A stretch of 64,000 nucleotides of DNA, taken from positions 384,927-448,926 of the forward strand of contig JAUJPC010000002.1 of the NCBI GenBank assembly GCA_030447305.1, read 5' to 3'. The position numbers and the translations under genes were made by a program. Source of the stretch: Actinomycetota bacterium. GTDB lineage: Bacteria > Actinomycetota > CADDZG01 > JAHWKV01. Shown here piece by piece: positions 1-64,000 of the stretch. Numbering within the stretch: position 1 is the stretch's first letter; each line of letters starts with the position of its first letter. The notes under the pieces are model-generated. The model saw only the letters and a program-made list of their open reading frames with translations, was not told the DNA's origin and ran no database searches.

Positions 1-1257
1 CGGGAAGCCCAGTCGGTTGCGTCGCTCAGCCACCCCAACCTGGTGGGCGTCTTCGACATCGGGGCCGACGGGGAATTTCATTACATCGTCATGGAGTACG
101 TCGAGGGGTCCACGCTCGACGTGGCGATCCGGCGGGAAGCCCCTATGGCGGCCGATCGAGTCACCGGAATCACTCTGAGCGTGTGCGAAGGCCTTGGGGT
201 AGCCCACAGCAGGGGCATAGTCCACCGCGACATAAAGCCGGCGAACATCATGATCGAGCCCAACGGCCGGGTGAAGGTGATGGACTTCGGCATTGCCAAG
301 ACGAAGATCGAGGGGCTGACCCAGGTAGGGGCGGTGCTCGGAACCGTGAGGTACCTGGCGCCGGAGCAGGCCTACGCGGCACCGGTCGATCGCCGTGCGG
401 ACATCTATGCGCTCGGCTGCGTCATGTACGAGATGCTCACCGGACGGCCCCCCATTAGCGGCGACAGCCTCATCGAGATCGCCAACAAGCTGATGACCGA
501 GCAGCCGCCGCCCCCATCGGCGCTCGTCCCGGAGGTTCCGGCCGGTCTGGAGCGGGTGGTGATGAAAGCGCTCGCCAAGAATCCCGATAACCGGTACTCC
601 GACACCGACTCGATGCGGCTTGACCTGGGCGGCCTCGCACCGGCGGGGGCCGCGGCCGCGGGGGCGGACGCCACAGCGGTTTCCGGGTCGAGCTCCACCG
701 TTGTGCAGACGCGGCCGGAGCGGACCCAGGTGATGCCGGGAGGCCCGGCCGGAGAGCCGCCTCGGCGGCTCGGGCTTTTGGTGCTGGGCGTCCTGCTCCT
801 TGCAGGAGGCGCCATCGCGCTGGTATCCGACCGCTTGGGATCCGACTCGCCGACTCAGACACCCAGTCCCCTCCCCCTGGAGTCACCGTCTCCCGCCTTC
901 TCGCCTGCTCCCCCCCGGTTGCCGGCGCCGGCGCCGTCTCCAACCCCCCCTTCCGAGGGCGGGGCGAACACGGCCCGGGACCAGGCGCTGCAGACCTCTG
1001 AGGCTAGGATCGAGAGCATCCTGCGTGGCGGGGTTCAGTCCGGGGAGGTGTCCGACCGGGCAGAGGACCAGATACTCGCCGAGGTGGGGAAGGTGGTATC
1101 CGAGAACGAGAAAGGCGACGTCGACGATGCGCTGGACGCCGTAGAGGAGGCCCGCGAGGAGGTGGCCAAGTACGTCGAGCGCGACGAGGTGTCGCCATCC
1201 ATTGCCGCCGGCGTGAATGGCCAGCTCGATGAGATGGCGCAAGCGCTTGCGTCCTGA
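1..1257 (+). CDS. Ser/Thr protein kinase (PknB-like), 5'-partial, with TM segment and Pro-rich extracellular tail
   Basis: ORF 43..1257 stays open in frame back to position 1 (HPNLVGVFD); motifs HRDIKPANIM, DFGIAK, APE; hydrophobic LGLLVLGVLLLAGGAIALV. Confidence 0.85.
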   Translation, partial: REAQSVASLSHPNLVGVFDIGADGEFHYIVMEYVEGSTLDVAIRREAPMAADRVTGITLSVCEGLGVAHSRGIVHRDIKPANIMIEPNGRVKVMDFGIAKTKIEGLTQVGAVLGTVRYLAPEQAYAAPVDRRADIYALGCVMYEMLTGRPPISGDSLIEIANKLMTEQPPPPSALVPEVPAGLERVVMKALAKNPDNRYSDTDSMRLDLGGLAPAGAAAAGADATAVSGSSSTVVQTRPERTQVMPGGPAGEPPRRLGLLVLGVLLLAGGAIALVSDRLGSDSPTQTPSPLPLESPSPAFSPAPPRLPAPAPSPTPPSEGGANTARDQALQTSEARIESILRGGVQSGEVSDRAEDQILAEVGKVVSENEKGDVDDALDAVEEAREEVAKYVERDEVSPSIAAGVNGQLDEMAQALAS

Positions 1258-1699
1258 CTCCGGGCCGGCACGCCGGTGGTGGCCGGTCATCCTCCTCGGG
1301 GTGATGGCGCCGGCAGCCCTCGCGGCATTTTTCTACCTCCGCAGCGTGCAGCCATCCGGGATATCCGGGGGCGGCACGCGGGTTTCCGATGAGCAACTTC
1401 AGGACACGTACGCCGAGCTCTGCCGCACACGGGCTCTTGCGGCGACCGACCTCCCCGCTGCCCGCGATCTGTTTTTCGGACGGGTCCACTCGCCGCTTCA
1501 TGCGATCGCCCAGGCGGCTGAGGAGGTCGACCGGCCAGCCGCCGCCAGCATGCTGGAGGCTAAGAACGACGTCGAGCGGGCGCTCAATGAGCACGTACCC
1601 GCTACCGACACTGCTGCGGCGTTGGACCGTTTGGTGACTTCGACCACGGAGGCCTTAAGATCGGTAGGAGTGACCACTTCCGGCTGCGAGATCCCCTGA
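1217..1699 (+). CDS. hypothetical membrane-anchored protein; start uncertain (GTG 1301 or ATG 1304 possible)
   Basis: ORF with one N-terminal hydrophobic segment; overlaps kinase 3' end; no recognisable family. Confidence 0.3.
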   Translation: MASSMRWRKRLRPDSGPARRWWPVILLGVMAPAALAAFFYLRSVQPSGISGGGTRVSDEQLQDTYAELCRTRALAATDLPAARDLFFGRVHSPLHAIAQAAEEVDRPAAASMLEAKNDVERALNEHVPATDTAAALDRLVTSTTEALRSVGVTTSGCEIP

Positions 1700-1704
1700 A
1701 GAAC

Positions 1705-2676
1705 GTGAACCGCAAGCTCCAGGCCCTGGCGGGTTTGTTCGCGTTCTTGCTCCTGGCCTCAGGGTGCAACTCGGGTTCGTCCGATCCGGCAACGTCCAGC
1801 GCAACCGATGGCGACCAGCTCGCACCGCAGGTTGCCAGCTATGACCTCGCGGTCGGCAAGCAGAGGTTCCTGGTGGGCCTTTTGTCGCAGGACACCGAGC
1901 TGGTGGGCGGAGGAACGGTGAACTTCAAATTCGCCTACTTGGGCACTCGGTCCGAGCAAACGGCCGGCGAGGTGGTCGCCGAGTCCAAGGCCGCCTACCT
2001 TCCCATCCCCGCCGAGGCCGGTGGCCCGGAGCCGGAGGTGCCGGACAAACCGTCCATTCTGTCGGGCACCCGAGGAAGCGGCGTGTACTCCACCGATGCC
2101 ACCTTCGACCGGGCGGGATTTTGGGGTGTGGTCATTGAAGCCGATGTTGAAGGCAAGGGGCGGTGGACCGGACGGTCCACCTTCGAGGTGTTCGACAAAC
2201 ACCGCTTTCCCTGGATCGGCGAGGAGGCACCCCGCAGCGAGAATCTGACCGTCGACTCTACCGACGCTCCCCGCAGCGCAATCGATTCTCGAGCCCGGGG
2301 AGGCCAGGATGTTCCCGACCCAGAGCTCCACGGAATGACCGTCGCCGCCAGCATTGCCTCCGGCAAGCCCACTCTGCTGGTGGTGTCCACGCCCACCTAC
2401 TGCGTCAGCCGCTTCTGCGGCCCCATCACCGACATGGTCCAGGGCCTGTCGAAGGAGTACTCGAACGAGGCCAACTTCGTGCATATCGAGGTGTGGCGGG
2501 ACTTCGAGCGCAAGGAGGTCAACCGAGCAGCTGCCGAATGGGCCTTTCGCGATGACTCTGTGACGGAGCCCTGGGTGTTTCTAATCGGAGCCGACGGCAA
2601 GATATCCGGTCGATGGGACAACGTGGCCACGAGGAGAGAGATCGAGCCCGCACTGAAGGCTCTAAAAGCCTCGTGA
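1705..2676 (+). CDS. putative lipoprotein with thioredoxin-like C-terminal domain
   Basis: Signal peptide with lipobox-like LLASGC; Cys pair in TPTYCVSRFCGP; GTG start. Confidence 0.5.
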   Translation: MNRKLQALAGLFAFLLLASGCNSGSSDPATSSATDGDQLAPQVASYDLAVGKQRFLVGLLSQDTELVGGGTVNFKFAYLGTRSEQTAGEVVAESKAAYLPIPAEAGGPEPEVPDKPSILSGTRGSGVYSTDATFDRAGFWGVVIEADVEGKGRWTGRSTFEVFDKHRFPWIGEEAPRSENLTVDSTDAPRSAIDSRARGGQDVPDPELHGMTVAASIASGKPTLLVVSTPTYCVSRFCGPITDMVQGLSKEYSNEANFVHIEVWRDFERKEVNRAAAEWAFRDDSVTEPWVFLIGADGKISGRWDNVATRREIEPALKALKAS

Positions 2677-2695
2677 CTGAAGGACGTCGCTCACC

Positions 2696-4888
2696 TTGAC
2701 CTCCACACCGCCGCAAACCCCAACGCACACCCGTCCCTCGGGCAACCAGAACGACCGTGGGATGCTGGCCCCCAGCTTCACGCTGCTGAGGCTGCGGGGA
2801 ATCCGCATCGGGGCCCACTGGTCCTGGCTGGTGGTATTCGGCCTTGTCGCGTGGTCCTTAGCGCGAAGGGTCTTCCCGCTGGCCTATCCCGGACTGGGCG
2901 GCCGGTCCTATCTGGGGATGGCGCTGGTGTCGGCAGTGGTCTTTTTCATCTGCATTCTTCTGCACGAGCTCGGTCACGCCTTCCGGGCACTCAAGGAGGG
3001 CATGAAGATCAATGACATCACCCTCTGGTTATTCGGCGGCGTGGCCCGATTCGAAGGGATGTTCCCCTCGGCGGGAGCCGAGTTCCGAATTGTGGCCGCC
3101 GGACCGTTGGTTTCGGTGGGGTTGGTGGGCGTCTTTGCCGGTCTCACCTGGGTGGGGGGCATGACCGGAGTGCCACCGGAGATACGTGGGGTGTGTGACT
3201 ACCTTGCCCGCATCAACCTGGTCGTCGTCATCTTCAATCTGGTACCGGCCCTTCCGCTCGACGGGGGCCGAATCCTGAGGGCCTGGTTGTGGAGCCGTAA
3301 GGGCAACTTCACGGGGGCCACGATATCCGCCGCCCGGGTAGGCAAGGGATTTGCGTACGTTTTGATGGCAGTCGGAGCGTATGAGTTCTTCGGCACCTAC
3401 GTAACCGGCGGCATCTGGCTCATCGTTATGGGTTGGTTCTTGTTGCAGGCGGCCCAGGCCGAGCAGAACTACGCGGTGGTCCGCCGGGCGTTCCAGGACA
3501 TGACGGTTGCTAACCTCATGACCCCCAACCCGGTTGTCGTCCCCTCCGATACGACACTTGACGAGTTCCTGAGCTTGGTCCAGAGCAGGGGCCACTCCAC
3601 CTATCCGGTGGTCGACGAGGGTGCACTGAAGGGCATGGTGTCCTTGAGAATGGCAGCCGATGTTCTTCCGGAACGGAGGTCTCACGCCAAGGTGGCGGAT
3701 CTCATGATGGAACCTATGGTTTTGGACGCCTCCACTCCCGTGGTGGAGGTCATCGAGCCGCTACGCATGCCTCCCGGCCGTGCCCTCGTCGTCGACGACG
3801 GCCGGGTAGCCGGGATCCTATCCATCGCGGACGTGATCAAGGCACTCGAGATTCGCCAGGCCACCACCGATGTTGAAAGCGGCGACCGGCGCCGCAACCG
3901 GGGAGTCATCTGGGTCGCGGCGGCGGTTCTGCTTCCCATCGTCGCTGTGATCTACCATCCTCCCGTCGTAGTCGTCTCGCCGGCCCCCGCCATCGACGTC
4001 ACCAACGACGTAAGGATCGACGGCGTCCCGGTAACAGATCTAAGCGGCCGTTACCTGCTGGTGGCGGTTCAGGTAGGGCGCCCCAACGCAATTCGTGCAG
4101 CGATTTCGTACCTCAATCCGGAGGTCCAGGTGGTTCCTCAGAGAGAGGTTCTGCCGGAGGGAGTCTCCGAAGCGGAATACCTGCGTGGTCAGGAGAGAGT
4201 TTTCGAGGAGAGCCAGAAGGCGGCGGCCGCCGCGGCCGCCCGGGCTGCCGGTCTGGAAGTAACGCTGAACGGCGCGGGGGCTCAGGTCATGGACATCGCG
4301 GAGGGATCTCCCGCCGAGGGAAAGTTGAGGGTGGGGGACGTAATAGTATCGGTCGACGGACAACCCATCCGCCTGGTCTCGGATCTCCTCGGCTTCACCA
4401 CTGTTCGTCCGGCCGGCACGGAGTTCGAGATGACCGTTCAGCGGGGTTCTGGAACCCGTACCGTTAATGTGCGCAACGCGCGGCTTCGAGGGTTCAACTC
4501 CACCAACACCGGAGTGGGCATAGTCGCCACCACCAAGGATCTGGACGTGAAACTTCCTTTTGAGGCGGAGTTCAAGAACCGTAGCATCGGGGGCCCTTCC
4601 GCCGGGCTGGTTTATGCGCTAGCGATCGCCGACATGCTTGATCCCGCCGATGTGGCGGAGAACCGGGATATCGCAGCCAGCGGAACCATTCAGCTGGACG
4701 GCCGGGTGGGTCCGGTCGGCGGCTTGCAGGACAAGCTGAGGGCCGCTGATGAAACCGGTGCCGACATCTTCCTTGTGCCCCAGAGTGAGCTGGACGACGT
4801 GTCCCTGCCCAACCGGCAGAGCGGGGTAAGGACCCTCGGCGTTGAAGATCTGGAGGATGCCATGGGCGTTCTGACCGGCCGGGTCTGA
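2696..4888 (+). CDS. site-2 protease (M50) with CBS pair, fused to TM-PDZ-Lon-like (S16, YlbL-type) module
   Basis: HELGH zinc motif in polytopic N-terminus; CBS-like region; second TM anchor; PDZ-like region; Lon-type serine motif SIGGPSAGLVYALAIADML; continuous 730 aa ORF. Confidence 0.7.
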   Translation: MTSTPPQTPTHTRPSGNQNDRGMLAPSFTLLRLRGIRIGAHWSWLVVFGLVAWSLARRVFPLAYPGLGGRSYLGMALVSAVVFFICILLHELGHAFRALKEGMKINDITLWLFGGVARFEGMFPSAGAEFRIVAAGPLVSVGLVGVFAGLTWVGGMTGVPPEIRGVCDYLARINLVVVIFNLVPALPLDGGRILRAWLWSRKGNFTGATISAARVGKGFAYVLMAVGAYEFFGTYVTGGIWLIVMGWFLLQAAQAEQNYAVVRRAFQDMTVANLMTPNPVVVPSDTTLDEFLSLVQSRGHSTYPVVDEGALKGMVSLRMAADVLPERRSHAKVADLMMEPMVLDASTPVVEVIEPLRMPPGRALVVDDGRVAGILSIADVIKALEIRQATTDVESGDRRRNRGVIWVAAAVLLPIVAVIYHPPVVVVSPAPAIDVTNDVRIDGVPVTDLSGRYLLVAVQVGRPNAIRAAISYLNPEVQVVPQREVLPEGVSEAEYLRGQERVFEESQKAAAAAAARAAGLEVTLNGAGAQVMDIAEGSPAEGKLRVGDVIVSVDGQPIRLVSDLLGFTTVRPAGTEFEMTVQRGSGTRTVNVRNARLRGFNSTNTGVGIVATTKDLDVKLPFEAEFKNRSIGGPSAGLVYALAIADMLDPADVAENRDIAASGTIQLDGRVGPVGGLQDKLRAADETGADIFLVPQSELDDVSLPNRQSGVRTLGVEDLEDAMGVLTGRV

Positions 4889-4902
4889 CTCCGGCCGCGA
4901 TA

Positions 4903-4926
4903 ATGGACCCGGTTGCCCGGGTCCAT
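4903..4926. terminator. hairpin between convergent genes (10 bp stem, no clear U-tract)
   Basis: ATGGACCCGG ttgc CCGGGTCCAT perfect inverted repeat between M50 fusion gene end and hsp20 end. Confidence 0.4.
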
Positions 4927-4945
4927 CGCCGGCTGAGAGTCCGCG

Positions 4946-5383
4946 TCAGTCGGTGCTTCGGACCTCGATCCGCTGCGGCTTGGCCTGCTCCATCTTCGGA
5001 ACTTCGATGGTGAGCAGTCCGTTGCTCATGGTGGCGTTGATCTTGGTCGAGTCACACTTCGGCGGCAGAGCTATTCGCCTCCCGAAGGGTCCGTAACGCC
5101 TTTCCACCCTGCGGTAGGCCTCCTGGTTGATGGGCTCGGCGAACCTACGGTCGCCCTTGAGGGTGAGCACGTCGTTCTCTACGGTGATGTCCACGTCGGC
5201 CGTTTGAACGCCCGGTAACTCTACGATGATCTGAAACTTTTCAGGGGTTTCCAGGATGTCGACGGCCGGTGACCATACGCCCTTCATCGCGGACTCGGCG
5301 GTTCCAAGCAGCCTGCTAACCTCGCCGCCGGCCTCGAACAGGTCCTGTAGGGGATCCCACCTTCTTGCCAACGACGCTTCCAT
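4946..5383 (-). CDS. Hsp20/alpha-crystallin family small heat shock protein
   Basis: Alpha-crystallin domain (FQIIVELPGV...LTLKG...GLLTIEVPK); start moved to internal ATG preceded by AGGAGG. Confidence 0.85.
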   Translation of the reverse strand: MEASLARRWDPLQDLFEAGGEVSRLLGTAESAMKGVWSPAVDILETPEKFQIIVELPGVQTADVDITVENDVLTLKGDRRFAEPINQEAYRRVERRYGPFGRRIALPPKCDSTKINATMSNGLLTIEVPKMEQAKPQRIEVRSTD

Positions 5384-5420
5384 TTGCGGCTCCTCCTTTC
5401 GAGACTCGTGTCCTGACTCC

Positions 5421-5449
5421 AGGGTAAAACCTGATACTAGACCTGTCAA
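5421..5449 (-). promoter_or_regulatory. candidate promoter for hsp20 (-35 TTGACA, 17 nt spacer, weak -10 TACCCT)
   Basis: Read on minus strand; about 30 nt upstream of RBS and ATG. Confidence 0.25.
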
Positions 5450-5530
5450 GTTTAATGATGCCTTCGTCAGCATAATTTTGTTGGGCCGAACACTTGCGGT
5501 GGAGCCGGAATTGGCCGAGGATGGCTACTG

Positions 5531-6322
5531 GTGGAACCATCTATCAAGACGCCGCCCGGCCGCTCTCTCGACGCCACGGTAATGGCTGCTGCCAAGGCCT
5601 TGTGCCTGATCGGCTTTCCGGCCATTCCGATGTTTGTCTACCTCAGCAACAAACACCCCTCCCTGGACGGGAGCGGCGCGGCCCAGCAGATCGGCCAGCT
5701 GGCGGACGCGGCCGGCACGTGGGCACAGGTCCACTTCGCATTCAGCGTTGGGGGCTTCCTGGGCCTTGCTGTGGTGTTGATCCTGCGAGGAGAGGTGGCC
5801 GAGAGGGCTCCGCAGCTATGGACGAACGCAGCCGCGGCCGTCGGAGTGGTGGGAGGCGTAATCTTTACCGGCACCGTCTTGATGGAGGTGACGGTGATAC
5901 CGGCGCTCTCCACCGCATGTGCCGCCTCGCCCGCCTGTCTGGGTCCCGACAACGCGGTCATGGTCGACGCCCTGGCCGATCAGGGCTGGAGGGTGCTTCC
6001 GGGTTTGACGGTGGGCGGCAGGACGTTGATGGTTGGGCTGGCTCTGCTGGCCCTGCTTGGAGTGCTGTACGGCTCGCTGAGGAAGTGGGAGGGCGCTGCG
6101 CTGTTCTTCGGAGCAGTGCTGGAGATAGTAGCCAACACCGGACTGCACGCCTGGGGGAACTTCCGGCTGGCCAGCGGCATGCCCGGAATGGCTGCGCTGG
6201 CCATTCTCGCCGCCGGATGCGGCATTGCCTACAGGTTGTTCAAGAGAGTGAACTCCGGAACCGGCGAACCGGGATCCCGTGGGGTTCAGGCGCCGCCACC
6301 GACTGAAAGCGTCCCGAGCTAG
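5531..6322 (+). CDS. hypothetical polytopic membrane protein
   Basis: Multiple hydrophobic segments; GC-rich third codon positions; start may be a downstream Met. Confidence 0.5.
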   Translation: MEPSIKTPPGRSLDATVMAAAKALCLIGFPAIPMFVYLSNKHPSLDGSGAAQQIGQLADAAGTWAQVHFAFSVGGFLGLAVVLILRGEVAERAPQLWTNAAAAVGVVGGVIFTGTVLMEVTVIPALSTACAASPACLGPDNAVMVDALADQGWRVLPGLTVGGRTLMVGLALLALLGVLYGSLRKWEGAALFFGAVLEIVANTGLHAWGNFRLASGMPGMAALAILAAGCGIAYRLFKRVNSGTGEPGSRGVQAPPPTESVPS

Positions 6323-6336
6323 CCGGAACCCGCAGG

Positions 6337-6960
6337 TTAACCGGTTTCGTACTCGTAGATCCGGCGGTCCAGCTCGCGGGCAGAGATACCCAGCTGCTGG
6401 GAGGCCCTCTCCACCACGTCGACTATCTCCGAGTCCGGTACGAGACGCTCCATGGCGTCGCAGACGAAGCTCCTGAGATGAGGCGCCGGCCTGATCGGTC
6501 CGTAGCCCTGCCGGGTGAGTATCGCTTCGTAAACTGCCAGGTTTAGTCCTTTCACGCGGCCCATGAAGTCACGGTAGGCGCTCGTCTTGGCCCAGTGGCT
6601 CAAGAATTCCTGATTGACCACTCCGCGGGCTTCGAAGTACCGGATCAGGTTGCGAAGCTCACTCACCCTGCGGGCGGCCTTGAAACCCCACAGGTCCGAC
6701 CCGCACTTGAGGTTCCCCTCGGGTGTGTCCGGGTAACGGGCCAGAAACGCCTTCAGGTCGTCAAGGTTACGGATCTCATCCCACCAACGGTCGCGGTAGG
6801 TCAGCAGAGCGGCGCGGACGTTCTCGGCCTTGGACTTGTAGTCTAGAACGGTCAGGAAAAGGTTGGTTATGTAGTCCTTCTGCACGTAGACGCCGCGCGC
6901 GGGAGGCAGCCCGCGACAAAGATATGCAAAGGCTCGGATTTCTTCGTCAGATACTCCCAC
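6337..6960 (-). CDS. hypothetical protein (start set to GTG at 6960 after GGAGGG; track ORF extends to 7347)
   Basis: Long ORF whose 5' part overlaps plus-strand ORF 7072..7509; internal GTG with Shine-Dalgarno chosen. Confidence 0.4.
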   Translation of the reverse strand: MGVSDEEIRAFAYLCRGLPPARGVYVQKDYITNLFLTVLDYKSKAENVRAALLTYRDRWWDEIRNLDDLKAFLARYPDTPEGNLKCGSDLWGFKAARRVSELRNLIRYFEARGVVNQEFLSHWAKTSAYRDFMGRVKGLNLAVYEAILTRQGYGPIRPAPHLRSFVCDAMERLVPDSEIVDVVERASQQLGISARELDRRIYEYETG

Positions 6961-7071
6961 AGCGCCCTCCGACCGGAAAATGAGACGCTTCGTTCGGGCG
7001 ATCAGTATAGGAAGGGCTGCCAGGCATCGCGCGTCTATCCGGCAAGAAAGAGCCCAAGTATCTTTAGGTCC

Positions 7072-7509
7072 ATGACCCGAGCCTTTTTCGACCAGATAGA
7101 CGACGAGGTCAGGGGAATGGTAGGTCCGGCCCTGCGAAACTTCAACTCCGAACGCTCGGGCAGGCTGATCAAGATCTGGTACTCGGATCCTGCGGTTCAC
7201 TTCGAGGTTCAGCGGCTTTCCGGCACCTGGGCACCGGGCAATAAGCCGTGCCTGGAGATAGGACTTCACCTGGAGGCGAAGAACGGCAAGCAAAACGAAC
7301 AGATCCTCGGCCGACTGCTGGCCGCCCGGAACCGATGGGGTGCCCATCTCGAGGCGGCGGAGCCGGGGAAGGCCTTCGGGCCGATGTCGGCCGGATGGAG
7401 AAGAGTCTCCGAGGTGGTCGACCTTCCCGCTATGGACGAAGACTTCGCCGGCGAGGTGGCCGAGCGGTTCGCCGCTTACATAAGAGCGCTGTATCCGCTG
7501 ATCGGCTAG
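7072..7509 (+). CDS. hypothetical protein
   Basis: 145 aa ORF with protein-like composition, divergent from 6337..6960. Confidence 0.4.
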   Translation: MTRAFFDQIDDEVRGMVGPALRNFNSERSGRLIKIWYSDPAVHFEVQRLSGTWAPGNKPCLEIGLHLEAKNGKQNEQILGRLLAARNRWGAHLEAAEPGKAFGPMSAGWRRVSEVVDLPAMDEDFAGEVAERFAAYIRALYPLIG

Positions 7510-7512
7510 CGG

Positions 7513-8304
7513 CTAGTGGTACGAGTGCGCATCGTCGGGGAAGCGGCCGCCCTCAACGTCGTCCCGGAACGATTGGACGGCCTCGGTAATCGTTTGTCGA
7601 AGGTCGGCGTAGGCCTTCACGAACTTCGGAGGCGTCTCCGACCCCATGCCGAGGAGGTCGGTGATCACCATTACCTGACCGTCGCACCCGGAGCCGGCCC
7701 CGATACCGATCGTCGGGATGGCGAGCGACCGGCTGATGGCCGTCGCCAGATCGGCCGGGATGGCCTCCAGGAACAGCGCCGATGCCCCGGCCTTCTCCAT
7801 GCTCAGGGCATCGGAGTGCAGGCGGTCGGCAGCTTCAGGGGTACGGGCCTGGACGCGATATCCACCTAGAGCATGAACCGACTGAGGAGTGAGGCCGAGG
7901 TGAGCCATCACGGGTATGCCGTGCTCCACCAGCGCCTGAGTCAGCTGCAGGCGCGGCCCTTCCAGCTTCACGGCGTGCGCGCCGGCTTCCTTCAGGAAAC
8001 GGACGCCGTTGCGGAATCCTTCCTCCACGGATCCCTGGTAGCTGCCAAACGGCATGTCGGCGACGACCATTGCGCTACGGGCACCCCGGGCAACGGCTGC
8101 GGTGTGGTGGAGCATCTGCTCCATCGTCACCGGCAGAGTGGTCTCGTATCCGAGGACCACCTGGCCCAGCGTATCCCCCACCAAAAGAATCGGGATCCCG
8201 GCCTGATCGAGGATCGATGCAGTCAAAAAGTCGTACGCGGTCAGCACGGGGAATCGCCGGTTTTCAGTCTTGAAACGTGACAGGTCGCGAACGGTTACGC
8301 GCAT
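7513..8304 (-). CDS. panB: 3-methyl-2-oxobutanoate hydroxymethyltransferase
   Basis: Full-length match to PanB family (VLTAYDF, LLVGDTLG, GIGAGSGCDGQVMV). Confidence 0.9.
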   Translation of the reverse strand: MRVTVRDLSRFKTENRRFPVLTAYDFLTASILDQAGIPILLVGDTLGQVVLGYETTLPVTMEQMLHHTAAVARGARSAMVVADMPFGSYQGSVEEGFRNGVRFLKEAGAHAVKLEGPRLQLTQALVEHGIPVMAHLGLTPQSVHALGGYRVQARTPEAADRLHSDALSMEKAGASALFLEAIPADLATAISRSLAIPTIGIGAGSGCDGQVMVITDLLGMGSETPPKFVKAYADLRQTITEAVQSFRDDVEGGRFPDDAHSYH

Positions 8305-8470
8305 GGGGGTCCTCCTTCCGGTCCCGGGGCCTCGTGGCCTCCAAGCCTCAGTGAAGTTTAGCGTCCAGGGGCGAACTAGGGGCCTTCGGAGATATCATTG
8401 GAGTAGCGATCATTTGTTTTTGGGCCCTTTCCATGGCCCTTTTCTGACCAGCGAGGAAGCTTCAGTGACT

Positions 8471-8827
8471 ATGCGAGTTGCCGTACTTTGTTGGGAGGAG
8501 AGCCGTCCCTGGGTCAGCTCCCTGCGCCAGAGTGGGTTCAGTGTGCCGTGGGTCGAGGAGCCAAAGGGTGATGTTCATCGCCAGGTGGCCGGCATCGAGC
8601 CGGACGTGCTCGTGGTCGACCTTACCCGGCATCCCGAGCAGGGCGTCGACATGGTCGGCGTCCTGGCCGGCGAGGGCAGCCTCGACGGCGTTCCGGTGGT
8701 GCTGGTTACCCGGGAGGGCGGCAGTCCCGACGGTCTGGAGGGCAAGGTTGGCCACCTGACCGTCACAACGCCGAAGAAGATGGTCTCCGCAGTACAGGCT
8801 GCCCTGGCTCAGCGCCAGAAGATCTAG
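8471..8827 (+). CDS. receiver (CheY-like) domain protein, atypical
   Basis: MRVAVL...VLVVDL...VPVVLVT...K layout; start set to ATG 8471. Confidence 0.4.
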   Translation: MRVAVLCWEESRPWVSSLRQSGFSVPWVEEPKGDVHRQVAGIEPDVLVVDLTRHPEQGVDMVGVLAGEGSLDGVPVVLVTREGGSPDGLEGKVGHLTVTTPKKMVSAVQAALAQRQKI

Positions 8828-8938
8828 GAGCACCGTCCGGCGCTTCGGGCGCCGCTCCGAGGGTGTGCAGCACGTGCGCGTCTGTCGATCGTTCGTGAAA
8901 TCCGCCTTCCCCACACATGCCTGCCCTATCTTGATGCC

Positions 8939-9652
8939 ATGGCAAAAAGGGAAAAGCACGATGTGCAGCGGCCCAGGCCCCGGTTCACCACCCTGCTTCC
9001 GAGCGAGCATCTTCGCAGGACGGCGGTGAAGGCGGGCCGCGAGATGGAGATCGAGCAGACGGATTCCGTGGTCAGCATCGCCCAGGTCCTGGATGAGATC
9101 GACGACGTTGAGAGCCGTGCCGACCTTCAGACGCGGATCGTCATGCTGGAGGAGCAGATCGAGCGCCTCAGCGCCCGCCGGGACGAGGTGGACCAGGCCA
9201 TCGAATCCCAGCTCAGCGTACTGCGGACCACCGTCGAGAGCGCCCTGGAAGCCATTGCGTCTTTGGCCCTGCCCCCACCGGCGCCCGAACTGGCCCCCGA
9301 GGATCTGGACGTCCTGCGCAAAGAGTTCGATGAAAAGCTGATGGAGGCCCGCAGCGATCTGCGGTTCGAGATAGTCAACCTTTCCAAGGAGCTGACGGCC
9401 GCTCCAGTGGGACCTGAGGAGCTGGAGGCGATCCGAGAGGATTTCCAGTCGAGGATCGACGCCTCGGATGAGAGGGCCGCCGCGTCCGCCGCTTACCTCG
9501 AGGACCTCATCAACGCGCAGAGGGAACAGCTTAATTCTCAGAGAGCTCGCCATACCGAGGTCATCCAACGACTCTCCAAGGAACTCGCCGGTTTTGCCGG
9601 GGCCTTGACCGACGCGGGACCCGCGAGCGCGGAGGCCGGCGAACCGGTGTAG
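8939..9652 (+). CDS. hypothetical coiled-coil protein
   Basis: Heptad-rich acidic sequence; GC3-rich frame; antisense 435 aa ORF judged spurious. Confidence 0.45.
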   Translation: MAKREKHDVQRPRPRFTTLLPSEHLRRTAVKAGREMEIEQTDSVVSIAQVLDEIDDVESRADLQTRIVMLEEQIERLSARRDEVDQAIESQLSVLRTTVESALEAIASLALPPPAPELAPEDLDVLRKEFDEKLMEARSDLRFEIVNLSKELTAAPVGPEELEAIREDFQSRIDASDERAAASAAYLEDLINAQREQLNSQRARHTEVIQRLSKELAGFAGALTDAGPASAEAGEPV

Positions 9653-9677
9653 GGCGTCACCATACAATTGAGGGGAA

Positions 9678-10373
9678 ATGTCCCTCTCGCCGGAAGCGCA
9701 CGCACCGAAACCTTCGAGGCCTTCGCGGCCCCAGCGCTCCGACCCCGCGGAACGCCGGTTTCCGATCATCTACCGCCGGCTCAACCGGGCCTATCCCGGT
9801 GCCAAGTGCGCACTTAACTTCTCCAATCCCCACGAGATGCTGTTTGCGACCATCCTGTCTGCCCAGTGCACCGATGCCATGGTCAACAAGGTCACGGAGA
9901 AGCTGTTTCGCAAGTACCCAACCCTCGAAGACTATGCCGCCGCCGATCCGCTCGTCCTTCAGGAGGATGTGAAGCCGACCGGCTTCTTCCGCCAGAAGTC
10001 GAAGAACCTGCAGGCGGCGGCCCGCAAGTTGCTGGACGACTTCGGAGGTGAGGTACCGTCGACCATCGAGCAGCTGACCACGCTTCCCGGAGCCGCCCGC
10101 AAGACCGCCAACATCGTATTGGGGAACGCCTTCGGCAAGGTGGAGGGGATCGCAGTGGACACCCACGTGCGGCGGGTGTCGCAGAGATTGGGCCTGACCA
10201 CGAACGAGGACCCCATCAAGATCGAGCAGGACCTGATGAAGCTGGTGCCCAAATCGAAGTGGTTCCAGCTCAGCTATCTGTTCATCGAGCATGGCCGCGC
10301 GGTGTGCAAGGCCCCCGTGCCCAGGTGTGCGGACTGCATGCTGAGCGAGCTTTGTCCCTCCTCGCGGGTCTGA
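9678..10373 (+). CDS. nth: endonuclease III (DNA glycosylase/AP lyase)
   Basis: HhH-GPD region and C-terminal 4Fe-4S Cys cluster (CKAPVPRCADCMLSELC). Confidence 0.9.
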   Translation: MSLSPEAHAPKPSRPSRPQRSDPAERRFPIIYRRLNRAYPGAKCALNFSNPHEMLFATILSAQCTDAMVNKVTEKLFRKYPTLEDYAAADPLVLQEDVKPTGFFRQKSKNLQAAARKLLDDFGGEVPSTIEQLTTLPGAARKTANIVLGNAFGKVEGIAVDTHVRRVSQRLGLTTNEDPIKIEQDLMKLVPKSKWFQLSYLFIEHGRAVCKAPVPRCADCMLSELCPSSRV

Positions 10374-10374
10374 G

Positions 10375-11100
10375 ATGGCCGAGCGCGGCAACCTGTACGT
10401 GGGCACATCGGGCTTCGCGTTCAAGGAATGGAAGGGCCCCTTCTACCCGGAGGGGATCACCGACCGCAAGATGCTGGAGTACTACTCCTCAAAGCTAGGG
10501 TCGGTTGAGATCAACTACACGTTCCGCCGGATGCCGTCCGAGAGCACCCTTCAGACCTGGAAGGAGCAGTCGTCCGACGGCTTCCGGTTCACGCTGAAGG
10601 CGCCGCAGCGGATAACCCACTGGAAACGCCTGGTGGACGCCGAGGAGGACGTCGCGGAGTTTGTCCGGCGGGCCCGCCTGCTGGGCGACCGGCTGGGAAC
10701 GATACTTTTTCAGCTTCCTCCCAACTTCAAGTACGACAAGGAGAAGCTGGAGGCCTTCGCCGGCGCCCTGCCCCCGGTGGCTCGCTACGCAATGGAGTTC
10801 CGGCACGAGTCCTGGCGGGCCGATGAGCCCAAGGAGGTGCTGAAAGCGCACAGCATCGCTTACTGCGGGGCGGACACCGATGAGCTTGCGCTCGACGAGG
10901 TGCCGGTCACCGCTCCGCACGTGTATCTCCGGCTGCGGAAAGAACAGTATGGGGAGGAGGACCTGAAGGTCTGGAGCGAGAAGGTGGCCCAGGCCCTGGA
11001 GGACGGCCATGATGTGTACTGCTACTTCAAGCACGAAGGGGGCGGCGTGGGCCCGGCGTACGCCCTGGCGGTGGAGCAAGCGGCAGGGGTTCGCCGCTAG
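10375..11100 (+). CDS. DUF72 family protein (YecE-like)
   Basis: N-terminal YVGTSGFAFKEW and overall DUF72 pattern. Confidence 0.7.
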   Translation: MAERGNLYVGTSGFAFKEWKGPFYPEGITDRKMLEYYSSKLGSVEINYTFRRMPSESTLQTWKEQSSDGFRFTLKAPQRITHWKRLVDAEEDVAEFVRRARLLGDRLGTILFQLPPNFKYDKEKLEAFAGALPPVARYAMEFRHESWRADEPKEVLKAHSIAYCGADTDELALDEVPVTAPHVYLRLRKEQYGEEDLKVWSEKVAQALEDGHDVYCYFKHEGGGVGPAYALAVEQAAGVRR

Positions 11101-11345
11101 TCGATCTCGTCCCAGTCGGGCGCCGGGGGCGCCGTGAAGAACCGAACATCCCGGCGGATCCCGGCGAAGTAGAGGACTGTCCCGATGTAGAGCCCAAGGA
11201 CCTGAACCAGGATCCAGAACCGCTTGCTGCGCCCGGCTTTTTCCCAGGCGTCCGGCGGAAGCAGGGCCGCGTCGAGCATCCCCGCAAGAGGCACTAGAAA
11301 AAAGATGACCAGCAGGGTGCCCTCAACGACATCAAGCTCTCTCAC
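11097..11345 (-). CDS. small membrane protein, hypothetical
   Basis: 82 aa ORF with two hydrophobic segments. Confidence 0.35.
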   Translation of the reverse strand: MRELDVVEGTLLVIFFLVPLAGMLDAALLPPDAWEKAGRSKRFWILVQVLGLYIGTVLYFAGIRRDVRFFTAPPAPDWDEID

Positions 11346-11410
11346 CGAACAGAAAACCTACAACGACTTCATCCCGATGGGCGCTATCGTGGATTGACCC
11401 AAGGAGACAG

Positions 11411-12379
11411 ATGGCGCAAGAGCATCCCACAGTGATGTACGAGCAACTCCACCGTCCCAAGCTAGGGTTCTCTGGCCCGCAGGCGCTGTGGTTTCTCGAC
11501 CAGCTGGTCAGCAACCAGGTGGAGAATTTAACCCCCGGGCAGGGCCTTGAAGCCCTTCTCCTGACGCCCAAGGGCCGGATCACCTCCGTTCTTCGAATTC
11601 TGGCTACTGCGCAAGGGGCTCTTGTCGACGCCGACGGCGGAGACCTCCAGGGTCTTTACGATTTCTTCGCCAATCGGGTGTTCGCCACCCGGGTCCAGGT
11701 GAGCGACGTCACGGACGATTTTCTTATCCTCAGGCTCCTGGGGCCGAACGCTCTGTCAACCGTGGCGGCGGGTCTGGAGCTCAGCGAAGCCATGCCGGAG
11801 GGCGCCCACTGCAATTTGAGCGTCGGGTCGGCAATCGTGGTGGCCCTGGCTCCACCTTTCGAAGGCGTGGACCTGTGGGTCCGGCCGGAGCGCATGCCGG
11901 ACATACTCGCCGTGCTCGAAAGATGCCGGATCCGAACGATCGACCGTTCCGAATACGAGGTGATGAGAGTCGAGGCGGGCGTCCCGGCATTCGATCCGGA
12001 CCTGAGCGGGAGCTACCTGCCCCAGGAGGCTGCGCTGGAGCGGGCCGTCCACTACAGCAAGGGATGCTACCTGGGGCAGGAGGCGGTGGCGATGGCTCAG
12101 CGGGGCCGGGTTCGCAAGCGCCTGCGCCACCTGAATTTCACCTCTGAGACGGCACTGGGCGAGGTTTCCTTCGACGGTGAGGCCGCCGGCACGGTGACCA
12201 GTGTCTCCCGCAGAGGCTACGGCATTGGAATGATCAAAACGGCCGTGCCGCCGGACTCCCAGGTCACAGTCGGGGATACGAGAGCGCCCGCCACGGTGAA
12301 GGAGCTGCCCGGCACGGTATACGGGCCGAGCGTCCCGAGCGCCCGGGAGCTCCGAGAGCGCCTCCGGAACCCTGAGTGA
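11411..12379 (+). CDS. folate-binding aminomethyltransferase-like protein (YgfZ/GcvT family)
   Basis: GcvT-like fold signature; C-terminal SRRGYGIGMIK region. Confidence 0.6.
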   Translation: MAQEHPTVMYEQLHRPKLGFSGPQALWFLDQLVSNQVENLTPGQGLEALLLTPKGRITSVLRILATAQGALVDADGGDLQGLYDFFANRVFATRVQVSDVTDDFLILRLLGPNALSTVAAGLELSEAMPEGAHCNLSVGSAIVVALAPPFEGVDLWVRPERMPDILAVLERCRIRTIDRSEYEVMRVEAGVPAFDPDLSGSYLPQEAALERAVHYSKGCYLGQEAVAMAQRGRVRKRLRHLNFTSETALGEVSFDGEAAGTVTSVSRRGYGIGMIKTAVPPDSQVTVGDTRAPATVKELPGTVYGPSVPSARELRERLRNPE

Positions 12380-12383
12380 CCCG

Positions 12384-13919
12384 GTGAGCAGGCGCTCCGC
12401 GTTCGGCAGGGCCGCAGTCGCGATGGTTGCCGCCCTGCTCGTGGTTTTTGGAGGCCGCAGCCTGTCGCCACGTATCTCGTACCCCCCGGCCCGAGTCGCC
12501 TCACTTTTAGTCGCCCTGGTTCCCGGAGACTTTGCCACCTTCATGATCGAGCGCCTGGGTCCGCTTGCGCTGAGGGGCTTCGGAGTCGGTGTGAACATCG
12601 CCGCGGTCATTGCCGGCGGGTTCCTCGGCATCTGGATCCTGAAAGGCTCCGATTCCCGGAAGGCCCGGCGAGCGATCGCAGCCGGTTCGGTGATGTTCGT
12701 AGTTTCCGTGCTGCTGGCTCTGGGCGACGTTGGGGGGCTGTCGTTCCTTGCGGTGGTCGCTTACTTCCTTGCCGCGCTCGTCTTTGCGGTGATCAGCCTC
12801 GACTCATCCCTACTGGCCGCAGTTGAGCCCCGTCGGGTGGAGGGTGACGAGACACCCCTGGATGCGATGTCTCGCTCACGTCGCAGCTTCGTCGTCAAGG
12901 CCGGCTGGGCTGTGGGAGGCCTCCTTGCCGGCGGCAGCGTGCTGCGGGCGATCTTTGTCCGGCGGGGTGCCCCGAAGGTGAAGATCGTGGAGGCTGCCCG
13001 GCCATATGTCGCGCCCGCGGACGACAACTTCCCCGTGATCCCGGGCCACACACCCGAGATCACGGCGACCGAGGACTTCTACAACGTGGACATCAACATC
13101 GTTAAGCCGGTGGTGGACCACGCCGGCTGGAAGCTCAAGATCCACGGTCTTGTCGAGACCCCGTACGAGCTGAGCTACCAGCAGCTGCAGGACGATTTCG
13201 AGGTGGTGGAGATGGCCCACACGCTGACCTGCATCTCCAACGACGTCGGAGGGGACCTCATCTCCACCGCCATATGGCGCGGGGTGCGGCTAAGGGACGT
13301 GCTGGAAAGAGCGAAGCTCAGGGAAGGGATCGTCGACATCGTGTTTCGGGGAGAGGAGGGGTACTCGGACTCCATCCCCCTCGACGAGGCGCTCCAGGAC
13401 GACACTCTGGTGGTGTTCGGCATGAACGGAGAGGCGCTCAACACCAAGCACGGCTTCCCGGCACGGATCATCGTGCCGAATATCTACGGGATGAAGAACG
13501 TGAAATGGCTGACGGAGATCGAGGCAGTCAACGTGGACTACCAGGGTTACTGGATGGTCCGGGGCTGGAGCGACGAAGCCGTTGTCAAGACGCAATCGAG
13601 GTTCGACATCCCATCCGACACCGCCAGGGTCAGGCGGGGAGCTCGCCTCTCGGGTGTCGCGTGGGCGGGGGACCGTGGGATCCGGCGGGTGGAGATTTCC
13701 ACCGACCGGGGCGAAACCTGGAAGCCGGCGGTGCTGAAAAGGGAGCTGTCGAAGAGGACCTGGCGTCTGTGGGCCTCCGAGCTGGACACCGCCCCGGGAA
13801 AGGTTCGGGTTCTGGTCCGGGCGGTCGACGGAACGGGCGACGTCCAGGTCGCCCAGGGTTCCCGGCCACATCCCTCCGGAGCCACCGGTTACCACCTGCT
13901 GGACCTGACGGTGGAGTGA
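12384..13919 (+). CDS. molybdopterin-dependent oxidoreductase (sulfite oxidase family) with N-terminal membrane domain
   Basis: HTLTCISN, FPARIIVPNIYGMKNVKWL Moco-binding motifs; several N-terminal TM segments. Confidence 0.75.
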   Translation: MSRRSAFGRAAVAMVAALLVVFGGRSLSPRISYPPARVASLLVALVPGDFATFMIERLGPLALRGFGVGVNIAAVIAGGFLGIWILKGSDSRKARRAIAAGSVMFVVSVLLALGDVGGLSFLAVVAYFLAALVFAVISLDSSLLAAVEPRRVEGDETPLDAMSRSRRSFVVKAGWAVGGLLAGGSVLRAIFVRRGAPKVKIVEAARPYVAPADDNFPVIPGHTPEITATEDFYNVDINIVKPVVDHAGWKLKIHGLVETPYELSYQQLQDDFEVVEMAHTLTCISNDVGGDLISTAIWRGVRLRDVLERAKLREGIVDIVFRGEEGYSDSIPLDEALQDDTLVVFGMNGEALNTKHGFPARIIVPNIYGMKNVKWLTEIEAVNVDYQGYWMVRGWSDEAVVKTQSRFDIPSDTARVRRGARLSGVAWAGDRGIRRVEISTDRGETWKPAVLKRELSKRTWRLWASELDTAPGKVRVLVRAVDGTGDVQVAQGSRPHPSGATGYHLLDLTVE

Positions 13920-13976
13920 GATAGACCCTTACGACCGGACGGGAGCCGTCCCCCTCCTCAAGGTTAGACTGCCGGG

Positions 13977-15383
13977 ATGAAGACCGAGCTTGCGATCCTC
14001 GGCGGGGGGAACGGCGGTTACGCTGCTGCTTTGCGGGCCGTGCAGCTGGGTCTCGACGTCACCCTGGTCGAGAAGGGGAAAGTTGGCGGAACCTGCCTGC
14101 ACGTCGGGTGCATCCCCACCAAGGCGCTCCTTCACTCGGCGGACCTTGTGGAGAGCTTCCGCAAAGCCGGCGACTTCGGGGTTGTGGCGCAGCCGGCAAC
14201 CGTCGACTGGCCCAAGGTGCTGTCCCGCAAGGACTTCGTGGTCTCCAAGCACTTCAAGGGACTGAGCGCGCTGCTAAAAGCCAAGGGGATCAAAGTGGTG
14301 GAGGGTAAAGGGCGCCTGTCCTCGCCGAATACCATCGAGGTCGATGGGTCAGAAACGATCGAGGCCCGTTCCGTGATCCTGGCCTCGGGGTCCTACGCCA
14401 GGTCGCTTCCGTTTATCGAGGTCGACGGCGAAGCCTTCATCACCTCCGACCACGCGCTGTCGCTCGACTCGATGCCGCAGTCGATCATCGTCGTCGGTGC
14501 GGGTGCGGTCGGACTGGAGTTTGCCAGCGTCTTCGCATCCTTCGGAGCGGCGGTTACGTTGGTCGAGGCGCTGCCGAGGCTGGCTCCCGGAGAGGACGAG
14601 GAGGTCTCCAAGGAGGTCCAGCGCCAGTTCGAGAAGCGCAACATCAAGGTCTACACCGGTGCCAAGGTGACCTCGGCCGAGCGGACTGAGGCCGGCGCCA
14701 CCGTGACCCTCGAGACCTCCGCCGGCAAGGAGCAGACCCTACAGGCTGACCGGTGCCTCATCGCCATTGGACGGGGACCCGTGTCGGACGGCTTGGGATA
14801 CGAGGAGTCCGGTGTCAAGCTAGAGCGAGGTTTCGTCGTCGCCGACGAGCTATGTCGCACCGGCGTCGACGGCGTATGGGCGGTGGGCGATGTCATCACG
14901 CAGCCGGCCCTCAATCTGCCGTTCCCTCATTTTCAACTGGCCCATGTGGCGTTCGCCGAGGGCATTCGGGTCGCGGAGCAGGTCGCCCGCGTGCCCGGCT
15001 ACGGGCCTGTGGACTATGCCGGCGTACCTAGAGCGACCTACAGCTTTCCCGAGATCGCCTCGGTGGGTTTCACCGAGGCGCAGGCCAAAGAGGCCGGATA
15101 CTCGGTTAGGACCTCCAAGCTGCCCTGGGCGGCGGTCGGCAAGGCGACCATCCTTGGTGAATCGGCGGGCTTCGTCAAGGTCGTTGCCGAAAAGAACGGT
15201 CCGATTCTGGGCGTCCACATGGTAGGCCCTCGAGTAACCGAGCTGATCGCAGAGGCCCAGCTCATCACCAACTGGGAGGCCTATCCAACGGAGGTCGGGG
15301 CGTTGATCCATCCCCATCCCACGCTCTCGGAGGGCATCGGCGAGGCAATCCTTTCCCTGGCCGGGACCCCCCTGCACCGCTAG
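13977..15383 (+). CDS. lpd: dihydrolipoyl dehydrogenase (E3)
   Basis: FAD motif GGGNGGYAAA, redox disulfide GGTCLHVGCIPTK, full-length. Confidence 0.92.
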   Translation: MKTELAILGGGNGGYAAALRAVQLGLDVTLVEKGKVGGTCLHVGCIPTKALLHSADLVESFRKAGDFGVVAQPATVDWPKVLSRKDFVVSKHFKGLSALLKAKGIKVVEGKGRLSSPNTIEVDGSETIEARSVILASGSYARSLPFIEVDGEAFITSDHALSLDSMPQSIIVVGAGAVGLEFASVFASFGAAVTLVEALPRLAPGEDEEVSKEVQRQFEKRNIKVYTGAKVTSAERTEAGATVTLETSAGKEQTLQADRCLIAIGRGPVSDGLGYEESGVKLERGFVVADELCRTGVDGVWAVGDVITQPALNLPFPHFQLAHVAFAEGIRVAEQVARVPGYGPVDYAGVPRATYSFPEIASVGFTEAQAKEAGYSVRTSKLPWAAVGKATILGESAGFVKVVAEKNGPILGVHMVGPRVTELIAEAQLITNWEAYPTEVGALIHPHPTLSEGIGEAILSLAGTPLHR

Positions 15384-15471
15384 AGAACGGCTGTCTGATC
15401 GTCGTAACGGCGTTATCGGTCCCACATAGGTAAAACTAGAGACCAGATACCGGGGTAGAGAGGAGTCGAAC

Positions 15472-18165
15472 ATGCCTTACGACCTTTTTAGCGGGCACCT
15501 GCCCGACCCCTACCCCGACGAGACCGCCGAGTGGCTGGCGGCCATCGACGACGTGGCCGACACCCAGGGCCGCGCCCGGGCCCGGTACCTGCTTCACCGC
15601 ATCTTTCTGCACGCCCGGCAGCGCCAGATCGGCCTGCCGTCGATGGTGCAGACGGACTACATCAACACCATCCCGCCGGAGAGCGAGCCCTACTACCCGG
15701 GCAACGAAGCCCTGGAGTTCCGCATCCGCCAGCTCATCCGCTGGAACGCTGCCGTCATGGTGATCCGGGCTAACAAGCTTCACGTGGGCATCGGCGGGCA
15801 CCTGGCGACCTACGCTTCGGCCGCCGGGCTCTACGAGGTCGGCTTCAACCACTTCTTCCGGGGCAAGGACCACCCGGGCGGCGGGGACCAGGTCTGGCTT
15901 CAGGGTCACGCGGCTCCCGGCATGTACGCCCGCGGCTACCTGGAGGGCCGCATCACCGAGCAGCAGCTGGAGCACTTCCGCCGCGAGGCGGCCTGGAAGG
16001 GCGGCCTTTCGTCGTATCCGCACCCCCGGCTCATGCCAGACTTCTGGGAGTTCCCCTCGGTGTCGATGGGCCTGGTGTCGATCAGCGCCATTTATCAGGC
16101 GCGCTTCAACCGCTACCTGCACCAACGAGGGATCAAGGACACGTCTCAGCAGCGGGTGTGGGCCTTCCTCGGCGACGGCGAGATGGATGAGCCGGAGAGC
16201 GCCGGCGCACTGCACCTGGCTGCCAACGAGCCCTTGAGCAACCTCATTTTCGTCGTCAACTGCAACCTGCAGCGCCTTGACGGCCCCGTCAGGGGCAACG
16301 CCAAGATCATTCAGGAGCTGGAGTCCCTGTTCCAGGGAGCCGGCTGGAACGTGATCAAGGTCATCTGGGGTCGGGAGTGGGACGACCTGCTGGCCCGCGA
16401 CGCCGAGGGTGCGCTCGTTCACCAGATGAACACCACTCCCGACGGCGAGTTCCAGCGGTACTCCATCGAGTCGGGCGCCTACATCCGAGAGCACTTCTTC
16501 GGCCCCGACCCCCGGCTCCGCAGGATGGTGGAGCACCTGTCCGATGACGACCTGTGGCGACTGAAGCGTGGCGGTCACGACTACCGCAAGGTGCACGCCG
16601 CTTACCAGACCGCCGCCGAGCTGCACGATAAGCCCACGGTGATCCTGGCCAAGACGGTCAAGGGCTGGGCACTGGGTCCTGAGTTCGAGGCCCGCAATGC
16701 CGCCCACCAGATCAAGAAGATGAACGAACAGGAGCTGAAGCGCCTGGCGGAGCGGCTGAACATCGAGGTCTCGGACCGCAAGCTCTCGGGCGAGGAGCCG
16801 CCCTTCTTCCACCCGGGCGAGGACTCCGACGAGGTCCAGTATCTCAAGCACCGCCGCCAGGTGCTGGGCGGCTTCATTCCGCAACGCCGGACCAAGGCCC
16901 GCAAGCTGGTCCTGCCGGGAGACAAGGTCTACGACGTCTTCGACGCCGGCACCGAGAGCTCGAAACGGGAGGTATCCACCACAATGGCGTTCGTCGGCCT
17001 GCTTCGGGACCTGATGAAAGACCGCGACTTCGGTCCGCGGGTGGTTCCCATCATCCCGGACGAGGGGAGGACCTTCGGACTGGAGTCCCTGTTCAAGGAG
17101 TTCAAGATTCACTCGTCCGTGGGCCAGCTCTACGAACCGGTGGACCACAACATGCTACTGAGCTACTCGGAGAGCAAGCACGGCCAGATCCTGGAGGAGG
17201 GAATCACCGAGGCGGGCAGTATGGGGTCCATGACCGCCGCGGGGACTTCGTACGCCACCCACGGCGAGCACATGGTTCCATTCTTCCTGTTTTACTCGAT
17301 GTTCGGCTTTCAGCGAATCGGCGACCTGATCTGGGCGTTCGGGGATGCCAGGGGTCGGGGGTTTTTGCTGGGATGCACCGCCGGCAGAACCACACTGAAC
17401 GGTGAGGGCCTGCAGCACGCCGACGGCCACTCGATGCTCGTGGCGACCACCGTTCCAAACTGCATGGCCTACGATCCAGCGTTCGCCTACGAGACGGCGG
17501 AGATCGTCCAGTACGGCCTACGGCGAATGATCGAGGGGAACCAGGACATCTTCTATTACCTGGCTCTCTACAACGAGAACTACCTCATGCCGGCCAAGCC
17601 GGAGGGCGTGAACGAAGGGATCAGGAAGGGAATCTACAAATTCCGGACGGCGTTGCGGGAACGCAAGCACCGGGTGCAGCTGCTAGGCAGCGGACCCATA
17701 CTGGCGACTCAGGTCCTCAAGGCGCAGCAGATGCTGGACGCCGACCACGAGGTCGCTGCCGATGTCTGGAGCGCGACGAGTTACAAGCTGCTGCGTGAGG
17801 ACTGCCTGGAGACCGAGCGCTGGAACCGGCTGCATCCCGAGGAGGCGCCGAGACCCTCCTACCTGGAGCAGGCCATGAACGGGTCCGAGGGTCCGGTCAT
17901 CGCCGCAACCGACTGGATGAGGTCCGTGCCTGACCAGATCTCACGCTGGGTACCGAGTCCCTATCTGTCCCTGGGCACCGACGGGTTCGGCCGTAGCGAC
18001 ACGCGGGAGAGCTTGAGGCGCCACTTCGAGGTTGATGCAGAGCACATTGTGGTGGCCGCTCTGTCGGCTCTTGCCCAGGCGGGTGAGGTCAAGCCGGAGG
18101 CGGTACAGGCAGCCGTGGAGCGCTATGGCGTGGATCCGGAGGCGGTCTACTCCGGCCGAGCCTAA
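15472..18165 (+). CDS. aceE: pyruvate dehydrogenase E1 component, homodimeric type
   Basis: 897 aa full-length AceE-type E1; RBS GAGAGGAG upstream. Confidence 0.92.
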   Translation: MPYDLFSGHLPDPYPDETAEWLAAIDDVADTQGRARARYLLHRIFLHARQRQIGLPSMVQTDYINTIPPESEPYYPGNEALEFRIRQLIRWNAAVMVIRANKLHVGIGGHLATYASAAGLYEVGFNHFFRGKDHPGGGDQVWLQGHAAPGMYARGYLEGRITEQQLEHFRREAAWKGGLSSYPHPRLMPDFWEFPSVSMGLVSISAIYQARFNRYLHQRGIKDTSQQRVWAFLGDGEMDEPESAGALHLAANEPLSNLIFVVNCNLQRLDGPVRGNAKIIQELESLFQGAGWNVIKVIWGREWDDLLARDAEGALVHQMNTTPDGEFQRYSIESGAYIREHFFGPDPRLRRMVEHLSDDDLWRLKRGGHDYRKVHAAYQTAAELHDKPTVILAKTVKGWALGPEFEARNAAHQIKKMNEQELKRLAERLNIEVSDRKLSGEEPPFFHPGEDSDEVQYLKHRRQVLGGFIPQRRTKARKLVLPGDKVYDVFDAGTESSKREVSTTMAFVGLLRDLMKDRDFGPRVVPIIPDEGRTFGLESLFKEFKIHSSVGQLYEPVDHNMLLSYSESKHGQILEEGITEAGSMGSMTAAGTSYATHGEHMVPFFLFYSMFGFQRIGDLIWAFGDARGRGFLLGCTAGRTTLNGEGLQHADGHSMLVATTVPNCMAYDPAFAYETAEIVQYGLRRMIEGNQDIFYYLALYNENYLMPAKPEGVNEGIRKGIYKFRTALRERKHRVQLLGSGPILATQVLKAQQMLDADHEVAADVWSATSYKLLREDCLETERWNRLHPEEAPRPSYLEQAMNGSEGPVIAATDWMRSVPDQISRWVPSPYLSLGTDGFGRSDTRESLRRHFEVDAEHIVVAALSALAQAGEVKPEAVQAAVERYGVDPEAVYSGRA

Positions 18166-18175
18166 GCTCGGCCCT

Positions 18176-18227
18176 GCATGGACCGCGCCTGCGCCGACGC
18201 ACCGGCGCAGGCGCGGTCCATCGTTTT
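18176..18227 (+). terminator. rho-independent terminator after aceE
   Basis: About 19 bp GC-rich inverted repeat followed by GTTTTGG; a second hairpin (GGCCGAGC ctaa GCTCGGCC) embeds the aceE stop codon. Confidence 0.75.
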
Positions 18228-18354
18228 GGTCAACGACGCCCAGGATGTTACCGATACCACCTAATTTGAAATCGGGCACATCCCTTAGCCGAAACATTGA
18301 GTCCTGACTGGTTGGGTAAGATGCGGGGAAGTCCTCAAATAAGGTGTCGGGAAT

Positions 18355-19788
18355 ATGCAGCAGTTCAAGTTGCCGCAGCTCGGCGAGACGGTTCTGGAAG
18401 CAACGGTCACGCGCTGGCTCAAGCGGCCCGGGGACACAGTCGAAGTCGATGAGCCTCTGGTTGAGGTGTCCACCGACAAGGTTGACAGCGAGATACCCTC
18501 TCCGGCCGCCGGCGCCCTGACCAGGATTCTGGTCCAGGAAGGGGAAACCGTCCTAGTGGGCTCGGTGATGGCCGAGATCGACGGTGAAGGTCAGGCCGCC
18601 CCGCAGAACGGCTCTCCGGCTCAGGACGTGCCGGCTCCTCCCAAAGACCCTGCGCCTACCCCTTCGGCGCCTTTGGCATCACAACCGCCTCCGGCGCCTC
18701 CTCCCTCGAGGCCTGGCCCCGCTCCGGCAGCCCCTGGTAAGCCCGCTTCAGGCGAGTCCTCCGACCGCCACGCATCGGACTCCTCCTCTTCAGACGGGTT
18801 GGATGGCGACTCCCAGCCTTTTCGGGGTGTCCTCTCACCCCTGGTGCGGAAATTGGCGGCCGAACACGGGCTCGACCTGGCCGACATCCCGGGCACCGGC
18901 ACCGGCGGCCGAATCACCAAGCAGGATGTACTGGACGCGGCGGCCGGCCGGCCTAAGGAAGGCCCCGCAGCGGATATCGCAGCCCGCCCTGCCGAGCCGG
19001 CGCCCCCCCGGCCGGCCTCACCTTCCGGCATCGCCCCGGCGGCTCAGCGCTCGCAGGGGCTGGAAGAGACGGTGCAGGTCGGGGCAATGCGGAAAGCAAT
19101 CGCGGAGCACATGGTTTCGTCCTCCAACGAAACCGCACGGGCATGGAACACCATCGAGGTCGACCTGACGCGTGTCTCCCGGCTGAGAGCGCAGGCGGGG
19201 CCTGCTTTCAAGGCACGCGAGGGCTTCTCCCTCACGTGGATGCCGTTCGTTTCCAAGGCTCTGACCCAGGCGCTGCTGCGCTTCCCGTTGCTTAACTCAA
19301 CCTGGAATGGCGACGGAACCGTCACGCGGAAACGTTACGTGAACCTAGGCATCGCCGTCGCCCTCGAAAACGGCCTTATCGTGCCGGTGGTCAAGGGAGC
19401 CGAAACCATGAGCGTCGTCGGACTTGCCCGGGCCATCAGGGACGTCGCAGACCGGGCACGCAAAAAGAAGCTCACTCCGGATGAGGTGCAGGGTGGAACC
19501 TTTACGATCACCAACCCCGGCGGTTTCGGTTCCATCATGTCGGTGCCCATCATCAACCGGGGACAGGCCGCCATCCTGGCTTTCGACGCAGTGGTCAAGC
19601 GGGCAGTTGTGGTGGCCGACGAGGACGGGGAGGACGCCATCGCCATCCGGCAGATGACGTACCTGTCCATGTCCTGGGACCACCGCATCATCGACGGGGC
19701 AGAAGCGGCCCAGTTCCTCGCGCACCTGCGCAGCCTCTTGGAGGAGGCCGACTTCACTCCGGATCTAAGCGGTCTGCTTTCGAGCTGA
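18355..19788 (+). CDS. dihydrolipoamide acyltransferase (E2) of a 2-oxoacid dehydrogenase complex
   Basis: Lipoyl domain (VSTDKVDSEIPSP), Pro/Ala linker, E3-binding domain, catalytic DHRIIDGAEAAQF. Confidence 0.9.
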   Translation: MQQFKLPQLGETVLEATVTRWLKRPGDTVEVDEPLVEVSTDKVDSEIPSPAAGALTRILVQEGETVLVGSVMAEIDGEGQAAPQNGSPAQDVPAPPKDPAPTPSAPLASQPPPAPPPSRPGPAPAAPGKPASGESSDRHASDSSSSDGLDGDSQPFRGVLSPLVRKLAAEHGLDLADIPGTGTGGRITKQDVLDAAAGRPKEGPAADIAARPAEPAPPRPASPSGIAPAAQRSQGLEETVQVGAMRKAIAEHMVSSSNETARAWNTIEVDLTRVSRLRAQAGPAFKAREGFSLTWMPFVSKALTQALLRFPLLNSTWNGDGTVTRKRYVNLGIAVALENGLIVPVVKGAETMSVVGLARAIRDVADRARKKKLTPDEVQGGTFTITNPGGFGSIMSVPIINRGQAAILAFDAVVKRAVVVADEDGEDAIAIRQMTYLSMSWDHRIIDGAEAAQFLAHLRSLLEEADFTPDLSGLLSS

Positions 19789-20525
19789 TGCGGCCGATTC
19801 TGCAGATCGATGCAGGATCGGTTTCCTACTCAGCCGCCTATGCCTGGCAGCGCGACCTTCACGACCGGCGGACGGCAAAGCAAATCCCCGATGTGCTGCT
19901 GCTGCTGGAGCATCCTCACGTCTTCAGCCTGGGCCGGGGCTTTCGTCCCGGCCACCTCCTTTCAGATCCGGCAGACCTTCGGAGGAGGGGAATCGAGATC
20001 CACGAAGCGGACCGCGGTGGGAGCATCACCTACCACGGGCCGGGCCAGCTGGTCGCCTATCCGGTCGTGGACCTGCGTACCGATGAGGCGGGTCATCCGG
20101 ACGTCATCAAGTACCTGCGCCTGCTGGAGGGCGCAACCCTGGCTACCGTTTCCGATTTTGGCATCGGTGCCTGCTTACGGCCCGGGCTGACCGGAATATG
20201 GGTGGGGAAGGACAAGCTGGCGGCCATCGGCGTCAATGTCAGCCGGGGGGTTACTAAACACGGTGCTGCGATCAACGTTTCCACCGACCTGGAGTATTTT
20301 TCCTGGATGATTGCTTGCGGCATTCCGGATGCCGGTGTCACATCGATGGAGCGGGAGCTGGGCCATTGCGTCCCCCTCCGTTTCGTGGCTTCAACCCTTG
20401 CCGGTCATCTGGCCGCATTGCTGGGTCGCCGTCTTGAAGCCGGCACGCTCGAGGATCTGGGGCTGAAGCTCGGCCCGGACGAGCTCTCGGATCGGCTTCC
20501 GCAGGGGGCCGGAACTCATGGCTAG
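19788..20525 (+). CDS. lipB: lipoyl(octanoyl) transferase
   Basis: LipB family (LLLEHPHVFSLG, ITYHGPGQLVAYPV, AIGVNVS). Confidence 0.9.
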   Translation: MRPILQIDAGSVSYSAAYAWQRDLHDRRTAKQIPDVLLLLEHPHVFSLGRGFRPGHLLSDPADLRRRGIEIHEADRGGSITYHGPGQLVAYPVVDLRTDEAGHPDVIKYLRLLEGATLATVSDFGIGACLRPGLTGIWVGKDKLAAIGVNVSRGVTKHGAAINVSTDLEYFSWMIACGIPDAGVTSMERELGHCVPLRFVASTLAGHLAALLGRRLEAGTLEDLGLKLGPDELSDRLPQGAGTHG

Positions 20526-22956
20526 GCTGCGTCAGCTCGAAGGCCTCCGGCTTGAGCTGGAGCGCGACGGCATGTCGCTCAGCCCCGAAGAGGTACTGGC
20601 CGACTACAGAATTGCCCATCAAAGCCGACTGGCGTCTCTGGCCGTAACCCGGGAGGTGCGGGCAGGCCGGGCAACCTTCGGTATCTTCGGCGACGGCAAG
20701 GAGGTTGCCGAGTTGGCGATGGCCAGAGCCTTTCGCAACGGCGACTTTCGGGCCGGCTACTATCGCGACCAGACCTTCATGTTTGCCACGGGGATGTCCG
20801 ACCTACGAAAGTTCTTCGCCCAGCTTTACGGAACCAACGACATCGCCGCGGAGCCGGTGGCCGCCGGCCGGCAGATGAACAACCATTTCGGGACCCGCCT
20901 GCTTGACTCCCACGGCCGGTTTACCGATCTCATGGCCGCCAAGCAGTCGAGCACCGACGTATCCCCCACGGCGGGCCAGATGGCACGGCTTTTGGGACTT
21001 GCGTACGCTTCCAAGCTGTATCGGAACGAGCCGGCCCTGGCGGAGGGGCTCGACGGATTCTCGAACCACGGCAACGAGGTGGCGTTCGGGACCATCGGTA
21101 ATGCCGGGACCAGCGAGGGTGTGTTCTTCGAGACGGTGAACGCCGCCGGCGTCCTGCAGGTGCCGATGGCCATCTCGGTGTGGGACGACTGGTACGGCAT
21201 CTCCGTCCCCAACGAGCTGCAAACGACCAGATGGTCGATCAGCGACGCGCTGCGCGGGTTTGAGTGGGACCAGAAGACCGGAACCGGACTGGACATCCAC
21301 GTAGTGAAAGGATGGGATTACCCCGGCCTATGTCTGGCCTACCTGCGGGGAATCGAGCGAATCAGGGTCAGCCACATTCCCGCGCTGTTCCATGTGGTCG
21401 AGATGACGCAGCCCCAGGGCCACTCGGCAAGCGGCAGCCATGAGCGCTACAAATCGAAGGAGAGGCTGGCTTTCGAGCGGGACCACGACCCCCTCGTCCG
21501 TATGCGTGGCTGGATGGAAGGCCAGGGCCTCTTTCCACCGGAGCTGCTCGACGAGCTGGAGTCTGAAGACGAGGCGTTGGTCGAAAGCGACCGGCGAGCG
21601 GCCTGGACGGCTCACATGGCGCCCATTCGCCGGGAACAGAAGTCCGCGCTGGCCCTGCTGGAGGGCATGTCGGAAGAGATGCATGGAGCCCGGGGCCTAC
21701 CCGACCTGATCGCCGCTCTGCGGAGCCCGGAGCGGCTGAACCGCCGGTTGATCCACACGACTCTGTTTGAGGCTCTGGTGGCATCAAAAGACCACAGCGG
21801 TCCGGCCAAGAGCACGCTCGCCGAGCATGTGGACCGGATTGAGCGTGACAACGATCGTCTCTTCAACTCCCACCTGTACAGCGAGTCGGATGAGTCTCCG
21901 CTCAAGGTGCCCGAACGCAAGCCCAATTACTCGAAAACCTCCGAGGTGGTCGATGGGCGTCAGGTGCTGCAGCGGTGCTTCGACTACCACCTGAAGAAGG
22001 ACGCCCGGCTCTTCATCGTCGGGGAGGACGTTGGCAAGCTGGGGGACGTGAACTTGGTGTTCCAGGACCTGAACCATAGGTACGGCGACCTCAGGGTGAC
22101 CGACACCGGCATCCGGGAGGCGACGATCTTGGGGCAGGGGATAGGCGCTGCCATCCGGGGCCTCCGTCCGCTGGTGGACATCCAGTACCTTGATTACCTT
22201 CCCTACGCCCTGCAGACGATGATGGACGACCTGGCGACGCTTCATTACCGCTCCGCCGGGGGCCAGAAGGCGCCCGTCATCGTACGGACCAAAGGGCACC
22301 GCTTCGATGGGATGTGGCACACGGGGTCGCCGATGGCGATGATCCTGCACTCCTGCCGCGGCATCTATCTTGCGGTTCCTCGAGACATGACCCGGGCTGC
22401 CGGCTTCTACAACACCCTGATGCAATCAGACAATCCGGGTATCGTGATCGAGGTTATGCGGGGATACCGCAGCAAAGAGCGGGTTCCCGATAACCTCGGC
22501 ACGTTCACGGTGCCCCTTGGGATACCGGAGATACTGAGAACTGGGTCCGATCTGACCATTGTTACCTACGCGGAGTGCTGCAACGTGGCCCTCGAAGCAG
22601 CTCAAGTGCTGGAGGCATTCGATGTCGACGCGGAGATCATCGACGTGCAGACCCTGAATCCTTTCGACATCTCCCACTCGATAGTGGACTCCCTGAGGAA
22701 GACGAGCGCAGTGCTGTTCCTGGATGAGGACGTTCCCGGAGGTGCTTCGGCCTACATGATGCAGCAGGTGCTGGAGGACCAGCAGGGTTGGCAGTATCTT
22801 GACGCCTCGCCGCGCACGCTGACCGCCAAGGCCAACCGCTCACCGTACGGCATCGACGGCGGCTACTTCTCCAAGCCCAACGTCCACAACGTCGTCCGGA
22901 CGTGCCACGAGATCGTCTCGGAGACCAGAGCCGGCGGGCTTCCTCCACTGCGTTGA
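20518..22956 (+). CDS. ThDP-dependent 2-oxoacid dehydrogenase E1 component, fused alpha-beta subunits, non-canonical ThDP motif
   Basis: 812 aa; C-terminal half is transketolase-like E1-beta; N-half E1-alpha-like with GNAGTSEG...WDD where GDG...NN is expected; start overlaps lipB stop. Confidence 0.7.
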   Translation: MARLRQLEGLRLELERDGMSLSPEEVLADYRIAHQSRLASLAVTREVRAGRATFGIFGDGKEVAELAMARAFRNGDFRAGYYRDQTFMFATGMSDLRKFFAQLYGTNDIAAEPVAAGRQMNNHFGTRLLDSHGRFTDLMAAKQSSTDVSPTAGQMARLLGLAYASKLYRNEPALAEGLDGFSNHGNEVAFGTIGNAGTSEGVFFETVNAAGVLQVPMAISVWDDWYGISVPNELQTTRWSISDALRGFEWDQKTGTGLDIHVVKGWDYPGLCLAYLRGIERIRVSHIPALFHVVEMTQPQGHSASGSHERYKSKERLAFERDHDPLVRMRGWMEGQGLFPPELLDELESEDEALVESDRRAAWTAHMAPIRREQKSALALLEGMSEEMHGARGLPDLIAALRSPERLNRRLIHTTLFEALVASKDHSGPAKSTLAEHVDRIERDNDRLFNSHLYSESDESPLKVPERKPNYSKTSEVVDGRQVLQRCFDYHLKKDARLFIVGEDVGKLGDVNLVFQDLNHRYGDLRVTDTGIREATILGQGIGAAIRGLRPLVDIQYLDYLPYALQTMMDDLATLHYRSAGGQKAPVIVRTKGHRFDGMWHTGSPMAMILHSCRGIYLAVPRDMTRAAGFYNTLMQSDNPGIVIEVMRGYRSKERVPDNLGTFTVPLGIPEILRTGSDLTIVTYAECCNVALEAAQVLEAFDVDAEIIDVQTLNPFDISHSIVDSLRKTSAVLFLDEDVPGGASAYMMQQVLEDQQGWQYLDASPRTLTAKANRSPYGIDGGYFSKPNVHNVVRTCHEIVSETRAGGLPPLR

Positions 22957-23903
22957 GCGGCGTCTTTCTGGGAGACTCGATACCCACCCGGTCGAACCTC
23001 GGTGCGGTCCCCGCGCGGGTGGCCCGTCCACCCTGGCTGAAGACGAAGGTGCGCACCGGCCTGAATTACGGCGAGCTAAAGCACCTCGTGAAGGGCCTGG
23101 CGCTACACACCGTCTGCGAGCAGGCGTCCTGCCCCAACATCTACGAGTGCTGGGAGGCGAAGGAGGCAACCTTTCTGATTCTCGGTGGCCGGTGCACCCG
23201 CCGGTGCGGCTTCTGCGATATCCAGACCGGCAAGCCGGGCCCTCTGGACTTCGCCGAACCGGAGCGCGTCGCTTCGGCTGTCGAGCACCTCGGCCTGAGC
23301 TTCGCCGTGGTGACCGGGGTGGAGCGTGACGATGCCTCACCGGTCGAGGTCGCCGGCATCTGGGCGGCCACTATCCGAGCAATCCACCGGCGCATTCCTG
23401 CGTGCCGGGTGGAGGTTCTGACCGGAGACCTGAAGGGCAAGCCCGAGGCGGTTCAAACCGTGATCGAGTCGGGACCTGATGTGTTTGCCCACAACCTGGA
23501 GACCTCTCGCCGGCTGCACCGCAAGATTCGGCCGGGGTTCCGGTACGAACGTTCCTTGGAGGTGCTGCGAATGGCCAAGGAGATGGACCCGGCCCTTCCT
23601 ACGAAGTCCAACATTATCGTCGGAATGGGGGAGACTGACGAGGAGGTTATCGAGTGCCTCTACGATCTTCATGAAGCCCGCGTGGACCTGGTGACCATCG
23701 GCCAGTATCTGGCGCCGTCGGTCAACCACCATCTGCCCGTGGACAGGTGGGTCACGCCGGAGATGTTTGCCGAGTACGCGGCCGCCGGGGAGGAGATGGG
23801 GTTTGCCTGGGTCGAGTCCGGTCCCCTTGTCCGATCGTCATATCACGCAGGCAAGCAGTACCAGGCGGCGACGTCACGCCTGAACGCGCTCTACGGTTCC
23901 TGA
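22953..23903 (+). CDS. lipA: lipoyl synthase (radical SAM)
   Basis: CPNIYECW and CTRRCGFCDI cluster motifs; start set to TTG overlapping upstream TGA (TTGA); track ORF starts 22902. Confidence 0.88.
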   Translation: MSGVFLGDSIPTRSNLGAVPARVARPPWLKTKVRTGLNYGELKHLVKGLALHTVCEQASCPNIYECWEAKEATFLILGGRCTRRCGFCDIQTGKPGPLDFAEPERVASAVEHLGLSFAVVTGVERDDASPVEVAGIWAATIRAIHRRIPACRVEVLTGDLKGKPEAVQTVIESGPDVFAHNLETSRRLHRKIRPGFRYERSLEVLRMAKEMDPALPTKSNIIVGMGETDEEVIECLYDLHEARVDLVTIGQYLAPSVNHHLPVDRWVTPEMFAEYAAAGEEMGFAWVESGPLVRSSYHAGKQYQAATSRLNALYGS

Positions 23904-25114
23904 CGTTCCTCGGCCTGGGCCTGCTTGATCTCCGGCTGACTTGGCTCCACCAGGTCTGGTTCGGCAGGTACCTCCAAGGACTCAATAACCTCGACCGAAG
24001 TGTCTACCTCAGGGGCCGGGGCTTCGGCTTCCTCGAAATCGGTCAGCACCCCTGCCGCGCCGGGGGGCCCGGGTAGTTCTCGCTCGCTATCCTCTGGGAG
24101 AGGTTGCTCGGCATCGCGCCCGGAGGCGGTGAGCGGCTCGGGCGCCGGATCTGACGCAAGCACAGGAACCGGTCCCGGCTCGCGTTTTGATTTCGGAGTC
24201 GGCTCCAGTACCGGCTCGGTCGCCGGCACCTCCACGGCAGTCGGCTCCATGGAGCCGGAATCGATAGTAACCTCGTCCCCTGCAATGGCCCCCGCAGGTG
24301 CCGCCTTCGCACTTCCCCGCAGCTTGGTGAGGCCAACAAGCGAAAATCCAAGCACGGCAATCGCAGTGAGCTGGCTTCCCGTAAGTCCGGTACCGAACCA
24401 GGTCTTGTCCACCCGGGTGAAGTCGGTGATGATCCTTCCCGCCGAGTACAGCGCGGCCCACGTGAGTACCAGAAACCCATTCGGTCGGGGCTTCCGGCTC
24501 AGGACCATCAGCACCAGAAAGATGATCAGTGCCCAGATGGCGTCGTATAGCGCAGTCTGGTGTACCACCATGCCGGGTCTGATACACCCGTCCGGGCTGG
24601 GATATATCGACGGATCGCACGGCGGGGGGGAGATGAGCTCGCCGCCCTTGTACTCCCATCCCCAGAAGCCGCTGGTGGTCCGGCCGAGATGGTCTCCGAT
24701 GACCAGGTCCCCGATGCGCCCCACTGCGGTGCCTATCGCGAGGCCGGGAGCTCCCAGGTCGGCGAGTCTCGCAAAGTCGAGGTTTTTGACTCGGCAGTAA
24801 ATGTAAGCCGCTAGGAATCCCCCCAGGAGCCCTCCCATTAGCGAGATGCCGCCTTTGTAGATCTGCAGGTACTCGATGGGGCTCTGGAATTGAGCGCTAT
24901 GTCCGATTATGTAGGCCAGGCGAGCGCCGACGATGGCCCCCAGGACACCTACGACGGCCGCGTTCCAGGCGTGGTCTTCGTCGAAGCCGGTTCTCCGGGC
25001 ACGGCGCGCCATGAGGGTGGCGCCGAGGAAGTAGCCCACGGCTATGCCGACCCCGTGGGGGGAGACGCTCAGATTCTCCAGGGGAATTCGGGGAATCACT
25101 TCCCATCCCAGCAT
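23891..25114 (-). CDS. lgt: prolipoprotein diacylglyceryl transferase with acidic Pro/Glu-rich C-terminal extension
   Basis: Lgt family core; start set to ATG preceded by GGAGGAGG; about 130 aa low-complexity tail. Confidence 0.85.
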   Translation of the reverse strand: MLGWEVIPRIPLENLSVSPHGVGIAVGYFLGATLMARRARRTGFDEDHAWNAAVVGVLGAIVGARLAYIIGHSAQFQSPIEYLQIYKGGISLMGGLLGGFLAAYIYCRVKNLDFARLADLGAPGLAIGTAVGRIGDLVIGDHLGRTTSGFWGWEYKGGELISPPPCDPSIYPSPDGCIRPGMVVHQTALYDAIWALIIFLVLMVLSRKPRPNGFLVLTWAALYSAGRIITDFTRVDKTWFGTGLTGSQLTAIAVLGFSLVGLTKLRGSAKAAPAGAIAGDEVTIDSGSMEPTAVEVPATEPVLEPTPKSKREPGPVPVLASDPAPEPLTASGRDAEQPLPEDSERELPGPPGAAGVLTDFEEAEAPAPEVDTSVEVIESLEVPAEPDLVEPSQPEIKQAQAEERQEP

Positions 25115-25271
25115 GGTGCGTGCCTCCTCCAGTAAACCGCTCCAGGCGAAGCATACCGGGCTGCGCGAGGAGCTCTGACACTTCCGAGCGCCCGCCATAC
25201 TTCGTGGATAGAATGATTCTCCGGCGGGGATCCCCCCAAAACTTTGAGATCACCTGAAGGAGTCGGATCAA

Positions 25272-25571
25272 ATGACGTACATAATCTGCGAGCCATGCAT
25301 CGGCGTGAAGGACCGGTCCTGTGTGGACGAGTGCCCGGTTGACTGCATCTACGAGGGCGAGGACCAGCTTTACATTCACCCGGAGGAGTGCGTCGACTGC
25401 GACGCCTGCCTGCCCGCCTGCCCGGTTGACGCCATCTACCCCGGGGACAACGTCCCTGCGGAGTGGAAGGAATACATCGCCAAGAACGCCTCCTTCTTCA
25501 GCGAGCATCCCGATGCCACCGGTGGTGCCTCCGAGAGCCCGTACGCACCTTCCGAGGAGCGCAGCGAATAA
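25272..25571 (+). CDS. 7Fe ferredoxin (FdxA-like)
   Basis: [17 protein letters not shown] and [12 protein letters not shown] cluster motifs; AGGAG RBS. Confidence 0.9.
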
Positions 25572-25930
25572 GCTTGGCGCGACCAACTTGGGGGAGAGGG
25601 TCTCGATCCTCTTTTCGATCTCGGGCGACCCTGAGCATCCCTTCAGTGAGGTAACGGGGGTTCTTCAAAGAGTTACCGATGCAGATGGTCCCGATGCCCG
25701 ATATTCCATCGTTCGTCGCAGCGGCGAGGTCGTAGAAGTAAGACACGATGCGATCGTCAAGCTGAAGCTGCTGCCTGCAGGAACCGGACCGCTCCGCACT
25801 CCCGAATCCTGGAAAACCGGCGGCTCCTGATGAAGATGCAGAACTTTTTCTACCGCCACAGCGAGCAACCTCTTGTTTTAGGCGCGGGGTCTGCGAAACT
25901 GTAGGTGGAGTCCACGGCACGGAGCTATAG

Positions 25931-26278
25931 ATGGCCCTGTTCGACAAGTTCAAGCGCTCTGACATGAAGGTGCTTCAGCAGTTCGCCGCAACTCATCAGG
26001 GCGTGGAGGCGTACATGGAGCCGCAGACGCCCACGCGCCCGCAGTCACTGCTGCTGGTGGCCCGCGACGGGGAGTGGGCGCGTGCCACCGTAGCCGACCG
26101 GGGACAGGCCGGAGCCTTCTGCAAGAAGCTCGGGATTCCCTACTACGACGCTGCGGTTGTCGGCTATCCCGACCGGATGAAGGGCTACAAGGGCAAGCCG
26201 GCACCCGAGGCTCCGTCCGCTGAGGAGCTGGAGGCCTGGTTCGCTCAAGGTACGGCCAACGAGCCGGACCTCGGCTAG
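25931..26278 (+). CDS. hypothetical protein
   Basis: 115 aa ORF with GGAG upstream of ATG. Confidence 0.4.
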   Translation: MALFDKFKRSDMKVLQQFAATHQGVEAYMEPQTPTRPQSLLLVARDGEWARATVADRGQAGAFCKKLGIPYYDAAVVGYPDRMKGYKGKPAPEAPSAEELEAWFAQGTANEPDLG

Positions 26279-26395
26279 TTACCCAGAACACTTCGACTAC
26301 TATGGATGGGTAAGTGGAACCATACGGCGCGCATTGTGTGCCTCTGCGGAGATCTGTTTCGATAACCAAGGTTTCTTGGAACCAAGGAGGACATT

Positions 26396-26767
26396 TTGGA
26401 CACCAGAGTTGAAGAGGCTTCCGTCACCCCCAAGACTGCTCCGGGCCCCATCGTCCTGGGAGCGGCGGCCACGGCGAAGATCGCCGAGCTTCTTGAAAGG
26501 GAGGGTAACCCCGATTACTTCCTGCGCGTCGCGGTGCAGCCCGGGGGCTGCTCCGGATTGCGTTACCAGCTCTTCTTCGACGACCAGCCTCTTGAGGGCG
26601 ACAACGTGATGGCTGAAGGTTCGGTTACGGTAAGGGTTGACCGCATGTCGGTCCCGTACCTGAAGGGCGCCACGGTTGACTGGCTGGAGGGTCTGGAACA
26701 GTCGGGCTTCACCATCAATAACCCGAACGCCGCAGGAAGCTGCGCTTGCGGAGACTCGTTCCACTAA
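26396..26767 (+). CDS. HesB/IscA family iron-sulfur cluster insertion protein
   Basis: C-terminal GSCACGDSF motif; TTG start 6 nt after AAGGAGG. Confidence 0.85.
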   Translation: MDTRVEEASVTPKTAPGPIVLGAAATAKIAELLEREGNPDYFLRVAVQPGGCSGLRYQLFFDDQPLEGDNVMAEGSVTVRVDRMSVPYLKGATVDWLEGLEQSGFTINNPNAAGSCACGDSFH

Positions 26768-26866
26768 AACACTCTGCCTTTGAGAAGGGGGAAGCCTGCA
26801 AGGCTTCCGGAGTTTCGCGTGCTTGAATGGGTAACTCTTGCTCAGCATGTTGTCGGAGGGTGACCC

Positions 26867-27154
26867 ATGGTGGGATCGCAGGACTGGCGCCTGTTCGGCC
26901 AGGAGAAGTACCTCTTCGGAGCGACGCTGGTTCATCGCGATTACACGCGGGATCAAGTAGTCGACTCCCGTTGGGAGGACGACCACTGCGAGTTCTGCGG
27001 AACGGAGTTCATGAGGGACAATTTTCCCGATGTGCTCCACGATGGCTACGCCACCCTGAACGGCCTGCACTGGATCTGCACCGACTGCTTCAATGACTTC
27101 AAGCCCATGTTCCGGTGGACCGTCACCGAAGAACCGGCGCCCGGCGCCCCCTGA
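26867..27154 (+). CDS. hypothetical protein with two CxxC pairs (zinc-ribbon-like)
   Basis: HCEFCG and ICTDCF; GGAGGG RBS before ATG. Confidence 0.45.
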   Translation: MVGSQDWRLFGQEKYLFGATLVHRDYTRDQVVDSRWEDDHCEFCGTEFMRDNFPDVLHDGYATLNGLHWICTDCFNDFKPMFRWTVTEEPAPGAP

Positions 27155-27213
27155 GCATCTAGTACTTCCAAACTAGTTCGGCCACCGATAACCATTTATT
27201 TAATTGGAGTTGA

Positions 27214-27250
27214 CCGGGGCATAAATGTCGGTGCTAGAATTACGGCGGTG
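27214..27250 (+). promoter_or_regulatory. candidate promoter in AT-rich region upstream of whiB-like gene
   Basis: TTGACC then CTAGAAT-like element about 19 nt downstream; AT-rich in GC-rich context. Confidence 0.25.
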
Positions 27251-27273
27251 TAATTACGCACGGAGTATACCTA

Positions 27274-27537
27274 ATGGCGATATTTCAACAGGGTCTCACC
27301 TGGCAGGGTTTGGCGCGCTGCGTCGAAGCGGACCCAGAGATCTTTTTCCCCGAGCGAGGCGGCTCGTCGAAGGCTGCACGAGCAGTCTGCAGCGAGTGTC
27401 CTGTTCGTCAGGAATGTCTGCGCTATGCGCTGGCCAACCGCGAACAATTCGGCATCTGGGGCGGAACCAGTGAGCGCGAAAGAAGGCGTCTGCGGCGCAC
27501 TCAGTCTCCGTCAAGAGGTGTCACGCTAGTCGGCTAA
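27274..27537 (+). CDS. WhiB family transcriptional regulator (WhiB1-like)
   Basis: Four conserved Cys (C..C..C..C) and GIWGG motif. Confidence 0.88.
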   Translation: MAIFQQGLTWQGLARCVEADPEIFFPERGGSSKAARAVCSECPVRQECLRYALANREQFGIWGGTSERERRRLRRTQSPSRGVTLVG

Positions 27538-27556
27538 AGAAACGACCGTCAAAAAC

Positions 27557-28426
27557 TCAATCGGCATACAGCCGGTCCACTGCTTCCTCGAGGACCTTGG
27601 GTGGTGCCCGCAACCCTAACTCGTCACTTGTGGCGGTACTCAGGCATGCCCTGGGAACCAATCCCACAATTTCGGATCCCTGAACCTTGATTCCTGCCTT
27701 CCCGGCTGCACCGGAGACCGCCTGGTAAGCGTCGCGCAAGGTGAAGGTATCCGGCCTGGTGATGTTCATCGAGACCTGTGCCGTGTCTCGGGACGGCAGA
27801 TACAGGCCGAGGGTCCGAAGGTGGCCGGCGTGGTCCCGTCGCAGCGTCGCCGCAATGCTCTGTGCAACCCGGGGGTCATGGGTCGCGAGATCCACGTTGT
27901 AGGCGACCAACAGCCCGCGGGCTCCCACCACCGCGGCGCCGGCGGTCGGATGGGGACCCGGTCCGCCGAAGTCCGGCTGATGGCCGGCAAACGCGTACCT
28001 GCGGATCCACGGCAAGGCCCTGGCTTGGTCGGTGGCGGCTGCCTCCTCGTACAAGAACACGGGCAACAGCAGCTCTTCCCACATCCGCCGGGCACCGCTG
28101 CGAGCCGCCCCGACCGCAGCGGCCATCGGCGCGTTGCGAAGCGGGTAGAAGGGAACCACGTCCACAACGCCGAGCCGCGGGTGCACTCCGGAATGGTTCC
28201 CCAGGTCCATATGTTCCACGGCGATACGCGCGACTCTGACGACTGCCTCCACCAGCCTTTGGGGGTAGCCGGCGAGCGTGAGGACCGTCCGGTTGTGGTC
28301 GGTGTCAGAGGAGATATCCAGCACCTGAGCCGCCGAAGCGGCCTGGACCGCGGCCAGTTCGATCACTTCCAGACGGCGGCCTTCCGATAGGTTCAGGGCA
28401 CATCCGAGGATCGGCTGTTGGGTCAT
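27557..28426 (-). CDS. glutamate formimidoyltransferase (formiminotransferase domain protein)
   Basis: N-terminal LNLSEGR-type motif; start moved to internal ATG (MTQQPILGCALNLSEGR). Confidence 0.6.
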   Translation of the reverse strand: MTQQPILGCALNLSEGRRLEVIELAAVQAASAAQVLDISSDTDHNRTVLTLAGYPQRLVEAVVRVARIAVEHMDLGNHSGVHPRLGVVDVVPFYPLRNAPMAAAVGAARSGARRMWEELLLPVFLYEEAAATDQARALPWIRRYAFAGHQPDFGGPGPHPTAGAAVVGARGLLVAYNVDLATHDPRVAQSIAATLRRDHAGHLRTLGLYLPSRDTAQVSMNITRPDTFTLRDAYQAVSGAAGKAGIKVQGSEIVGLVPRACLSTATSDELGLRAPPKVLEEAVDRLYAD

Positions 28427-28443
28427 GCCGGTAGCATAGGAGG

Positions 28444-28863
28444 GTGGATCCCGAATTTGGCCTGGGCGTAAGAACCAGCCTGCCTTTCGACCAGGTCGTT
28501 CTGAGGGCACGGATATCGCTGAGAGCGCACGGCTTCAGCATCCTCTCCGAGATGCCCGCCCCAGCGGGTATCGGGGATGAGAGCGGGCGCCGGCACCTGT
28601 TCATGGCGGTTTGGGAGAAGCTCATCACCTCCGGGAACCTCGGGGGTCGGGGGCTTGACGTCGGAGACCACCTGTCCTGCAACGTGGTGGTCTTCCAGGA
28701 GGCAGAGGACACGCTCGTGGCGGCGCTCGACCCCACGGAGGGCATGGAGGGGTGGGTGGAGGGCGCCAGGGAGGCGGAAGCGGCCCGGGATGCGCTGCAG
28801 CGGGCGCTCGCACAGCTGCTCAAGTCTCCCGGGAGCCCGGGGTTGAGCCTCCCCGTCGTCTAG
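28444..28863 (+). CDS. hypothetical protein (possibly DUF302-like)
   Basis: 139 aa ORF; GTG start adjacent to AGGAGG; antisense 349 aa ORF judged spurious. Confidence 0.35.
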   Translation: MDPEFGLGVRTSLPFDQVVLRARISLRAHGFSILSEMPAPAGIGDESGRRHLFMAVWEKLITSGNLGGRGLDVGDHLSCNVVVFQEAEDTLVAALDPTEGMEGWVEGAREAEAARDALQRALAQLLKSPGSPGLSLPVV

Positions 28864-28866
28864 TGA

Positions 28867-29871
28867 ATGTGCACTAAGTTGCGCTTCGGTCTCGCGCTTC
28901 CACAGTACGACTACAGCCTTCCCGACAACGCGCCAATCCGGTGGACCTCTGTCGTCGATTGGGCGGTACGCGCGGAGTCGCTGGGATTTCACTCCGTCTG
29001 GCTCTCCGATCACCTTTTCTACGACCTTGCGCGCTACGGCGGTCCTGCCGGCCCGCAGCAAGGTGTGGAGTGCTTTACGGGGCTGGCGGGCCTCAGCGCC
29101 GTCACCGGCCGGCTCCGACTCGGCACGCTCGTCGCTTGCAACGACCTGAGGAGTCCGGCTCTGGTCGCCAAGATGGCGGCGACGCTCGACGTGCTCTCCG
29201 GGGGGCGGGTCGACCTGGGCCTGGGCGCCGGCTGGTTCGAGCCCGAGTATAGGGCTGCCGGCATCCCGTTCGAGCGACCGGGCGTAAGGATACGCAGGCT
29301 CGGCGAGGCGGTGCGGATTATTCGGGAGCTGCTCGCCCGGGGAGAGCTCGACTTCGAGGGCAGTCACTACCGGCTTGAGGGTGCCCGGTGCCTTCCCCGT
29401 CCGGTACAGGCGCGGCTCCCCGTGTTCGTCGGCGGCCATGGCGACCGGGTCGCCAGGCTTGCCGGACGCCACGCCGACGGCTTCAACAGCGCGTGGGCGT
29501 GGGAACCGCAGGACTTGGCAGACCGGATCCAGCTTGTGAACCGGACGGCTGAAGCCGCCGGGCGAGATCCTTCGGACGTTAATAAAACGGTGGGCCTGTA
29601 CACGCTTCCCGGCCGCACAGACCGCGACGTGTCCGAGCGCTGGAGCCGGTATGTTCGATGCAGCCCAAGCGGGCGCGGTCTACTTTCTTTTCCGATCTGG
29701 GCCCGGGACAAGCTAGCCGGAACCCACATGCAGCTGACGGATAGAATTCGTAAGTTCGAGGACCTCGGTGTGAGCGAGATCGTCCTCACGTTTGGCTCTA
29801 TTCCATTCCAGGTCTGTGATCCCGAAGCGGTCGATGAGTTCATGGAGGAGGTCGCTCCGCTGGTAGCCTGA
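28867..29871 (+). CDS. LLM-class (luciferase-like) F420-dependent oxidoreductase
   Basis: TIM-barrel LLM family pattern (GFHSVWLSDH, GRVDLGLGAGW). Confidence 0.75.
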   Translation: MCTKLRFGLALPQYDYSLPDNAPIRWTSVVDWAVRAESLGFHSVWLSDHLFYDLARYGGPAGPQQGVECFTGLAGLSAVTGRLRLGTLVACNDLRSPALVAKMAATLDVLSGGRVDLGLGAGWFEPEYRAAGIPFERPGVRIRRLGEAVRIIRELLARGELDFEGSHYRLEGARCLPRPVQARLPVFVGGHGDRVARLAGRHADGFNSAWAWEPQDLADRIQLVNRTAEAAGRDPSDVNKTVGLYTLPGRTDRDVSERWSRYVRCSPSGRGLLSFPIWARDKLAGTHMQLTDRIRKFEDLGVSEIVLTFGSIPFQVCDPEAVDEFMEEVAPLVA

Positions 29872-29952
29872 GAAAAGTCGGTGACCAACTATTACGGCTG
29901 CTTCGTTATACTAAGCTTAGTCACTTCAAAATAGGATAAATAGGCCACAGGA

Positions 29953-31104
29953 ATGACACCAAGCTCAGGGCAGGATTTACTCAAACAAGCCAAGGCTGCG
30001 GCGACGGCCCTGCCTCCGGACGAGGTTGCCCGCATCACCGAGGACGACAAGGTGACTCTCGTCGACGTTCGTGAGGGCGACGAGTGGCGCAGGGGCCACC
30101 TGCCCCACGCCGTCCACGTCCCCCGGGGTTACCTGGAGATGCAGGCGGAGTCCAAGGTGCCCGAAAAGGACGCTCCCATCATCGTTTACTGCGCCGGAGG
30201 CAACCGGTCCGCTCTGGCGACCGAGACCCTCAAACAGATGGGTTACACCGACGTGAGGCACATGAGCGGCGGGTTCACCGCCTGGCGAGACTCCGGCCTC
30301 GCGGTGGTAAAGCCCGTCGAGTGGACCGACAGGCAGATGGACCGCTACTCCCGGCATTTCGTGCTGCCCGAGGTGGGGGAGGCCGGACAGCAGAAAATCT
30401 TGCACGGGAAGGTGCTCGTCATAGGCGCCGGGGGGCTCGGCTCGCCGGCTCTGTACTACCTGGCAGCTGCCGGTGTGGGAACCCTTGGAATCGTCGACAT
30501 GGACGACGTCGAGGAAAACAATCTCCAGCGCCAGATCATTCATTCCACCGCCAAAGTCGGCATGAATAAGGCCGAGAGTGCAGGCAAGACCATCACCGAG
30601 CTCAATCCGGACGTGAAGATCGAGGTGCACAAGGAGAGGTTGACGCCCGACAACGTGGACGAGATCTTTGCCGGCTTCGACGTGGTGCTGGACGCCACCG
30701 ACAACTTCGGCACTCGGTACCTGATCAACGAAACCGCTCACAAGTACGGTATCCCGAGCATTTACGGGTCCATCTATCGATTCGAGGGCTACGCCAGCAC
30801 CTTCTGGCCGGCGAAGGGGGGACCGTGCTACCGGTGCATGCACCCGGAGCCGCCGCCGCCCGAGCTGGCCCCCACCTGAGGGGAAGCCGGCGTCCTGGGC
30901 GTGCTCCCGGGAGTGATTGGAGTCCTACAGGCCAACGAGGCGTTGAAGATCCTTGTGGGTTACGGCGAGCCGCTGGTTGGGCGCATCCTGACATTCGATG
31001 CCCAGACGACGGAGTTCGGCGAGCTGAAGCTGCGGAAGGACCCAAGCTGCTCTACCTGCTCGGTGCCGCCTCCGGCGCTCCAGCCGGTTGCGGTTGCTAG
31101 CTAG
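29953..31104 (+). CDS. rhodanese-MoeB/ThiF fusion sulfurtransferase with in-frame TGA at the active-site Cys position (selenocysteine candidate, or nonsense-interrupted)
   Basis: Track ORFs 29953..30879 and 30901..31104 share one frame, split by a single TGA at 30877-79; context CYRC...ELAPT-TGA-GEAGVLGVLPGVIG aligns with MoeB CYRC...ALTCVEAGVMAPLIGVIG; rhodanese Cys in VYCAGGNRS; ThiF Gly-rich loop and second CxxC. Confidence 0.6.
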
Positions 31105-31166
31105 ACCCCGGAAAAGATAGAGGCCTGCGCCAAGCGCAAGCCTTTATCGGTAGTTAAAGGGTTTTC

Positions 31167-31532
31167 TCAGCGCCTGCGACGTCCTCTGCTTCCACCGGCT
31201 CCGCCGCGGCGCTTCGGGGGACCACCCGGCCTGGGTCTGCGGCGCGGCGGGGGAGCGGCGGAGGGATCAAGACCCGTTACGGGCCCTCGGTTGGCCAACG
31301 AGAGAGCAACTGCGTCGGCTACCTCCTCGCAGATCTTCGAACCGCCTTCGGTCCCAACTATCAATTGAAACAGAACGCTGCGTTCCAGCTGCTCAATGGA
31401 GTCGACCACCTTGTTGCGCATCCCGGCTGAAGTTCTCCACTCAGCGTGGATACGCCCGGATGGCGGGATCTCGATCTTAAGATCGGCTTCCCCGACTTTA
31501 CCCTCCCACGCGACCGAGGAGGCTAGGTTCAA
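31167..31532 (-). CDS. hypothetical protein with Arg/Pro-rich basic C-terminal tail, start overlapping csp stop
   Basis: ORF start overlaps csp stop by 4 nt; tail [18 protein letters not shown]; no recognisable family. Confidence 0.3.
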
Positions 31533-31738
31533 GCGCCGTCTACCGGCCGGACGGAGGACGCCTGGAGGCCCTTGGGGCCCTGCGTCACCTCAAACTCGAC
31601 GGTCTGACCCTCCTCGAGATTGCGGTACCCGTCACCTTCGATCGCGCTGAAATGCACGAAAACGTCGTCACCATCGGAGCGCGAGATAAATCCGTAGCCC
31701 TTCTCGGCGCTGAACCACTTAACCGTGCCACTGGCCAT
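31529..31738 (-). CDS. cold-shock protein (CspA family)
   Basis: [15 protein letters not shown] and [11 protein letters not shown] motifs; start set to ATG after GGAAGGAGGG. Confidence 0.92.
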
Positions 31739-31870
31739 ATGCACTTCCCTCCTTCCATTGAAAACTTTGTCAGTTACCCGACATGGAGGGACTGCTGGTA
31801 CTGCACTTGAGCATGGACCTGGGCTGTGCCCTCAAGCCTTACTTTAACACCACGGTCTAAGAATCGGAAA

Positions 31871-31904
31871 ACCAAAAAGGACGGCCTTCGGGCCGTCCTT
31901 TTTC
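31871..31904 (-). terminator. rho-independent terminator downstream of DUF4383 gene
   Basis: AAAAAGGACGGCC ttcg GGCCGTCCTTTTT perfect hairpin with T-tract. Confidence 0.7.
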
Positions 31905-31919
31905 GCTGACTACAGGAGT

Positions 31920-32309
31920 TCAGGCGGTGGCAACATTGCGCCGGCCGGCCAGGCCGACTGCCAGAGCGGCGATTCCGGACGCGAAGTGCAGACCGTTGTC
32001 GGCTCCGTTGATCGCCAGCAGGTCGTTGATGAACTGGACGTTCAGCAGTCCGATGATTCCGACCAAAACATAGGTACCTCCGATTAACAGCGAGGCCATG
32101 CGAGCATTGGCGTCGGTACGCGCTGCACCGAGGAAGGCGAGGCCGATGAGCAGGTGAACCACGTTGTGGACTGCCGTTATTCCGAAGATGCCGAGCAGCT
32201 GGTTCGGGGTCTGGTCGATCGTGCCCCCAAAAAACGAAACGAATCCCAGTATTCCTATGAGCACGTAAACGCCACCGAACGCGGTGGCGAACTTCTGAGC
32301 CAATGTCAT
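31920..32309 (-). CDS. DUF4383-like small membrane protein
   Basis: Four hydrophobic helices with conserved His-containing segments. Confidence 0.55.
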   Translation of the reverse strand: MTLAQKFATAFGGVYVLIGILGFVSFFGGTIDQTPNQLLGIFGITAVHNVVHLLIGLAFLGAARTDANARMASLLIGGTYVLVGIIGLLNVQFINDLLAINGADNGLHFASGIAALAVGLAGRRNVATA

Positions 32310-32497
32310 GCCGTTTCCTCCCTTTCGAAGAGATGCCTTTACCGCATATTCTGAGAAAGGGGTCTCTTCGGATTGGCTCTCCGACCAGAAATTGAGGCTG
32401 GGTGGAATGCTGGGCAGTGCTTACTGCAGTACCGTCGGCTAAACGGAACCTGTTGTTTTGTGATGCAATCTTTCCCCCGGGGAGTTCCGAATACCTG

Positions 32498-33103
32498 ATG
32501 AGAAGCAGGACTGGAAAGCCCTCCAAGGTCGACGAGCAGTTCGACGAGGCGGAGCTGGTCGGCGGCCTGGCCGCAGGCGATGAGCGATGCCTTGCGGCGC
32601 TGTACGACCGGTATGGCAGCGCAGCCCTGGGGCTGGCCTTCAAGATCTGCGGAAACCGGACGATCGCGGAGGACATTGTGCAGGAGGCGTTTCTAGCTCT
32701 TTGGCAGAGGCCCGACAGGTTCGATGCAAAACGCGGGTCCGCCGGTGCTTTCCTCATGGGAATCGTTCACCACAAGGCCGTCGATGCCGTTCGCCGGGAA
32801 GAATCCGTGCACCGGCGTGAGGATAACTTCGCCGGTGGTGCCCCCGAGTTCTCCGAGGATGAGGTGGTGGACGCTGCCTGGATCTCGATGCGGAGACAGA
32901 AGGTTCTGGCGGCGCTGCGGCAGCTCTCCGATGTTCAGCGAGAGGCCCTGGAGCTGGCCTATCTGCAGGGTCTTACCTATAGCGATGTCGCGGCCCGGCT
33001 GAACATCCCGCTGGGCACCGCTAAGACCAGAATGCGCGACGGCATGATCCGCATGCGCGCCTTGCTGTCGCAGAGTGAGGGGACCGGTTCCTATGACTCA
33101 TGA
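32498..33103 (+). CDS. ECF-type RNA polymerase sigma factor
   Basis: Sigma-70 region 2 and region 4 (LSDVQREALELAYLQGLTYSDVAARLNIPLGTAKTR); start set to ATG after GGGGAG. Confidence 0.85.
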   Translation: MRSRTGKPSKVDEQFDEAELVGGLAAGDERCLAALYDRYGSAALGLAFKICGNRTIAEDIVQEAFLALWQRPDRFDAKRGSAGAFLMGIVHHKAVDAVRREESVHRREDNFAGGAPEFSEDEVVDAAWISMRRQKVLAALRQLSDVQREALELAYLQGLTYSDVAARLNIPLGTAKTRMRDGMIRMRALLSQSEGTGSYDS

Positions 33104-33860
33104 CGAGTTGAAGGGTCTCGTACCGGTATTCGCCCTCGACGCGCTGACGCCCGCCGATGAGGAAGAGCTCGTCGCCCATCTGAAGGTCTGCCGGGAGTGC
33201 TCCCGGCTTCTGGACGACCATCGTGAGACGGCGGGAATGCTGGGCTTCGCGGCAAGCAGCCAGCGGGCTCCCGCAGACCTGAGGGACCGGATTATGAGCC
33301 AGGCCTCCAGGACCGCCCAGATGAGGGCCACAAGCGCGCCCGTGCAGCAACAAAGATCGAGTCCGCCACCCTGGCGGTGGCACTGGGCTGGGCTGGCGGC
33401 TGCCTGCATCCTTGCCCTGGTGGCCGGCGGGCTGGCCTTCCTGCGGATCGATAGTCAGACCGAGCCCCTGACGCAGCAGCAAATCGTCATCGCCAGGCAA
33501 CGGGAGGTGTTGGACCTCATTAGCTCGCCCGACTCCATTATGCTATCCATGGTGCCCACCCCCGCGTCTAGGGGGGCGGAAGGGAAGGCCTTCATATCGG
33601 ACACGGAGGGATCCGCCGCGGTGGTCGTCTCGGGGCTCGACCCTCCTGGCGACGATGTCTACACCCTGTGGCTCATTGCCGAATACGATCCCAAGCCGGT
33701 GACCGACTTCGTACCTGAGGACGGCCTGGCGCTGTTGCCCGTGGAGGCACCGGTCCGGCCCGACATGACACTGGCGGTAACCCGGGAACCCGATCCGGGA
33801 AGGTCCAGCCCCGCGGGTCCGGTCATCATGTCCGCGTACCGGCCTGAAGATCTGGCTTAG
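33093..33860 (+). CDS. anti-sigma factor (zinc-binding, single TM, RskA-like)
   Basis: Overlaps sigma gene by 11 nt; HLKVCRECSRLL motif, TM segment, periplasmic domain. Confidence 0.7.
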   Translation: MTHDELKGLVPVFALDALTPADEEELVAHLKVCRECSRLLDDHRETAGMLGFAASSQRAPADLRDRIMSQASRTAQMRATSAPVQQQRSSPPPWRWHWAGLAAACILALVAGGLAFLRIDSQTEPLTQQQIVIARQREVLDLISSPDSIMLSMVPTPASRGAEGKAFISDTEGSAAVVVSGLDPPGDDVYTLWLIAEYDPKPVTDFVPEDGLALLPVEAPVRPDMTLAVTREPDPGRSSPAGPVIMSAYRPEDLA

Positions 33861-34999
33861 GAGGTGCCCACCCGGCTGAGCCATCTGTGGGGCTGAGCCA
33901 GCTCGGCCAGGTCCGGCAGATTCTCCGGCTTCTCCCATAGGTGCTCCAGCTCTCCGGCGGCGGCGATGGTGACGACGAACCGGTTGCCCCGGCGCTGCTG
34001 CTCGTTGCCGAGGTCCAGGCCGAACATCTTCTCCATCATCCGCTCGGGTGAGGACCGTTCGGCCCGGCGGCGGGTCATGCCCTCGGAGATCCTGTCGAAC
34101 TGTTCGGTGAGTCCGAGGCCGGCCTTTCTTACGATCCAGTCGCTGTAGCCCTCCGCCGCACTCGTAAAGCACTGGATCCTCTCGACAAGGGCATCCTGCG
34201 CCGGCGAGCGCAGCAGAGGGAACAGATCCTCCGGCCGCTGCACTATTGTGCTGAGCTCATCGGGGTTGTTGAGGTTGCCGAGGCGGGAGACCAGCTGGGA
34301 GGAGTCGATCTCGGTTGCCTGGATGTACTGCTCGATCAGACCTATTAAATACGGCCGCATCCATGAGACCGCCTGGAAATGCAGCTCATGAGACACCTCG
34401 TGCAGGGCCAACCACATCCGGAAATGCTGCGGCTTCACCTGAAGATCACGTTCGACATCCAGCATGTTTGGGAAGTTGAAGCACAGTCGTCCTTTGCGGG
34501 TCCGAGGCAGACAGAGATCCCACATGCCAAGCGCCTTGTGCGACAGATAGCCGACTACGATCCCTATCTGGGAACCCATCAGAAAGGGGCTTATCGCCCC
34601 CAGCAGGGGAGCGGCGGGCCCCAGCCTCATGCCGGCGGCCGCATCTGTTGACAGCTTGGCGGCGAGGCTTTCGACCAGCTGCTTCAGGGCGTCAAGGTTG
34701 ACGTGAGCCCACTGAGTACGCCCAACCAGCCGCACGTCGGCTACTCCCTGGACCGGTCCCCACCCGCTGTGCCCGATTACCGCGAGCTCCGCGATCCGGC
34801 ACGCCTGACTTAGCTCCGCCACATCTGCAGCGGAAGGCTTTCCGCTGCGGCGGCCGGAGCCGGCGACTGCTTCGGAGATTTGAGCGGCTATCTTCCAGTC
34901 GACAGGTCCGGACTGACCCCTGAGAGCGTTGTTGATCTCGCGGAAGAGGGGAATCTCCAGAAGCCTGCGGAAGAGTTCGGAGTTGTCGATTCCGTCCAT
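33857..34999 (-). CDS. zinc-dependent metalloprotease (HEXXH)
   Basis: LHEVSHELHF zinc motif; actinobacterial hydrolase-like layout. Confidence 0.65.
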   Translation of the reverse strand: MDGIDNSELFRRLLEIPLFREINNALRGQSGPVDWKIAAQISEAVAGSGRRSGKPSAADVAELSQACRIAELAVIGHSGWGPVQGVADVRLVGRTQWAHVNLDALKQLVESLAAKLSTDAAAGMRLGPAAPLLGAISPFLMGSQIGIVVGYLSHKALGMWDLCLPRTRKGRLCFNFPNMLDVERDLQVKPQHFRMWLALHEVSHELHFQAVSWMRPYLIGLIEQYIQATEIDSSQLVSRLGNLNNPDELSTIVQRPEDLFPLLRSPAQDALVERIQCFTSAAEGYSDWIVRKAGLGLTEQFDRISEGMTRRRAERSSPERMMEKMFGLDLGNEQQRRGNRFVVTIAAAGELEHLWEKPENLPDLAELAQPHRWLSRVGTS

Positions 35000-35141
35000 T
35001 CAACTAGTTTGTCATCCCTTGAGTTCGAGAAAATGCACAGCATTGCTCCGCAAGGCTACAATCATGTTTGAACGACAATTGAGTGGTTACACTTGCCTCG
35101 GCAAGCCAAAGCAGTTTGGACACCAGAGAGGGGGATTTCCG

Positions 35142-35225
35142 GTGGACCTTGTTAACCCGGTATTTTGGGTGGTTCTGTGCGTTCTGGGCCTTGCCTACGT
35201 CTTGGCACTGGCACTAAGGAAGTAG
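35142..35225 (+). CDS. candidate 27 aa hydrophobic micropeptide
   Basis: GTG start 6 nt after GAGGGGGA; VDLVNPVFWVVLCVLGLAYVLALALRK. Confidence 0.2.
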   Translation: MDLVNPVFWVVLCVLGLAYVLALALRK

Positions 35226-35373
35226 AGATCGTTCAAGCTTCACCGGAGCGCCGGCTTTGTCCGGTGCTCCTTTTTGCGGGCGACGCCAGGTTCTCTCACC
35301 CTTGGGTGAACCTTCAGTTAACCTAGCTGTTCCAGCGCTGGTCTAAAAAACGCACACTCCCGGAGGACACTCA

Positions 35374-35535
35374 TTGGCCTATCTAATCTTCGCCGTTGTG
35401 ATGGCTACCGCCATCATCGGCTTCCTCTCGATGAGGTGGAAGACACCGAACGACCCGGCCAAGTCGGTCGACTCATTTCAGCGCGCCATCAAGGCTCTTG
35501 CACCCGAGGGGGAGGGTAAGAGCCCCGAGAGCTGA
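35374..35535 (+). CDS. small membrane protein (53 aa), hypothetical
   Basis: TTG start after GGAGGA; single TM (LIFAVVMATAIIGFL); ends 11 nt before mreB. Confidence 0.35.
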   Translation: MAYLIFAVVMATAIIGFLSMRWKTPNDPAKSVDSFQRAIKALAPEGEGKSPES

Positions 35536-35546
35536 ACGGAGTAGTG

Positions 35547-36551
35547 ATGGGCCGCGATCTGGCGATCGATCTGGGCACAGCAAACACCCTGATCTACGCG
35601 AGCGGCCGGGGCATCGTTCTCAACGAGCCCACCGTGATTGCGCTCAACCGGGAGAACGGCCGGGTCCTGGCAGTGGGCCAGGAAGCCTGGCACATGATCG
35701 GGCGCACACCTGGTTACATCGTTGCCGAGCGTCCTCTGCGCCGTGGTGCAATCAGTGATTTCGACATCACTGAGCGCTACATCCGGCTGCTAATGGAGAA
35801 GGCCGGCGTCAGGAAGATGGCTCGCGCCCGGGTGCTGATTGCCATTCCCTCGGCGATCACCGGCGTGGAGCGCCGGGCCGTTCAGGACGCAGCGATTGCT
35901 GCCGGGGCACGTTCGGCCTATCTGATCGAGGAACCGGTGGCGGCAGCCATCGGCGCAGGTCTGCCGATCCAGGAGCCCACGGGCAACTTCATCGTCGACA
36001 TCGGCGGCGGAACGAGTGAGGTCGGGGTACTTGCGATGGGCGGCGTGGTCGTTAACAAGTCGATCAGAGTAGGCGGCTTCGACATTGACGACGCGATCAC
36101 CAAGCACATCCGCAAGGAGTACGCCATCGTTGTAGGCGAGCGCACCGCCGAGCAGATCAAGATCGCCATCGGCTCCGCCTTCCCGCTTGCCGTCGAGGAG
36201 AAGGCTGAGATCCGAGGAAGGGACCTCGCGACCGGTATGCCGAAGACCCTGCAGATCACCTCTGAGGAGATTCGAGGGGCCATCGCGGAACCGGTCTCAC
36301 AGATTCTCGAGGCCATCGTCTCGGCTCTGGCCGAGACCCCCCCGGAGCTGGGCCAGGACATTCTGGCGAGGGGAATCGCTCTCACCGGCGGAAGTGGCAT
36401 GCTGAGAGGAATGGATATGAGGATTGCGGAGGAGTGCGACGTGCCCGTTCACCTGACCGACCGGCCCCTGGAGTGTGTGGTCTTCGGAGCCGGAAAGTGT
36501 CTCGACACTATGCATCTGCTGAAGGACCTCTTCGCATCGTCGAGCCCCTAA
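35547..36551 (+). CDS. mreB: rod shape-determining protein MreB
   Basis: Actin-like ATPase motifs (LAIDLGTANT, DIGGGTSEV); ATG after GGAG. Confidence 0.9.
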   Translation: MGRDLAIDLGTANTLIYASGRGIVLNEPTVIALNRENGRVLAVGQEAWHMIGRTPGYIVAERPLRRGAISDFDITERYIRLLMEKAGVRKMARARVLIAIPSAITGVERRAVQDAAIAAGARSAYLIEEPVAAAIGAGLPIQEPTGNFIVDIGGGTSEVGVLAMGGVVVNKSIRVGGFDIDDAITKHIRKEYAIVVGERTAEQIKIAIGSAFPLAVEEKAEIRGRDLATGMPKTLQITSEEIRGAIAEPVSQILEAIVSALAETPPELGQDILARGIALTGGSGMLRGMDMRIAEECDVPVHLTDRPLECVVFGAGKCLDTMHLLKDLFASSSP

Positions 36552-36619
36552 CCCGCGATGAAAAAGCCTGACCACACCGTCTTGAAGCGCGCATCCTTCA
36601 CCCGAAGCGGCTTATCCCA

Positions 36620-37804
36620 ATGATGGAGTTCAACTGGGTCGACCTGGTGATACTGATCCTGGTGGTGAGCTCCGCGGCTCACGGGCTCGTGCAGGGAGCG
36701 GCCGTTCAGGTGTTCTCTTACGCCGGCTTCATTCTCGGCCTGATCCTCGGCGCGAAGCTGGGACCGATTGCCGGTCAGATGGTCGAGAATCCAGCCATGC
36801 GGATTCTCGTGGTGGTCGTGACCCTGTTTGCCACGGCCTCCCTGATGGGGACCATCGGCAAGTTCATCGGGGCCAAGGCAACCTGGACCGTCCCCAGGAG
36901 GTCGCCTCTCGGCACGATGAACTCTGTAGGAGGACTGGGAGTGGCCGTCCTGATGACGCTGCTCAGCACCTGGCTGATCGGCGGCATGCTGGCGCACATA
37001 CGCTTCGGCGAAATTGGTGCCGCTTTTCAGACCTCTAAGGTTATGCGAGGCCTTACCGAGAGGTTGCCGCCGGCGCCCGCCATCTTCTCGAGCATTCAGC
37101 GCAGCCTGCTGCCGTCGGGCTTCCCCCCGGTGTTTGCCGAGCTCGAACCGTCTCTCGCGCCCGAGGTTCCCGTCACCGGTAACCCCGATCTGGCGGCCAT
37201 CGTCCGCGCCGTGCGTCCGAGCGTCCTCAAGGTCACAGCCGATGGATGCGGCCGGCGTACCTCCGGGTCGGGGTTCGTGGCAGCCCCGGGATTGGTGGTG
37301 ACGAACGCCCACGTGGTTGCCGGCGTTGACCGTCCGTCCGTGATCGACTCCGCGGGCAGCCACCGGACCTCTGTGGTCTTTTTTGATCCCGAGATGGACC
37401 TTGCGGTGCTTCGCACCAGCGGACTCGCGGGCAGGCCACTCCCCCTGCGGCGGCAGGAGGCTTCCCGGGGCCAGCAGGGAGGTGTTCTCGGCTATCCGGC
37501 CGGCGGACCTTTTACCGCACAGCCCGGAGTGGTGCGTTCCCTTTATCGAGATGCCGTCGGACGTGACATCTACAGCCGCGAGCTGGTGGCCCGGAACGTC
37601 TACCAGATCGATTCGGAAGTTCGCCCCGGCAACTCGGGAGGGCCATTCGTGGCGCCGGGCGGCCAGGTGGTCGGCGTGATATTCGCCTCCTCCCTGGTCA
37701 GACCACAAATCGCCTACGCGCTCAGCTCCGTGGATGTCGCCGCTAGGGTCGACCAGGCACGGGCGGTCACCGCCGGTGTCGACACCGGTCCGTGCACCCG
37801 CTAG
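36620..37804 (+). CDS. membrane-anchored trypsin-like serine protease (MarP-like; CvpA-type N-terminal membrane domain)
   Basis: Four N-terminal TM helices; chymotrypsin-fold motifs VVTNAHVV and GNSGGP. Confidence 0.75.
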   Translation: MMEFNWVDLVILILVVSSAAHGLVQGAAVQVFSYAGFILGLILGAKLGPIAGQMVENPAMRILVVVVTLFATASLMGTIGKFIGAKATWTVPRRSPLGTMNSVGGLGVAVLMTLLSTWLIGGMLAHIRFGEIGAAFQTSKVMRGLTERLPPAPAIFSSIQRSLLPSGFPPVFAELEPSLAPEVPVTGNPDLAAIVRAVRPSVLKVTADGCGRRTSGSGFVAAPGLVVTNAHVVAGVDRPSVIDSAGSHRTSVVFFDPEMDLAVLRTSGLAGRPLPLRRQEASRGQQGGVLGYPAGGPFTAQPGVVRSLYRDAVGRDIYSRELVARNVYQIDSEVRPGNSGGPFVAPGGQVVGVIFASSLVRPQIAYALSSVDVAARVDQARAVTAGVDTGPCTR

Positions 37805-38865
37805 GTTCGAACGTGGCCGGCAGTGCCCGCCACGAGTTGATCTGGCGCCGCGCCACCTGGTGGACCGTCCTCTTCTCACTTCTGGGTTTGGTGAGCGTGC
37901 TGGCGACGTTCGTAAGGCTTCCGATTCTGGTCCTGGAGCCCGGGCCGGCTCCCGATGTTGCCAGGCGGACGAGGATCGAGGCTCCGACCTTTCCTTCTGA
38001 GGGGTCGATCCACCTAACGACGGCACAGGTCAACGATCCCAAGGGTGCAACCGGCAAGGAGGTGCTTGCTGCCATCTTCAATGCCAATCAAACGGTGTTT
38101 CCCCGGGAGGCCATCTACCCTTCGGAGCGGTCGGACGAGGAAACCGCGTCCATTCAGGCGGCCCAAATGACCCAGAGTGAGCTGGAGGCGGCGGTCGCTG
38201 CGTTGAACGAGCTCGGCATGGCCTACCGGCCTGAGGGAGTCTTCGTAACAGAGGTCTCGCCAAGTTCGCCGGCCGCTGAAAAGCTTGTCGCGGGGGACAT
38301 CATCACCGCGATTGACTCCGAGCCGGTGAAGGTGCTGCAGGATCTCACCAAGGAGCTGGACCGCAGACGCACCGGTGAACCGACCCGCCTGGAAGTTTCG
38401 CGCGGCAGGAAGAAGTTATCCCTCACCGTGAAGACGGTGGAACCGCCGTCCGAGAAGAGCTCCGCACTCGGAGCGGAGCTGGTTCAGTACAACAGGCCGC
38501 CCATCGACGTGTCGATATCGAGCCGGGACATCGGGGGCCCGTCGGCGGGTCTGATGTATGCCTTGTCGATCTATGACCGACTGGTTCCGGACGACCTCAC
38601 CGGAGGAAGAACCATCGCCGGCACCGGCACTATCGAAAACGGCAAGCGCAGCGGGGTGGTCGGGGCGGTAGGGTCGGTGAAGCTCAAGGTCAAGTCCGCC
38701 GGTCGCATAGGTGCCCGCGTCTTTCTGGTCCCCAAAAAGGAGGCCGAAGAAGCACGGGAATCTGCCGGTTCTCAGATGCAGGTGATCGCCGTCTCCACCC
38801 TCAGGGAGGCCATCGCCGAGCTGAAAAAGCTGCCGCCGTCCAAAGTCGCCCAAGAAAAGGCTTAA
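37792..38865 (+). CDS. PDZ domain-containing Lon-like protease (YlbL-type)
   Basis: TM anchor, PDZ region, Lon S16 motif DIGGPSAGLMYALSIYD; overlaps MarP-like gene by 13 nt. Confidence 0.75.
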   Translation: MHPLGSNVAGSARHELIWRRATWWTVLFSLLGLVSVLATFVRLPILVLEPGPAPDVARRTRIEAPTFPSEGSIHLTTAQVNDPKGATGKEVLAAIFNANQTVFPREAIYPSERSDEETASIQAAQMTQSELEAAVAALNELGMAYRPEGVFVTEVSPSSPAAEKLVAGDIITAIDSEPVKVLQDLTKELDRRRTGEPTRLEVSRGRKKLSLTVKTVEPPSEKSSALGAELVQYNRPPIDVSISSRDIGGPSAGLMYALSIYDRLVPDDLTGGRTIAGTGTIENGKRSGVVGAVGSVKLKVKSAGRIGARVFLVPKKEAEEARESAGSQMQVIAVSTLREAIAELKKLPPSKVAQEKA

Positions 38866-38926
38866 GAAATTCCGATTGGTGCCGAGATATATGTGCGGTT
38901 GTCTAGACAAAGCGTAAATTGAGGCG

Positions 38927-41674
38927 ATGGATCTATTGCCGGCTCCATTCCATTTCGCCGCCACCTTCCTTGTAACGGTCGCTGCGTTTGGAGGGACTTG
39001 GGTCACCATCTACCGGCCGCAGTACGTGCCGGACGGGACCGCGCGTCGCTTTTCCTTCGGTCTGGGGTGGGCGCTCCTAGCTCTCGGCGAGCTCCTTCAT
39101 GGGTCCCTGATAGCGGCGTCGGAGCAAAGTCCTGTCGCAATTACTTTCAGGATGGCTGCGTATGCCCTTCTGGTCGCCGGCTTGCAGCCTCTTGCTGTGG
39201 GAACTCCTGGGCGGACCGACCCCTCGGAGAGCGCCCCGCCCGGTCCGCCCCGGGGTTTGCCCGACTCAGGGTCCGATGCCCTGACGGACCGCCCCCCCGT
39301 CGTTCCGGCCGTCCGCCGCCTGCTCCTGGCGCTGTCCCTCTTCGTCGCGTCGGACGTGTCTTTCGTCACCGTGGACAGACTGAGCAGCGAGTCACCGGGA
39401 GGGCTGTGGTTCGCAGTTCATGCGCTCAGACTGGCCGGCGGCCTCGGCGTTCTCGCATGGCTCGGACAGGTGGTTCGTACTTCAATCCAGGCTCGGGTCG
39501 TGGCGGTCTTTACCGGACTGATGCTCGTAGTGGTCGTCGCCATCTCCGCGTCGATGACCCAGGTCTTCACCAACAACTTCAGCCAGGAGCTTCTCAACCG
39601 GGCACAGCGGGAAGGCGAGGTTCAACAAAGGATCCTCGAGGGTGTGACGGAGGAGGCGAAGAGTCAGGCACAGCAGGTGGCCCGAAGCGAGAGCGTGCGG
39701 CAGGTCTTTGCAACCAGGCCGGCTGCGCTCAAACAGGTTCTCGAGAGGCTGCAAGGGCCCGGGCAGGTCTTCGACGACGCAGATTTCATGGCGGCACTGG
39801 ATCCCCAGGGCGCACTTCTGGCGGTATCGGCCGTGGGGCCGGGCGGCCGGGACACCCTTGCGGTGGCGGATGCTCTCAACCTGGTGGGCACAGAGATCGT
39901 GCAGAGTGCTTTGGCGCGCGGGGACGCAGGGGAGTCGGTGGACACGTTGGGGCCGGGCAAGATCGCCGCCATCGGCGTGGCGCCGGTCTTCAACCCAGAG
40001 AACTCAGCGAAGATCGGCGTGCTGGTTACCGGCAGGCTGATCGACGTCGAGTACCTTCAGGAGCAGCGCTCGCAGGGTGAGGTCTTTCTGATCACGCGGG
40101 ACGAGGTTCTTGCGGGCACTTCCCGGGTCTCGGATGGAGTAATCCCCACCTCACGCGGGAGCGTCAGCACCTTGTTCGGTAGCGGCCGCCGCATCTCGAT
40201 ACTTTCCGAGGTGGGCAACGAAGAGCGGTTCAACTCGTACGTGCCGCTGGTGCGCGGCGACGAGGTGATCGGAGCCTTGGTTTTCAGCACGCCCTCCGGC
40301 GTGATCGGCCTTGAGCAGCAGAGGCTCGCCGCCCCGCTATTTTTCATCGCTCTTTGGGCCTCAGCCATGGGGGTGGGGCTTTCCCTGCTGTTCGGCTCAC
40401 GCATCACCCAGCCCATCCGCGACCTTACCGAGGCGGCCGACAGGGTCAGAGAGGGTGACCTCACCGCCAGGGTTTCGCCAAAGACCTTCGACGAGGTTGG
40501 CGTGCTCGGCGAGACCTTCGATCAGATGACCGTATCCCTGGCGCAGCTGACCCGAGATCTGCGGGACACCGCCGAGGAACAGGTTGAGTTGAGACGCCGC
40601 CTGGAGACCATCCTGCAGTCCATGACGGACGGCGTCGTGGCGGTCAACAACCATGGCCAGATTGTCGCCTTCAACCGCGAGGCCGAGCGCATCCTTGAGG
40701 TTGCCCAGTCCCAGGTGATCGGTCGGAACGTGAGAAAGGTCCTCCAGCTCAGGGACCCGGCCGGCCAGCCCGTCTCTCCCGCCATCTACGACCTGCAGAA
40801 AGGGTCGGTCAGCGGCACGGTCGCGAATCTCAGAAGCAACGTCTCCCGGCCGGTGGTGGTCACATCCGCACCGATCGAGGACGAGGCCGGAGAGGTGCTG
40901 GGCGCGGTGGCAGTTCTGCGTGATCTTACTCGGGAGGTGGAGATCGAGAAGATGAAGACCGAGTTCCTCGCCAACATCTCCCATGAGCTGAGGACGCCGA
41001 TAACCCCGATCAAAGGCTACTCCGACCTCCTGATACGCAGAGAGGTGTCCCGCGAGCAGCAGGTCACATTCCTGGAGGGCATTCTCTCCTCGGCGGAGCG
41101 GCTGGAACGCATCGTGGAGATGCTGGTGGACTTCTCGGCCATGGAGGCGGGCCGTCTGTCGCCCGACAAGGTGCAGGTGGACTTCGATCAGGTTACCGCC
41201 GAGCTGGTGGAGAAATGGTCGCAGAACGCACCGAAACACCAGTTCGAAAGGACCGGCTTCAACTCGCTTCCGACGGTTGCGGTTGACCGACGCCTGGTCC
41301 CGCTGGCCATCGGTGAGCTGATGGACAACGCGGTGAAGTTCAGCCCCAACGGCGGAAAGATCACCCTTTTGGCGGAGCACAACAAGAACGGGAAGGAAAG
41401 TACAGACGTGCGGATCTCGGTGATCGACGAGGGCATCGGCATGGACCGGAACCAGCTTTCCAAGATCGGACAGAACTTTGTCCAGGCGGACGGGTCTGAG
41501 ACCCGGGCGTACGGCGGGCTGGGGTTGGGGCTGGCTTACGTTCGCCGGATAGCGGAAGGCCACGGGGGACGCCTGGAGGTTGAAAGTCAGCCGGCCAGGG
41601 GATCCCGGTTCACTCTGGTTTTTCCGGCCGGCGGGGTACCGCCGAAGGTCAGGGAAGTCCTTGCGCGCACCTAG
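38927..41674 (+). CDS. sensor histidine kinase with large multi-TM N-terminal sensor region
   Basis: HAMP-like segment, PAS-like region, HisKA (EFLANISHELRTPITPIKGY), HATPase_c (GGLGLGLAYVRRI). Confidence 0.85.
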   Translation: MDLLPAPFHFAATFLVTVAAFGGTWVTIYRPQYVPDGTARRFSFGLGWALLALGELLHGSLIAASEQSPVAITFRMAAYALLVAGLQPLAVGTPGRTDPSESAPPGPPRGLPDSGSDALTDRPPVVPAVRRLLLALSLFVASDVSFVTVDRLSSESPGGLWFAVHALRLAGGLGVLAWLGQVVRTSIQARVVAVFTGLMLVVVVAISASMTQVFTNNFSQELLNRAQREGEVQQRILEGVTEEAKSQAQQVARSESVRQVFATRPAALKQVLERLQGPGQVFDDADFMAALDPQGALLAVSAVGPGGRDTLAVADALNLVGTEIVQSALARGDAGESVDTLGPGKIAAIGVAPVFNPENSAKIGVLVTGRLIDVEYLQEQRSQGEVFLITRDEVLAGTSRVSDGVIPTSRGSVSTLFGSGRRISILSEVGNEERFNSYVPLVRGDEVIGALVFSTPSGVIGLEQQRLAAPLFFIALWASAMGVGLSLLFGSRITQPIRDLTEAADRVREGDLTARVSPKTFDEVGVLGETFDQMTVSLAQLTRDLRDTAEEQVELRRRLETILQSMTDGVVAVNNHGQIVAFNREAERILEVAQSQVIGRNVRKVLQLRDPAGQPVSPAIYDLQKGSVSGTVANLRSNVSRPVVVTSAPIEDEAGEVLGAVAVLRDLTREVEIEKMKTEFLANISHELRTPITPIKGYSDLLIRREVSREQQVTFLEGILSSAERLERIVEMLVDFSAMEAGRLSPDKVQVDFDQVTAELVEKWSQNAPKHQFERTGFNSLPTVAVDRRLVPLAIGELMDNAVKFSPNGGKITLLAEHNKNGKESTDVRISVIDEGIGMDRNQLSKIGQNFVQADGSETRAYGGLGLGLAYVRRIAEGHGGRLEVESQPARGSRFTLVFPAGGVPPKVREVLART

Positions 41675-41675
41675 T

Positions 41676-42866
41676 ATGAGATGGCTGGCAATGGGTCTGG
41701 TCTTGGTGCTGGCGCTGGCGGGGGTGGCATGTTCGGGGAAGAAGGGCGGAGTCGCCGATCCCATCGGCGCTATCACCGACGTCAGGGGCACCGTGGACCT
41801 GATTCACGACGGGACGGCTACCCAGGCCATCCAGGACGCCGAGCTGTTCGCCGGCGACGCGATAAGGGTTAACGGCTCGGGGAGCGCGAGCTTCCGGTTG
41901 GGTGGCGACGGGAAGTATGAGCTGCTGCAAGGCCGGGCCCGGGTGCAGCGCGCCGACGTGATACGGACGGGGGACGGAGTCCTGCTGGTCAGCTCCGATA
42001 AACCGGTCGAAGCGGACTTTGGGGCGGTGGGAGTAGCCTTCAGTAAAGGCACCGTGCGGGTCGAGCTCGGCACACCAGGCCGGATTGCGGCATACGAGGT
42101 CGAAGACCTCAACGTGGCGGCCGGATCTCAACAGGTGCCTCTTCCCCGGCTGTGGCAGGTGTCGATCACACCTGACGGCCGGCTCGACCAGGCCCGGCCT
42201 TTGCAGTTCTCGAGGGATGACCCGGTTGACGCGATTCACCTCGCGCATGCCCTGGACGCCGACGGGAAGCTCGGAAACCTCCTTCGCGGCGTGGAGCCTC
42301 AACTGGCCGCAACCAACGGTTCTGCGCTGAGGAACCGTCTGGCGTCGGGCGGCATCGGCCCCGATGCTCTGGCCCCCTTTGCAAGTGTGGCCCGCTCAGA
42401 CACGCTGATGGGTCTGGCCTTCGCCCGCGAATGGAGGAGCGCGGAGCTGGTAAAAAGCTTCGAGCAGGCAATGGCTCTCAAGGTGCTGGGGGCGTCCTGG
42501 GGCCTTATTGCCCAGAGCTTCAACGTGAGCGCCGATGCGCTGGTGTCCAGCCTTCAGAATGAGATAAACGCGGTCCTGTTCTCCGGCGGCTCGGGGGAGG
42601 GCGGTCAGCTCGTGCCGACTCGACCCCAAGCGTCACGGCCGGCACCTTCGGGCACTCAGCGGTCCCGAGCGGCTCCCGCAGGCACCCAGCCACCCCCAGC
42701 ACCGGCATCTGCGCCGGCTGCACCTCCCGGCCGCGCTTCACCCGGTCCTGAACCCGGACTGGTCGGGCCGGTTGTGGACCCGTTGAAGCCGCTCCTTCCC
42801 AACGAGCTGGCCGCGATCATCGACGAGCTTTACGGCCTCACGCACGGCCTGGTGCCCCTGCTCTAG
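41676..42866 (+). CDS. putative lipoprotein or secreted protein downstream of the sensor kinase
   Basis: ATG 1 nt after kinase stop; signal peptide with Cys (LALAGVACSG); Pro/Ala-rich C-terminus. Confidence 0.55.
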   Translation: MRWLAMGLVLVLALAGVACSGKKGGVADPIGAITDVRGTVDLIHDGTATQAIQDAELFAGDAIRVNGSGSASFRLGGDGKYELLQGRARVQRADVIRTGDGVLLVSSDKPVEADFGAVGVAFSKGTVRVELGTPGRIAAYEVEDLNVAAGSQQVPLPRLWQVSITPDGRLDQARPLQFSRDDPVDAIHLAHALDADGKLGNLLRGVEPQLAATNGSALRNRLASGGIGPDALAPFASVARSDTLMGLAFAREWRSAELVKSFEQAMALKVLGASWGLIAQSFNVSADALVSSLQNEINAVLFSGGSGEGGQLVPTRPQASRPAPSGTQRSRAAPAGTQPPPAPASAPAAPPGRASPGPEPGLVGPVVDPLKPLLPNELAAIIDELYGLTHGLVPLL

Positions 42867-42963
42867 CCCCGGCGAGGGTGCTTTCAACCGCTCAGACCAA
42901 CAGATAGTCTTTCGTGGACCTCTCCGCCCTGTAGGCAAATAAGAAGGGGCCCGGAAAGACAGC

Positions 42964-45042
42964 ATGGATCCTGAAGAGATTGAGAACCGTGAATTCGACG
43001 TATCGATGCGGGGTTATGCGCGCCACGAGGTAGAGGCCTTCCGCGAGGAGGTTGCTCAGGAGATAAAGATCCTTCGCAAGCAGCTCACCAAGGCTACTTC
43101 GGATCTGTCACATGCCAACTCGGAGCTGAAGCGCACGCGGGCACAGCTGGCCGATACCAATGCTCAACTGACCGAGGAGCGATCCGGCAAGGCGCCCGAG
43201 CACGAAGGGAAGCAAGAAATTCCGCCGCCTGAGGACCGGGCTGCGGTGTTCAAGATGGTGGGGCAGGAGACCGAGCGCATCCTGCTGGCTGCCGAGCAGG
43301 CCGCCGAGCAGATTCACGATCGCGCAGTGAAGGAATCCGCCGAGATGATCACCGATGCCCGCCTGCAGGTTCAGCGCTCGATGGAAGAGCTGGAGGCGGC
43401 CCGCCGCGCTGCCGAGGAGGATTTCCGGGCGATCAGCGACACCCGCAGCATGGTCGCATCCCAGCTAGAGGACATCCGCCGGCGCCTGGAGGAGACCATT
43501 GGCCGGTTAAGGGTGCCGGTGGAGCTGCCGGGATCCAAGCCGATGCGTTCTCGCGGGCCGCAGGGTGGGTCCGAGCGCTCGATGTCGCAGGCTCCGCTGA
43601 ACCTCGTCAAGGAAGCCGAGATCCACGCTCAACAGCGGCAGCAGAGGGAGGTTGAAGCGGCCAAAGTGCTGGCGGCCCGGCAGACCGCCCATCTGGCCCA
43701 AGCCGAGAGGCGTGAAAGCGAGCTGAAGGTCGTTCAGGCGGAAGCGGAGCAGAGAGCCCAGGCGCACGCCGAGCGAGAGGCTCGTGAACGGGAGGCCCGC
43801 GAAGCCGCGCTCGCGCGCAAAGCGCAGGAAGCGCGCGCGGCTGCGGCTGCGGCAGATGCCGAGCGCCTCAAGTCGGCACGGGAAGCGGAAGGTCTCAGAG
43901 AAGCGCAGGAGGCCGAACGGGCCGCCCGGCTGGCGGCTGAGAGGGCCGCCATGGCAGAAGCCGAGCAGGCAGCCAAGGCGGAGAGGGTCGCCAAGGCAGA
44001 GGCCGAGCAGGCGGCGAAGGCAGAGGCGGAGAGGGCCGCCAAGGCGGAGGCCGAGCAGGCGGCGAAGGCAGAGGCGGAGAGGGCCGCCAAGGCAGAAGCC
44101 GAGCAGGCAGCCAAGGCGGAGAGGGTCGCCAAGGCAGAGGCCGAGCAGGCGGCGAAGGCAGAAGCCGAGAGGGCAGCCAAGGCGGAGGCCGAGAAGACGC
44201 CCCCGCCCCCCAAGGCAGTGGAGGAACGGCCGAAATCAACCGGGGACGATGCATCCAGTAGAAAGGCGGCGTCCGTTGATCACGGGTCGTCGCTTGATGA
44301 GCTGTTGGAAGAGATCCGCCGCAAACGGGAAGAGGAACGCAAGCGCCCTGCTGTGGACCAGCAGACGGCCACGGATGATGTCGCTCAGGAAATCTTCCGC
44401 CGCAACGAGGTCCTCGGGGACCTTCCTGCCCAAACCGCCCGGCGGCTGAAGCGGCTGCTGCAGGAGGATCACAATGATCTGCTCGATCGTCTAAGGACCC
44501 AGCGAGGGAAGGGTCCCCTGGGGGACAACCTCGCTCCTGTTAGCGAACAGCTCGGACGGTTCGTGGCGGGACTGAACGAAGCACTGGGCAGAGCGTTTGC
44601 AGAGGGGCACAAGGCCGGCGGAGCCGTAGGTTCGGTAGACGCATCACGAGCCGTGACAAGACTGGTCAGCCGCCAGGTTCTGAACCCCCTGCGGGCCGAG
44701 GTCTCTAAAGCCGTAGAGACAGGGCTGGAGGCGGAGGATTCGCCGTCTGCTCTGTCGGAGCGGGCAAACGACGTATTTCGGGTCTGGAAGGGCGTGCGAA
44801 CCCAGCTGTTGGGCGAAGGGATCTCCTACGCCGCTTACAACCAGGGCCTGTTGGAGGCACTGGGCTCTCGTCCGGGGGCCAGGAAGGTATGGGTTCTTGC
44901 CACCGATGAGCACGAATGTCCCAACGACATCTGCAAGCGCAACGCCTCCGCAGGCGAGGTTGAGCTCAAGTCGTCGTTCCCAAGTGGGCATCTGGCTCCA
45001 CCCGCTCACGGGGGCTGCACCTGCACTCTGAAGGGCTCCTGA
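42964..45042 (+). CDS. DivIVA domain-containing coiled-coil protein with internal tandem repeats
   Basis: N-terminal DivIVA-like motif (ENREFDVSMRGYARHEV); long coiled coil; AEAEQAAKAEAERAAK repeats. Confidence 0.7.
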   Translation: MDPEEIENREFDVSMRGYARHEVEAFREEVAQEIKILRKQLTKATSDLSHANSELKRTRAQLADTNAQLTEERSGKAPEHEGKQEIPPPEDRAAVFKMVGQETERILLAAEQAAEQIHDRAVKESAEMITDARLQVQRSMEELEAARRAAEEDFRAISDTRSMVASQLEDIRRRLEETIGRLRVPVELPGSKPMRSRGPQGGSERSMSQAPLNLVKEAEIHAQQRQQREVEAAKVLAARQTAHLAQAERRESELKVVQAEAEQRAQAHAEREAREREAREAALARKAQEARAAAAAADAERLKSAREAEGLREAQEAERAARLAAERAAMAEAEQAAKAERVAKAEAEQAAKAEAERAAKAEAEQAAKAEAERAAKAEAEQAAKAERVAKAEAEQAAKAEAERAAKAEAEKTPPPPKAVEERPKSTGDDASSRKAASVDHGSSLDELLEEIRRKREEERKRPAVDQQTATDDVAQEIFRRNEVLGDLPAQTARRLKRLLQEDHNDLLDRLRTQRGKGPLGDNLAPVSEQLGRFVAGLNEALGRAFAEGHKAGGAVGSVDASRAVTRLVSRQVLNPLRAEVSKAVETGLEAEDSPSALSERANDVFRVWKGVRTQLLGEGISYAAYNQGLLEALGSRPGARKVWVLATDEHECPNDICKRNASAGEVELKSSFPSGHLAPPAHGGCTCTLKGS
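43951..44196 (+). repeat. in-frame tandem repeat, 24/48 nt units with a higher-order duplication of about 144 nt
   Basis: Repeated gccgagcaggcggcgaaggcagaggcggagagggccgccaaggc blocks. Confidence 0.8.
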
Positions 45043-45103
45043 TCCAACCCGGTCAGCGGAGTCGGAAGGTTCTTTCTCGCAGGTGCCTTAAGCTGGATCA
45101 GCA

Positions 45104-47947
45104 ATGGTAACCAAGATGCCCGCCTCTCCTAACTCCCGGAGGGTCCGCACAAGCTTCCTGGTCCTTTTCTTCTTTGCGATCATCTCGATCTCGGCGGCTG
45201 TCGGCCTGTACACCGACCTTCTGTGGTTTCGCGAGGTCGGCTTCCAGACGGTCTTCTGGAAAGTGCTCTCTTCGAGGGTGATCCTCGTCGGGGCATTCGG
45301 CCTCCTCTTTTTCATCTTGTGCCTGGTGAACCTGCTGGTCGTAGGCCGAACTGCGCCGGCCTACCGGATTCCCTCCGCTGACCAGGAGGACCCGTTCGAG
45401 AGGTTCCGGGAGGCATTCATCCCGTTTTCGCGCTGGATTCCAATTGGTGTCAGCGCTTTCCTCGCCTTGCTGTTCTCGTTGCGGCTCGCTCCTGCGTGGG
45501 ATCGCTTCGTCCTGGCCATGAACGCAGTGCCCTTCGATGCGGTGGATCCGATTTTCGGAAAGGACCTCAGCTTCTTCATGTTCCGGCTCCCCGTGTACCA
45601 GTTGATTTACGGCTGGCTCTTCTCGGCCGTGGTTGTGGTGACCCTGCTGGTGACGTCGGCCTACTACCTCGTCGGGGCAATTCGTCCCCAGGCGGCAATC
45701 GACAAGGTGGCGCCCCAGGTGAAGGTGCATCTTTCGGTGTTGATCGGAATTGCAGCGCTGCTGAGGGCGTGGGGATACCGGCTCAACCAGTACGAGCTGC
45801 TCTACTCCGAGCGCGGCACAGTCATAGGGGCCTCATACACCGACATCAACGCCGAGCTGCCCGCCCTCAAGCTCCTCGTGGCCATCTCGATCATCAGCGC
45901 AGTTCTGTTTCTGGTGAACATTCGGTTCCGCGGCTGGACGCTGCCTCTCATCGGGGTCGGGCTGTGGCTGTTGACCTCCGTCCTGGCCGCCGGCCTGTTC
46001 CCCTTCATCATCCAGCGATTCCAGGTCGAGCCCGCCGAGCTTCAGAAGGAGCGGGAGTTCATAGAGAGAAACATCGTCAACACGAGGAAAGCCTTCGGAC
46101 TGGATGCGATGCAGGTTCAAGAGTTCCCCATCGAACCCGGCTTGAGTGCCCAAAGCGTGCAGGAGAACCAAACAACACTGAACAACGTCCGGCTGTGGGA
46201 CCCGCACACGCTGATGAGCGCCTTCCGGCAGCTCCAGGAGATTCGAACCTACTACAAGTTCCAGGACGTGGACGTCGACCGTTACCAGCTGGGTCCCCAG
46301 AGGCGACAGTTGATGCTGGCCCTGCGGGAGCTCGACGTCACCAGCCTGCAGAGCCGCTCATGGCTGAACGATCACCTGGTGTACACGCATGGCTACGGAG
46401 CGGTCGCCAGCCCCACCAATGAGATCACCGGCGAAGGAGCGCCTCAGCTGCTGATACGGGACATCCCGCCGGTGTCGGACATGGACGAGCTCAAGATCGA
46501 CCGACCCGGAATCTACTTCGGCGAGGGCCCGAGCACCTATTCCATAGTCAACACCGAACAGCGGGAGCTGGACTACACCGCACCGGAAGGCAACGAGACA
46601 ACCGTCTATGACGGCAGAGCCGGTGTCCCGCTTCAAAACCTGTTTCGGCGGCTGACCTTTGCCTGGAGGTTCCGCGACGTGAACCTGGCCATCAGTGGTC
46701 TGATCGACGGTGAGTCAAAGGTCATCTTCAACCGGGGGATCCGGGAACGCGTCAGCAAGGCGGCGCCCTTCCTGGAGCTGGACGGAGATCCCTACGCAGT
46801 CCTCGCCGGAGGCCGGATCGTTTGGATTCTGGATGCCTACACGATGTCCAACATGTACCCGTACTCGCAGAGCGTCGACCTGTCGACCCGAACCCGCATT
46901 CGAGGCGGCGCCAACGATGGGGATCCCAGCATCGTGGCAACTGGGAACTACGTCCGCAACTCGGTGAAGGTAACGGTGGATGCCTACGACGGCACCATGA
47001 GGTTTTACGTATGGGACGAGAACGACCCGCTGATTCGAGCCTGGCAAAGGGCCTTCCCCTCTCTGTTGGTCGACCAGTCGCAGATGCCGGCAGAGGTACG
47101 AAGCCATGTGCGGTATCCGGAGGACATGTTTCGGATCCAGAGCCACGTTTACCAGCGCTACCACATGACCGATCCAACGGACTTCTATCAGCGGGAGGAT
47201 GAGTGGGTTATTCCCGCCAACCCGATGAGGGGGGTAAGCTCCGCCGTCGCGACGACGCAGGAGCTCGAGCCGTACTACGTCCTCATGCGCCTGCCGGACA
47301 CCGAACGGGACGAGTACGTGATGATCCTTCCGATGAACCCCAGGAACCGGCCGAATATGGTGTCACTCCTGGCGGCCAAGTCGGATCAGGAGGAATTCGG
47401 AAAGCTCGTGGACTTCCGCTTCCCAAAGGGCGTCCAGACCGGCGGGGTGGGGCAAATCCATTCCCGCATCAACGCCAATGAGGAGATCTCGCGTACCATC
47501 ACCCTGCTCGAGCAAAGCGGATCCGATGTCATCCTGGGCAACCTGCTCGTGATCCCGGTCGGCAAGTCGATCCTCTACTCGCAGCCCCTTTTCCTCCAGG
47601 CCAACAACAATGCCATTCCGGAGCTCAAGTACGTGATCCTGGCCAACTCCGATCAGGTTAAGATGGCGCCCACGTTGGACCAGGCGTTGGACGCGCTCCT
47701 CAGCAACGCTCCAACCGTCATCACGTCGCCGGGGACGCCGGCACCTCCTCCCGGGCCGCCGGCACCGGCTCCGCCTCCGCCGGCGGACGCGCCGGAGCCG
47801 GGAGCACAAACTCAGGACGAGCTGCTGAGGGAGGCATCCGACCGCCTGAATGCCGCGGAACAAGCGGCCCGCAACGGCGATTGGGCGGCCTACGGACGGG
47901 AGCTGCAGGCGGCGAGGGACGCACTTTCGAGGGCCCGGGGATCCTGA
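45104..47947 (+). CDS. UPF0182 family large membrane protein
   Basis: Multi-TM N-terminus plus large extracytoplasmic domain; Pro-rich C-terminal tail. Confidence 0.8.
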   Translation: MVTKMPASPNSRRVRTSFLVLFFFAIISISAAVGLYTDLLWFREVGFQTVFWKVLSSRVILVGAFGLLFFILCLVNLLVVGRTAPAYRIPSADQEDPFERFREAFIPFSRWIPIGVSAFLALLFSLRLAPAWDRFVLAMNAVPFDAVDPIFGKDLSFFMFRLPVYQLIYGWLFSAVVVVTLLVTSAYYLVGAIRPQAAIDKVAPQVKVHLSVLIGIAALLRAWGYRLNQYELLYSERGTVIGASYTDINAELPALKLLVAISIISAVLFLVNIRFRGWTLPLIGVGLWLLTSVLAAGLFPFIIQRFQVEPAELQKEREFIERNIVNTRKAFGLDAMQVQEFPIEPGLSAQSVQENQTTLNNVRLWDPHTLMSAFRQLQEIRTYYKFQDVDVDRYQLGPQRRQLMLALRELDVTSLQSRSWLNDHLVYTHGYGAVASPTNEITGEGAPQLLIRDIPPVSDMDELKIDRPGIYFGEGPSTYSIVNTEQRELDYTAPEGNETTVYDGRAGVPLQNLFRRLTFAWRFRDVNLAISGLIDGESKVIFNRGIRERVSKAAPFLELDGDPYAVLAGGRIVWILDAYTMSNMYPYSQSVDLSTRTRIRGGANDGDPSIVATGNYVRNSVKVTVDAYDGTMRFYVWDENDPLIRAWQRAFPSLLVDQSQMPAEVRSHVRYPEDMFRIQSHVYQRYHMTDPTDFYQREDEWVIPANPMRGVSSAVATTQELEPYYVLMRLPDTERDEYVMILPMNPRNRPNMVSLLAAKSDQEEFGKLVDFRFPKGVQTGGVGQIHSRINANEEISRTITLLEQSGSDVILGNLLVIPVGKSILYSQPLFLQANNNAIPELKYVILANSDQVKMAPTLDQALDALLSNAPTVITSPGTPAPPPGPPAPAPPPPADAPEPGAQTQDELLREASDRLNAAEQAARNGDWAAYGRELQAARDALSRARGS

Positions 47948-47991
47948 GCGGAGGCGTTGGGTGCCCCGGTGAGCTTGTGCTAACCTAATTG

Positions 47992-48068
<77 letters not shown>

Positions 48069-48091
48069 CTGAAATGGCCTGATCTAGGCGT

Positions 48092-48130
48092 AAAAGGCGG
48101 CTTTCCGGGTCGGAAGGTCGCCTTTTGTAT
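48092..48130. terminator. bidirectional hairpin terminator downstream of tRNA
   Basis: AAAAGGCG...CGCCTTTT 8 bp outer stem with nested inner stem, followed by TTTTGTATT. Confidence 0.6.
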
Positions 48131-48503
48131 TCGGCGAAACTGCCGCATGTAGGCCATCCCATTCGATCGCGTGTTCGAGCGACTAAAATCATGCTGCCCT
48201 TAATGGCGGTCGAGTGTTGAGTCCGCTTGTCTGCGTTGGCATCTCGGGCCCGATAGCGAGCCCCTCCAAGCTTGACTGGGGTGTCTTCATCGACAAGATC
48301 CGGTGATGTTCTCGTGGAGCGAGCGGAAGCCTACCCTGGCTCAAGGTCACCTACGAGGTAGCTTTGTGGCGCAGGCATCAGCGAGCTTCCACACCACCAG
48401 GGGGTTGCGGGCTGTAAGTGGTCCGGAACCTTGGCAAGCTGGGGCCGTTCGTCGAGGGTGCCACCAGCATCGTCGACGAAGATTGATATTTATGGGATTG
48501 GCC

Positions 48504-48527
48504 TTTGACACAGCTATTTATGTCAAA
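48504..48527. promoter_or_regulatory. inverted repeat TTTGACA-N10-TGTCAAA in an AT-rich patch overlapping the JAB-E1 stop codon
   Basis: Perfect 7 bp arms; possible protein-binding or recombination site. Confidence 0.3.
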
Positions 48528-49893
48528 AGAAGAAATCCCCCTGGCCCCATTCAGCGCAAGCGGGACAGTCCGGTCGCCGAGGCGGCAGATCACATCGTTC
48601 CAGGACCCCCCGGCGTCCATCGTATTGCCACCATGCCGGCCCACGACCACCTCTAGCGAAACCAGTAATGAGATCGAGGGCACAGTTCACTGCTTCTGAA
48701 GCCAGCACCCCATTCATAGATGCGACCTGGGGCTCTCCTACGGCGTCCGGATTCAGGTCGTATCCCGGCGGACACTCTACCGCTTCCCTAGCGAGCACGG
48801 CGTCGGAGAGAAGCGGGCCACATTGAAGACAAGATGATTCGGGGAGAACCATAACCACTTGGCCGGACGCCGTGAGGAGCCTTCCATCTCTCCCAGTCCT
48901 AATGTTCATTCCGACGTCGATCAGCGGCAGATGATATCGGCGGCAGAAAACATTGATCTGCTGCCGTGCACCGAAAGTGTCTACTCAGGCAATGACTACA
49001 TCCATCCTCTTCAGAGCTTCACGGACGCTCGAGGATGGAAACCGCTCTCGTATTTCTATGATCGAAATGTCCGGGTTGATTGATGTTGCTAGACCAGCCA
49101 TCACCTCAGTTTTGAAGCTGCCCACGTTGGCTCTGGTCGCCCCAACCATTCTTCCCAACTGGACGTCCTCCACTCGCTGGTCGTCAACACCGATCAGCGT
49201 CCCGACGCCTTGATGGGCAAGCTGCTGGAATACATGGGAACCCCCTCCCGAAAGCCCGACCACCCCGATGGTGGCGTCGGCGAGTTGGGCGTCGCTCGGA
49301 GATCCTAGGGCTCTGGTCTGACGATCCAGCTGAAAGCGGGATGGTCGTTTTGAAGACGGCCTGGGCTGCCACCTTGGCGTGCCGACCACTTTCAGACCAG
49401 CAAGATCTCCTATCGATTGCCCGTCTTTCCAAAACCTCCCGGCCGCGGTGCCTTGGCCGAGCACGACCGATCCATTCAGGCGGCCGGAAAGAATCCGGCT
49501 AATCGGGGGAAAGAGTTTGCCCGCATTAGCGAAGTCGGGGGCGGACAGACGCGGTCGCTGGGTATCTCCGTGAGAATGGACAAGGACCAGACCGAAACCA
49601 CCTTGCATGGCAGCTTCGATCGCCCGAGAATTGAATGTCGCAGGCCAAGCTAACTGATGATCTTTCCGGCTTCGATCGGCTTGGTCGGGCGGCACGGGCA
49701 TCCATCTGCCGGCAATGAGGATGAAGTCCTCCGCTGATCTAGCAACTCGGCAAAGAAGAAAACCGCTCTGTTCGCCGATCGAAAAGTCCTCAACGTGGCT
49801 CCGAACGACCTTAAAAAGGGCAGCATTTATCCTGAGCTCGATTTTTGCAATGGCTGGGTCGTGAGCACGGAGTGAGGTTGAGAACTCGATCAA
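48523..49893 (-). CDS. JAB/MPN (JAMM) metalloprotease fused to E1-like (ThiF/MoeB) adenylyltransferase; single in-frame TGA (Sec candidate or nonsense)
   Basis: Track ORFs 48985..49893 and 48523..48909 share one frame, split by TGA at 48985-87; JAMM motif VLVHSHGDTQRPRLSAPD with upstream Glu; E1 Gly-rich loop GVVGLSGGGSHV, Arg-finger region, CLQC and CPAC; TTG start overlaps upstream stop (TTGA). Confidence 0.55.
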
Positions 49894-50258
49894 ATGTCCT
49901 CCCTAAACCGATTGAGCCACAACTGGACCGCCCTGGTCGGGGTCAAAGGCTCCTGAGGCCAGGCAAAGGCAAAGCTAAACTGCCGCCACGATTCCCCCAG
50001 AATCAGCTGGTCGCTGGAGCTGCGGGGCGGTTGCCCACTCGGCGTGAGGGCTGCCACATCGATCCAGAAATCTGGACGGGCATGAGGCCAGTTCACGAAA
50101 CGGACCATCGCTCTAACCGGAGAACCCCAGGGGGGAAGGAGGTGGACCTTTGGGAGAAGAACATGAAGCGGCTGGTCAGGACCAGGAGTCACGTCTAGAG
50201 CCTCCGAAAAGGAATTAGAGAGGTCTTCGACTATGGCCCTGCGCTCGACATCTTCCAT
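49890..50258 (-). CDS. hypothetical protein between Ubl and JAB-E1 genes (possible E2-like or adaptor; no Cys)
   Basis: 122 aa ORF; ATG overlaps Ubl stop (TGATG), stop overlaps JAB-E1 start; no cysteine present. Confidence 0.5.
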   Translation of the reverse strand: MEDVERRAIVEDLSNSFSEALDVTPGPDQPLHVLLPKVHLLPPWGSPVRAMVRFVNWPHARPDFWIDVAALTPSGQPPRSSSDQLILGESWRQFSFAFAWPQEPLTPTRAVQLWLNRFREDI

Positions 50259-50527
50259 CAGCTTACGCCCCCGCCGCCGATGGCCTCGAAATGCATTCCA
50301 GACTTGACGTCAATCGCTTCGTGATCCGCTAGGACCATTCGCCCATTTCCGTGAACCAAATACAAGACATCGGTTGAGTCCACGCCCAACTCGGCCTTTA
50401 GCCGGTCTACGGTGGTCTCCCCCGCACTTACGGTTTTTTGCTCGTCCCCGAGCTTTACGTGCGCCAGCTTTGCCTTTTCGTCGGTCTTCGTTTCAACCAC
50501 CTCCCGAGTACATCGTTGATTGCACAA
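50258..50527 (-). CDS. ubiquitin-like beta-grasp protein (ThiS/MoaD-like) with C-terminal GGGG-VS
   Basis: Small beta-grasp-like sequence ending HFEAIGGGGVS; first gene of a coupled three-gene unit; exact start uncertain (TTG 50527 or GTG 50500). Confidence 0.5.
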   Translation of the reverse strand: MCNQRCTREVVETKTDEKAKLAHVKLGDEQKTVSAGETTVDRLKAELGVDSTDVLYLVHGNGRMVLADHEAIDVKSGMHFEAIGGGGVS

Positions 50528-50552
50528 CCACTTGTTTACGCTGAAGGGTTAC

Positions 50553-51047
50553 CTAGAGCCGATTAAGCAATCTGGCGTCCTTCAGGGCGATGAAGATGGC
50601 TTCGCGACTCACTTGATACCGGGTGGCCAAAGCCCCAGGGGTTCGGTACTTAGGAAGGTCCCGCCTGAGCCAAAGACTGGGAATCAGCAAGGCGCCGGCG
50701 AAGATGTTTGCTTGAGCCTCCGCCAACTGACTCTCGTTATGGGCGTGACCAAGGTGGTAATGGCCGAGCTCGTGAGCGAGACTGAAACGCTGCCGGACCT
50801 GGGCTTGGTTGGAGGCGAGCTCTATTTGCCTTTCGTTGGGTCGAAGCAGGGCGTCCACTCCCCTAGGCAAATCAGCCCTCACAACGATTAACCCGGCACT
50901 CTGCGCAAGCTCCTCGACCGGCACTGGTGGTTGGGTCACACCCGCCTTCTTGAGGACATTTGCAGCAACCCTTCGACAATGAGCCGCTCTAACGTCCTCT
51001 TTGGGCTCGAAAAACTCTACGGCTCCATCGTCTTCAAACTCCTCCAT
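50553..51047 (-). CDS. ImmA/IrrE family zinc metallopeptidase (CapP-like regulator candidate)
   Basis: HEXXH in SLAHELGHYHLGH with COG2856-like N-terminal region. Confidence 0.65.
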   Translation of the reverse strand: MEEFEDDGAVEFFEPKEDVRAAHCRRVAANVLKKAGVTQPPVPVEELAQSAGLIVVRADLPRGVDALLRPNERQIELASNQAQVRQRFSLAHELGHYHLGHAHNESQLAEAQANIFAGALLIPSLWLRRDLPKYRTPGALATRYQVSREAIFIALKDARLLNRL

Positions 51048-51204
51048 GCTTCAACCACCTCCTCGACGAAATCCTCGGCAATGGGGCGTGCGCGAGCCGG
51101 ATCTCGCTCTGATCCACCAAGGGCGGATGCCCGGTCCTCCGCCGACAGACCGCTCGTCCTTCCCAGGACCTGACTGCCTGTGCCGGGGAACGTGACAAAG
51201 CCTG

Positions 51205-51450
51205 TTACTGTTTGGACAAGCAATGTTGCCAAGAGCTAGGTCGAAGACCAACGGTTCTAAGGAGTCTTGCAAGGCCAGCCGCAGATAGGCTGCGCGGATC
51301 AGCCTTCCCGGCGAGAAGCTTTCGAGCCTCCGATTCGTGCCCTATAACCTCATAAACAAGCTCGTCCTCGTTCCACCCAGCTGATTTACCGGCTTTGAGA
51401 ATCATGTCTGCGAGAAGGCTTGAGCTTGCCGTGGCCGCAGCCTTGACCAC
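51205..51450 (-). CDS. XRE-like helix-turn-helix protein (CapH-like repressor candidate)
   Basis: ELVYEVIGHESEARKLLAGKADPRSLSAAGLARLLRTVGL resembles HTH_3 helices; 5' end overlaps transposase remnant, boundary uncertain. Confidence 0.35.
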   Translation of the reverse strand: MVKAAATASSSLLADMILKAGKSAGWNEDELVYEVIGHESEARKLLAGKADPRSLSAAGLARLLRTVGLRPSSWQHCLSKQ

Positions 51451-51873
51451 CCTTTGTCGAAGTTCCTCGGGAACCTCTACCGCAGAGGCAGAATCGGCCT
51501 CGTACTCCGGCTCCGTAATTCCTGACGTGTAAGCCTGAGACCTTGTGGACCCCGTTGGGCGAGATCTTGATCGATCCCCATTTGCGCCGGGCCAGCTCGT
51601 CGCTGATGCGTTGCGGACCCACGGTGGGAAACGCCAGGGCGAACGCGATCACCCGCTGCTCAATCATCGGTGAGGTGGCGTTGGGCATCCGGGGCCGCCG
51701 GCGCTCCCGGGGGCCAAGATCTCGATGCCGAAACGCTCGACCTGGCCCTTCCAGCGGTAGTAGGTCGAGGGATGGATCCCCATTGCCCGGCAGGCGGCTC
51801 TTACATTGCCCATCTCGTGAGCTAGTCCAAAGACTCGTACTCTGAACCGGAACAGGGCATCATCTTGAGTCAA
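51386..51873 (-). mobile_element. IS481-family transposase N-terminal remnant (frameshifted, no DDE core)
   Basis: Two overlapping ORFs with HTH region (AACRAMGIHPSTYYRWK) and GPQRISDELARR segment; no integrase core follows. Confidence 0.55.
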
Positions 51874-52877
51874 GGCGACGTCTCCTTTCTGCTCGACGTG
51901 GTGGTCAAACAGAAGGATGCGTCGCCTCCAAGTTGAGTCGTGGATTTGCGACAGTGTCGCTACGTCTCGGAGATAGGACAGCCTAAGTCGGCTCCCTCAA
52001 CAGATGAAGCGTGGCGATGTCAGCCGTACTTCTGGGATCGCGTAGCCATGCCGCTCCCATACAGGCTTGCTTTCTGTGCGCCGGCGCCCGCCGGAGGTCT
52101 TGTGGCAGGGGAGTGAAGGCGACTGGATCCCCTGACAACTTAATGACGGCCGATAGAGCCGGGTTGGGGGGCAGGCTCAAGGGATCACCGCAACTCCCTT
52201 CGTCCGCTAGCCAGGTAGCCTGGCTGATTAGTCGCGCTGTTGCGGTGATCCCTTGACCCTGCCCAGTGGAGGTTAGGGAAGCGGATACGAACCGGGCGAT
52301 GACCGCCAGGGCCGGTGTTGCGGCTCCAAGCGCGGCGCCACAGCCGTCGGACGTGCCTAAACGAACTGCTCGACACGGCTGACAGGCTCCGCCAGCGGAG
52401 CGGGCGAGACACGTTCAGAGACGAGAACTGCTGAGCGAGGTCTTCTCAAGTGACGTCGGCTACCAGCGCCAGCCCGTCTACAAGACGATGAGGCGGATGA
52501 CAGCGCAGGAGGCCGACGGAGGACCGCCCGACTTCGAGCAACGGACGGCTGCGGGTCATCGCGAACGCGAAGCGATGACTGATCAGGATCAGGACCTACT
52601 TCCGGCATGGCGTTCGCGCCAGACAACACATCGCTAACACTCCGCACCCGGCGGGCGAGGGCCGCACCGGAGTGTCCGCCGGATCTCAAGCCGACGCCGA
52701 GCCGATGTCTGCTCACACACGTTCCCGGCACCCACGACGTCGAAGCCGTTGCCCGTCCGCCGGATAGGCTTGACCTCGTGATTCTCCCTGTTGCCTTCAC
52801 CGGCGGCGAGATCGGGGCCTGGCGGGTTGAGCGCATCGACGCTGTCGTAGGCGCACCGCTGCCCATCGTCTCGCGAC

Positions 52878-53321
52878 TTGGCATGGTGGAGGGGCAAAGG
52901 GCCATCGCCGCGACATCAACCTGGGTACTCGCGCGGAGTGACGAGCGACCAGCGCTACACGGGGCGGGCAGAGCACGAAGCTCTCGCCGCCAAGCAGGCG
53001 CAACTCGGGCGGTCGGAAGCGACCTGCGCCGCCCTCATCCCCATCACTAAGTCGGAGGCTTGGTGGGGGCTCACCCAGGACGAGCGGCGGGAAATCTTCG
53101 AGGAGCGCTCGCACCATATAGCCATCGGTTTGGAGTACCTGCCCGCAGTCGCTCGCCGTCTTCATCACGGCCGCGACCTTGGCGAAGCATTCGACTTCCT
53201 TACCTGGTTCGAGTACCCGGAGGAGAGCCGTGCTGCGTTCGAGGAGCTCGTCGCGCGTCTTCGATTGACGCCTGAGTGGGAGTTCGTGGAGCGGGAGATC
53301 GACATCCGTCTCACTCGGTAG
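52878..53321 (+). CDS. chlorite dismutase/HemQ family-like protein, possibly truncated
   Basis: C-terminal-domain-like pattern (IPITKSEAWWGLTQDERREIFEE...DFLTWFEYPEE); N-terminal half not found in frame. Confidence 0.4.
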   Translation: MAWWRGKGPSPRHQPGYSRGVTSDQRYTGRAEHEALAAKQAQLGRSEATCAALIPITKSEAWWGLTQDERREIFEERSHHIAIGLEYLPAVARRLHHGRDLGEAFDFLTWFEYPEESRAAFEELVARLRLTPEWEFVEREIDIRLTR

Positions 53322-53649
53322 CCCAAGGCCTCGACATTCACGGCACGCTCCGGCCGCGGCACGGGTCCGTCGCCACAACGCCCGAACCGCGAGCGGCTCG
53401 GGCGTCGACCTCACCGGGCCTGAGGACACCGGTTCGTATGGACTGTCATGAAGTGGAGCCGCGGTGTCTGAATTCACAGGATAGTGGACGGCAGGCTCAA
53501 CCGGCAGGGGGGAGCGCGCTTCTCGCCAGGACTTCGAGCGCGTATTGCCTGGATCTTCGATGGGCGGGCAAGAGACCCCGCTAGACAGTTGGCCTTTTAT
53601 CGAGGGGGGATCCTGGATCGCTGTTCGGCGAGGTTAACTCGATCCCGCG

Positions 53650-54396
53650 GTGAGGCAGCTCAAAACCGCACTCGGGAACGGAGCAGGAGCGGTCAACTCC
53701 GACGAGAACGTAGGCGGGGTTCTCAAACTGCTTGGCGGGGATCTACGTAATTCGGGACTGGCCTCAGCTTCCGACATTCCGCAGTTCGGGGTGGGCGCAG
53801 TCTCGGCACGGGAACTGGTGCAAGCCCTGAGGCTCGCTATACCTGGAGCCGAAGTCCAGATTCCAGTCATACGTCAAGGCAGTGGCGTACAGCGTCTCCT
53901 CCTGGTGTCGATCCTGCTTCGGCTTGCTCAATCCGGCGAGAACCCCTTGATTGGGCGCTTTGAAGAGCCGGAGGAAGCTCTAGAGCCTCTCAGGCAAACC
54001 CAGATGGCCAAGACGTTGGCCCAAATTGTGGGGCGTGGCGGACAAGTATTTGTCGTGACGCATTCCCCAGAGGTGGCTCGCGCCTTCTCAATCGATGACT
54101 TCCTCTTGCTTGAGGGGCGCTCGGCCGGGGGAGGTGCATCGGCTTCCCTGCCTGCCGGGCTTCGAGCCTGTAGCGAGGAACCACCAAGAGGGGTTTGCTC
54201 TGCCGGAGGAACTTGGCTACGTCCACCGCTGGCGGGAAATTGCCTTTCTCTTGGGGGACTAGCTCATCAGGTCATAGGTCTCCGAAGTAACCCGACGCAA
54301 CCAATGCTTCCGGCGAGTGGAGGTTCGGTGTGGCTGACCAGGACAATTTCGACAGCGCTGTGGAGCGGTTCCGCGAGGCTCTTCATGAGTACGTGA
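53650..54396 (+). pseudogene. C-terminal fragment of an ABC/AAA-type ATPase (OLD/RecF-like), N-terminal Walker A region missing
   Basis: Walker B/D-loop-like FEEPEEALEP and H-loop VFVVTHSPE; no upstream P-loop in any frame. Confidence 0.5.
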
Positions 54397-54557
54397 AGGG
54401 AGACCCACCAAGCAGTGATCGCATTCATGTCGCGACGCGACGACGTAACCCTCGCGCAGGCCCGGGCGGGGCGAGTGCTGGGTCTAGACCAATGTGGAGG
54501 AGCACCGCGCTGGTGAATAGATACCCCGAGCTCCAGTGAACCTCTGGTGGAATGTCG

Positions 54558-54573
54558 ATTAACCTCGGCTAAT
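54558..54573 (+). promoter_or_regulatory. candidate operator palindrome just upstream of DtxR-family gene start
   Basis: ATTAACCTCGGCTAAT, 12 of 16 positions palindromic, ends 8 nt before ATG. Confidence 0.3.
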
Positions 54574-54581
54574 CTCTCGAT

Positions 54582-55253
54582 ATGCCTGCTCATTCTCCCG
54601 CGGTTCAGGATTGCCTAAAGGCCATCTACATGCTCTCGATCGAGGGCGGCGAAGGGCACCCGGTCTCGACGCAGTCGCTGTCCGGCCGTCTGGGTATCAG
54701 CGCCGCGTCGGCCACGAACATGCTCAAGAAGCTGGCGTCTCTGGGCCTCGTGGATCACGTGAACTACCGCGGCGCGGAGCTGACGGAGCCGGGACGGAAG
54801 GTCGCGCTAGAGGTCATCCGCCACCACCGCTTGCTCGAGACCTATCTGGCCGAGGCGCTGGGGGTGCCCTGGGATCAGGTGCACGCGGAGGCCGAGGTGC
54901 TAGAGCATGTCTTGTCAGAGGACCTAGAGGACCGCATCGCCGCACGCCTGGGGAATCCGACGGTCGACCCCCACGGCCATCCCATCCCGGCCAAGGATGG
55001 GTCGATGCCGCTGCTATCGCAGCGGCGGCTGTGGGAAGCGGGGGCGGGTGAATCGGTCGCGGTCGACCGCGTGTCAGACGCAGACGCCGAGGCGCTTCGT
55101 TATCTGGCGGAGCTCGGCATCAAGCCCGGCTCGCGGTTACAAGTCATCGGCAGAGGCCCCGTCGGCGGGCCGCTGTTCGTGACCGTCGAGGACGGGACGC
55201 ACGAAGTGAGCGCGCTATCTAAGGAGATCTCGGAGGTCGTATGGGTCGCATAG
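54582..55253 (+). CDS. DtxR/IdeR/MntR family metal-dependent transcriptional regulator with C-terminal SH3-like domain
   Basis: N-terminal HTH (STQSLSGRLGISAASATNMLKKL), metal-site and dimerisation region, FeoA-like C-terminus. Confidence 0.85.
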   Translation: MPAHSPAVQDCLKAIYMLSIEGGEGHPVSTQSLSGRLGISAASATNMLKKLASLGLVDHVNYRGAELTEPGRKVALEVIRHHRLLETYLAEALGVPWDQVHAEAEVLEHVLSEDLEDRIAARLGNPTVDPHGHPIPAKDGSMPLLSQRRLWEAGAGESVAVDRVSDADAEALRYLAELGIKPGSRLQVIGRGPVGGPLFVTVEDGTHEVSALSKEISEVVWVA

Positions 55254-55712
55254 ACAGAAGGAGTTTCTTGAGACGCGCCGGCGCTTCCGGCGCTCTAGGT
55301 GGAGCCGCGGTGCTGGGGCAGGGACCCGCTCGTCGCGCAGGAGACGTCGCAGCATGATGCGCAGGACTCGTCTTCGGTGCACCCACTCACGGCCACGGCT
55401 ACGGCGCCGTCGGCCGCGTTGACTACGCCCGCAACGGCTTCACGCCGCAGGAGCTCCTCACGGAGTTCGACACCGGAGCGATCTCGAGAGACAGACCGGA
55501 CGAACGTCCGCGAGTTCGAGATCCCCGCCGTCGACAAAGAGATTGAGGTCGCGCCCGGCGCCTTCTTTCCGGCTTGGACCTTTAACGGCCGCGTCCCCGG
55601 CGCCAGCCTCCGCGCCGCCGAACGAGACCGCGTTCGCGTCACGCTGACGAACGCCTGCGCCCACCCCCACACGATGCACTTCCCACGGCATACACCCGTC
55701 CGAGAACGTTAA
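55241..55712 (+). pseudogene. multicopper oxidase N-terminal fragment with Tat signal, frameshifted and truncated
   Basis: Tat motif RRSFLRRAGASGALGGAAV in one frame, in-frame stop about 55355, then cupredoxin domain 1 in another frame (VPGASLRAAERDRVRVTLTN...HTMHF). Confidence 0.55.
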
Positions 55713-55769
55713 AACGCGGTCGCTTGCTTCAACTCTGGGGCGATCGCGCGACCCCCTACATCGGGCCGG

Positions 55770-56231
55770 TCAGCGTTCTGATCCCACGGCCCAAACCTCC
55801 CAGTCGTCATTTGAGATGCGCTGGCCATAGATGTCAGTGGCGTCGGTGATAACGAAGTCAAGTTCGTCGTCGGAACAGCGCGGTTCGACGTCGTTGTCAC
55901 AAGGTGGATCCTCAGAGTGCAGTGCTCGGTCGAGGGTCACTCGCGCTGTCGTCCCTTCGTTGATCAACACCACGCTCGAAGCCTCGTGGGAGTGGGGAGT
56001 GTCATGGTCCCAATGCGGAGCGTGGAAGACCCGAAGCACGGGATCCGTCATCGTTGAAGAAAGGGGGTTGTTGAACGTGACATCGACCACCTTCGAATCC
56101 TGCACCCGCACTGATTTCAGCTGAAATGCTGGCACCGTCGAGCCAGAGTGTCCTTGAGCGATGCCACTACCGGCGAGAACGGATGCAACTGTCGCTGACG
56201 CTAACAAAGCCTTGCTAAAGGTCTTCAACAT
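55770..56231 (-). CDS. secreted His-rich protein, hypothetical (possible metal-binding)
   Basis: Signal peptide; HAPHWDHDTPHSHE. Confidence 0.45.
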   Translation of the reverse strand: MLKTFSKALLASATVASVLAGSGIAQGHSGSTVPAFQLKSVRVQDSKVVDVTFNNPLSSTMTDPVLRVFHAPHWDHDTPHSHEASSVVLINEGTTARVTLDRALHSEDPPCDNDVEPRCSDDELDFVITDATDIYGQRISNDDWEVWAVGSER

Positions 56232-56311
56232 TCTCTTCTTACCTCCTATTGCGATTAGGGATCTATGTGCATGCTTTGAATCATTTCGACCACAGGGCGG
56301 CCCTTCACGCC

Positions 56312-57451
56312 TCAGGGAGGTGCGCTGATCACGCTGCGTGAGTCTGCGTGTTCCACCGGCGGCTCGTGATCAAAGGCCCACCGGGACTCGGGGCGATGGA
56401 TCAGCCGGCGGGTCGGCGAGGGAGACGGGTTAGTGCTGACGGCCGGAGAGGTCGAGAACATCAGCCAACTCAGAGTGAGCCCCATCAGACTCGCTGCGAC
56501 GACTGTGCCCATCCACAACTCCAAGGGCCAGACCGCCCCGTATAATGTAGCCAACACCCAGAAGTAGGCGCTCCACGTCCCCAGCGGAACAACTGCAGCA
56601 AGGAAGTGAACCCGCTCCCCCGGACGCCCGTCGAAGCGCCACAAGAGCAGATCGGCGAGCAGGCCGCCGAGGCTGGCAGCGGCGACCAAACCGCCCAGAG
56701 CGAAACCGTTCAGAGCGCTCATCAGAATGGCGACGACCGTAAACAGCATGGTCGCGCTCCCCTGCGGCGGGATCCATCGACGCATAAGGACCAAGAGGGG
56801 GGCGAGCAGCAAGAGAGTGGTTAGGAGGATTCCGCCAACGCGAGTCATAAGCACCACCTCATTCGCGCCTGACAGGGTCGCAGGGGATTCCTGCACGAGG
56901 TTTGCTTCCGACCAGCTCACGAACGGAGATAGATACTGCAGGTAGTAGGCAACGAACGCCGTCGTGAACGATAGGGCAAGCAGCCCCGGCAGCAGCCTGC
57001 TGAACGAAACCTCGCGCCCGATGCTGCTATCCAGCCACATCGCCCGAAGCGGAGTCGTCAGCACCAGAACCGTCCCAGCGAACGGCAGTACATGAAAAGT
57101 GCTGAGTACTCGAGCAAGCCCGGTCTCGACGCCGAACACCACATGCCATAGGGCATCGCCCGCAACGCCAAGACCCGCGATCGCCATACCTGCCACCGCT
57201 ACCCCATATCCCTGTGGCAGCCGAGAGAACCGAAATCGAAAAGGTCGCTGGTTACACGTGAGAATCGAGATGCCGCCTCCGAGGAACCCGGCGTACATCA
57301 TCGTGTGCCACGGCTCAAGGAAGGGAGCCAGCTTGGTTTCCAGGTTCAAGTGCGCCCAGCCGTCCAGGAACAGCCCGCCTACTGTGACAACGGCGAAAAC
57401 CGCTAGAACCAGGTGGTTACGCCAAGACGCCAGGGGGCCGTTATTAGTCAT
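56312..57451 (-). CDS. polytopic membrane protein, hypothetical (possible metal-related transporter)
   Basis: About 10 predicted TM segments; start set to ATG at 57451; palindromic sites in promoter. Confidence 0.55.
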   Translation of the reverse strand: MTNNGPLASWRNHLVLAVFAVVTVGGLFLDGWAHLNLETKLAPFLEPWHTMMYAGFLGGGISILTCNQRPFRFRFSRLPQGYGVAVAGMAIAGLGVAGDALWHVVFGVETGLARVLSTFHVLPFAGTVLVLTTPLRAMWLDSSIGREVSFSRLLPGLLALSFTTAFVAYYLQYLSPFVSWSEANLVQESPATLSGANEVVLMTRVGGILLTTLLLLAPLLVLMRRWIPPQGSATMLFTVVAILMSALNGFALGGLVAAASLGGLLADLLLWRFDGRPGERVHFLAAVVPLGTWSAYFWVLATLYGAVWPLELWMGTVVAASLMGLTLSWLMFSTSPAVSTNPSPSPTRRLIHRPESRWAFDHEPPVEHADSRSVISAPP

Positions 57452-57464
57452 CAAAAATCCTTTT

Positions 57465-57502
57465 ATTTAGTATGCTAAATATTATGTTTAGAGTACCCTA
57501 AA
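57465..57502 (-). promoter_or_regulatory. two AT-rich inverted repeats (ATTTAG-N4-CTAAAT and TTTAG-N6-CTAAA) upstream of the membrane protein gene; candidate metalloregulator operators
   Basis: Perfect 5-6 bp arms, 14-50 nt upstream of start codon; resemble TTAG...CTAA core of DtxR-family boxes. Confidence 0.35.
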
Positions 57503-58186
57503 TCATTGCCGCAGCGTATGTCAATGCCACGTTGGAGGCAGATGCGGTCGAAGGGACTCGGTCGACGCAGTCGATCGACTCGCGGAACGTTGAGGGAGCA
57601 CCATCGCAGCTCTATTGCCCCCGTGGTCGTTCGGCTTCGCCTCGTCCAGCCACCTCCCCAGCCGCCGGCCTGTTTCACTTAGCAGCGCCGCTCTCCCGAG
57701 GAGCAGGGTTAGGCAGCAAGGCAGGCGGGTCGATCCACTCGGAAGCCTTAGGCCGCAGGGTTACTCCGACAGCTTGATCTCGTAGTTGTGGGTAGGTCTA
57801 GCGGGGGGCGGCGAGGGTGGATCAAAGGAAGATCCGTAGGCCGCAACGAGGCGGTCATGCGGAATTCCAAATTACACTGATCGGTGAAGCCGCCGAAGGC
57901 CTCAGGCAGACGACGTTCATGGTCTTCTGTGAATGTGGCTATGCGGGGTGCCGCGAGAAGGTCGAGGTCGATCTTAGTGACTACGAACGGGTGCGCGCCC
58001 ACCCCCGCCGATTCAACAGGGAGCGAGGCGAGGGAACGTTCACGTGAAGTCTGACCAGACAGCTCCTCGAGTCATCTCCTTCTGGGTGCTCGCCGCCATG
58101 CTCACACTCTTCCTGTTCGCGGCCAGCGCTTGTGGGGTGCCAAAACCCCGATTTCCCACGCTAGGCGGCACAGTCGTACTCGTGAA

Positions 58187-59001
58187 TCAGCCCACCGAGG
58201 ATGTCGCGGCGTTCCAGTCGAAGCGCACCGCGGCGCTCCGGCGGGTCGCCTCGTGACTTGGGTATCTTGAGATCGAGTCCCCGAGAGGCCGTTCCCGACC
58301 GTAGTGATCAACGTAGCCCCGCAACACCCGTTCAAGGTGGCGCCGGCTGCGGATCAGAATCTCGTCCAAGCATTCGCTTCGAACGGTTAGGACCCAACGC
58401 TCCGCGAAAGCGTTCGCTCGAGGTGCCCGGTACGGCGTGCGGATGATCTGGATACCCTCGGACACGCATAGCTCGTCAAAGGGACCGGTGAACTTGCAAT
58501 CCCGGTCGTGGATCAGAGATCGTGGGGAAACGAATCGTCGTCCCGAGCGATGAACAGATTCCTTGCCTGCTGGGTCACCCATGTCGGGGGTGGGCAGTTA
58601 TCCCGGCCATATGGACCTTGCCGGGTGGAAAGCTCGATGAAGAACAAGACGTACAAGGTCTTGAGCCAGACCGTCTCAACGGTGAAGAAGTCGGTGGCGA
58701 TAATCCCGTGCGCCTGAGCGCGCAAGAACTCCGACCAGCTCGGCCCATCCCGACGGGGAGCCGGCTGCAGTCCGTGATCCTTCAAAACCCGCCGGACCGT
58801 GGAGGTCCCCACCCGGATACCCAGCTTGTGAAGTTCACCCTGGATTCGCATGTAGCCCCAGCGTGGTGAAAGAACTAGGGGCGGTGAATGAATCTCGGAT
58901 GAACGGTTGGTCTTCAGACACCACTGCCGCGGACGTAGCCCTGGTTGCTGCCAGAAAGCCTGCCAGAGTCGGCGGGGGAGCAGCTGAGCGCAGGTCACCA
59001 A
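58187..59001 (-). mobile_element. DDE transposase (rve integrase core) remnant, frameshifted into two ORFs
   Basis: ORFs 58513..59001 and 58187..58582 together give WGYMRIQGELHKLG...DFFTVET...IHDRDCKFTG...AFAERWV...YVDHYGRERP; no intact N-terminal HTH found. Confidence 0.6.
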
Positions 59002-59142
59002 TACTGTCGATCAGCCGCAGAGTACTTCGGCCGTTTGACCTGCCCGGCGCAGGATCGCGAGCTGGTGCCGCAAGACGGCGATCTCAACGTCCTTGTGAGC
59101 GTCGGATCCGGGGCGCCCGAACAGAAGCCAGAACGTTCGGCC

Positions 59143-59174
59143 GACGATGACATATAGAGACGATGACATATAGA
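59143..59174 (+). repeat. perfect tandem duplication of a 16 nt unit (GACGATGACATATAGA x2)
   Basis: Read directly; lies just outside the transposase remnant. Confidence 0.8.
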
Positions 59175-59597
59175 AAGGTAAGGGTCATCGGGCGATTATC
59201 GCTGTCAGCCGAGTTTTTGAACCTTACGGGCCGGAGGAAACGCCGGAGCGTGCGGCCAAGCGCGTCGCAGCCGAAGCCGGAAGAAACTTGGCTAATACCG
59301 TTCGCGCACCCTTTCTGCGGCACACAGACTGGGACCGGAGCGCGCGTTAACTGCGGGGGAGAGGGTGCTCCAGGACATGATTACGAGCCTTATCACCCGA
59401 ATCGGCGGGAGGTGGCGCTCCATAACTGCCCATTTAACGAGCTCGCGCGTCAGGCGTCAGACTTGGTGTGTGGGATGAACCATGCATTCTTGAAGGGTCT
59501 GACCAAGGGCCTGGGTAGTGAGTCCGTGCAGGTTTTGCTGGAGCCGTCCGAGGTGGAGTGCTGTGTACGACTTCGTTTGCCTGAATCGTCAAAGGGC

Positions 59598-60071
59598 TCA
59601 GGGGCCTAGGAAGAGGCCGAGGATAACGCCGTAGACCACGTGCGCGATGAATGTAACCAGGGCCGTTTCCTTGCCGTAGTTGAGGGCGAACAGGCCCGGA
59701 GGCTCCAGAACCCCACCGAGCCTAGGTCCTGCGCGCTCTGAAGCCATTCGGGGATGGATCCCGGGGAGCAACGGGATGAGCAGTGTCAGCGCAGCAAGAC
59801 CGTGGAAGGCTCCGAACATTGCACCGAGCCACCAAGATGCGTTTCCAAGATTGTCGAAGGCTGCCAAATAGAACACTGCGAAGAACTGACCCACCAGCAA
59901 ATGTACAAAAAATCCGGCCACCCGTGCTCGGTCGGCGTCGCCGACAACCAGAGTGCCCAGCATCATGGGCAGATCCATCCGAGTGAGACCAGCCAGCTGA
60001 GCAGCGACCATGATTCCGGTCAGGGCAATAGTGGCGCCGAATCCGAATGTTGCCCATCCCGACCAGTCCAT
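59598..60071 (-). CDS. small membrane protein, hypothetical
   Basis: Four hydrophobic segments; start overlaps GH15 stop by 1 nt. Confidence 0.5.
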   Translation of the reverse strand: MDWSGWATFGFGATIALTGIMVAAQLAGLTRMDLPMMLGTLVVGDADRARVAGFFVHLLVGQFFAVFYLAAFDNLGNASWWLGAMFGAFHGLAALTLLIPLLPGIHPRMASERAGPRLGGVLEPPGLFALNYGKETALVTFIAHVVYGVILGLFLGP

Positions 60072-61888
60072 CAGTTTCGCTCCAAAAGGTCGGTGGTGGA
60101 TCGCGATTCGTCTGACGCCTTGTCAATTGCGATGGCGGCCTGAACCAGTGCCGCGTGGGTAAGTGCCTGGGGGAAGTTCCCTAGCAGCTCACCCGTCAGC
60201 GGATTGATCTCCTCGCTAAATAGACCCAGATCGTTGGCGAAGGTCAACAGCTGATCGAACAGCGCCGTCGCCTGGTCCAGCTCCCCCTGGCGCGCGAGCG
60301 CTTGAACTAGCCAGAACGAGCAAGGAAGAAACGCCCCCTCGTCACCCTCCATCAGGTCAGCCCCCGGTGGGTAACGGTAAATAAGTCCCCTTCCGGCACT
60401 GAGTTGGTCTTGGATTGCCGACACTGTACCCTCGATCCGGCGCGATCCTTGTTCCTCAAATTCGAGCATTGGCAACAGCAGCAGAGCGGCGTCGAGATGC
60501 CTGGAGCCGTAGCTCCAAACGTATGAGTTCATCTCGGTGTTGAAACCCTTGCTCTTGATGTCGGCCGCTAGCAGCTCCGCCTGCTCCCGCCAGACCCGTA
60601 ACTGAGACGGACGGGCGCCTTGCGACGTCGCCATTTTCACTGCTCGATCGAGCGCCAGCCATCCCATCAGTTTCGAGTGAACGTGGTGTGCGGGCTCCCC
60701 ACGAACCTCCCATATGCCGGCATCGGGAAGTCGCCAGCTACGAGCGACGTAGTCGGCGAACGCTCGAAGCGCTCGCCATGCCTCTCTCCCGAGTTTTTGG
60801 CCCGATTGGGTCATCAACCAAGCCGCATCAACGACCCACCCGTATACGTCCAGCTGATGCTGTTCGCTTGCAGCGTTGCCGACCCTAACGGGGCGGCTGC
60901 CTCTATAACCGCTTGCTTCACTAACCTCTCGTTCAGCCGGTCCTGGCTTGCCGTGAACTGTGTAGAGAACGTCCATCCGGGGATGGGTGAGCCGGCTGGC
61001 ATGGGTAAGCCAATGCATGAAGGAGTGCGCCTCCTCCTGCTTGCCCGCCGCCAAGAAGGCGGCTACTCCGATGCTCGCATCCCGAGGCCACGAGAAGCGA
61101 TAGTCCCAGTTGCGCCCGCCGCCCAACACTTCGGGGAGAGAGGTGGTCGGCGCGGCCACCGGAGCGCCAGAAGGGGAGTAGGTCAGCAACCGAAGAGTGA
61201 TTAGGCTGCGCTGGACCGCATCCCTGAAAGGGCCATGGTAGAGCAACTCTGACGACCACTGACGCCACCACGACGTTGTGCGCGCAAGGTGCCTGCCCGC
61301 CGTCTCACTGCTCAGCAAGACCACTGGCGATCGATCCGCCAAGGCGAGGTGAAACGTAATCTCTTCGTCGGAGTCAAGCTGAACCTCGAGTTCCCGCCCA
61401 GGTTCGAACACCATCTCAGGGGTAGTAGACAAGCCGATCGCCAGTGACCCCCATGAGCAGATAAGGGCACCGTGGCGTTTTTCAGATCGTGGAGGAAGAC
61501 CCTTCAAGCTGCGCCGGGGATCGAACAGGATACGAAGCGAGACCGAGCCACTCATGCAGCGGACCGTCCTCACAAGAAGCGCCTGAGGCAGCAACGTTCC
61601 GCTCAACTCTAAAATCATCGCATCGGTGAGCACGGCTCGACCCGTACTCGTCTCCCACTTGGTGTCAAGGACGGCGGAACCAGGGCGATAAGCGCGAGAT
61701 GCCGAATAAGGGTCCGTAGGAGTGATTTCGAAACATCCTGCACGTTCGCCCCCGACTAGTCGCCCAAAAACCGGCTCGGAATCGAACCTGGGCAGGCACA
61801 ACCAATCGATCGAACCGGCGAGCGAGCACAGAGCAGCTGATCGCGTGTCACCGATCAATGCGTAATCACTTATCGATGGTTGATTCAT
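60071..61888 (-). CDS. glycoside hydrolase family 15 (glucoamylase/trehalase-like)
   Basis: N-terminal YALIGDTRSAALCSLAGSIDWLCLPRFDS and (alpha/alpha)6 catalytic domain pattern. Confidence 0.8.
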   Translation of the reverse strand: MNQPSISDYALIGDTRSAALCSLAGSIDWLCLPRFDSEPVFGRLVGGERAGCFEITPTDPYSASRAYRPGSAVLDTKWETSTGRAVLTDAMILELSGTLLPQALLVRTVRCMSGSVSLRILFDPRRSLKGLPPRSEKRHGALICSWGSLAIGLSTTPEMVFEPGRELEVQLDSDEEITFHLALADRSPVVLLSSETAGRHLARTTSWWRQWSSELLYHGPFRDAVQRSLITLRLLTYSPSGAPVAAPTTSLPEVLGGGRNWDYRFSWPRDASIGVAAFLAAGKQEEAHSFMHWLTHASRLTHPRMDVLYTVHGKPGPAEREVSEASGYRGSRPVRVGNAASEQHQLDVYGWVVDAAWLMTQSGQKLGREAWRALRAFADYVARSWRLPDAGIWEVRGEPAHHVHSKLMGWLALDRAVKMATSQGARPSQLRVWREQAELLAADIKSKGFNTEMNSYVWSYGSRHLDAALLLLPMLEFEEQGSRRIEGTVSAIQDQLSAGRGLIYRYPPGADLMEGDEGAFLPCSFWLVQALARQGELDQATALFDQLLTFANDLGLFSEEINPLTGELLGNFPQALTHAALVQAAIAIDKASDESRSTTDLLERN

Positions 61889-61971
61889 GCCTCACCGGCC
61901 TCGAGCAACAGAAGCAATCTCCTCGGTTGCAGTTCTACTACTAAAGTCCATTATCGATAGATATTTGAGCA

Positions 61972-63228
61972 GTGCTAACGTGGAGCGCCCCGGACATCGA
62001 GGCAGAGGCCCGAGCGTGGCTCTGTAATAAGAGATCAAGGAGGATGATGCCTGGACGTCTTAGCGAAAACATGCTGCGGGCCGCACAAACATCCAATTTG
62101 GATACTCCCGCACGTAGAGCAATGGGCTTGCTTTACCGGCGACTGCTTGAGCTCGGTTTATGGCGCCACATTCGCTCCGTCGGTGGCGCCGTCACAATTG
62201 GGGCTGGAGGTGCGCATTTTACATCGGAAGACAACAGAGCATTCCTGGATGACCTGCTCATTACCGGTAGGTTCTGTCGCGACACTCCCGGTGGCGGACT
62301 GTTGCATCATGGCCAGATCTCGTTACGAGAGATCACCGATGGCCCCGGTCTACACCTTTCTCTTGATGACGACAACCGAATCTATGTCCACATCGACCGC
62401 ATCTCCCCTGCAGTTGGGATCACCCCCGACGGCACGTGCCGGTACGATCGCCTCCGATCGTTGCAACATATGCGACGAGAGGTCTTTCCTCTCGTCATGC
62501 GGTCTTACCGTTCCGACTTTGACGAAACAAAAAAAGATCGGCGAGCGCGGCTAGAACTCTACGACGCACAGCGGGCGTGGTGCGAAGCGGTCGAGGCCGA
62601 TCGTAAGGAAGAGTCAATAGAGGCTGGAGTCAGGCTTGCTGGTCTTCTTGCTGTTGAAAAAGAGAGCGCTCGGAGAATGGCTCAGAAGCTGTATCAGCTA
62701 GCCATTGATTCCGGCCATGAGGATTTTGCACCGGCCGCCGCCTTTGGTCTCGGCACCCTTCTGGAGGAAAGGAACGAGACGGCCCAGGCACAAGAAGCCT
62801 ACGAGCGAGCCCAGGCGTCGGGACATCCCGAGTTCGGGCCCTTGGCCGCATACAACCTGGGGATTCTCTTCGAAAGGCTTGAGCAATTTGATCGTGCAAA
62901 GGAAGCCTTAGGGCAAGCCATCCTTTTTGGCCATCCCGACATCACTTCATGGGCAGCCTTAAAGCTCGGCGACCTTCTGGCGGCATTAGGAGAACATGAG
63001 GATGCGCTTTACAGTTTCGAGCTGGTGATTTATTTGCGTCATCCGGAGTACGCGTCGTTAGGTGCGATTAGCGCAGCTAAACTTCTTGCTGATCTGGGCA
63101 AACACGACCGGGCCAGGGCGGCATATGAGCAAGCCATCGGGCTCGGCCCGGCCGATACAGCGAGAATCGCGGCCGAAGAAGCCGAACAACTTGAACGCAT
63201 GGCGAATCAGGATTTACGGACGAATTGA
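61972..63228 (+). CDS. TPR repeat-containing protein
   Basis: C-terminal half has TPR-like repeats (AAFGLGTLLEERNETAQAQEAYERA, AAYNLGILFERLEQFDRAKEAL). Confidence 0.5.
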   Translation: MLTWSAPDIEAEARAWLCNKRSRRMMPGRLSENMLRAAQTSNLDTPARRAMGLLYRRLLELGLWRHIRSVGGAVTIGAGGAHFTSEDNRAFLDDLLITGRFCRDTPGGGLLHHGQISLREITDGPGLHLSLDDDNRIYVHIDRISPAVGITPDGTCRYDRLRSLQHMRREVFPLVMRSYRSDFDETKKDRRARLELYDAQRAWCEAVEADRKEESIEAGVRLAGLLAVEKESARRMAQKLYQLAIDSGHEDFAPAAAFGLGTLLEERNETAQAQEAYERAQASGHPEFGPLAAYNLGILFERLEQFDRAKEALGQAILFGHPDITSWAALKLGDLLAALGEHEDALYSFELVIYLRHPEYASLGAISAAKLLADLGKHDRARAAYEQAIGLGPADTARIAAEEAEQLERMANQDLRTN

Positions 63229-63291
63229 GGTTGACTGCTGTACTGGTTATGCAAATGGAGCCGAAGCACCTAAGAAGGGGCAGTAATCGTC

Positions 63292-64000
63292 GTGCGATTG
63301 ACCACAAGAATCGAGCAGATGGAATCTGTCGACCCCTTCGCACGCCTCGTCCAAAAACTCGTCTCCCGGGCAGTCCCACAGCAGTCGCTCCAAAAGGACC
63401 TGCTCAGCGGCACTTGGATAGGCCGTCCACTTCATCCGATACTCACAGATGTCGTGATCGGTACCTGGATCAGCGCTTTCTTGCTCGACTTGCTTTCTGA
63501 CGAGCGCACGGAAAGAGCGGCGGATCGGCTCCTGTCCATCGGCAATGTGTCAGCGCTTCCCACGATTGCGGCCGGCTTATCCGACTGGTCGGACCTTTGG
63601 GGGGCTCAGCAACGTGTGGGATCGGCTCATGCATTAGGCAATACGGCGGCTCTTTGCCTTCAAATCTTGTCCTCAAGAGCTCGTAAGAATGGCAGCCGCA
63701 AGGCAGCGAAGCTGTTGACACTTGCCGCCGTCGGCATTGGCGGAGGATCCGCCTACCTGGGCGGACACCTCTCCTTCGTAAATGGGGTTGGGGTGAACCG
63801 GACGGCCTTCGAAGCATGGCCTCAGGAGTGGATGCCGGTGATCGCCGACGACGACCTCCCCGAGGGCACCCTTATCGAGTCCAAGGTGAATGAGGTGCGC
63901 GTCCTGCTCTACAAGGAAGGAGAGGAGATTTATGCGCTCTCCGATAGGTGTACTCATCGGGGATGCCGCCTTCACCTTGGTCAGGTCAAAGACTTGAGCG
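63292..64000 (+). CDS. membrane protein with C-terminal Rieske [2Fe-2S] domain, 3'-partial
   Basis: Open frame to window end from GTG 63292 (AAGGGG upstream); hydrophobic N-terminal region; Rieske box CTHRGCRLH at window edge. Confidence 0.6.
   Translation, partial: MRLTTRIEQMESVDPFARLVQKLVSRAVPQQSLQKDLLSGTWIGRPLHPILTDVVIGTWISAFLLDLLSDERTERAADRLLSIGNVSALPTIAAGLSDWSDLWGAQQRVGSAHALGNTAALCLQILSSRARKNGSRKAAKLLTLAAVGIGGGSAYLGGHLSFVNGVGVNRTAFEAWPQEWMPVIADDDLPEGTLIESKVNEVRVLLYKEGEEIYALSDRCTHRGCRLHLGQVKDLS

Follow-up and report, generated by a model that had tools for sequence, protein, structure and literature searches.

MjS2P (3b4r), SpoIVFB (8vjl) and AfS2P (5g5r) are site-2 proteases (S2Ps) of the CBS class (group III), in which a six-TM core, bearing the HExxH and NxxPxxxLDG motifs and a beta-hairpin between TM2 and TM3, is accompanied by one or more C-terminal cytosolic CBS domains. 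The natural substrate of MjS2P is not known, and SpoIVFB, whose CBS domain is cytosolic and upstream of which SpoIVB and CtpB act, is the sole CBS-class S2P with a known substrate, prior cleavage of which is not needed (PMC11486902). Another kind of membrane protease is found in YlbL/DdcP of B. subtilis, SepM of streptococci and Rv3194c of M. tuberculosis, which lack an AAA+ module and in which a TM anchor precedes the first part of the Lon-like domain, a PDZ domain and Lon_C, the catalytic residues being a Ser-Lys dyad. YlbL is membrane-anchored and has the single-pass protein YneA as its target outside the cell (PMC6051672), and its M. tuberculosis homologue Rv3194c is described as surface-exposed (bioRxiv 10.1101/2020.02.24.963918).

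In regulated intramembrane proteolysis (RIP), as represented by DegS-RseP of E. coli, MarP-Rip1 of Corynebacterium and Mycobacterium, and SpoIVB/CtpB-SpoIVFB, an extracytoplasmic serine protease, mostly PDZ-bearing, precedes the M50 enzyme. The serine proteases of these systems belong to families S1 (DegS, MarP), S55 (SpoIVB) and S41 (CtpB), and none belongs to S16. A PDZ region and an M50 domain also meet in one chain in the group I S2Ps RseP, RasP and Rip1, where the PDZ is extracytoplasmic; the PDZ tandem of RseP is inserted between core TM helices, is non-catalytic and acts as a size filter. MarP has been shown to act upstream of Rip1 (PMC11175481).

The window analysed here, that is, the whole stretch of 64,000 nucleotides from an Actinomycetota bacterium, contains a gene whose product unites in one chain proteases of two kinds, which in RIP ordinarily work in succession. 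The proteases of the systems above are separate chains, whereas here a CBS-class M50 protease and a YlbL-type protease form a single polypeptide, and the topology predicted below assigns each activity to the compartment in which it is found in those systems.

Domain composition and predicted topology

The features of the fused gene, together with a second gene of the window that is related to its C-terminal half, are as follows.

2696..4888, + strand: fused protease gene starting at TTG and encoding 730 aa, with AAGGA 10 nt upstream
2777..3493, + strand: M50 (site-2 protease) membrane core, aa 28-266 (PF02163, 3b4r profile match, AF2 helices)
2963..2977, + strand: HELGH zinc-binding/catalytic motif with H90, E91 and H94, invariant in alignments
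3236..3265, + strand: NLVPALPLDG motif with N181, P184 and D189 (third zinc ligand), invariant
3497..3868, + strand: tandem CBS pair, predicted cytoplasmic, aa 268-391 (PF00571 twice)
3869..3898, + strand: Arg-rich linker forming the fusion junction, aa 392-401, low pLDDT
3899..3958, + strand: TM7, aa 402-421, followed by a conserved Y-x-P-P (hydropathy peak 409-427, AF2 helix 402-419)
3959..4249, + strand: N-terminal beta-rich Lon-like part and long Ala-rich helix, aa 422-518 (AF2, SepM_fam_S16 alignment)
4250..4480, + strand: PDZ domain, aa 519-595 (Pfam PDZ_2, PDZ_6, PDZ)
4481..4879, + strand: Lon_C (S16) proteolytic domain, aa 596-728 (PF05362)
4598-4600 and 4733-4735, + strand: predicted catalytic dyad Ser635 and Lys680, invariant in alignments
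37792..38865, + strand: stand-alone YlbL/SepM-type paralogue, TM-PDZ-Lon_C, 357 aa

The domain order is thus M50, two CBS domains, TM7, PDZ and Lon_C. The M50 core matches Pfam Peptidase_M50 (PF02163) with an E-value of 6e-18 (65 bits; cut-off 27) and MjS2P 3b4r with a profile E-value of 9e-34 over profile positions 7-254 and a Foldseek TM-score of 0.83 (on target); it is structurally homologous to SpoIVFB as well. In the AlphaFold (AF2) model it has six TM helices and a beta-hairpin between TM2 and TM3, and HELGH is placed at the end of helix 69-100. The CBS pair is likewise recognised by Pfam (7e-17; 62 bits, cut-off 24), and it matches that of the A. fulgidus S2P (5g5r/5g5x) both by profile and in structure (TM-score 0.81-0.85). 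The sequence-only reading had called this part a complete M50 protease with a CBS pair, and with both Pfam assignments in place and the motifs intact we arrive at the same description. Sequence and structural comparison strongly support an M50 zinc protease of the MjS2P/SpoIVFB type, for which intramembrane cleavage is predicted. The chains of MjS2P, SpoIVFB and AfS2P stop after the CBS domains, whereas the fused protein continues with TM7 and a predicted extracytoplasmic PDZ/Lon-like protease of ~310 aa.

In this second half, PDZ_2 (1e-10, aa 519-592), PDZ_6 and PDZ all score above their cut-offs, and a profile search matches the region to the YlbL PDZ structures 2kl1 and 2kjp. Lon_C (PF05362) is found at aa 616-705 (2e-10; 40.8 bits, cut-off 21.1), the Lon motif quoted earlier from the sequence, SIGGPSAGLVYALAIADML, lies at aa 630-648, and an AAA match was sought in the Pfam scan of the fused protein with none returned. 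The NCBIfam model SepM_fam_S16 (NF041438) covers aa 409-702 with 143.4 bits; as this is below the 200-bit equivalog cut-off, the protein is a member of the broader family and not a SepM equivalog. The predicted dyad S635/K680 is equivalent to S234/K279 of YlbL, which are required in B. subtilis (PMC6051672). The separate YlbL-type gene previously noticed in the window is indeed an open reading frame with PDZ and Lon_C domains, its product being 31% identical to the C-terminal half of the fused protein. TM7 aligns with the TM segment of this paralogue and is the counterpart of the anchor at the N-terminus of stand-alone YlbL proteins; in YlbL and SepM the anchor is N-terminal, whereas in the fused protein a polytopic metalloprotease supplies it as its seventh TM. 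The RseP model TIGR00054 scores 25.8 bits (cut-off 147.55), through the PDZ region only, and the protein is not of RseP type: unlike in RseP, its PDZ comes after an additional C-terminal TM, within a serine protease that looks active.

The linker region holds more K+R than D+E, and the charge bias (K+R/D+E) changes from 4.1/1.9 before TM7 to 1.1/3.1 after it, a bias from which we infer an N-in orientation of TM7. Based on this bias, on the AlphaFold model (pLDDT 89.8, pTM only 0.65) and on homology to MjS2P/SpoIVFB and YlbL/SepM, the predicted topology runs from an N-terminus in the cytoplasm through the six-TM metalloprotease core to the CBS pair, also cytoplasmic, and then through TM7 to the serine protease outside. 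The description as one 7-TM bifunctional membrane protease, with both activities predicted from sequence, is strongly supported.

The predicted N-in orientation of TM7 is typical of S2P substrates, and the invariant, helix-breaking P422/P423 pair of the homologue alignments sits at its outer end. These features, along with the surface exposure described for Rv3194c (bioRxiv 10.1101/2020.02.24.963918), would suit self-processing, in which the M50 core cuts TM7 in cis or in trans and so releases a soluble PDZ-Lon protease, in a regulated manner, to the surface or the medium. We regard this as very unlikely. The same TM-xPP is carried by stand-alone YlbL proteins, in which M50 is lacking, and thus does not set the fusion apart. 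S2Ps, moreover, generally require a short substrate ectodomain, whereas the one here measures ~300 aa.

Integrity and conservation of the fusion

The reading frame 2696..4888 contains no stop; it runs from the M50/CBS half through the TM into PDZ_2 and Lon_C, as the sequence-only reading had stated. Both alternative frames across the junction contain stops, and GC3 periodicity keeps the same single frame over the full ORF, which leaves no sign of a missed stop or frameshift there. An in-frame ATG, GTG or TTG was searched for at aa 381-417 and none is present; an internal translation start at the junction was accordingly rejected, in line with the first reading of the sequence, in which a start codon with an RBS had not been found there.

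The merging of two adjacent genes by a missed stop, a frameshift or a chimeric assembly was weighed against the homologues. Two loci from long-read MAGs (L021, L027) do have frame changes within the fused gene, so errors do arise in such assemblies, but these changes are distant from the junction. Against an artefact stand also the unbroken GC3 frame, an identical protein on a contig of a separate Logan assembly (L081), more than 120 independent full-length homologues from NCBI, ENA, JGI and Logan, and a stop-free junction in 27/27 fused loci of species-representative MAGs. An orthologue with a stop at the junction, which the sequence-only reading had named as its refutation, was thus looked for in these loci and not found. 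These homologue data already refute the artefact, leaving it a vanishingly small probability, and by the same comparisons the fused ORF is a real gene.

Of the 715 homologues, the best 120 have the same four-domain architecture at lengths of 700-765 aa and identities from 100 down to 46%, which is far beyond chance. At the 50% cluster level there are ~20 full-length fused representatives, and more distant ones are found at 30-33% identity. We scored conservation in three alignments of 18, 99 and 14 sequences, in all of which H90/E91/H94, N181/P184/D189 and S635/K680 are invariant. The length from E385 to W406, across the junction, is 17-24 aa in the 99 sequences. In addition, the M50-CBS and PDZ-Lon halves co-diverge (Pearson r=0.85, Mantel 0 of 999). 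Judged from these alignments, the fusion is conserved across uncultured Actinomycetota, and its interpretation as an old unit whose halves are inherited together is strongly supported.

The architecture had been called unusual beforehand. This is correct in comparison with characterised proteases, but not within uncultured Actinomycetota, where it is common. The combination of M50/CBS with Lon_C is absent from the S16 family survey of 2008 (PMC2605481) and from the PDZ family survey of 2019 (PMC6411480), database names for the fused protein are generic only, and our search of the open-access literature found no description of an M50-CBS-PDZ-Lon architecture, though an earlier description remains conceivable.

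Variant architectures and gene neighbourhood

Fusions of M50 with PDZ-Lon also occur without CBS domains (P0144, P0234, P0251 and ~15 more), and this recurrence suggests that the link itself is selected. Other variants join a cNMP-binding domain to TM-PDZ-Lon (P0232, P0238), retain the Ser/Lys motifs next to a degenerate M50 that has lost HExxH (P0160), or carry the serine-protease module without M50 (P0165). A syntenic locus (L085) encodes the C-terminal half only, M50-CBS being absent, and at a further locus (L084) this half is truly stand-alone. Both were considered as split-gene orthologues and rejected, there being no two adjacent genes at either.

Some of these variants bear on inside-out regulation, by which TM7 would transmit control from a nucleotide-sensing CBS pair to the YlbL-type protease outside, with the M50 domain serving mainly as membrane scaffold and the serine protease as main effector. 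The cytoplasmic cNMP-binding fusions, the protein without HExxH but with intact Ser/Lys motifs, and the constrained length of the CBS-TM7 linker all count in its favour. However, no CBS-containing member examined departs from the M50 catalytic motifs, which indicates that the metalloprotease is selected as an enzyme, and the CBS-less M50 fusions have no sensor at all. We consider inside-out regulation unlikely.

Two further features flank the fused gene.

1705..2676, + strand: upstream lipoprotein-like gene with a C-terminal CxxxxC, separated from the fused gene by 19 nt
4889..4939, no strand assigned: strong hairpin where the fused gene and the Hsp20 gene converge, MFE -35.1 kcal/mol

The upstream gene possibly shares an operon with the fused gene in this clade. 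It is conserved only in close relatives (L001-L004, L015, L085), and a search for Pfam or PDB relatives of its product gave none. The hairpin (z = -4.7; 0/200 shuffles fold equally well) has no T-tract and is a possible two-way terminator; a sigma-70 promoter scan detected no promoter.

We compared the neighbourhoods by tblastn of the window ORFs against 80 loci, by crude gene calling and clustering of neighbours (n=142), and through two annotated contexts. Synteny around the fused gene is restricted to close relatives and the context varies by lineage: Hsp20 adjoins the fused gene in the window and in 5-6 other loci only, and the P0077 loci have a BON-domain protein as neighbour. A family-wide conserved neighbour, whether substrate, anti-sigma factor or partner, was not found across the 27 fused loci, so gene context identifies no substrate. 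YlbL and SepM act on YneA and the CSP pheromone, respectively, for neither of which was a counterpart identified for the fused protein. Likewise, none of 53 non-fused M50-CBS loci (Thermoleophilia/Gaiellales) has a YlbL-like gene within 8 kb, and there is therefore no operon-level support for a functional link.

The lack of a conserved substrate gene near the fused loci would be expected if the two halves were co-localised but independent housekeeping or quality-control proteases with separate substrates, fused for 1:1 expression and membrane placement. The C-terminal half is able to stand alone (L084, L085), a second, stand-alone YlbL is retained in the genome, and some lineages have stress-protein neighbours (Hsp20, or the BON-domain protein), which also agrees with independence. 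A covalent link is, however, unnecessary for mere co-expression, and independence does not sit easily with a fusion kept to ~30% identity with a tight linker length and co-diverging halves, or with its recurrence in CBS-less form. On balance, independent action seems rather unlikely.

Possible coupling of the two proteases

From the evidence above and the precedent of the two-protein systems, we estimate a probability of roughly 50% that the predicted S16 and M50 activities are coupled in a RIP-like pathway within one 7-TM chain. The initial cut in such a pathway would be extracytoplasmic and would fall to the outer PDZ/S16 module, as either ectodomain trimming of a single-pass N-in membrane protein, as with DegS and MarP, or removal of an inhibitor, as with SpoIVB and CtpB. 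The tethered M50 core would then cut the remaining TM segment, and an adenine-nucleotide-type ligand in the cytoplasm would adjust activity by way of the CBS pair. The self-contained RIP cascade proposed in the sequence-only reading follows these precedents and is, as an analogy, reasonable and topologically plausible.

Some observations count against coupling: the serine-protease module occurs alone (L085), with a cNMP-binding sensor or with an HExxH-less M50 (P0160), a family-wide neighbour is absent, and SpoIVFB works without prior substrate cleavage. More tentative than coupling as such is a complete single-chain RIP machine, in which the S16/PDZ module would be responsible for site-1 cleavage or for removing an inhibitor and the M50 core for site-2 cleavage, with nucleotide gating through the CBS pair. 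If this possible scheme holds, Rosetta-stone logic would make stand-alone proteases of the YlbL/Rv3194c type unrecognised upstream partners of CBS-class S2Ps of the Rv2625c or MjS2P type.

To our knowledge, CBS-class S2Ps outside B. subtilis sporulation have no known substrates or activators, and only two jobs are known for YlbL-type Lon-like proteases, the removal of YneA and the trimming of a pheromone. Culturable Actinobacteria and Firmicutes have both proteases as separate genes (e.g., Rv2625c-type and Rv3194c-type). If the domains act independently, the fusion would be a mere domain-architecture curiosity. An ancient, widespread fusion in which both active sites are conserved gives sequence-based grounds to suspect a shared pathway, a hypothesis that is testable in culturable Actinobacteria and Firmicutes, and the fused protein may offer a single-protein model for the coupling of an extracytoplasmic cut, intramembrane cleavage and a cytoplasmic nucleotide sensor.

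Anatomy of the fused protease gene

The open reading frame at 2696..4888 (+) is uninterrupted from its TTG start and encodes 730 aa, in which Pfam recognises Peptidase_M50, two CBS domains, PDZ (aa 519-592) and Lon_C (aa 616-705), every domain exceeding its gathering score. This bears out the sequence-only reading, which had described one frame joining an M50-CBS protein to a PDZ/Lon-like protease. That reading had also reported no internal start with an RBS at the junction, and aa 381-417 indeed contain no in-frame ATG, GTG or TTG; the remaining two frames are closed there, and a single phase of codon-position GC is kept across the entire fused ORF.

The residues expected of both active sites are present, as listed below, and a third alignment, made up of ten homologues without a precomputed Lon_C match plus three distant representatives, shows no change in them either. 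S635 and K680 correspond to S234 and K279 of B. subtilis YlbL, which are needed for YlbL function (PMC6051672). Judged by these residues, both proteases of the fused protein look active.

Active-site residues of the fused protein, each invariant in two family alignments (18 and 99 sequences)
H90/E91/H94: HExxH motif
N181/P184/D189: NxxPxxxLDG motif
S635: serine of GGPSAG
K680: catalytic lysine

Every sequence and structure test places the N-terminal half (M50 and the CBS pair) among CBS-class M50 proteases. For the membrane core there are matches to MjS2P (profile E 9e-34; target TM-score 0.83 by Foldseek) and to SpoIVFB, and for the CBS pair, to the CBS tandem of the A. fulgidus site-2 protease. 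The protein is not an RseP-type enzyme, as TIGR00054 reaches 25.8 bits where its cut-off is 147.55. The C-terminal half (TM7, PDZ and Lon_C) agrees with the YlbL/SepM family in the sequence and structure tests, except for the SepM equivalog score, the NCBIfam model for SepM/YlbL-type S16 proteases aligning to aa 409-702 with 143 bits (equivalog cut-off 200). A single chain with an intact CBS-class site-2 protease and an intact YlbL-type Ser-Lys protease is strongly supported. Neither profile nor Foldseek structure searches found a solved chain spanning both halves.

Spread and inheritance of the fusion

Among 5.8 billion clustered proteins, 715 matched at E<=1e-10, and the best 120 of these are all Actinomycetota MAG proteins of 700-765 aa from NCBI, ENA, JGI and Logan assemblies, with an identical domain set and 100 to 46% identity. 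An identical fused protein is encoded on an independently assembled Logan contig. Among the best 80 loci from species-representative genomes, 27 carry the fusion (Actinomycetota, Acidimicrobiales and Acidimicrobiia MAGs), and none of these has a stop at the junction (27/27 open). The conserved family, the Logan copy and these open junctions rule out an artefact, whose probability we regard as negligible. Within the fused gene of two long-read (MFD) MAG loci, L021 (~9568) and L027 (~8251-8363), frame changes were observed that lie clear of the CBS/TM7 junction and are probably homopolymer indel errors and not real pseudogenes.

When 1.84 billion 50%-cluster representatives were scanned exhaustively with HMMER, ~20 full-length fused representatives emerged. 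The scan also gave the distant fused representatives P0154, P0157 and P0183 (718-745 aa), which are 30-32% identical in the third alignment and have a CBS region below Pfam significance. Among uncultured Actinomycetota the fused architecture is a common one.

Pairwise distances of the N- and C-terminal halves among 99 sequences are correlated (r=0.85, reached by 0/999 Mantel permutations), indicating that the halves of this old fusion were inherited together and not shuffled. In a neighbour-joining tree of the M50-CBS halves, restricted to the top 80 loci and carrying no bootstrap support, 53 stand-alone sequences, mostly from Gaiellaceae/Thermoleophilia, form one clade with zero fused members inside, a pattern compatible with one event, either fusion or fission. 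None of these 53 genes has a YlbL-like gene within 8 kb.

As to whether the locus holds one gene or two, relatives show either the fusion or the C-terminal half alone, and never an adjacent pair. P0165 is a truly stand-alone C-half orthologue whose upstream gene lies on the opposite strand. The JGI metagenome contig L085:1-3030 is collinear with window positions ~2209-6948 on both sides, in the order CxxxxC lipoprotein gene, TM-PDZ-Lon gene, DUF998-like membrane protein gene and next gene, without the M50-CBS segment or the Hsp20 gene. Its TM-PDZ-Lon product (P0142) is 55% identical to the fused C-half, and the P0142 gene has a GTG start right behind the lipoprotein gene's stop. A deletion in the fusion probably gave rise to this arrangement.

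Gene neighbourhood

Features flanking the fused gene
1705-2676, + strand: lipoprotein-like gene, its end 19 nt before the start of the fused gene
4889-4939: hairpin in the 57-nt gap between the fused and Hsp20 genes (-35.1 kcal/mol, z = -4.7, no T-tract)
4946-5473, - strand: Hsp20 gene, downstream of and convergent with the fused gene

The lipoprotein-like product has a signal peptide ending LLLASGC and a C-terminal CxxxxC motif (YCVSRFCGP), with no Pfam match and no significant PDB match; its gene is kept upstream of the fused or C-half gene in L001-L004, L015 and L085. The hairpin is very stable and might act as a terminator in both directions. In L001, L003, L004, L015, L020 and L021, too, an Hsp20 gene is adjacent or close to the fused gene. 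Synteny is limited to close relatives, and clustering of 142 neighbouring proteins of fused loci found no family-wide neighbour. Because neighbours vary beyond close relatives, genomic context yields no substrate. At L082/L083, the loci of P0077, the fused gene has a hydrogenase-maturation cluster (hypF, hypC, hypD, hypE) upstream and a convergent BON-domain gene downstream, with an ECF sigma factor gene and a 482-aa gene without a Pfam match on record ~6 kb downstream.

The separate YlbL-type gene that the sequence-only reading had noted at 37792..38865 (+) is real, and its product is 31% identical to the fused C-half, TM anchor included. It is overlapped by 13 nt by a MarP-like protease gene (36620-37804, +; CvpA/Colicin_V membrane domain and trypsin-like domain) and followed by a large PAS/HisKA sensor kinase gene (38927-41674, +).

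Predicted topology and possible coupling of the two proteases

Segments of the AlphaFold2 model (99-sequence alignment; mean pLDDT 89.8, pTM 0.65)
N-terminal: short strands
43-63 and 69-100: helices, HELGH at the end of the latter
104-120: beta-hairpin
126-157, 161-182, 189-202, 205-232 and 236-266: helices
271-391: CBS pair
~392-401: linker, low confidence
402-419: TM7 helix
After TM7, in order: beta-rich segment, long Ala-rich helix, PDZ, Lon_C core

SpoIVFB and MjS2P share a common TM topology, and SpoIVFB's CBS domain lies on the cytosolic side, beneath TM4-6 (PMC11486902). The N-terminal tail of the fused protein is rich in K/R; across the family, the 17-24-aa linker preceding TM7 averages 4.1 K+R against 1.9 D+E, and the 25 residues past TM7 average 1.1 against 3.1. 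From the shared topology, the K/R-rich tail and the charge bias around TM7, we infer an N-in, six-TM core with CBS inside, TM7 crossing in-to-out and PDZ-Lon outside. The site-2 protease is accordingly predicted within the membrane and the Ser-Lys protease outside the cell, which is also the proposed place of YlbL action (PMC6051672).

We give a probability of about 0.5 to functional coupling of the M50 and S16 activities. An extracytoplasmic serine protease, mostly a PDZ-bearing one, acts first in every well-studied bacterial site-2 protease pathway considered. In DegS-RseP, DegS acts first, on the substrate. The upstream enzyme acts on the substrate in MarP-Rip1 (PMC11175481) and on an inhibitor in SpoIVB/CtpB-SpoIVFB (PMC11486902). 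YlbL, for its part, removes a membrane protein of the single-pass N-in type (PMC6051672). In the fused protein, the outer YlbL-type protease would trim a substrate and pass the TM stub directly to the tethered intramembrane active site, and the CBS pair could add control by a cytoplasmic nucleotide. The fused protein is at most a candidate for a regulated intramembrane proteolysis (RIP) cascade. It is less probable that the two proteases are merely co-localised and mutually independent; regulated self-release through cleavage of TM7 is improbable.

CBS-less M50-TM-PDZ-Lon fusions also exist (P0144, 604 aa; P0234; P0251), with ~15 further proteins of 589-673 aa from a dedicated search, so the M50-to-S16 link recurs independently of the sensor. 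Another, P0160 (555 aa), has lost HExxH, replaced by …SVLARAILRRLAAS…, and retains NxxPxxxLDG-like, GPSGG and Lys motifs; it is likely a pseudo-metalloprotease variant. P0232 (492 aa) and P0238 (581 aa) carry a cNMP-binding domain N-terminal to the TM-PDZ-Lon_C module and no M50, a domain order that reads as a ligand sensor in the cytoplasm joined to a protease that faces outward. P0160 and these two variants lend support to inside-out control, in which M50-CBS would be a sensor and scaffold governing the serine protease, a reading that we nevertheless consider unlikely.

Databases use generic names for the fused protein: NCBI has "site-2 protease family protein" and JGI a triple COG-style name. 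No curated NCBIfam model spans M50-CBS-PDZ-Lon_C. In surveys of S16 and PDZ architectures (PMC2605481, PMC6411480), PDZ+Lon_C and M50+PDZ appear as distinct combinations and Lon_C is not paired with M50/CBS, and our literature searches found no description of the full architecture. The main use of the fusion is as Rosetta-stone evidence for a link between two protease families.

Follow-up and report, generated by a model that had tools for sequence, protein, structure and literature searches.

The locus described here encodes, within a few genes of a pyruvate dehydrogenase E1 (AceE), a second E1 in which the alpha and beta chains are fused and the thiamine diphosphate (ThDP)-Mg motif departs from the canonical form. 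This raises the question of whether the fused protein is an active 2-oxoacid dehydrogenase component and, if so, which E2 and which substrate it uses. The window, a 64,000-nucleotide stretch of a contig from an Actinomycetota bacterium, carries lpd, aceE, an E2 gene, lipB, the fused E1 gene and lipA head-to-tail on the + strand, and the order proposed in the initial annotation was reproduced with Pfam and NCBIfam models (Table 1). AceE (TIGR00759), LipB (TIGR00214 and NF010925), LipA (TIGR00510) and Lpd (TIGR01350) pass their equivalog cutoffs, and AceE does not reach the 1408.3 bits required by the AKGDH_not_PDH exception model (score 1168.8). Apart from the clade to which the fused E1 belongs, the cluster is ordinary central metabolism, and the operon is a genuine, tidy variation on known biology rather than a system of a new kind.

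Table 1. Features of the dehydrogenase and lipoylation locus (positions in the window)
Feature	Coordinates	Strand	Evidence
lpd, dihydrolipoyl dehydrogenase (E3)	13977..15383	+	TIGR01350 488.9 bits (cutoff 408.8); Pyr_redox_2 and Pyr_redox_dim
aceE, homodimeric-type pyruvate dehydrogenase E1	15472..18165	+	TIGR00759 1343.9 bits (cutoff 859.9)
Intrinsic-terminator-like hairpin 3' of aceE	18178..18231	+	Terminator scan and RNA fold
TAAGAT, -10-like box, candidate promoter of E2-lipB-E1-lipA	18317..18322	+	Comparative alignment
E2 acyltransferase, actinobacterial AceF/DlaT ("SucB_Actino") type	18355..19788	+	Pfam, TIGR02927
lipB, octanoyl/lipoyl transferase	19788..20525	+	NF010925 181.7 bits (cutoff 155); TIGR00214 136 bits
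Fused E1 alpha-beta, 812 aa, "G[N/D]A...WDD" clade	20518..22956	+	Pfam, PDB matches, AF2
Variant ThDP-Mg motif, E1 residues 194-229	21097..21204	+	Alignment to 1um9_A and 1w85_A
lipA, lipoyl synthase, TTG start	22953..23903	+	NF004019 391.7 bits; TIGR00510 330.9 bits

The Fused E1 Gene Lies in a Conserved Unit with E2, lipB and lipA

The strong terminator originally placed between aceE and the E2 gene is borne out by a terminator scan and by RNA folding. The hairpin consists of a 19-bp stem with 15 G-C pairs (18178-18221) and a 6-nt loop, followed by CGTTTTGG. Its free energy is -51.9 kcal/mol (z = -6.36 against shuffled sequences), and none of 200 shuffles was equally stable. With its short T-tract (4 T), the hairpin may allow read-through from aceE. 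In a related genome, L004, 2.4 kb of opposite-strand ORFs, one of them encoding an ECF sigma factor, lie between aceE and E2. Because of the terminator and of these divergent genes, a single operon of aceE and E2 was rejected.

Downstream of the terminator the genes overlap. The ATG of lipB shares one base with the E2 stop codon, and the start-stop overlaps reported earlier for lipB/E1 and E1/lipA measure 8 nt and 4 nt, the latter (TTGA) placing the lipA TTG at 22953 within the E1 stop codon. All three overlaps are kept in L003, L004 and L005, related Actinomycetota MAGs whose fused E1s show 78%-79% protein identity, and the one between E1 and lipA is also found in L002. This TTG is the sole lipA start position common to L002-L005; a GTG at 22902 was rejected as the start because relatives lack it. 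E2-lipB-E1-lipA is thus a conserved unit, and the overlaps probably reflect translational coupling. The suggestion that lipoate synthesis is coupled with a second E1 holds to this extent, but not as a special mechanistic coupling: the arrangement is the known actinobacterial E2-lipB-lipA synteny with an inserted E1 gene. In the aceF/dlaT(sucB)-lipB-lipA synteny, which is presumably present in Mycobacterium and Corynebacterium, the E2 is likewise of the SucB_Actino type and lipB and lipA follow it on the same strand; the window differs in that an E1 gene, whose start and stop codons overlap its neighbors, separates lipB from lipA.

A TAAGAT box sits ∼33 nt upstream of the E2 start. The element GTAAGATGC occurs unchanged in four genomes (the window, L003, L004 and L005), while the intergenic DNA around it diverges, and from this pattern of conservation the E2-lipB-E1-lipA operon appears to have its own promoter at TAAGAT. 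A scan for the sigma-70 consensus upstream of E2 found no promoter. An Rfam scan of positions 13000-26000 at E ≤ 1 returned two sub-threshold chance matches only, and no riboswitch or sRNA in the 190-nt spacer between aceE and E2.

The E2 contains Biotin_lipoyl (3-75), E3_binding (PSBD, 160-193) and 2-oxoacid_dh (237-465) domains and passes TIGR02927 (SucB_Actino; 440.3 bits, cutoff 423.45). Relative to non-actinobacterial E2s its C terminus has a 5-residue, Phe-containing insertion (ADFTP); the E2s of the window and L004 both show an extra ADF(T/A)(P/S) before the C-terminal DLSGLL when compared with three non-actinobacterial E2s, and this segment is a candidate for the Phe-containing C-terminal insertion of actinobacterial E2p. 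In actinobacterial E2p that insertion blocks trimer-trimer contacts, and in Corynebacterium glutamicum AceF gives lipoyl groups to both AceE and OdhA (PMC10415282). By analogy with this mixed PDH/ODH supercomplex, the window E2 most likely serves both AceE and the fused E1. One E2 for several E1s is documented in C. glutamicum (PMC10415282); in the window the E2 has a single lipoyl domain, and its extra client would be an alpha-beta fusion rather than OdhA/Kgd. The E1 partner of this E2, initially left open, is therefore less open than it seemed, given the conserved E2-lipB-E1-lipA unit, the TAAGAT box and the distant aceE of L004, although AceE probably shares the E2.

The Fused E1 Retains the Fold and Catalytic Residues of Two-Chain E1s

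The fused protein matches the Pfam domains E1_dh (45-363), Transket_pyr (479-645) and Transketolase_C (671-771) with 71.7, 67.9 and 60.2 bits, respectively, all above the gathering cutoffs. The same three domains in the same order make up the α2β2 E1s of Thermus thermophilus HB8 (E1b, 1UM9) and Geobacillus stearothermophilus (E1p, 1W85/3DUF), which are also its best sequence and fold matches. In the AF2 model (pLDDT 94.1, pTM 0.93) the beta half, ∼26%-31% identical to its two-chain counterparts, superposes on 1um9_B with a TM score of 0.94 and an rmsd of 1.5 Å, and on E1 beta chains overall with TM scores of 0.92-0.94. Unlike the α2β2 enzymes, the fused E1 is one polypeptide in which a helical, confidently modeled linker of ∼100 residues (366-470) joins the two halves; its alpha domain has an insertion of ∼25 residues relative to solved E1s, and its metal motif is G[N/D]A...DD instead of GDG...NN.

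The ThDP-activating Glu and both catalytic His of the two-chain E1s have conserved counterparts. H302 aligns to α-His271 of 1w85_A, and E534 and H601 align to β-Glu60 and β-His129 of 3duf_B. We take these to be catalytic residues in Geobacillus E1p, with the Glu activating ThDP and the His implicated in lipoamide reductive acylation. Across the clade, Y81, Y82, R83, G117, R118, H123, E205, N208, H302, E534 and H601 are invariant or nearly so. In an alignment of 129 clade members drawn from several phyla, 59 columns do not vary at all, a sign of purifying selection.

The Metal Motif Is a Family-wide Variant

The canonical ThDP-Mg motif of E1s is GDG-X(∼26)-NN (PMC4428508; PMC12247030). The fused E1 does not have this pattern and reads G-N195-A-GTSEG...W222-D223-D224-W-Y226-GIS. 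In HMMER alignments to the Thermus (1um9_A) and Geobacillus (1w85_A) chains, N195 falls opposite the Asp of GDG (D175 and D173, respectively), and D223-D224 fall opposite the NN pair (N203-N204 and N201-N202). The alignment behind the initial claim of a swapped motif was therefore correct; canonical GDG...NN residues at the true motif positions, which would have spoken against it, were not found. Since the spacing and the flanking residues (TSEG and YGIS) are kept, the motif is a variant rather than absent.

The swap is true of the window protein but is half of the picture. The invariant feature of the family is the Asn-to-Asp change at the second ligand: DD occurs there in all 118 scorable close homologues and at all 110 scorable loci, and the first ligand switches repeatedly between Asp and Asn on the clade tree. 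As judged from these sequences, the window protein represents the N...D state of a variant common to the family and not a private oddity, unusual as an Asn at the GDG position of an E1 is. Proteins with D195 and N195 interleave on the tree, with no other decay. The top columns co-varying with N195 versus D195 (232, 358, 254 and others) resemble clade markers and were rejected as charge compensation. In the window protein D224 would replace the canonical Asn of NN and N195 the canonical Asp of GDG, so that one carboxylate and one amide oxygen would stay on Mg2+, and the variant site is predicted to be competent in metal binding. The variant looks like a two-step ligand exchange, in which a second-site change from Asn to Asp left Asp and Asn freely interchangeable at the first site. 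Few cofactor motifs in enzymology are as conserved as the one altered here, and the clade offers a clean system for probing how strict GDG...NN is.

Distribution and Neighborhoods of the Clade

By sequence comparison, the variant motif marks a large, monophyletic and highly conserved clade of ∼800-aa fused E1s in many phyla. The clade comprises at least 8000 word-sharing matches, with cross-phylum identity of 50%-60%, and has members in Actinomycetota, Acidobacteriota, Gemmatimonadota, Bacteroidota, Chloroflexota, Oligoflexales and MAGs labeled Dormibacterota. Its annotation is generic: source names are often "transketolase" or "thiamine pyrophosphate-dependent enzyme," and some homologues are labeled "2-oxoisovalerate dehydrogenase E1 component," by annotation only. 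The latter name is shared by other fused alpha-beta E1s of ∼650-750 aa, which we take to be KEGG K11381. They have the same single-chain architecture, and the first residue of their NN pair is often already Asp (xDN). However, they are 28%-32% identical to the window E1, have, with few exceptions, retained both G[D/E]G and the canonical Asn as ligand (DN or NN), and branch outside the WDD clade in an NJ tree. A search of the published literature for fused alpha-beta E1s, K11381 or the PGAP name found no relevant study and no biochemical characterization.

About 10 loci outside the Actinomycetota group, one assigned to Anaerolineales, have a clade E1 adjoining an E2. The E1, with the N/D...DD motif, lies directly upstream of E2 in L023, L038, L055 and L109, upstream of E2 and lpd in L051, L061 and L080, and upstream of E1beta, E2 and lipA in L034 and L050, the last of which also has lipB. 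At ∼90% of the loci from other phyla the clade gene stands alone, with no E2 within the flank, and many of these contigs are short. In two proteins (P0128 and P0129) the E1 module forms the N-terminal domain of LRR-Roc-COR-TIR proteins in defence-island-like contexts.

Proposed Function and Substrate

The occurrence of the same E1 directly upstream of E2 elsewhere indicates that the fused protein is most likely a genuine lipoamide-dependent E1. Taken together, the data make it probable that E2-lipB-E1-lipA is a single coupled operon encoding an active lipoamide-dependent fused E1 with re-arranged metal ligands and a shared E2. In this Actinomycetota lineage, the gene for a single-chain, fused E1 would have entered an ancestral actinobacterial E2(aceF/dlaT)-lipB-lipA unit. 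The enzyme is most likely active, decarboxylating 2-oxoacids with ThDP and reductively acylating lipoamide. It would act as a homodimer mimicking the α2β2 form and transfer acyl groups to the lipoyl domain of the E2 from its own operon; Lpd would re-oxidize that domain. AceE, on a separate transcript with lpd, would draw on this E2 for pyruvate.

The substrate class cannot be read from homology, as the fused E1 reaches no NCBIfam equivalog cutoff: among the PDH E1 models it scores 93.7 with TIGR03181 (E1alpha; cutoff 411), 52.9 with TIGR03182 (394), 159.2 with NF006667 (E1beta; 321) and 152.6 with NF008854 (454). The best PDB match of the alpha half is the Thermus 2-oxo acid dehydrogenase E1b (76 bits), ahead of Geobacillus E1p (42) and human E1b (29); for the beta half, the top matches are Pyrobaculum 1ik6 (159 bits) and Thermus E1b (153 bits). 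With pyruvate already covered by AceE, and with Thermus E1b as the nearest relative of solved structure, a branched-chain or another non-pyruvate 2-oxoacid is favored as the candidate substrate.

Alternatively, the fused E1 may be a second pyruvate dehydrogenase E1 that shares the E2 with AceE, for instance under other conditions or regulation. The co-encoded E2 is of the actinobacterial E2p type, the complete E1-E2-E3 operons of L051, L061 and L080 are typical of PDH complexes, and the top NCBIfam models are PDH E1beta and PDH E1alpha, albeit far below cutoff. We nevertheless regard this as unlikely. AceE, 2.3 kb upstream, is a full-scoring E1p (1344 bits), which would make a second pyruvate E1 redundant; the alpha half scores higher against Thermus E1b than against Geobacillus E1p, its matches at E ≤ 0.01 include no human E1p alpha chain, and the clade is equally far from all defined PDH models.

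It is rather doubtful that the WDD fused E1s constitute an unrecognized class of lipoamide-dependent, or partly E2-independent, ThDP enzymes that have a distinct substrate and a changed metal site, and perhaps also differ in metal preference or regulation. The E1 module would then be versatile enough for recruitment into the LRR-Roc-COR-TIR proteins, and the Actinomycetota operon would be the first genomic handle tying the clade to a specific E2 and to lipoylation.

It seems very improbable that the protein works without an E2, for example as a carboligase or decarboxylase resembling transketolase, DXS or acetoin-cleaving enzymes, and came into the operon by an accident of insertion. The frequent source names of clade members, the lack of a neighboring E2 at most loci in other phyla and the superposition of the whole chain on single-chain KGD and transketolase (TM 0.56-0.64) could be read in this way, as could an AcoC-like alpha/beta hydrolase gene that lies upstream of the clade E1 in L050. 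However, the N-terminal Pfam domain is E1_dh and not Transketolase_N, both histidines aligned to those of lipoamide acylation (H302 and H601) are conserved, the clade adjoins E2 at the loci outside Actinomycetota described above, and the overlaps with lipB and lipA persist in the Actinomycetota relatives. A catalytically dead or regulatory pseudo-E1, perhaps a scaffold for E2 or the lipoylation enzymes, is scarcely credible: the window protein has lost the GDG Asp and two clade representatives (P0130 and P0140) have clearly degenerate active sites, but every other cofactor and catalytic residue is conserved, the invariant D224 can supply a carboxylate, the D195 and N195 variants interleave without other decay, and identity across phyla is very high.

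With the Actinomycetota operon and the E1-E2-E3 operons, a concrete E2 partner can be named for the clade, which makes the substrate question directly approachable by reconstitution. Should the fused E1 turn out to be the E1 for branched-chain 2-oxoacids in these soil and freshwater lineages, most of them uncultured, many MAGs would gain a better pathway annotation. Fused alpha-beta E1-like ThDP enzymes with a lipoyl-bearing, E2-like partner also occur in natural-product pathways (QncN/NapB type), where their genes belong to biosynthetic clusters and the C2 units that they transfer come from ketose phosphates. Unlike these, the fused E1 of the window lies in a housekeeping context (lpd, aceE, lipB, lipA and lgt).

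The ThDP-Mg Motif of the Fused E1

When the alpha half of the fused E1 was aligned by HMMER with solved E1 alpha chains, the segment FGTIG-N195-A-GTSEG...SVW-D223-D224-WYGIS fell opposite FGDGATSEG...AENNFYAIS of the Thermus enzyme (D175, N203-N204) and TGDGGTSQG...VQNNRFAIS of the Geobacillus enzyme (D173, N201-N202). The swapped motif proposed in the initial annotation is thus borne out, with N195 opposite the Asp of GDG and D223-D224 opposite NN in both chains. In these structures Mg2+ is ligated by the Asp of GDG, by the second Asn of NN, and by the backbone carbonyl two residues further on; on that basis, N195 is predicted to stand in for the Asp ligand and D224 for the Asn ligand. The canonical motif is documented (PMC4428508; PMC12247030), and even a CDG variant was labelled "unique" (PMC12247030).

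The motif could be scored in 118 of the best 120 database matches (57%–100% identity, about 795–896 aa, several phyla). All 118 have [W/L/Y]-D-D at the second site; at the first, 71 have GNA, 46 have GDA, and 1 has GEA. Scans of genomes and metagenomes, together with look-ups of gene context, gave 112 fetched loci; all 110 copies that could be scored had DD, and their first site held N in 69 cases and either D or E in the other 41. Remoter fused E1s (28%–36% identity) mostly carry G[D/E][G/A/S]...DN or NN, with few DD or ND exceptions. In a neighbor-joining tree, the WDD proteins form a single clade nested among these remoter sequences; within it the N195 and D195 states are intermixed several times, including one N-to-D reversal in the Actinomycetota group. 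We infer that Asn gave way to Asp at the second ligand a single time, at the clade's base, and that from then on either Asp or Asn would have been tolerated at the first ligand; the charge-conserving "swapped" state would be the one represented by the window protein. Within the known alpha/beta E1 superfamily, the WDD clade is a separate branch of fused enzymes whose metal motif is non-canonical. Its database names are generic ("alpha-ketoacid dehydrogenase subunit alpha/beta," "thiamine pyrophosphate-dependent enzyme," "transketolase," "2-oxoisovalerate dehydrogenase E1 component"), and a literature search found no study of it.

Catalytic Residues and Fold

Across 129 clade members, 59 columns are invariant. 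Near-invariant elements include YYRD, GR..M..H, E205, N208, the P-x-G-H302-S-x-S loop, E534, and H601; H302 aligns with alpha-His271 of 1w85_A, and E534 and H601 align with beta-Glu60 and beta-His129 of 3duf_B. The AlphaFold2 model is of very high confidence (pLDDT 94.1, pTM 0.93), also in the ∼100-residue helical linker. In Foldseek searches the beta half matched E1b beta (Thermus, human, Pseudomonas) and E1p beta (Geobacillus, human) with TM scores of 0.88–0.94, and the domain arrangement of the whole chain resembled single-chain KGD/SucA and transketolase (TM 0.55–0.64).

Two proteins within or beside the clade, P0130 and P0140, have S-A-T or Y-A-N in place of G-N/D-A, G or A at the beta-Glu position, and N or C at the beta-His position; they are possibly pseudo-enzymes or poor gene models. 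In contrast, the window protein does not appear degenerate from its residues.

Organization of the Cluster

Open reading frames and profile searches confirmed that lpd, aceE, E2, lipB, the fused E1, and lipA lie head-to-tail, and tblastn detected no additional E1, E2, or E3 paralogues within the 64-kb window. UPF0182, DivIVA, and a Ser/Thr kinase elsewhere in the window are consistent with an actinobacterial chromosome, and the nearest relatives are Actinomycetota MAGs.

Features of the cluster and its flanks (window positions)
Feature	Position	Strand	Evidence
YgfZ/CAF17-like folate-binding Fe-S cluster factor	11411-12379	+	
Molybdopterin oxidoreductase (sulfite-oxidase-like), 511 aa	12384-13919	+	57-nt gap to lpd
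lpd	13977-15383	+	TIGR01350, 489 bits
aceE, homodimeric E1p	15472-18165	+	TIGR00759, 1344 bits
aceE-E2 spacer, 189 nt		+	hairpin and TAAGAT box
TAAGAT, -10-like	18317-18322		
E2	18355-19788	+	one lipoyl domain, PSBD, catalytic domain; TIGR02927 "SucB_Actino" 440 bits (cutoff 423)
lipB	19788-20525	+	NF010925, 181.7 bits; TIGR00214, 136 bits
Fused E1 alpha-beta, 812 aa	20518-22956	+	E1_dh, Transket_pyr, Transketolase_C
lipA	22953 (TTG)-23903	+	NF004019, 391.7 bits; TIGR00510, 330.9 bits
lgt, prolipoprotein diacylglyceryl transferase, 435 aa	23891-25198	-	convergent with lipA; bounds cluster

The overlaps noted initially, which measure 8 nt for lipB/E1 and 4 nt (TTGA) for E1/lipA, recur in three related Actinomycetota loci (L003, L004, L005), as does the single nucleotide common to the E2 stop codon and the lipB start; the E1/lipA overlap is additionally found in L002. 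The fused E1 is 78%–85% identical between the window and these four relatives. The lipA start was placed at TTG because the 4-nt-overlap start is the sole position common to all compared relatives; an alternative start, GTG 22902, was dropped.

The strong terminator reported between aceE and E2 is present as a perfect hairpin with a 19-bp stem (15 G-C pairs; −51.9 kcal/mol, z = −6.4), followed by CGTTTTGG. Upstream of E2, GTAAGATGC, which contains the TAAGAT element of a candidate promoter, is invariant in four of four genomes, the remaining spacer being divergent. In L004, a 2.4-kb stretch with three minus-strand ORFs, one encoding an ECF sigma factor, lies between aceE and E2. Given the conserved overlaps, the hairpin, the TAAGAT element, and the L004 split, E2-lipB-E1-lipA is the predicted conserved transcription unit and lpd-aceE an adjoining one. 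The E2-lipB-lipA arrangement is known in actinobacteria; the window cluster has the same genes with an inserted E1.

At the flanks, the 3′ ends of lgt and lipA overlap by 13 nt, and the same convergence is present in L004. IBA57, the eukaryotic homologue of YgfZ, is required to mature lipoyl synthase, so the co-directional neighborhood of YgfZ-like gene, molybdopterin oxidoreductase, and lpd may be functionally coherent.

Predicted E2 Partnership and Substrate

In the Actinomycetota group the fused E1 is embedded in an E2 operon; in other phyla, the majority of WDD-clade copies are solitary. Ten loci outside the Actinomycetota group nevertheless encode a WDD-clade E1 with the same N/D...DD motif followed by partner genes: E2 in L023 (Anaerolineales), L038, L055, L109, and, at about 3.5 kb, L047; E2 then lpd in L051, L061, and L080; a stand-alone E1beta, E2, and lipA in L034 and, followed by lipB, in L050. 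The gene order is that of the classic E1-E2-E3 arrangement and favors the view that enzymes of the clade depend on lipoamide. L050 (666-8089) and L034 (2594-8101) are on high-GC metagenome contigs, and the beta gene after the fused E1 is a canonical E1 beta (NF006667, 317 bits). The examined part of L050 yielded no separate E1 alpha gene; an AcoC-like alpha/beta-hydrolase lies upstream in this locus.

The E2 of the window belongs to the actinobacterial AceF/DlaT type and has a C-terminal insertion containing Phe. Mycobacterial and corynebacterial homologues have two to three lipoyl domains; the window E2 has one, with unusually long Pro/Ala/Ser-rich linkers (residues about 95–160 and 195–235), and its TIGR02927 match omits model positions 1–128. 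Since the AceF/DlaT-type E2 of C. glutamicum gives lipoyl groups to AceE and OdhA alike (PMC10415282), the simplest expectation would be that the window E2 is common to AceE and the fused E1.

In profile searches the fused E1 approached none of the NCBIfam equivalog cutoffs. The alpha half scored 76 bits against Thermus E1b, 42 against Geobacillus E1p, and 29 against human E1b; the beta half scored 159 against Pyrobaculum 1ik6, 153 against Thermus E1b, 121 against Geobacillus E1p, and 120 against Pseudomonas E1b. Because pyruvate is already served by AceE, a branched-chain or other non-pyruvate 2-oxoacid is favored as substrate over the main rival, that the fused E1 is a second pyruvate E1.

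Fusions to LRR-Roc-COR-TIR Modules

Two WDD-clade proteins of ∼1600 aa, P0128 (L032, 2246-7063) and P0129 (L113, 6001-10890), are 42%–43% identical to the window protein and carry the motif GNA/GNG...WDD. In both, the N-terminal fused E1 is followed by LRR, Roc GTPase, COR-A/COR-B, and a ThsB-like TIR, an unexpected attachment for a metabolic E1 module. ThsB-like TIR and SLATT genes adjoin P0128, and genes for a serine recombinase and a further TIR protein lie near P0129, surroundings that resemble a defence island.

What the first reader, a model, noticed from the sequence alone, without database searches (positions are those of the whole stretch)
48523..51450. Coupled Ubl / small Cys-free protein / JAB-E1 operon with ImmA-like and HTH genes in a tRNA-adjacent island
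On the minus strand, three genes are chained by overlapping stop and start codons (TGATG and TTGA): a ThiS/MoaD-like protein ending GGGG-VS, a 122 aa protein, and a JAMM peptidase fused to an E1-like adenylyltransferase. Immediately upstream are an ImmA/IrrE metallopeptidase and an XRE-like HTH gene, which resembles the CapH/CapP regulator pair of CBASS defence operons. The set sits in a seemingly lower-GC, decayed island next to tRNA-Met. The domains match ubiquitin-like conjugation systems (Bil/Bub/Cap2-Cap3-type) or Ubl sulfur-carrier systems with JAMM processing (CysO/QbsE-type); the fused JAB-E1 order and Cys-free middle gene do not match a family I can name.
Basis: partly seen in the sequence, partly recalled or inferred. 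Interest (0 to 1): 0.85.

Follow-up and report, generated by a model that had tools for sequence, protein, structure and literature searches.

The report
Broken Bub-type bacterial ubiquitin-like conjugation operon
This is a decayed copy of a rare, stripped-down relative of the recently described bacterial "Bub" ubiquitination-like systems: a ubiquitin-like protein, a serine-type E2 and a peptidase-E1 fusion, sitting next to a tRNA gene with its E1 gene cut by a stop codon.

Summary
On the minus strand a Ubl gene (50258-50527), a Cys-free 122-aa gene (49890-50258) and a JAB-E1 gene (from 49893) overlap by 1 and 4 bases. An ImmA/IrrE (CapP-like) peptidase gene lies upstream and tRNA-Met downstream. 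Two details fail. The JAB-E1 frame is cut by an in-frame TGA (48985-48987) that replaces an invariant Cys codon; a sibling metagenome allele has TGT. The "XRE-like HTH" gene matches no HTH model; it is a 5'-truncated, frameshifted remnant of an unannotated 192-202-aa gene that in relatives follows an ECF sigma gene.

It differs from published Type I Bub in four ways: Ubl and E2 are separate genes, no DUF6527/BubE or other conserved fourth gene is present, the E2 lacks the His/Asp partners, and an M78 peptidase is adjacent in 12 of 14 loci. I call it a new variant of a known kind, with the window copy decayed. Biological role is unproven.

The parts
50258..50527 (-). Ubl gene (BubA-like, single beta-grasp). 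It is 89 aa from the TTG at 50527 or 80 aa from the GTG at 50500. The C-terminus is ...HFEAIGGGG-VS.
49890..50258 (-). E2-like gene (BubB/Prok-E2_E-related UBC fold, 122 aa, no Cys). The predicted nucleophile is Ser95 (codon 49974-49976).
48523..49893 (-). JAB/JAMM peptidase-E1 adenylyltransferase fusion (BubCD-like), a pseudogene in this window. The JAB domain is at about 49474-49821 and the ThiF/E1 domain at about 48526-49326. The crossover-loop Tyr codon is 48760-48762.
   Evidence: Pfam ThiF and Prok-JAB. The best PDB sequence match is Citrobacter BubCD 9ea5, E 1.9e-20, collinear over both domains. In 118 aligned sequences the JAMM E/HxH/SxxD residues, the GxGxxG motif, the Arg, the Asp, four Zn-site Cys and the crossover-loop Tyr are all invariant.
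48985..48987 (-). In-frame TGA stop that replaces an invariant Cys codon (motif A-C-V-D-T) and truncates the E1 at 302 aa.
   Evidence: Sequence. The sibling allele L004 has TGT. Cys is invariant in 118 sequences and is also present in BubCD (CCVDT). Only the window and L005 have a split E1 among 30 loci.
49374..49378 (-). Site of a 6-base deletion (two codons, Cys-Glu) in the JAB-E1 linker, relative to the intact allele L004.
   Evidence: Alignment of the window with L004 and L005. The homologue consensus has the longer form.
50553..51047 (-). CapP-like ImmA/IrrE (M78) metallopeptidase gene, 164 aa, short form.
   Evidence: PF06114 at 1.4e-18 and PADLOC capP at 5.4e-22. It is 61% identical to the L011 orthologue. 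An M78 gene is adjacent in 12 of 14 related loci.
51017..51537 (-). Remnant of a 192-202-aa gene of unknown family (possibly an anti-sigma-like partner). The first 12-20 codons are missing and a 1-base deletion at about 51224 shifts the frame.
   Evidence: tblastn with the L011 202-aa protein matches in two frames, combined E 1e-21. Alignment A4. L004 carries the extra A. No HTH or capH hit.
51386..51873 (-). IS481-like transposase N-terminal remnants abutting the truncated operon. They probably caused the loss of the upstream ECF sigma gene and promoter.
   Evidence: HTH_28, HTH_29, HTH_23, HTH_Tnp_1 and a weak HTH_32 hit. Translation shows stops and frame changes. No sigma remnant was found in the window.
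47992..48068 (+). tRNA-Met (CAT) bordering the island, 455 bases downstream of the E1 stop.
   Evidence: ARAGORN and Rfam. The same UPF0182 / tRNA-Met / Bub-like arrangement occurs in L009 with the operon inverted.

Best explanation
The locus is a degenerate copy of a three-gene bacterial ubiquitination-like conjugation cassette. The cassette is homologous to Type I Bub (6E.1) operons and is carried on a small mobile or defence-type island at tRNA-Met.

How the intact system most likely works (seen intact in allele L004 and about 30 related loci), by homology to Citrobacter Bub:
1. A stress- or DNA-damage-responsive M78 (CapP-like) peptidase module switches the operon on. In most relatives it would do so by cleaving a CapH-like HTH repressor. 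In this subclade it presumably acts on a 192-202-aa partner of an ECF sigma factor.
2. The N-terminal JAMM domain of the JAB-E1 protein trims the conserved 2-3-residue tail (VS, or GVS/KAS) from the Ubl, exposing a C-terminal Gly.
3. The E1 domain adenylates that Gly and takes the Ubl onto the invariant crossover-loop Tyr as an oxyester.
4. The Ubl passes to the invariant Ser95 of the Cys-free UBC-fold E2.
5. The E2 transfers it to a lysine on an unknown target.
There is no DUF6527/BubE protease, so the JAMM domain is the only candidate deconjugase.

In this window the system is dead. An IS481-like element removed the sigma gene and the 5' end of the next gene. That gene also carries a frameshift. 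The E1 carries a 6-base deletion and a nonsense codon at an invariant Cys.

Shown here: gene order, homology, conserved catalytic residues and the lesions. Inferred: every biochemical step, the regulatory logic and a defence or stress role.

For: Catalytic residues are conserved. The crossover-loop Tyr is invariant in 118 E1 sequences, while the window's neighbouring Cys is not conserved. Ser95 is invariant in the E2 family and sits in the column that holds the S of FSWH in BubAB-type proteins and Cys in other relatives. The JAMM and adenylation motifs are intact. The Ubl tail is conserved.

The Ubl-E2-JAB/E1 order is present in every one of 30 loci. No other conserved neighbour exists except the M78, HTH, sigma and 192-aa regulator genes. 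capH and capP are the best PADLOC hits in relatives.

Mobile or defence context: Shedu SduA_C, HNH, HipA and MmeI in L001; HerA/NurA in L008; integrase and AbiEi in L017; tRNA-Met in the window and L009.

Lesions. The published biochemistry (Tyr and Ser oxyesters, JAB cleavage after Gly) is in Ye et al., bioRxiv 10.1101/2024.11.21.623953.
Against: No biochemistry exists for this variant. Its E2 lacks the His (+2) and Asp that accompany the catalytic Ser in Type I BubB, so the Ser may be less reactive, or the E2 may be an adaptor. BubE, said to be present in all published Bub operons, is absent. Sequence identity to the Bub proteins is low: 12% for the E2, and an E-value of only 1e-20 for the E1. 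Published Bub operons have not been shown to protect against phage (PMC13373217), and no relatives were found on viral contigs, so the defence role is only contextual. The sigma / 192-aa / M78 switch is pure inference. Whether the window allele is truly non-functional rests on reading TGA as a stop.
Confidence: 0.72

Rival explanations
1. It is a Ubl sulfur-carrier system of the CysO/Mec+ or QbsE/QbsD type. The E1 would adenylate and thiocarboxylate the ThiS/MoaD-like protein after JAMM trimming, for cofactor, cysteine or siderophore synthesis.
Against: A UBC-fold E2 with an invariant Ser in the catalytic column is always present between the Ubl and the E1. No rhodanese domain was detected (only Prok-JAB and ThiF match), and no Cys is conserved in the crossover loop. 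No cysM, moaE, thiG or siderophore genes recur in 18 non-redundant loci; the only recurrent neighbours are regulators. The best matches for all three proteins are Bub components.
Confidence: 0.04
2. It is a conjugation system in which the Cys-free 122-aa protein is a catalytically inert UEV/RWD-like adaptor. The E1, through its Tyr or the acyl-adenylate, would transfer the Ubl directly to targets that the adaptor recruits.
For: The E2 family lacks the His/Asp (Type I) or Lys/His (Type II) partners reported to accompany the BubB Ser. UEV domains (Tsg101, Mms2) are among its fold matches.
Against: Ser95 is invariant across the family and occupies exactly the column that is catalytic Ser or Cys in relatives. 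The family has its own near-invariant His32, Arg61 and Arg92 that could assist.
Confidence: 0.12
3. The TGA at 48985-48987 encodes selenocysteine (or is read through), so the window's JAB-E1 is a functional full-length protein.
For: The TGA sits exactly at an invariant Cys codon, the classic Sec/Cys pattern. A hairpin lies 20-50 nt downstream (fold z = -2.1).
Against: No Rfam SECIS match at E up to 1. The same downstream sequence accompanies TGT in allele L004. From my own knowledge of the family, that Cys corresponds to the structural Cys of the ThiF/MoeB 'DCTDN' strand and is not a redox residue. The same allele carries two further derived lesions, a frameshift in the regulator gene and a 6-base deletion, and it sits in an operon already truncated by an IS. 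No tRNA-Sec lies in the window.
Confidence: 0.02
4. It is a Type II CBASS-style Cap2/Cap3 or a Bil-type module.
Against: No CD-NTase or effector gene is present in any locus. The E1 is fused to JAB, not to an E2. It has no IAD-AAD-CYS architecture and no catalytic Cys, unlike BilD (for the Bil definition). The Bub proteins score far better.
Confidence: 0.02

Closest known systems
Type I Bub (bacterial ubiquitination-like; formerly '6E.1' or DUF6527) operons: BubAB + BubCD + BubE (Ye, Gong, Chambers & Corbett, bioRxiv 10.1101/2024.11.21.623953; PDB 9ea4, 9ea5, 9eav)
   Same: The JAB/JAMM-E1 fusion has the same length (about 458 aa) and domain order, and BubCD is its best PDB sequence match. The crossover loop has an invariant Tyr and no conserved Cys. 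The UBC-fold E2 has Ser in the catalytic column. The Ubl is of the multi-ubiquitin type, with a Gly that must be exposed by cleavage. The operon is associated with M78/CapP-type regulators, sits next to a tRNA gene, and lies in mobile or defence contexts.
   Different: Ubl and E2 are separate genes overlapping by one base, not a BubAB fusion. The Ubl has one beta-grasp domain and a conserved 2-3-residue tail. No BubE/DUF6527 or any other conserved fourth gene is present. The E2 lacks the S-x-H His and the Asp. The E1 retains a four-Cys zinc site, and BubCD has no Cys at the first CxxC in the aligned stretch. An M78 peptidase is adjacent in about 86% of loci, against 31% with CapH+CapP in published Bub operons. 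Named source records are Actinomycetota, Acidimicrobiales, Acidobacteriaceae and Gemmatimonadota MAGs.
Type II Bub (6E.2): BubA + BubBD (E2-E1 fusion) + BubE
   Different: In Type II the E2 is fused to the E1, there is no JAB domain, and BubE is present. Here the E2 is free, JAB is fused to the E1, and BubE is absent.
Pfam Prok-E2_E (PF14462) and Multi_ubiq (PF14452) families, known to me from the comparative-genomics work of Aravind and colleagues
   Same: The window's E2 and Ubl are distant homologues of these families (hhalign 98% for the E2; structural matches for the Ubl).
   Different: Neither protein reaches any Pfam, NCBIfam or PADLOC model even at E = 10 (Pfam) or E = 1 (NCBIfam, PADLOC), so standard annotation leaves them as hypothetical proteins.
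CapH+CapP regulators of CBASS and other defence operons
   Same: The M78 peptidase gene's best PADLOC hit is capP. In related loci a capH-like HTH gene is paired with it and is usually divergent from the operon.
   Different: In the window's subclade the gene before the peptidase is not an HTH protein. It is a helical 192-202-aa protein, translationally coupled to an upstream ECF sigma factor gene, and all genes run in the same direction as the operon.
Bil (bacterial ISG15-like) and Type II CBASS Cap2/Cap3
   Same: Bacterial E1/E2/JAB conjugation machinery in defence islands.
   Different: These systems use Cys thioester chemistry, have different fusions (Cap2 is E2-E1; BilD is IAD-AAD-CYS), carry a separate JAB gene, and in CBASS a cyclase and effector.

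Membership tests
Type I Bub (6E.1) | JAB/JAMM peptidase fused N-terminally to an E1 adenylation domain (BubCD) | tested here: met
   Prok-JAB plus ThiF in one frame. Collinear phmmer match to Citrobacter BubCD, E 1.9e-20. JAMM and adenylation residues are invariant in 118 sequences. In the window itself the frame is broken by a TGA.
Type I Bub (6E.1) | E1 crossover loop with an invariant Tyr and no catalytic Cys | tested here: met
   The Tyr of 'RPPGYD' is invariant. The window's Cys four residues upstream is Arg in most homologues.
Type I Bub (6E.1) | UBC-fold E2 (BubB) with an invariant Ser at the catalytic position | tested here: met
Type I Bub (6E.1) | Catalytic Ser accompanied by an invariant His (+2) and Asp | tested here: not met
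   Position +2 is A, N, S, Q or G. The Asp-equivalent column is D, E, Q, L or R.
Type I Bub (6E.1) | Ubl encoded as a fusion to the E2 (BubAB pre-protein) | tested here: not met
   Ubl and E2 are separate ORFs with a stop codon between them, overlapping by one base in the window. They are also separate ORFs in the related loci.
Type I and II Bub | bubE (DUF6527/PF20137 serine protease) in the operon | tested here: not met
   No PF20137 hit in the window ORFs or in neighbours of the related loci examined. Clustering finds no conserved gene downstream of the E1 in 18 non-redundant loci. Caveat: no BubE positive control was run.
Type I and II Bub | Ubl of the multi-ubiquitin beta-grasp type ending in a Gly used for adenylation | tested here: inconclusive
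   Beta-grasp model whose best matches are Bub Ubls. The conserved IGGG[G/K]-[V/A]S tail implies processing. The cleavage site and adenylation were not testable.
Type I and II Bub | ATP-dependent Ubl-target conjugation through oxyester intermediates | not testable with these tools
   This needs biochemistry with the intact allele.
CapH+CapP regulator pair | M78/ImmA-like peptidase (CapP) | tested here: met
   PADLOC capP at 5.4e-22 and PF06114 at 1.4e-18.
CapH+CapP regulator pair | Adjacent XRE-type HTH repressor (CapH) | tested here: not met
   The window ORF, whether repaired or not, has no HTH or capH hit. It is homologous to a 192-202-aa protein with no family match. Related loci L007, L009, L010 and L012 do have capH.
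Ubl sulfur-carrier systems (CysO/Mec+, QbsE/QbsD, MoaD/ThiS) | Biosynthetic partners (CysM, MoaE, ThiG and so on), a sulfur-transfer domain, and no E2 | tested here: not met
   An E2 is always present. No biosynthetic neighbours recur. Only Prok-JAB and ThiF domains were detected, so no rhodanese domain.

The most novel reading that the evidence does not exclude
The family represents a third, minimal type of Bub pathway. It has a separate Ubl, a Ser-only E2 without the His/Asp helpers, and a JAB-E1 that both matures and deconjugates, with no BubE. It is almost always tied to an M78 peptidase. In one subclade the peptidase would control an ECF sigma factor plus a helical anti-sigma-like partner instead of a CapH repressor. 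That would be a protease-released sigma switch driving a ubiquitin-like conjugation operon.
Probability: 0.4. Interest if true: 0.55.

Novelty: new variant of a known kind. Interest (0 to 1): 0.4.

Why it matters
Bub pathways are the only known ubiquitin-like cascades that run on Tyr and Ser oxyesters, and their biological role is still unknown. The published catalogue of 544 operons was collected through the DUF6527 (BubE) gene, so BubE-less relatives like this one were invisible to it. A three-gene version shows that BubE and the Ubl-E2 fusion are dispensable. It also shows that the E2's His/Asp helpers are not universal, which narrows what is essential for oxyester chemistry. The version comes from soil-type Actinomycetota, Acidobacteriaceae and Gemmatimonadota MAGs and offers a smaller system to reconstitute. 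Its near-obligate pairing with an M78 peptidase, including a possible sigma/anti-sigma variant, may help find the trigger. The window copy is a pseudogene and is useful mainly as a record of decay: IS truncation came first, then a frameshift and a nonsense codon, with both alleles present in sibling samples.

Tried and rejected
- I searched for an att-type direct repeat of the tRNA-Met 3' end to define the island borders. Only short chance repeats turned up. No integrase lies in the window, although relatives L010 and L017 have one.
- An Rfam scan of the window at gathering thresholds, and of the operon at E up to 1, found only the tRNA. There was no SECIS, riboswitch or other RNA.
- I considered the selenocysteine reading of the TGA and rejected it.
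- A scan of viral contigs for relatives of the E2 found none. A scan of about 100,000 species-representative genomes found only two.
- I looked for a remnant of the ECF sigma gene in the window by tblastn and found none.
- I tried to name the source organism by exact cluster look-up. The sources carry no name or accession.
- I looked for a positive control for DUF6527 next to a BubAB-type fusion (L014), but the contig ends too soon.
- Searches for the 192-202-aa protein in PDB sequences and NCBIfam returned only designed helical repeats and noise.
Full report
**1. What is in the sequence**

- A Ubl-like ORF lies at 50258-50527. It is 89 aa from a TTG start; gene callers on identical contigs use the GTG at 50500, giving 80 aa. 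It ends ...HFEAIGGGGVS.
- A 122-aa ORF without any Cys lies at 49890-50258.
- An ORF starting with TTG at 49893 carries Prok-JAB (E 4.9e-5) and ThiF (E 4.6e-18) matches.
- The junctions are TGATG (1-base overlap) and TTGA (4-base overlap), as reported.
- Upstream, 50553-51047 encodes an ImmA/IrrE M78 peptidase (PF06114 at 1.4e-18; best PADLOC hit capP at 5.4e-22).
- tRNA-Met lies at 47992-48068.
- GC is 57-59% at 48-52 kb against 61-67% on either side.

Two parts of the observation do not hold.

First, the JAB-E1 reading frame is interrupted by an in-frame TGA at 48985-48987. The 302-aa ORF ends there and the same frame continues through 25 codons into the 128-aa ORF 48523-48909.

**2. The window copy is a decayed allele**

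Two short metagenome contigs from sibling runs cover this locus. L005 (SRR24765285) is 100% identical to the window. L004 (SRR24765286) is 99.7% identical but differs at informative sites.
- L004 has TGT where the window has TGA, giving an intact 458-aa JAB-E1.
- L004 has six extra bases (Cys-Glu) in the JAB-E1 linker.
- L004 has one extra A at about 51224.

In an alignment of 118 JAB-E1 sequences (the L004 query plus 117 homologues) the Cys at the TGA position, in the motif A-C-V-D-T, is invariant. It is also present in Citrobacter BubCD as CCVDT. The homologue consensus has the longer linker. The window therefore carries the derived states.

With the extra A, the "HTH" ORF continues to 51017 and overlaps the peptidase start. 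The repaired protein is 43% identical (E 6e-30) to a 202-aa protein in the same position in L011, an Actinomycetota MAG (GCA_038040395.1). It is 54% identical to a 192-aa protein in L017. Homology in the window starts only at 51537, which corresponds to about residue 13-21 of those proteins. At that point it abuts IS481-like transposase N-terminal remnants at 51386-51873.

In L011 and L017-L019 the 192-202-aa gene is preceded by a translationally coupled ECF sigma factor gene (TIGR02937, 63 bits). No trace of that gene is left in the window. The junction with the IS remnant is shared by L004, which starts at window position 51567.

The likely order of events is therefore as follows. An IS insertion removed the sigma gene, the promoter region and the 5' end of the next gene. 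The window lineage then accumulated a frameshift, a 6-base deletion and a nonsense codon.

Among 30 loci with an E2-like ORF, only the window and L005 have a split E1.

I considered a selenocysteine reading of the TGA. A modest hairpin lies downstream (z = -2.1). However, there is no Rfam SECIS match, the same downstream sequence accompanies TGT in L004, the residue is a structural Cys of the ThiF/MoeB strand (my own knowledge of the family), and the allele carries other lesions. I give this reading about 2%.

**3. What the three proteins are**

None of the standard libraries names the Ubl or the 122-aa protein.

The distant profile hits include Ubl-E2 fusion proteins. One of them, P0231, carries Pfam Multi_ubiq plus Prok-E2_E and is followed by a JAB-ThiF gene. 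hhalign between the two groups gives 98.2% probability, E 5e-14.

In that alignment, and in a MAFFT alignment of the whole superfamily, the invariant Ser95 (WRQFSF) falls in the column of the Ser in the FSWH motif of the fusions. This corresponds to BubB S333/H335 in Ye et al. The same column is Cys (FCWQ) in other relatives. It is therefore the catalytic column. The His at +2 and the Asp of the PDMFW motif are not conserved in this family.

*JAB-E1.* Its best PDB sequence match is Citrobacter BubCD (E 1.9e-20), collinear from the JAB domain through the adenylation domain. Across 118 sequences the following are invariant:
- the JAMM Glu, the HxH and the SxxD;
- the GxGxxG motif, the adenylation Arg and Asp;
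- four zinc-site Cys (CxxC...CxxC);
- one crossover-loop Tyr (RPPGYD).

The Cys four residues before that Tyr in the window is Arg in most homologues. An invariant crossover-loop Tyr with no conserved Cys is the signature reported for BubCD Y370.

**4. Neighbourhood**

In every locus with enough sequence the order Ubl / E2 / JAB-E1 is kept, with tight or overlapping junctions.

I clustered all ORFs within 6 kb of the cassette in 18 non-redundant loci. The only recurrent neighbours were:
- M78 peptidases, in short, long and HTH-fused forms;
- capH-like HTH genes;
- the 192-202-aa gene;
- the ECF sigma gene;
- in two loci, the host UPF0182 gene.

Nothing is conserved downstream of the E1, and no DUF6527 (PF20137) hit appears anywhere. 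I could not run a positive control for that model.

An M78 peptidase is adjacent in 12 of 14 loci with context. In L007, L009, L010 and L012 the regulator pair's best PADLOC hits are capH (E 1e-10 to 1e-13) and capP (E 1e-20 to 1e-32).

Surrounding genes are often defence- or mobile-element-related:
- Shedu SduA_C, HNH, HipA and an MmeI-type enzyme in L001;
- HerA/NurA and an RNase HII-Lon fusion in L008;
- a tyrosine integrase and AbiEi in L017;
- IS elements in L006 and L009;
- an AAA_15 fragment in the window.

L009, an Actinobacteria MAG, has the same UPF0182 / tRNA-Met / cassette arrangement as the window, but with the operon inverted. This suggests a recurrent insertion site.

The family is rare. 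It occurs in 2 of about 100,000 species-representative genomes, 16 metagenome loci and no viral contigs. Source names include Actinomycetota, Acidimicrobiales, Acidobacteriaceae and Gemmatimonadota MAGs.

**5. Mechanism**

By homology with the Citrobacter Type I Bub system (Ye et al., bioRxiv 10.1101/2024.11.21.623953), I propose these steps:
1. The JAMM domain removes the short conserved tail from the Ubl and exposes a Gly.
2. The E1 adenylates that Gly and forms a Ubl~Tyr oxyester on its crossover loop.
3. The Ubl moves to Ser95 of the E2.
4. The E2 transfers it to a lysine on an unknown target.

Because BubE is absent, the JAMM domain is the only candidate for deconjugation.

Expression is probably switched on by the M78 peptidase module. 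In most relatives this would be cleavage of a CapH-like repressor. In the window's subclade I infer that the peptidase acts on the 192-202-aa partner of the ECF sigma factor, which would be an anti-sigma-like arrangement. Nothing tests this.

All of these steps are inferences from conserved residues and gene order. None is shown for this family. The biological role (anti-phage or stress response) rests only on context. Even the published Bub operons have not been shown to protect against phage (PMC13373217).

**6. Comparison and membership**

The cassette works like, and is homologous to, Type I Bub. As a member of the family as published it meets three criteria:
- the JAB-E1 fusion;
- the Tyr-type crossover loop;
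- the Ser-type UBC E2.

It fails three:
- the Ubl-E2 fusion (stated for all Type I operons);
- BubE (stated for all Bub operons);
- the His/Asp partners of the catalytic Ser.

The published catalogue was built from DUF6527-containing operons, so this type could not have been in it. I therefore class it as a new variant of a known kind, not a plain member and not a new category.

The sulfur-carrier alternative is disfavoured by the ever-present E2, the absence of biosynthetic neighbours and the best matches of all three proteins. CBASS and Bil membership are excluded by architecture.

**7. Verdict**

The choice between a conjugation system and a sulfur-carrier system resolves in favour of conjugation.

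The unnamed family is Bub, a system described in 2024-2026, and the copy in this window is a pseudogenised relic. What remains of interest is at the family level:
- a minimal, BubE-less, unfused Bub type with a Ser-only E2;
- a near-obligate M78 peptidase partner;
- in one subclade, an ECF sigma plus unknown partner plus peptidase module.

Interest 0.4.

Noticed in passing
window 48985-48987 (-); L004 and L005: Two alleles of the locus coexist in sibling sequencing runs. SRR24765285 has TGA, like the window. SRR24765286 has TGT (Cys), an intact 458-aa JAB-E1 and an unshifted upstream gene.
   Followed up: yes
L011 4680-6255; L017 5092-6704: In the closest relatives the cassette has six co-directional genes with overlapping junctions: ECF sigma factor, a 192-202-aa helical protein with no known family, a short M78 peptidase, then Ubl, E2 and JAB-E1. 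This may be a protease-controlled sigma/anti-sigma switch replacing CapH/CapP. I found no description of it in the paper library.
   Followed up: partly
window 51386-51873 (-): Fragmented N-terminus of an IS481-like transposase (HTH_28, HTH_29, HTH_23, HTH_Tnp_1 and weak HTH_32 hits) with internal stops and frame changes. No rve catalytic domain follows. It abuts the truncated operon at about 51540.
   Followed up: partly
window 53650-54396 (+): The ORF's middle section matches only the C-terminal end of AAA_15/AAA_21 ATPases (OLD, AbiEii or Gabija-type). It looks like a truncated remnant of another defence-type gene.
   Followed up: no
window 52878-53321 (+): A 147-aa ORF matching only the C-terminal half of the chlorite dismutase family (PF06778, profile positions 85-183 of 189). 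It is either a fragment or a short form.
   Followed up: no
window 42964-45042 (+): A 692-aa protein with an N-terminal DivIVA domain and a long run of near-perfect AEAEQAAKAE(R) repeats. These repeats create long shadow ORFs on both strands.
   Followed up: no
L009 4516-11787 versus window 45104-51047: An Actinobacteria MAG has the same host flank (UPF0182 gene, then tRNA-Met) followed by a related cassette in the opposite orientation, with capH plus a long capP instead of the sigma-type module. This suggests independent insertions at one tRNA-Met hotspot.
   Followed up: partly
proteins P0185, P0191, P0194, P0195, P0201, P0204, P0205, P0215, P0217: In the wider E2 superfamily found with the profile, the catalytic column is Ser in some subfamilies (FSF, FSY, FSWH) and Cys in others (FCWQ, LCWQ, FCWN). 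Thioester-type and oxyester-type relatives therefore coexist.
   Followed up: partly
L006 10369-12360 (protein P0168): One JAB-E1 homologue is 663 aa, with a C-terminal extension of about 190 residues that has no Pfam match.
   Followed up: no
L008 11899-15381 and 4687-6954: In the Acidobacteriaceae MAG the cassette is followed directly by a HerA-like (DUF87) and NurA pair. A 755-aa Lon_C / RNase HII fusion protein lies upstream. No M78 or HTH regulator is evident there.
   Followed up: no
window 48935-48966 (-): A hairpin (GGCAGCAGA...UCUGCCGCC) lies 20-50 nt downstream of the in-frame TGA (fold z = -2.1). It has no Rfam match and is present unchanged in the TGT allele.
   Followed up: yes
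window 50258-50275 (-): The four Gly codons at the Ubl C-terminus (GGC GGC GGG GGC) lie 7-18 nt upstream of the E2 start codon and could also serve as its Shine-Dalgarno sequence. This may add to the conservation of the GGGG-VS tail at the DNA level.
   Followed up: no

Follow-up and report, generated by a model that had tools for sequence, protein, structure and literature searches.

In a Bub-like island, the in-frame TGA of the peptidase-E1 gene is very probably a recent pseudogene lesion and not a selenocysteine codon

The window, i.e., the whole 64,000-nt stretch of DNA analysed here, contains a bubCD-like gene encoding a fused JAB peptidase and E1 adenylation domain (JAB-E1), which is interrupted by an in-frame TGA. 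We consider this codon very probably an ordinary, recent pseudogene lesion in a decaying Bub-like island. The original prediction had held selenocysteine (Sec) recoding and nonsense decay to be equally plausible at this site. The choice between them now falls clearly on decay: a sibling allele has TGT, the window allele bears two more lesions, TGA is absent from the homologues, and the hairpin both fails the SECIS rule and is present in the Cys allele.

Read on the minus strand from 49893 to 48523, the JAB-E1 gene runs as one frame of 456 codons with just one stop inside it, in the context ...KRMDVVIA*VDTFGARQQINVFCRRYHLPLID..., and the translation thereby confirmed the one TGA originally reported, at which a 302-aa ORF ends in the ORF list (Table 1). 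The ThiF domain (Pfam, E=9e-34, residues 190–445) runs across this stop, and the N-terminus gives a sub-threshold match to Prok-JAB. The tblastn alignment with E. coli MoeB is gapless (DLVLDCTDNVAVRNQLNAGC to DVVIA*VDTFGARQQINVFC) and sets the TGA opposite the cysteine of MoeB DCTDN, the neighbouring Asp being replaced by Ala, in agreement with what had been predicted. The JAB-E1 gene resembles the MoeB selenoproteins in its ThiF fold, in a TGA at a Cys column, and in a hairpin after it. An alternative genetic code with TGA as Trp or Gly was rejected: TGA (48523–48525) is also the natural stop of the JAB-E1 gene, and it ends both this gene and the gene for the small ubiquitin-like protein (Ubl) where their homologues end, so that TGA serves as a regular stop here.

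A sequencing or assembly error, with T as the true base and an intact gene in the window strain, could account for a single-base difference from a near-identical allele, but we regard this as most improbable. The TGA base and the two indels described below appear alike in the NCBI assembly and in an independent Logan assembly of run SRR24765285 (two assemblies, probably built from the same reads), and the Logan contig is identical to window positions 48037–51567. The site lies outside any homopolymer (CCTGAGTA). Furthermore, runs SRR24765285 and SRR24765286, the latter being the source of the intact allele, differ by 10 SNPs in the intergenic DNA flanking MoeB (~1 kb), and therefore represent distinct strains.

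Table 1. Features of the Bub-like island, differences from the sibling allele (L002), and the contrasting MoeB site in the window.
Feature	Position	Strand	Remarks
rhodanese-MoeB gene	29953-31098		ThiF-family; in-frame TGA 30877-30879 (+)
tRNA-Met	47992..48068	+	bounds island on JAB-E1 side
bubCD-like JAB/JAMM peptidase + ThiF-type E1 adenylation fusion, disrupted	48523..49893	-	Pfam, BubCD profile match
untranslated 3' remainder of JAB-E1	48523..48984	-	in frame, undamaged
hairpin	48938..48966	-	CGGC.GCAGA-UCAAUGUUU-UCUGC.GCCG; derived from a coding motif, no SECIS
in-frame TGA	48985..48987	-	codon 303 of JAB-E1 gene; TGT (Cys) to TGA, T>A at third position
302-aa encoded product	48988..49893	-	intact JAMM domain and first half of E1 Rossmann fold
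private 6-bp deletion site	49375..49376	-	window lost TTGCGA kept by sibling allele
BubB-like E2, 122 aa	49890..50258	-	no conserved Cys, invariant Ser95
small ubiquitin-like protein (putative), ~80 aa	50258..50500	-	C-terminus GGGGVS
CapP-like M78 (IrrE-type) metallopeptidase, island regulator	50553..51047	-	Peptidase_M78 E=1e-18; PADLOC capP E=5e-22
conserved upstream gene, broken	51029..51534	-	200-231 aa in intact operons
transposase fragments (HTH_28 / HTH_Tnp_1)	51386..51873	-	replace island 5' end
L002 vs window	48985		T for A: TGT, not TGA
L002 vs window	49165		C/T, synonymous
L002 vs window	49375/6		+6 bases (TTGCGA)
L002 vs window	50819		Leu/Ile change, M78 gene
L002 vs window	51224/5		+1 A

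JAB-E1 is the final gene of a short minus-strand operon that extends from tRNA-Met, ~450 bp beyond the E1 stop, to transposase remnants. This operon is a horizontally acquired Bub-like (BubA/BubB/BubCD) island, with a GC content of 56–59% (operon ~57%) compared to 60–66% in its flanks. Bub ('6E') is an oxyester-based bacterial ubiquitination-like system (Ye et al., PMC11601596), and the island shares several features with its Type I ('6E.1') representative in Citrobacter (PDB 9ea4, 9eae). As in BubCD, a JAB/JAMM peptidase is fused to the E1, and a profile of 28 JAB-E1 family members matched Citrobacter BubCD (9ea4) over both domains (E=1.3e-38). The crossover loop of the island E1, again as in Type I Bub, lacks a conserved Cys and carries an invariant Tyr (Tyr378, 119/119 proteins); Cys374 of the window is Arg in 105 of the 119. 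The E2 likewise combines a BubB fold with the lack of a conserved Cys and an invariant Ser: its AF2 model (pLDDT 92.6) has Citrobacter BubB (9eae_C) as top PDB match (TM 0.71, rmsd 2.9 Å), and Ser95 never varies among its homologues, of which 16 of 21 lack Cys entirely. BubB was found by this fold comparison only, a profile sequence search of the PDB with the E2 giving no match. Given its position and C-terminus, the ~80-aa protein is probably the Ubl, which would have the Gly-Gly C-terminus of the Type I system. A CapP-like M78 regulator is also common to both.

There are also differences from Type I Bub. The island Ubl and E2 are separate and translationally coupled, the Ubl stop overlapping the E2 start (ATGA), in place of a BubAB fusion; the Ubl bears a two-residue VS tail, and its C-terminal GGVS is conserved across homologous operons; and the island E2 shows no evident Ser-x-His motif like that of Citrobacter BubB. 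While all Bub operons carry bubE, which encodes a DUF6527 serine protease (PMC11601596), no DUF6527 match was obtained among the island ORFs scanned with Pfam, and no BubE occurs in the window or is conserved beside the homologues; at the homologous loci, no conserved gene was found downstream of the E1. The closest intact operons (L003, L004) open not with CapH but with a sigma-factor-like gene and the conserved 200–231 aa protein. In the window, the sigma-factor-like gene is among the parts lost to the transposase remnants, and the conserved upstream gene lacks its first ~50 codons and is shifted in frame by a private 1-bp deletion at 51224/51225. Unlike the Type I system, the window copy has four breaks in all: the nonsense codon, a 6-bp deletion, the frameshift, and the insertion of a transposase. 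A search for direct repeats matching the 3' end of the tRNA, which would mark the far border of the island, gave no convincing case.

The Bil system (BilABCD, bacterial ISG15-like) and CBASS Cap2/Cap3 are similarly Ubl/E1/E2/JAB defence modules on mobile islands. Bil and Cap2 act via Cys thioesters; in Bil, the JAB protein is separate and the E1 carries adenylation domains in tandem, and in Cap2 an E2 is fused to an E1 (PMC11601596). The PADLOC E1-E2 (Cap2) models gave a weak match to the Rossmann part of JAB-E1 only (E=4e-12).

The main evidence for a recent lesion comes from a sibling allele. The 302-aa product is on record in NCBI and Logan as an exact match (P0001), and falls in one 90% cluster with an intact protein of 458 aa (P0122) that reads ...MDVVIACVDTF..., with Cys where the window has TGA. 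The contig encoding the latter (L002, Logan run SRR24765286), located via the neighbouring E2 gene, is the single comparison allele of this locus (n=1) and differs from the window at five sites over ~3.5 kb: three private disruptive lesions of the window allele and two ordinary substitutions (Table 1). The 6-bp deletion has removed two residues of the JAB-E1 linker (P-x-x-x-W to P-x-W), both retained in the family, and in the conserved upstream gene the family frame is that of L002, the window gene being split into two frames. Given this family consensus (the Cys, the linker residues, and the upstream frame), all three lesions are derived in the window. A near-identical intact allele and a derived lesion are what marks a recent pseudogene, as are additional disabling changes elsewhere in that gene and operon, here the 6-bp deletion, the frameshift, and the 5' truncation. 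Downstream of the stop, JAB-E1 shows zero differences between the window and the intact allele, indicating an event too recent for decay to show there. The 5' end of the island has been lost to the transposase insertion in both alleles. When JGI metagenomes were scanned by exact pattern, no additional allele of the TGA site was found.

Homologues of JAB-E1 give a consistent picture. The column of the TGA is Cys in ~95% of ~260 homologues, namely in 113 of 119 proteins, in 52 of the 59 GTDB (genome_contigs) loci that cover the column (the window's own contig, L001, and L002 excluded), and in 77 of 78 metagenome loci; Citrobacter BubCD has Cys here too (FCCVDTY). The UGA is therefore aligned with Cys, as in a Cys/Sec pair. 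TGA itself occupies the column in 0 of 139 homologous DNA loci (61 GTDB and 78 metagenome), and the best 120 protein clusters contain no truncated product besides the window's own. The comparison of homologues that had been proposed as a check on the original prediction has thus returned a sense codon, predominantly Cys, with TGT in the sibling, a sense codon in homologues being among the outcomes that were to refute recoding. Ala, Gly, and Ser also occur at this column, so the position is not chemically demanding, and the catalytic residue is the invariant Tyr378 (PMC11601596), which speaks against a redox or catalytic Cys at the TGA column. Moreover, 11 of the 53 one-step mutations to TGA in the JAB-E1 gene (21%) start at Cys codons; as these lie one step from TGA, a nonsense codon at a Cys column of this gene is unremarkable. 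The homologues are spread over Solirubrobacterales, Acidimicrobiales, Gemmatimonadota, Acidobacteriota, and Proteobacteria, as expected of a mobile defence module. We did note that several homologous loci from long-read MAGs are frameshifted; these were left out as pseudogene evidence because they may be sequencing errors.

An imperfect hairpin had been placed about 19 nt downstream of the TGA, and one is indeed present, its stem (CGGCAGCAGA / UCUGCCGCCG) starting 18 nt after the UGA. With a folding energy of -14.5 kcal/mol (z = -4 for the 34-mer on its own), it satisfies three of four SECIS criteria: spacing (28 nt from UGA to loop), stem length together with loop size, and stability. The fourth is a G at one of the first two loop positions, which the bacterial SECIS model requires, although some SECIS elements depart from this model (review, PMC13188914). 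The 9-nt loop UCAAUGUUU has no G at positions 1–2; the hairpin with this loop is the only stable one, alternatives with a loop G reaching -0.5 kcal/mol or weaker. The hairpin is encoded by the codons of a conserved motif, A-R-Q-Q-I-N-x-F-C-R-R, is identical in the Cys allele L002, and is partly present in Cys-bearing homologues. The recurrence follows from complementarity between CGG-CAG-CAG (R-Q-Q) and TTC-TGC-CGC-CG (F-C-R-R). At a GC content of 62.7%, 15% of random window positions precede an equally stable 34-nt fold at a SECIS-compatible distance, and 82% meet the SECIS model's energy threshold of -7.5 kcal/mol.

The contrasting case lies in the same window, in the rhodanese-MoeB gene, where the in-frame TGA, 18 kb from that of JAB-E1, does encode Sec. 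Selenoproteins of the MoeB family are known (Zhang, Fomenko & Gladyshev 2005, PMC1088965), and the TGA column corresponds to the crossover-loop Cys (Cys187 of E. coli MoeB). The TGA is conserved in 9/9 orthologue DNAs. Among the best 120 clusters of MoeB homologues, 60 stop exactly at ...LAPT (67–99% identity) and the remaining 60 are full-length with Cys at the TGA position. Between the sibling strains, the MoeB coding sequence shows zero differences, including past the TGA. After the TGA, a hairpin (UCCUGGG-CGUGCU-CCCRGGA) is invariant in all nine orthologue DNAs; synonymous sites are fixed inside it and variable outside, its sole substitution keeps the pairing, and it agrees with the SECIS model in having 7 bp, a CGUGCU loop, and a spacing of 20 nt. 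The JAB-E1 TGA, in contrast, is conserved neither across relatives nor in the sibling, and no hairpin that fits the model follows it. The conserved MoeB Sec codon implies that the Sec machinery is present in the genome, and the host lineage very probably decodes UGA as Sec, which makes the failure of JAB-E1 on the same tests informative; within the 64-kb window, no selA, selB, selC, or selD was found, nor did Pfam detect any Sec machinery in ~45 of its ORFs. The 'notable coincidence' of two ThiF-family genes with a TGA is explained by a genuine Sec codon in MoeB and what is very probably an unrelated nonsense mutation in JAB-E1.

A covariance model built from the nine MoeB orthologue SECIS elements (R1), which is narrow and largely sequence-specific, gave no match at E<=10 near 48925–48987, compared to 76 bits at MoeB, and the MoeB site was its sole match in the whole window. 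Rfam searches of the whole window at gathering thresholds, and of both TGA regions at E<=10, returned no SECIS family; since the genuine MoeB element is also without an Rfam match, this test does not discriminate between the two sites.

Recoding of the JAB-E1 codon, in which SelB would read UGA as Sec aided by the hairpin and yield a full-length Sec-containing BubCD-like enzyme, could draw on the Cys column, the stable hairpin at a permitted distance, the genuine Sec gene in the same window, and the intact frame past the TGA. We nonetheless judge it highly unlikely: the sibling allele, otherwise near-identical and with an identical hairpin, reads TGT, no homologue among the 139 loci and 119 proteins has TGA, the loop is without the G that the model demands (PMC13188914), a SECIS model specific to the clade finds nothing at JAB-E1, the residue can be replaced by Ala, Gly, or Ser and is non-catalytic (the catalytic one being Tyr378; PMC11601596), and two other disruptive lesions lie on the same allele. 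As the host very probably decodes Sec, some Sec insertion at a new UGA is conceivable on sequence alone. The birth of a selenoprotein, by a one-step TGT>TGA change 28 nt upstream of the loop of a pre-existing, coding-constrained hairpin and with Sec inserted at low efficiency, would mean that the strain makes some full-length Sec-containing BubCD-like E1; we give this scenario very little credence.

Translation in the window strain very probably ends at codon 303, with the peptidase domain retained. The 302-aa product keeps the JAMM residues E41, H106, H108, S117, and D120, as well as GxGGG, R248, and K261 of the nucleotide-binding half of the E1. The stop interrupts the Rossmann fold two residues ahead of an invariant Asp, and the invariant residues D305, R310, N314, C355/C358, Y378 (the Bub-type catalytic Tyr), and C443/C446 all lie beyond it. 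In intact relatives, by homology to Citrobacter BubCD, the JAB domain would trim the Ubl to expose its Gly-Gly, and the E1 domain would adenylate the Ubl and transfer it via the invariant Tyr to the Cys-less, Ser-dependent E2. The truncated product lacks the Asp that binds Mg/ATP, the catalytic Tyr, and the cysteines that bind zinc, losses that would abolish Ubl activation, and we infer that it can neither adenylate nor transfer the Ubl. Reconstitution from two polypeptides, the 302-aa product and a 128-aa ORF starting at ATG 48909, was considered unlikely: the break lies inside the Rossmann fold, residues 304–328 would be missing, and there is no evident ribosome-binding site.

Of the bacterial stop codons, UGA is the leakiest. 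A functional leaky or programmed stop might thus be envisaged, where a low level of near-cognate read-through, with Trp or Cys inserted, restricts a toxic defence E1 to a very small dose, or where the JAB fragment has gained a function of its own; the complete JAMM active site of the 302-aa product and the intact frame beyond the stop would suit this. However, the stop is unconserved in relatives and absent from the sibling allele, the Rossmann fold is broken two residues before the invariant Asp, and the frameshift and deletion alongside point to general decay, making such a function very improbable.

Our preferred reading remains that TGT to TGA was a recent nonsense mutation in the peptidase-E1 gene of a Bub-type island beside tRNA-Met, in an operon that is probably decaying as a whole or has been selected for inactivation. 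Selection may have been relaxed once the island had lost its regulatory 5' end, or selection may have favoured the silencing of a deregulated, potentially toxic module. The lesion pattern, with three disruptive changes to two ordinary ones, is compatible with both scenarios, and what we propose on the direction of the decay and its cause is likewise our interpretation of that pattern.

For selenoprotein annotation, a TGA at a Cys column followed by a GC-rich hairpin appears insufficient to call a selenoprotein, even in a genome that uses Sec; caution is warranted given that one-fifth of the possible TGA mutations in JAB-E1 arise at Cys codons and that hairpins are common at 63% GC. The comparison of alleles between sibling samples separated the MoeB and bubCD-like TGAs cleanly, and the window thereby offers matched controls for Cys/Sec-pair pipelines, with MoeB as the positive and the bubCD-like gene as the negative. 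The island also documents the inactivation, at the level of a strain, of a ubiquitin-like defence module of the Bub type, consistent with the known fast gain and loss of defence islands. In another family member (L087/L088), an independent TGA interrupts the frame at a column other than Cys, indicating that knock-outs of the JAB-E1 family recur.

Judged from sequence conservation, the rhodanese-MoeB gene encodes a genuine selenoprotein. Its TGA occupies the position of the crossover-loop Cys and is kept in all nine orthologue DNAs and in 60 of the best 120 homologue clusters, while the SECIS element downstream is invariant, with a CGUGCU loop and a stem in which even the synonymous sites show no variation. 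A MoeB selenoprotein family was already known from the Sargasso Sea in 2005 (PMC1088965), and this known family is present here in an Actinomycetota-like lineage. A second, short hairpin in the window, similar to the apex of the MoeB SECIS, was scored by R1 (the covariance model from nine MoeB orthologue elements); given that it lies within an uninterrupted anti-sigma-K (RskA) ORF, with no TGA upstream, the likeness is probably due to chance.

Features of the window and of related loci
Feature	Position	Strand	Detail
Rhodanese-MoeB gene	29953-31098	+	TGA 30877-30879; hairpin 30893-30912
Short hairpin CCGGG-AGUGCU-CCCGG	33191-33206	+	13 bits, model R1
Bub-like island	48523-51534	-	compared with loci L003-L022
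Cys codon 374, JAB-E1 gene	48772-48774	-	E1 crossover loop, VECPPGY
Conserved gene upstream of M78 peptidase, broken	51029-51534	-	1-bp deletion at 51224-51225
Variable-region fragments	51386-51873, 52878-53321, 53650-54396, 58187-59001		window, right of tRNA-Met
In-frame TGA, other JAB-E1 family member	query position 204		L087 (Ga0185299_10000888), L088 (Ga0073928_10000632), JGI metagenome contigs

The Bub-like clade formed by the window's island and its homologous loci has a wide distribution across Solirubrobacterales and other soil lineages, and it departs from the Type I and II Bub operons in the literature. The Ubl is unfused and has a conserved C-terminal GGVS, the E2 is BubB-like and Cys-less, and a DUF6527 BubE is absent from the scanned island ORFs (the homologous loci have no conserved downstream gene); in the closest intact operons three further genes come first, encoding an ECF-sigma-like product, a conserved protein of 200-231 aa and an M78 peptidase. 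In the window, the conserved gene upstream of this peptidase lacks its first ~50 codons and is frameshifted by a deletion private to the window allele. This gene had no match in Pfam. Judging by its position, it could be an anti-sigma-like or CapH-like peptidase partner.

To the right of tRNA-Met, the DNA has the appearance of a variable region in decay. Transposase HTH fragments occur there together with IS3-type rve_3/HTH_21 fragments, an incomplete chlorite-dismutase-like ORF, and an AAA_15 ATPase of which only the C-terminal end is left.

Elsewhere in the JAB-E1 family, another member (L087 and L088) has an in-frame TGA where the aligned column is not Cys (...GPNAE*QLAAA...). Since both metagenome assemblies show it identically, it represents an independent nonsense allele. 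The window's JAB-E1 protein and its sibling allele share Cys374, a position held by Arg in 105 of 119 homologues; it lies four residues N-terminal to the invariant catalytic Tyr.
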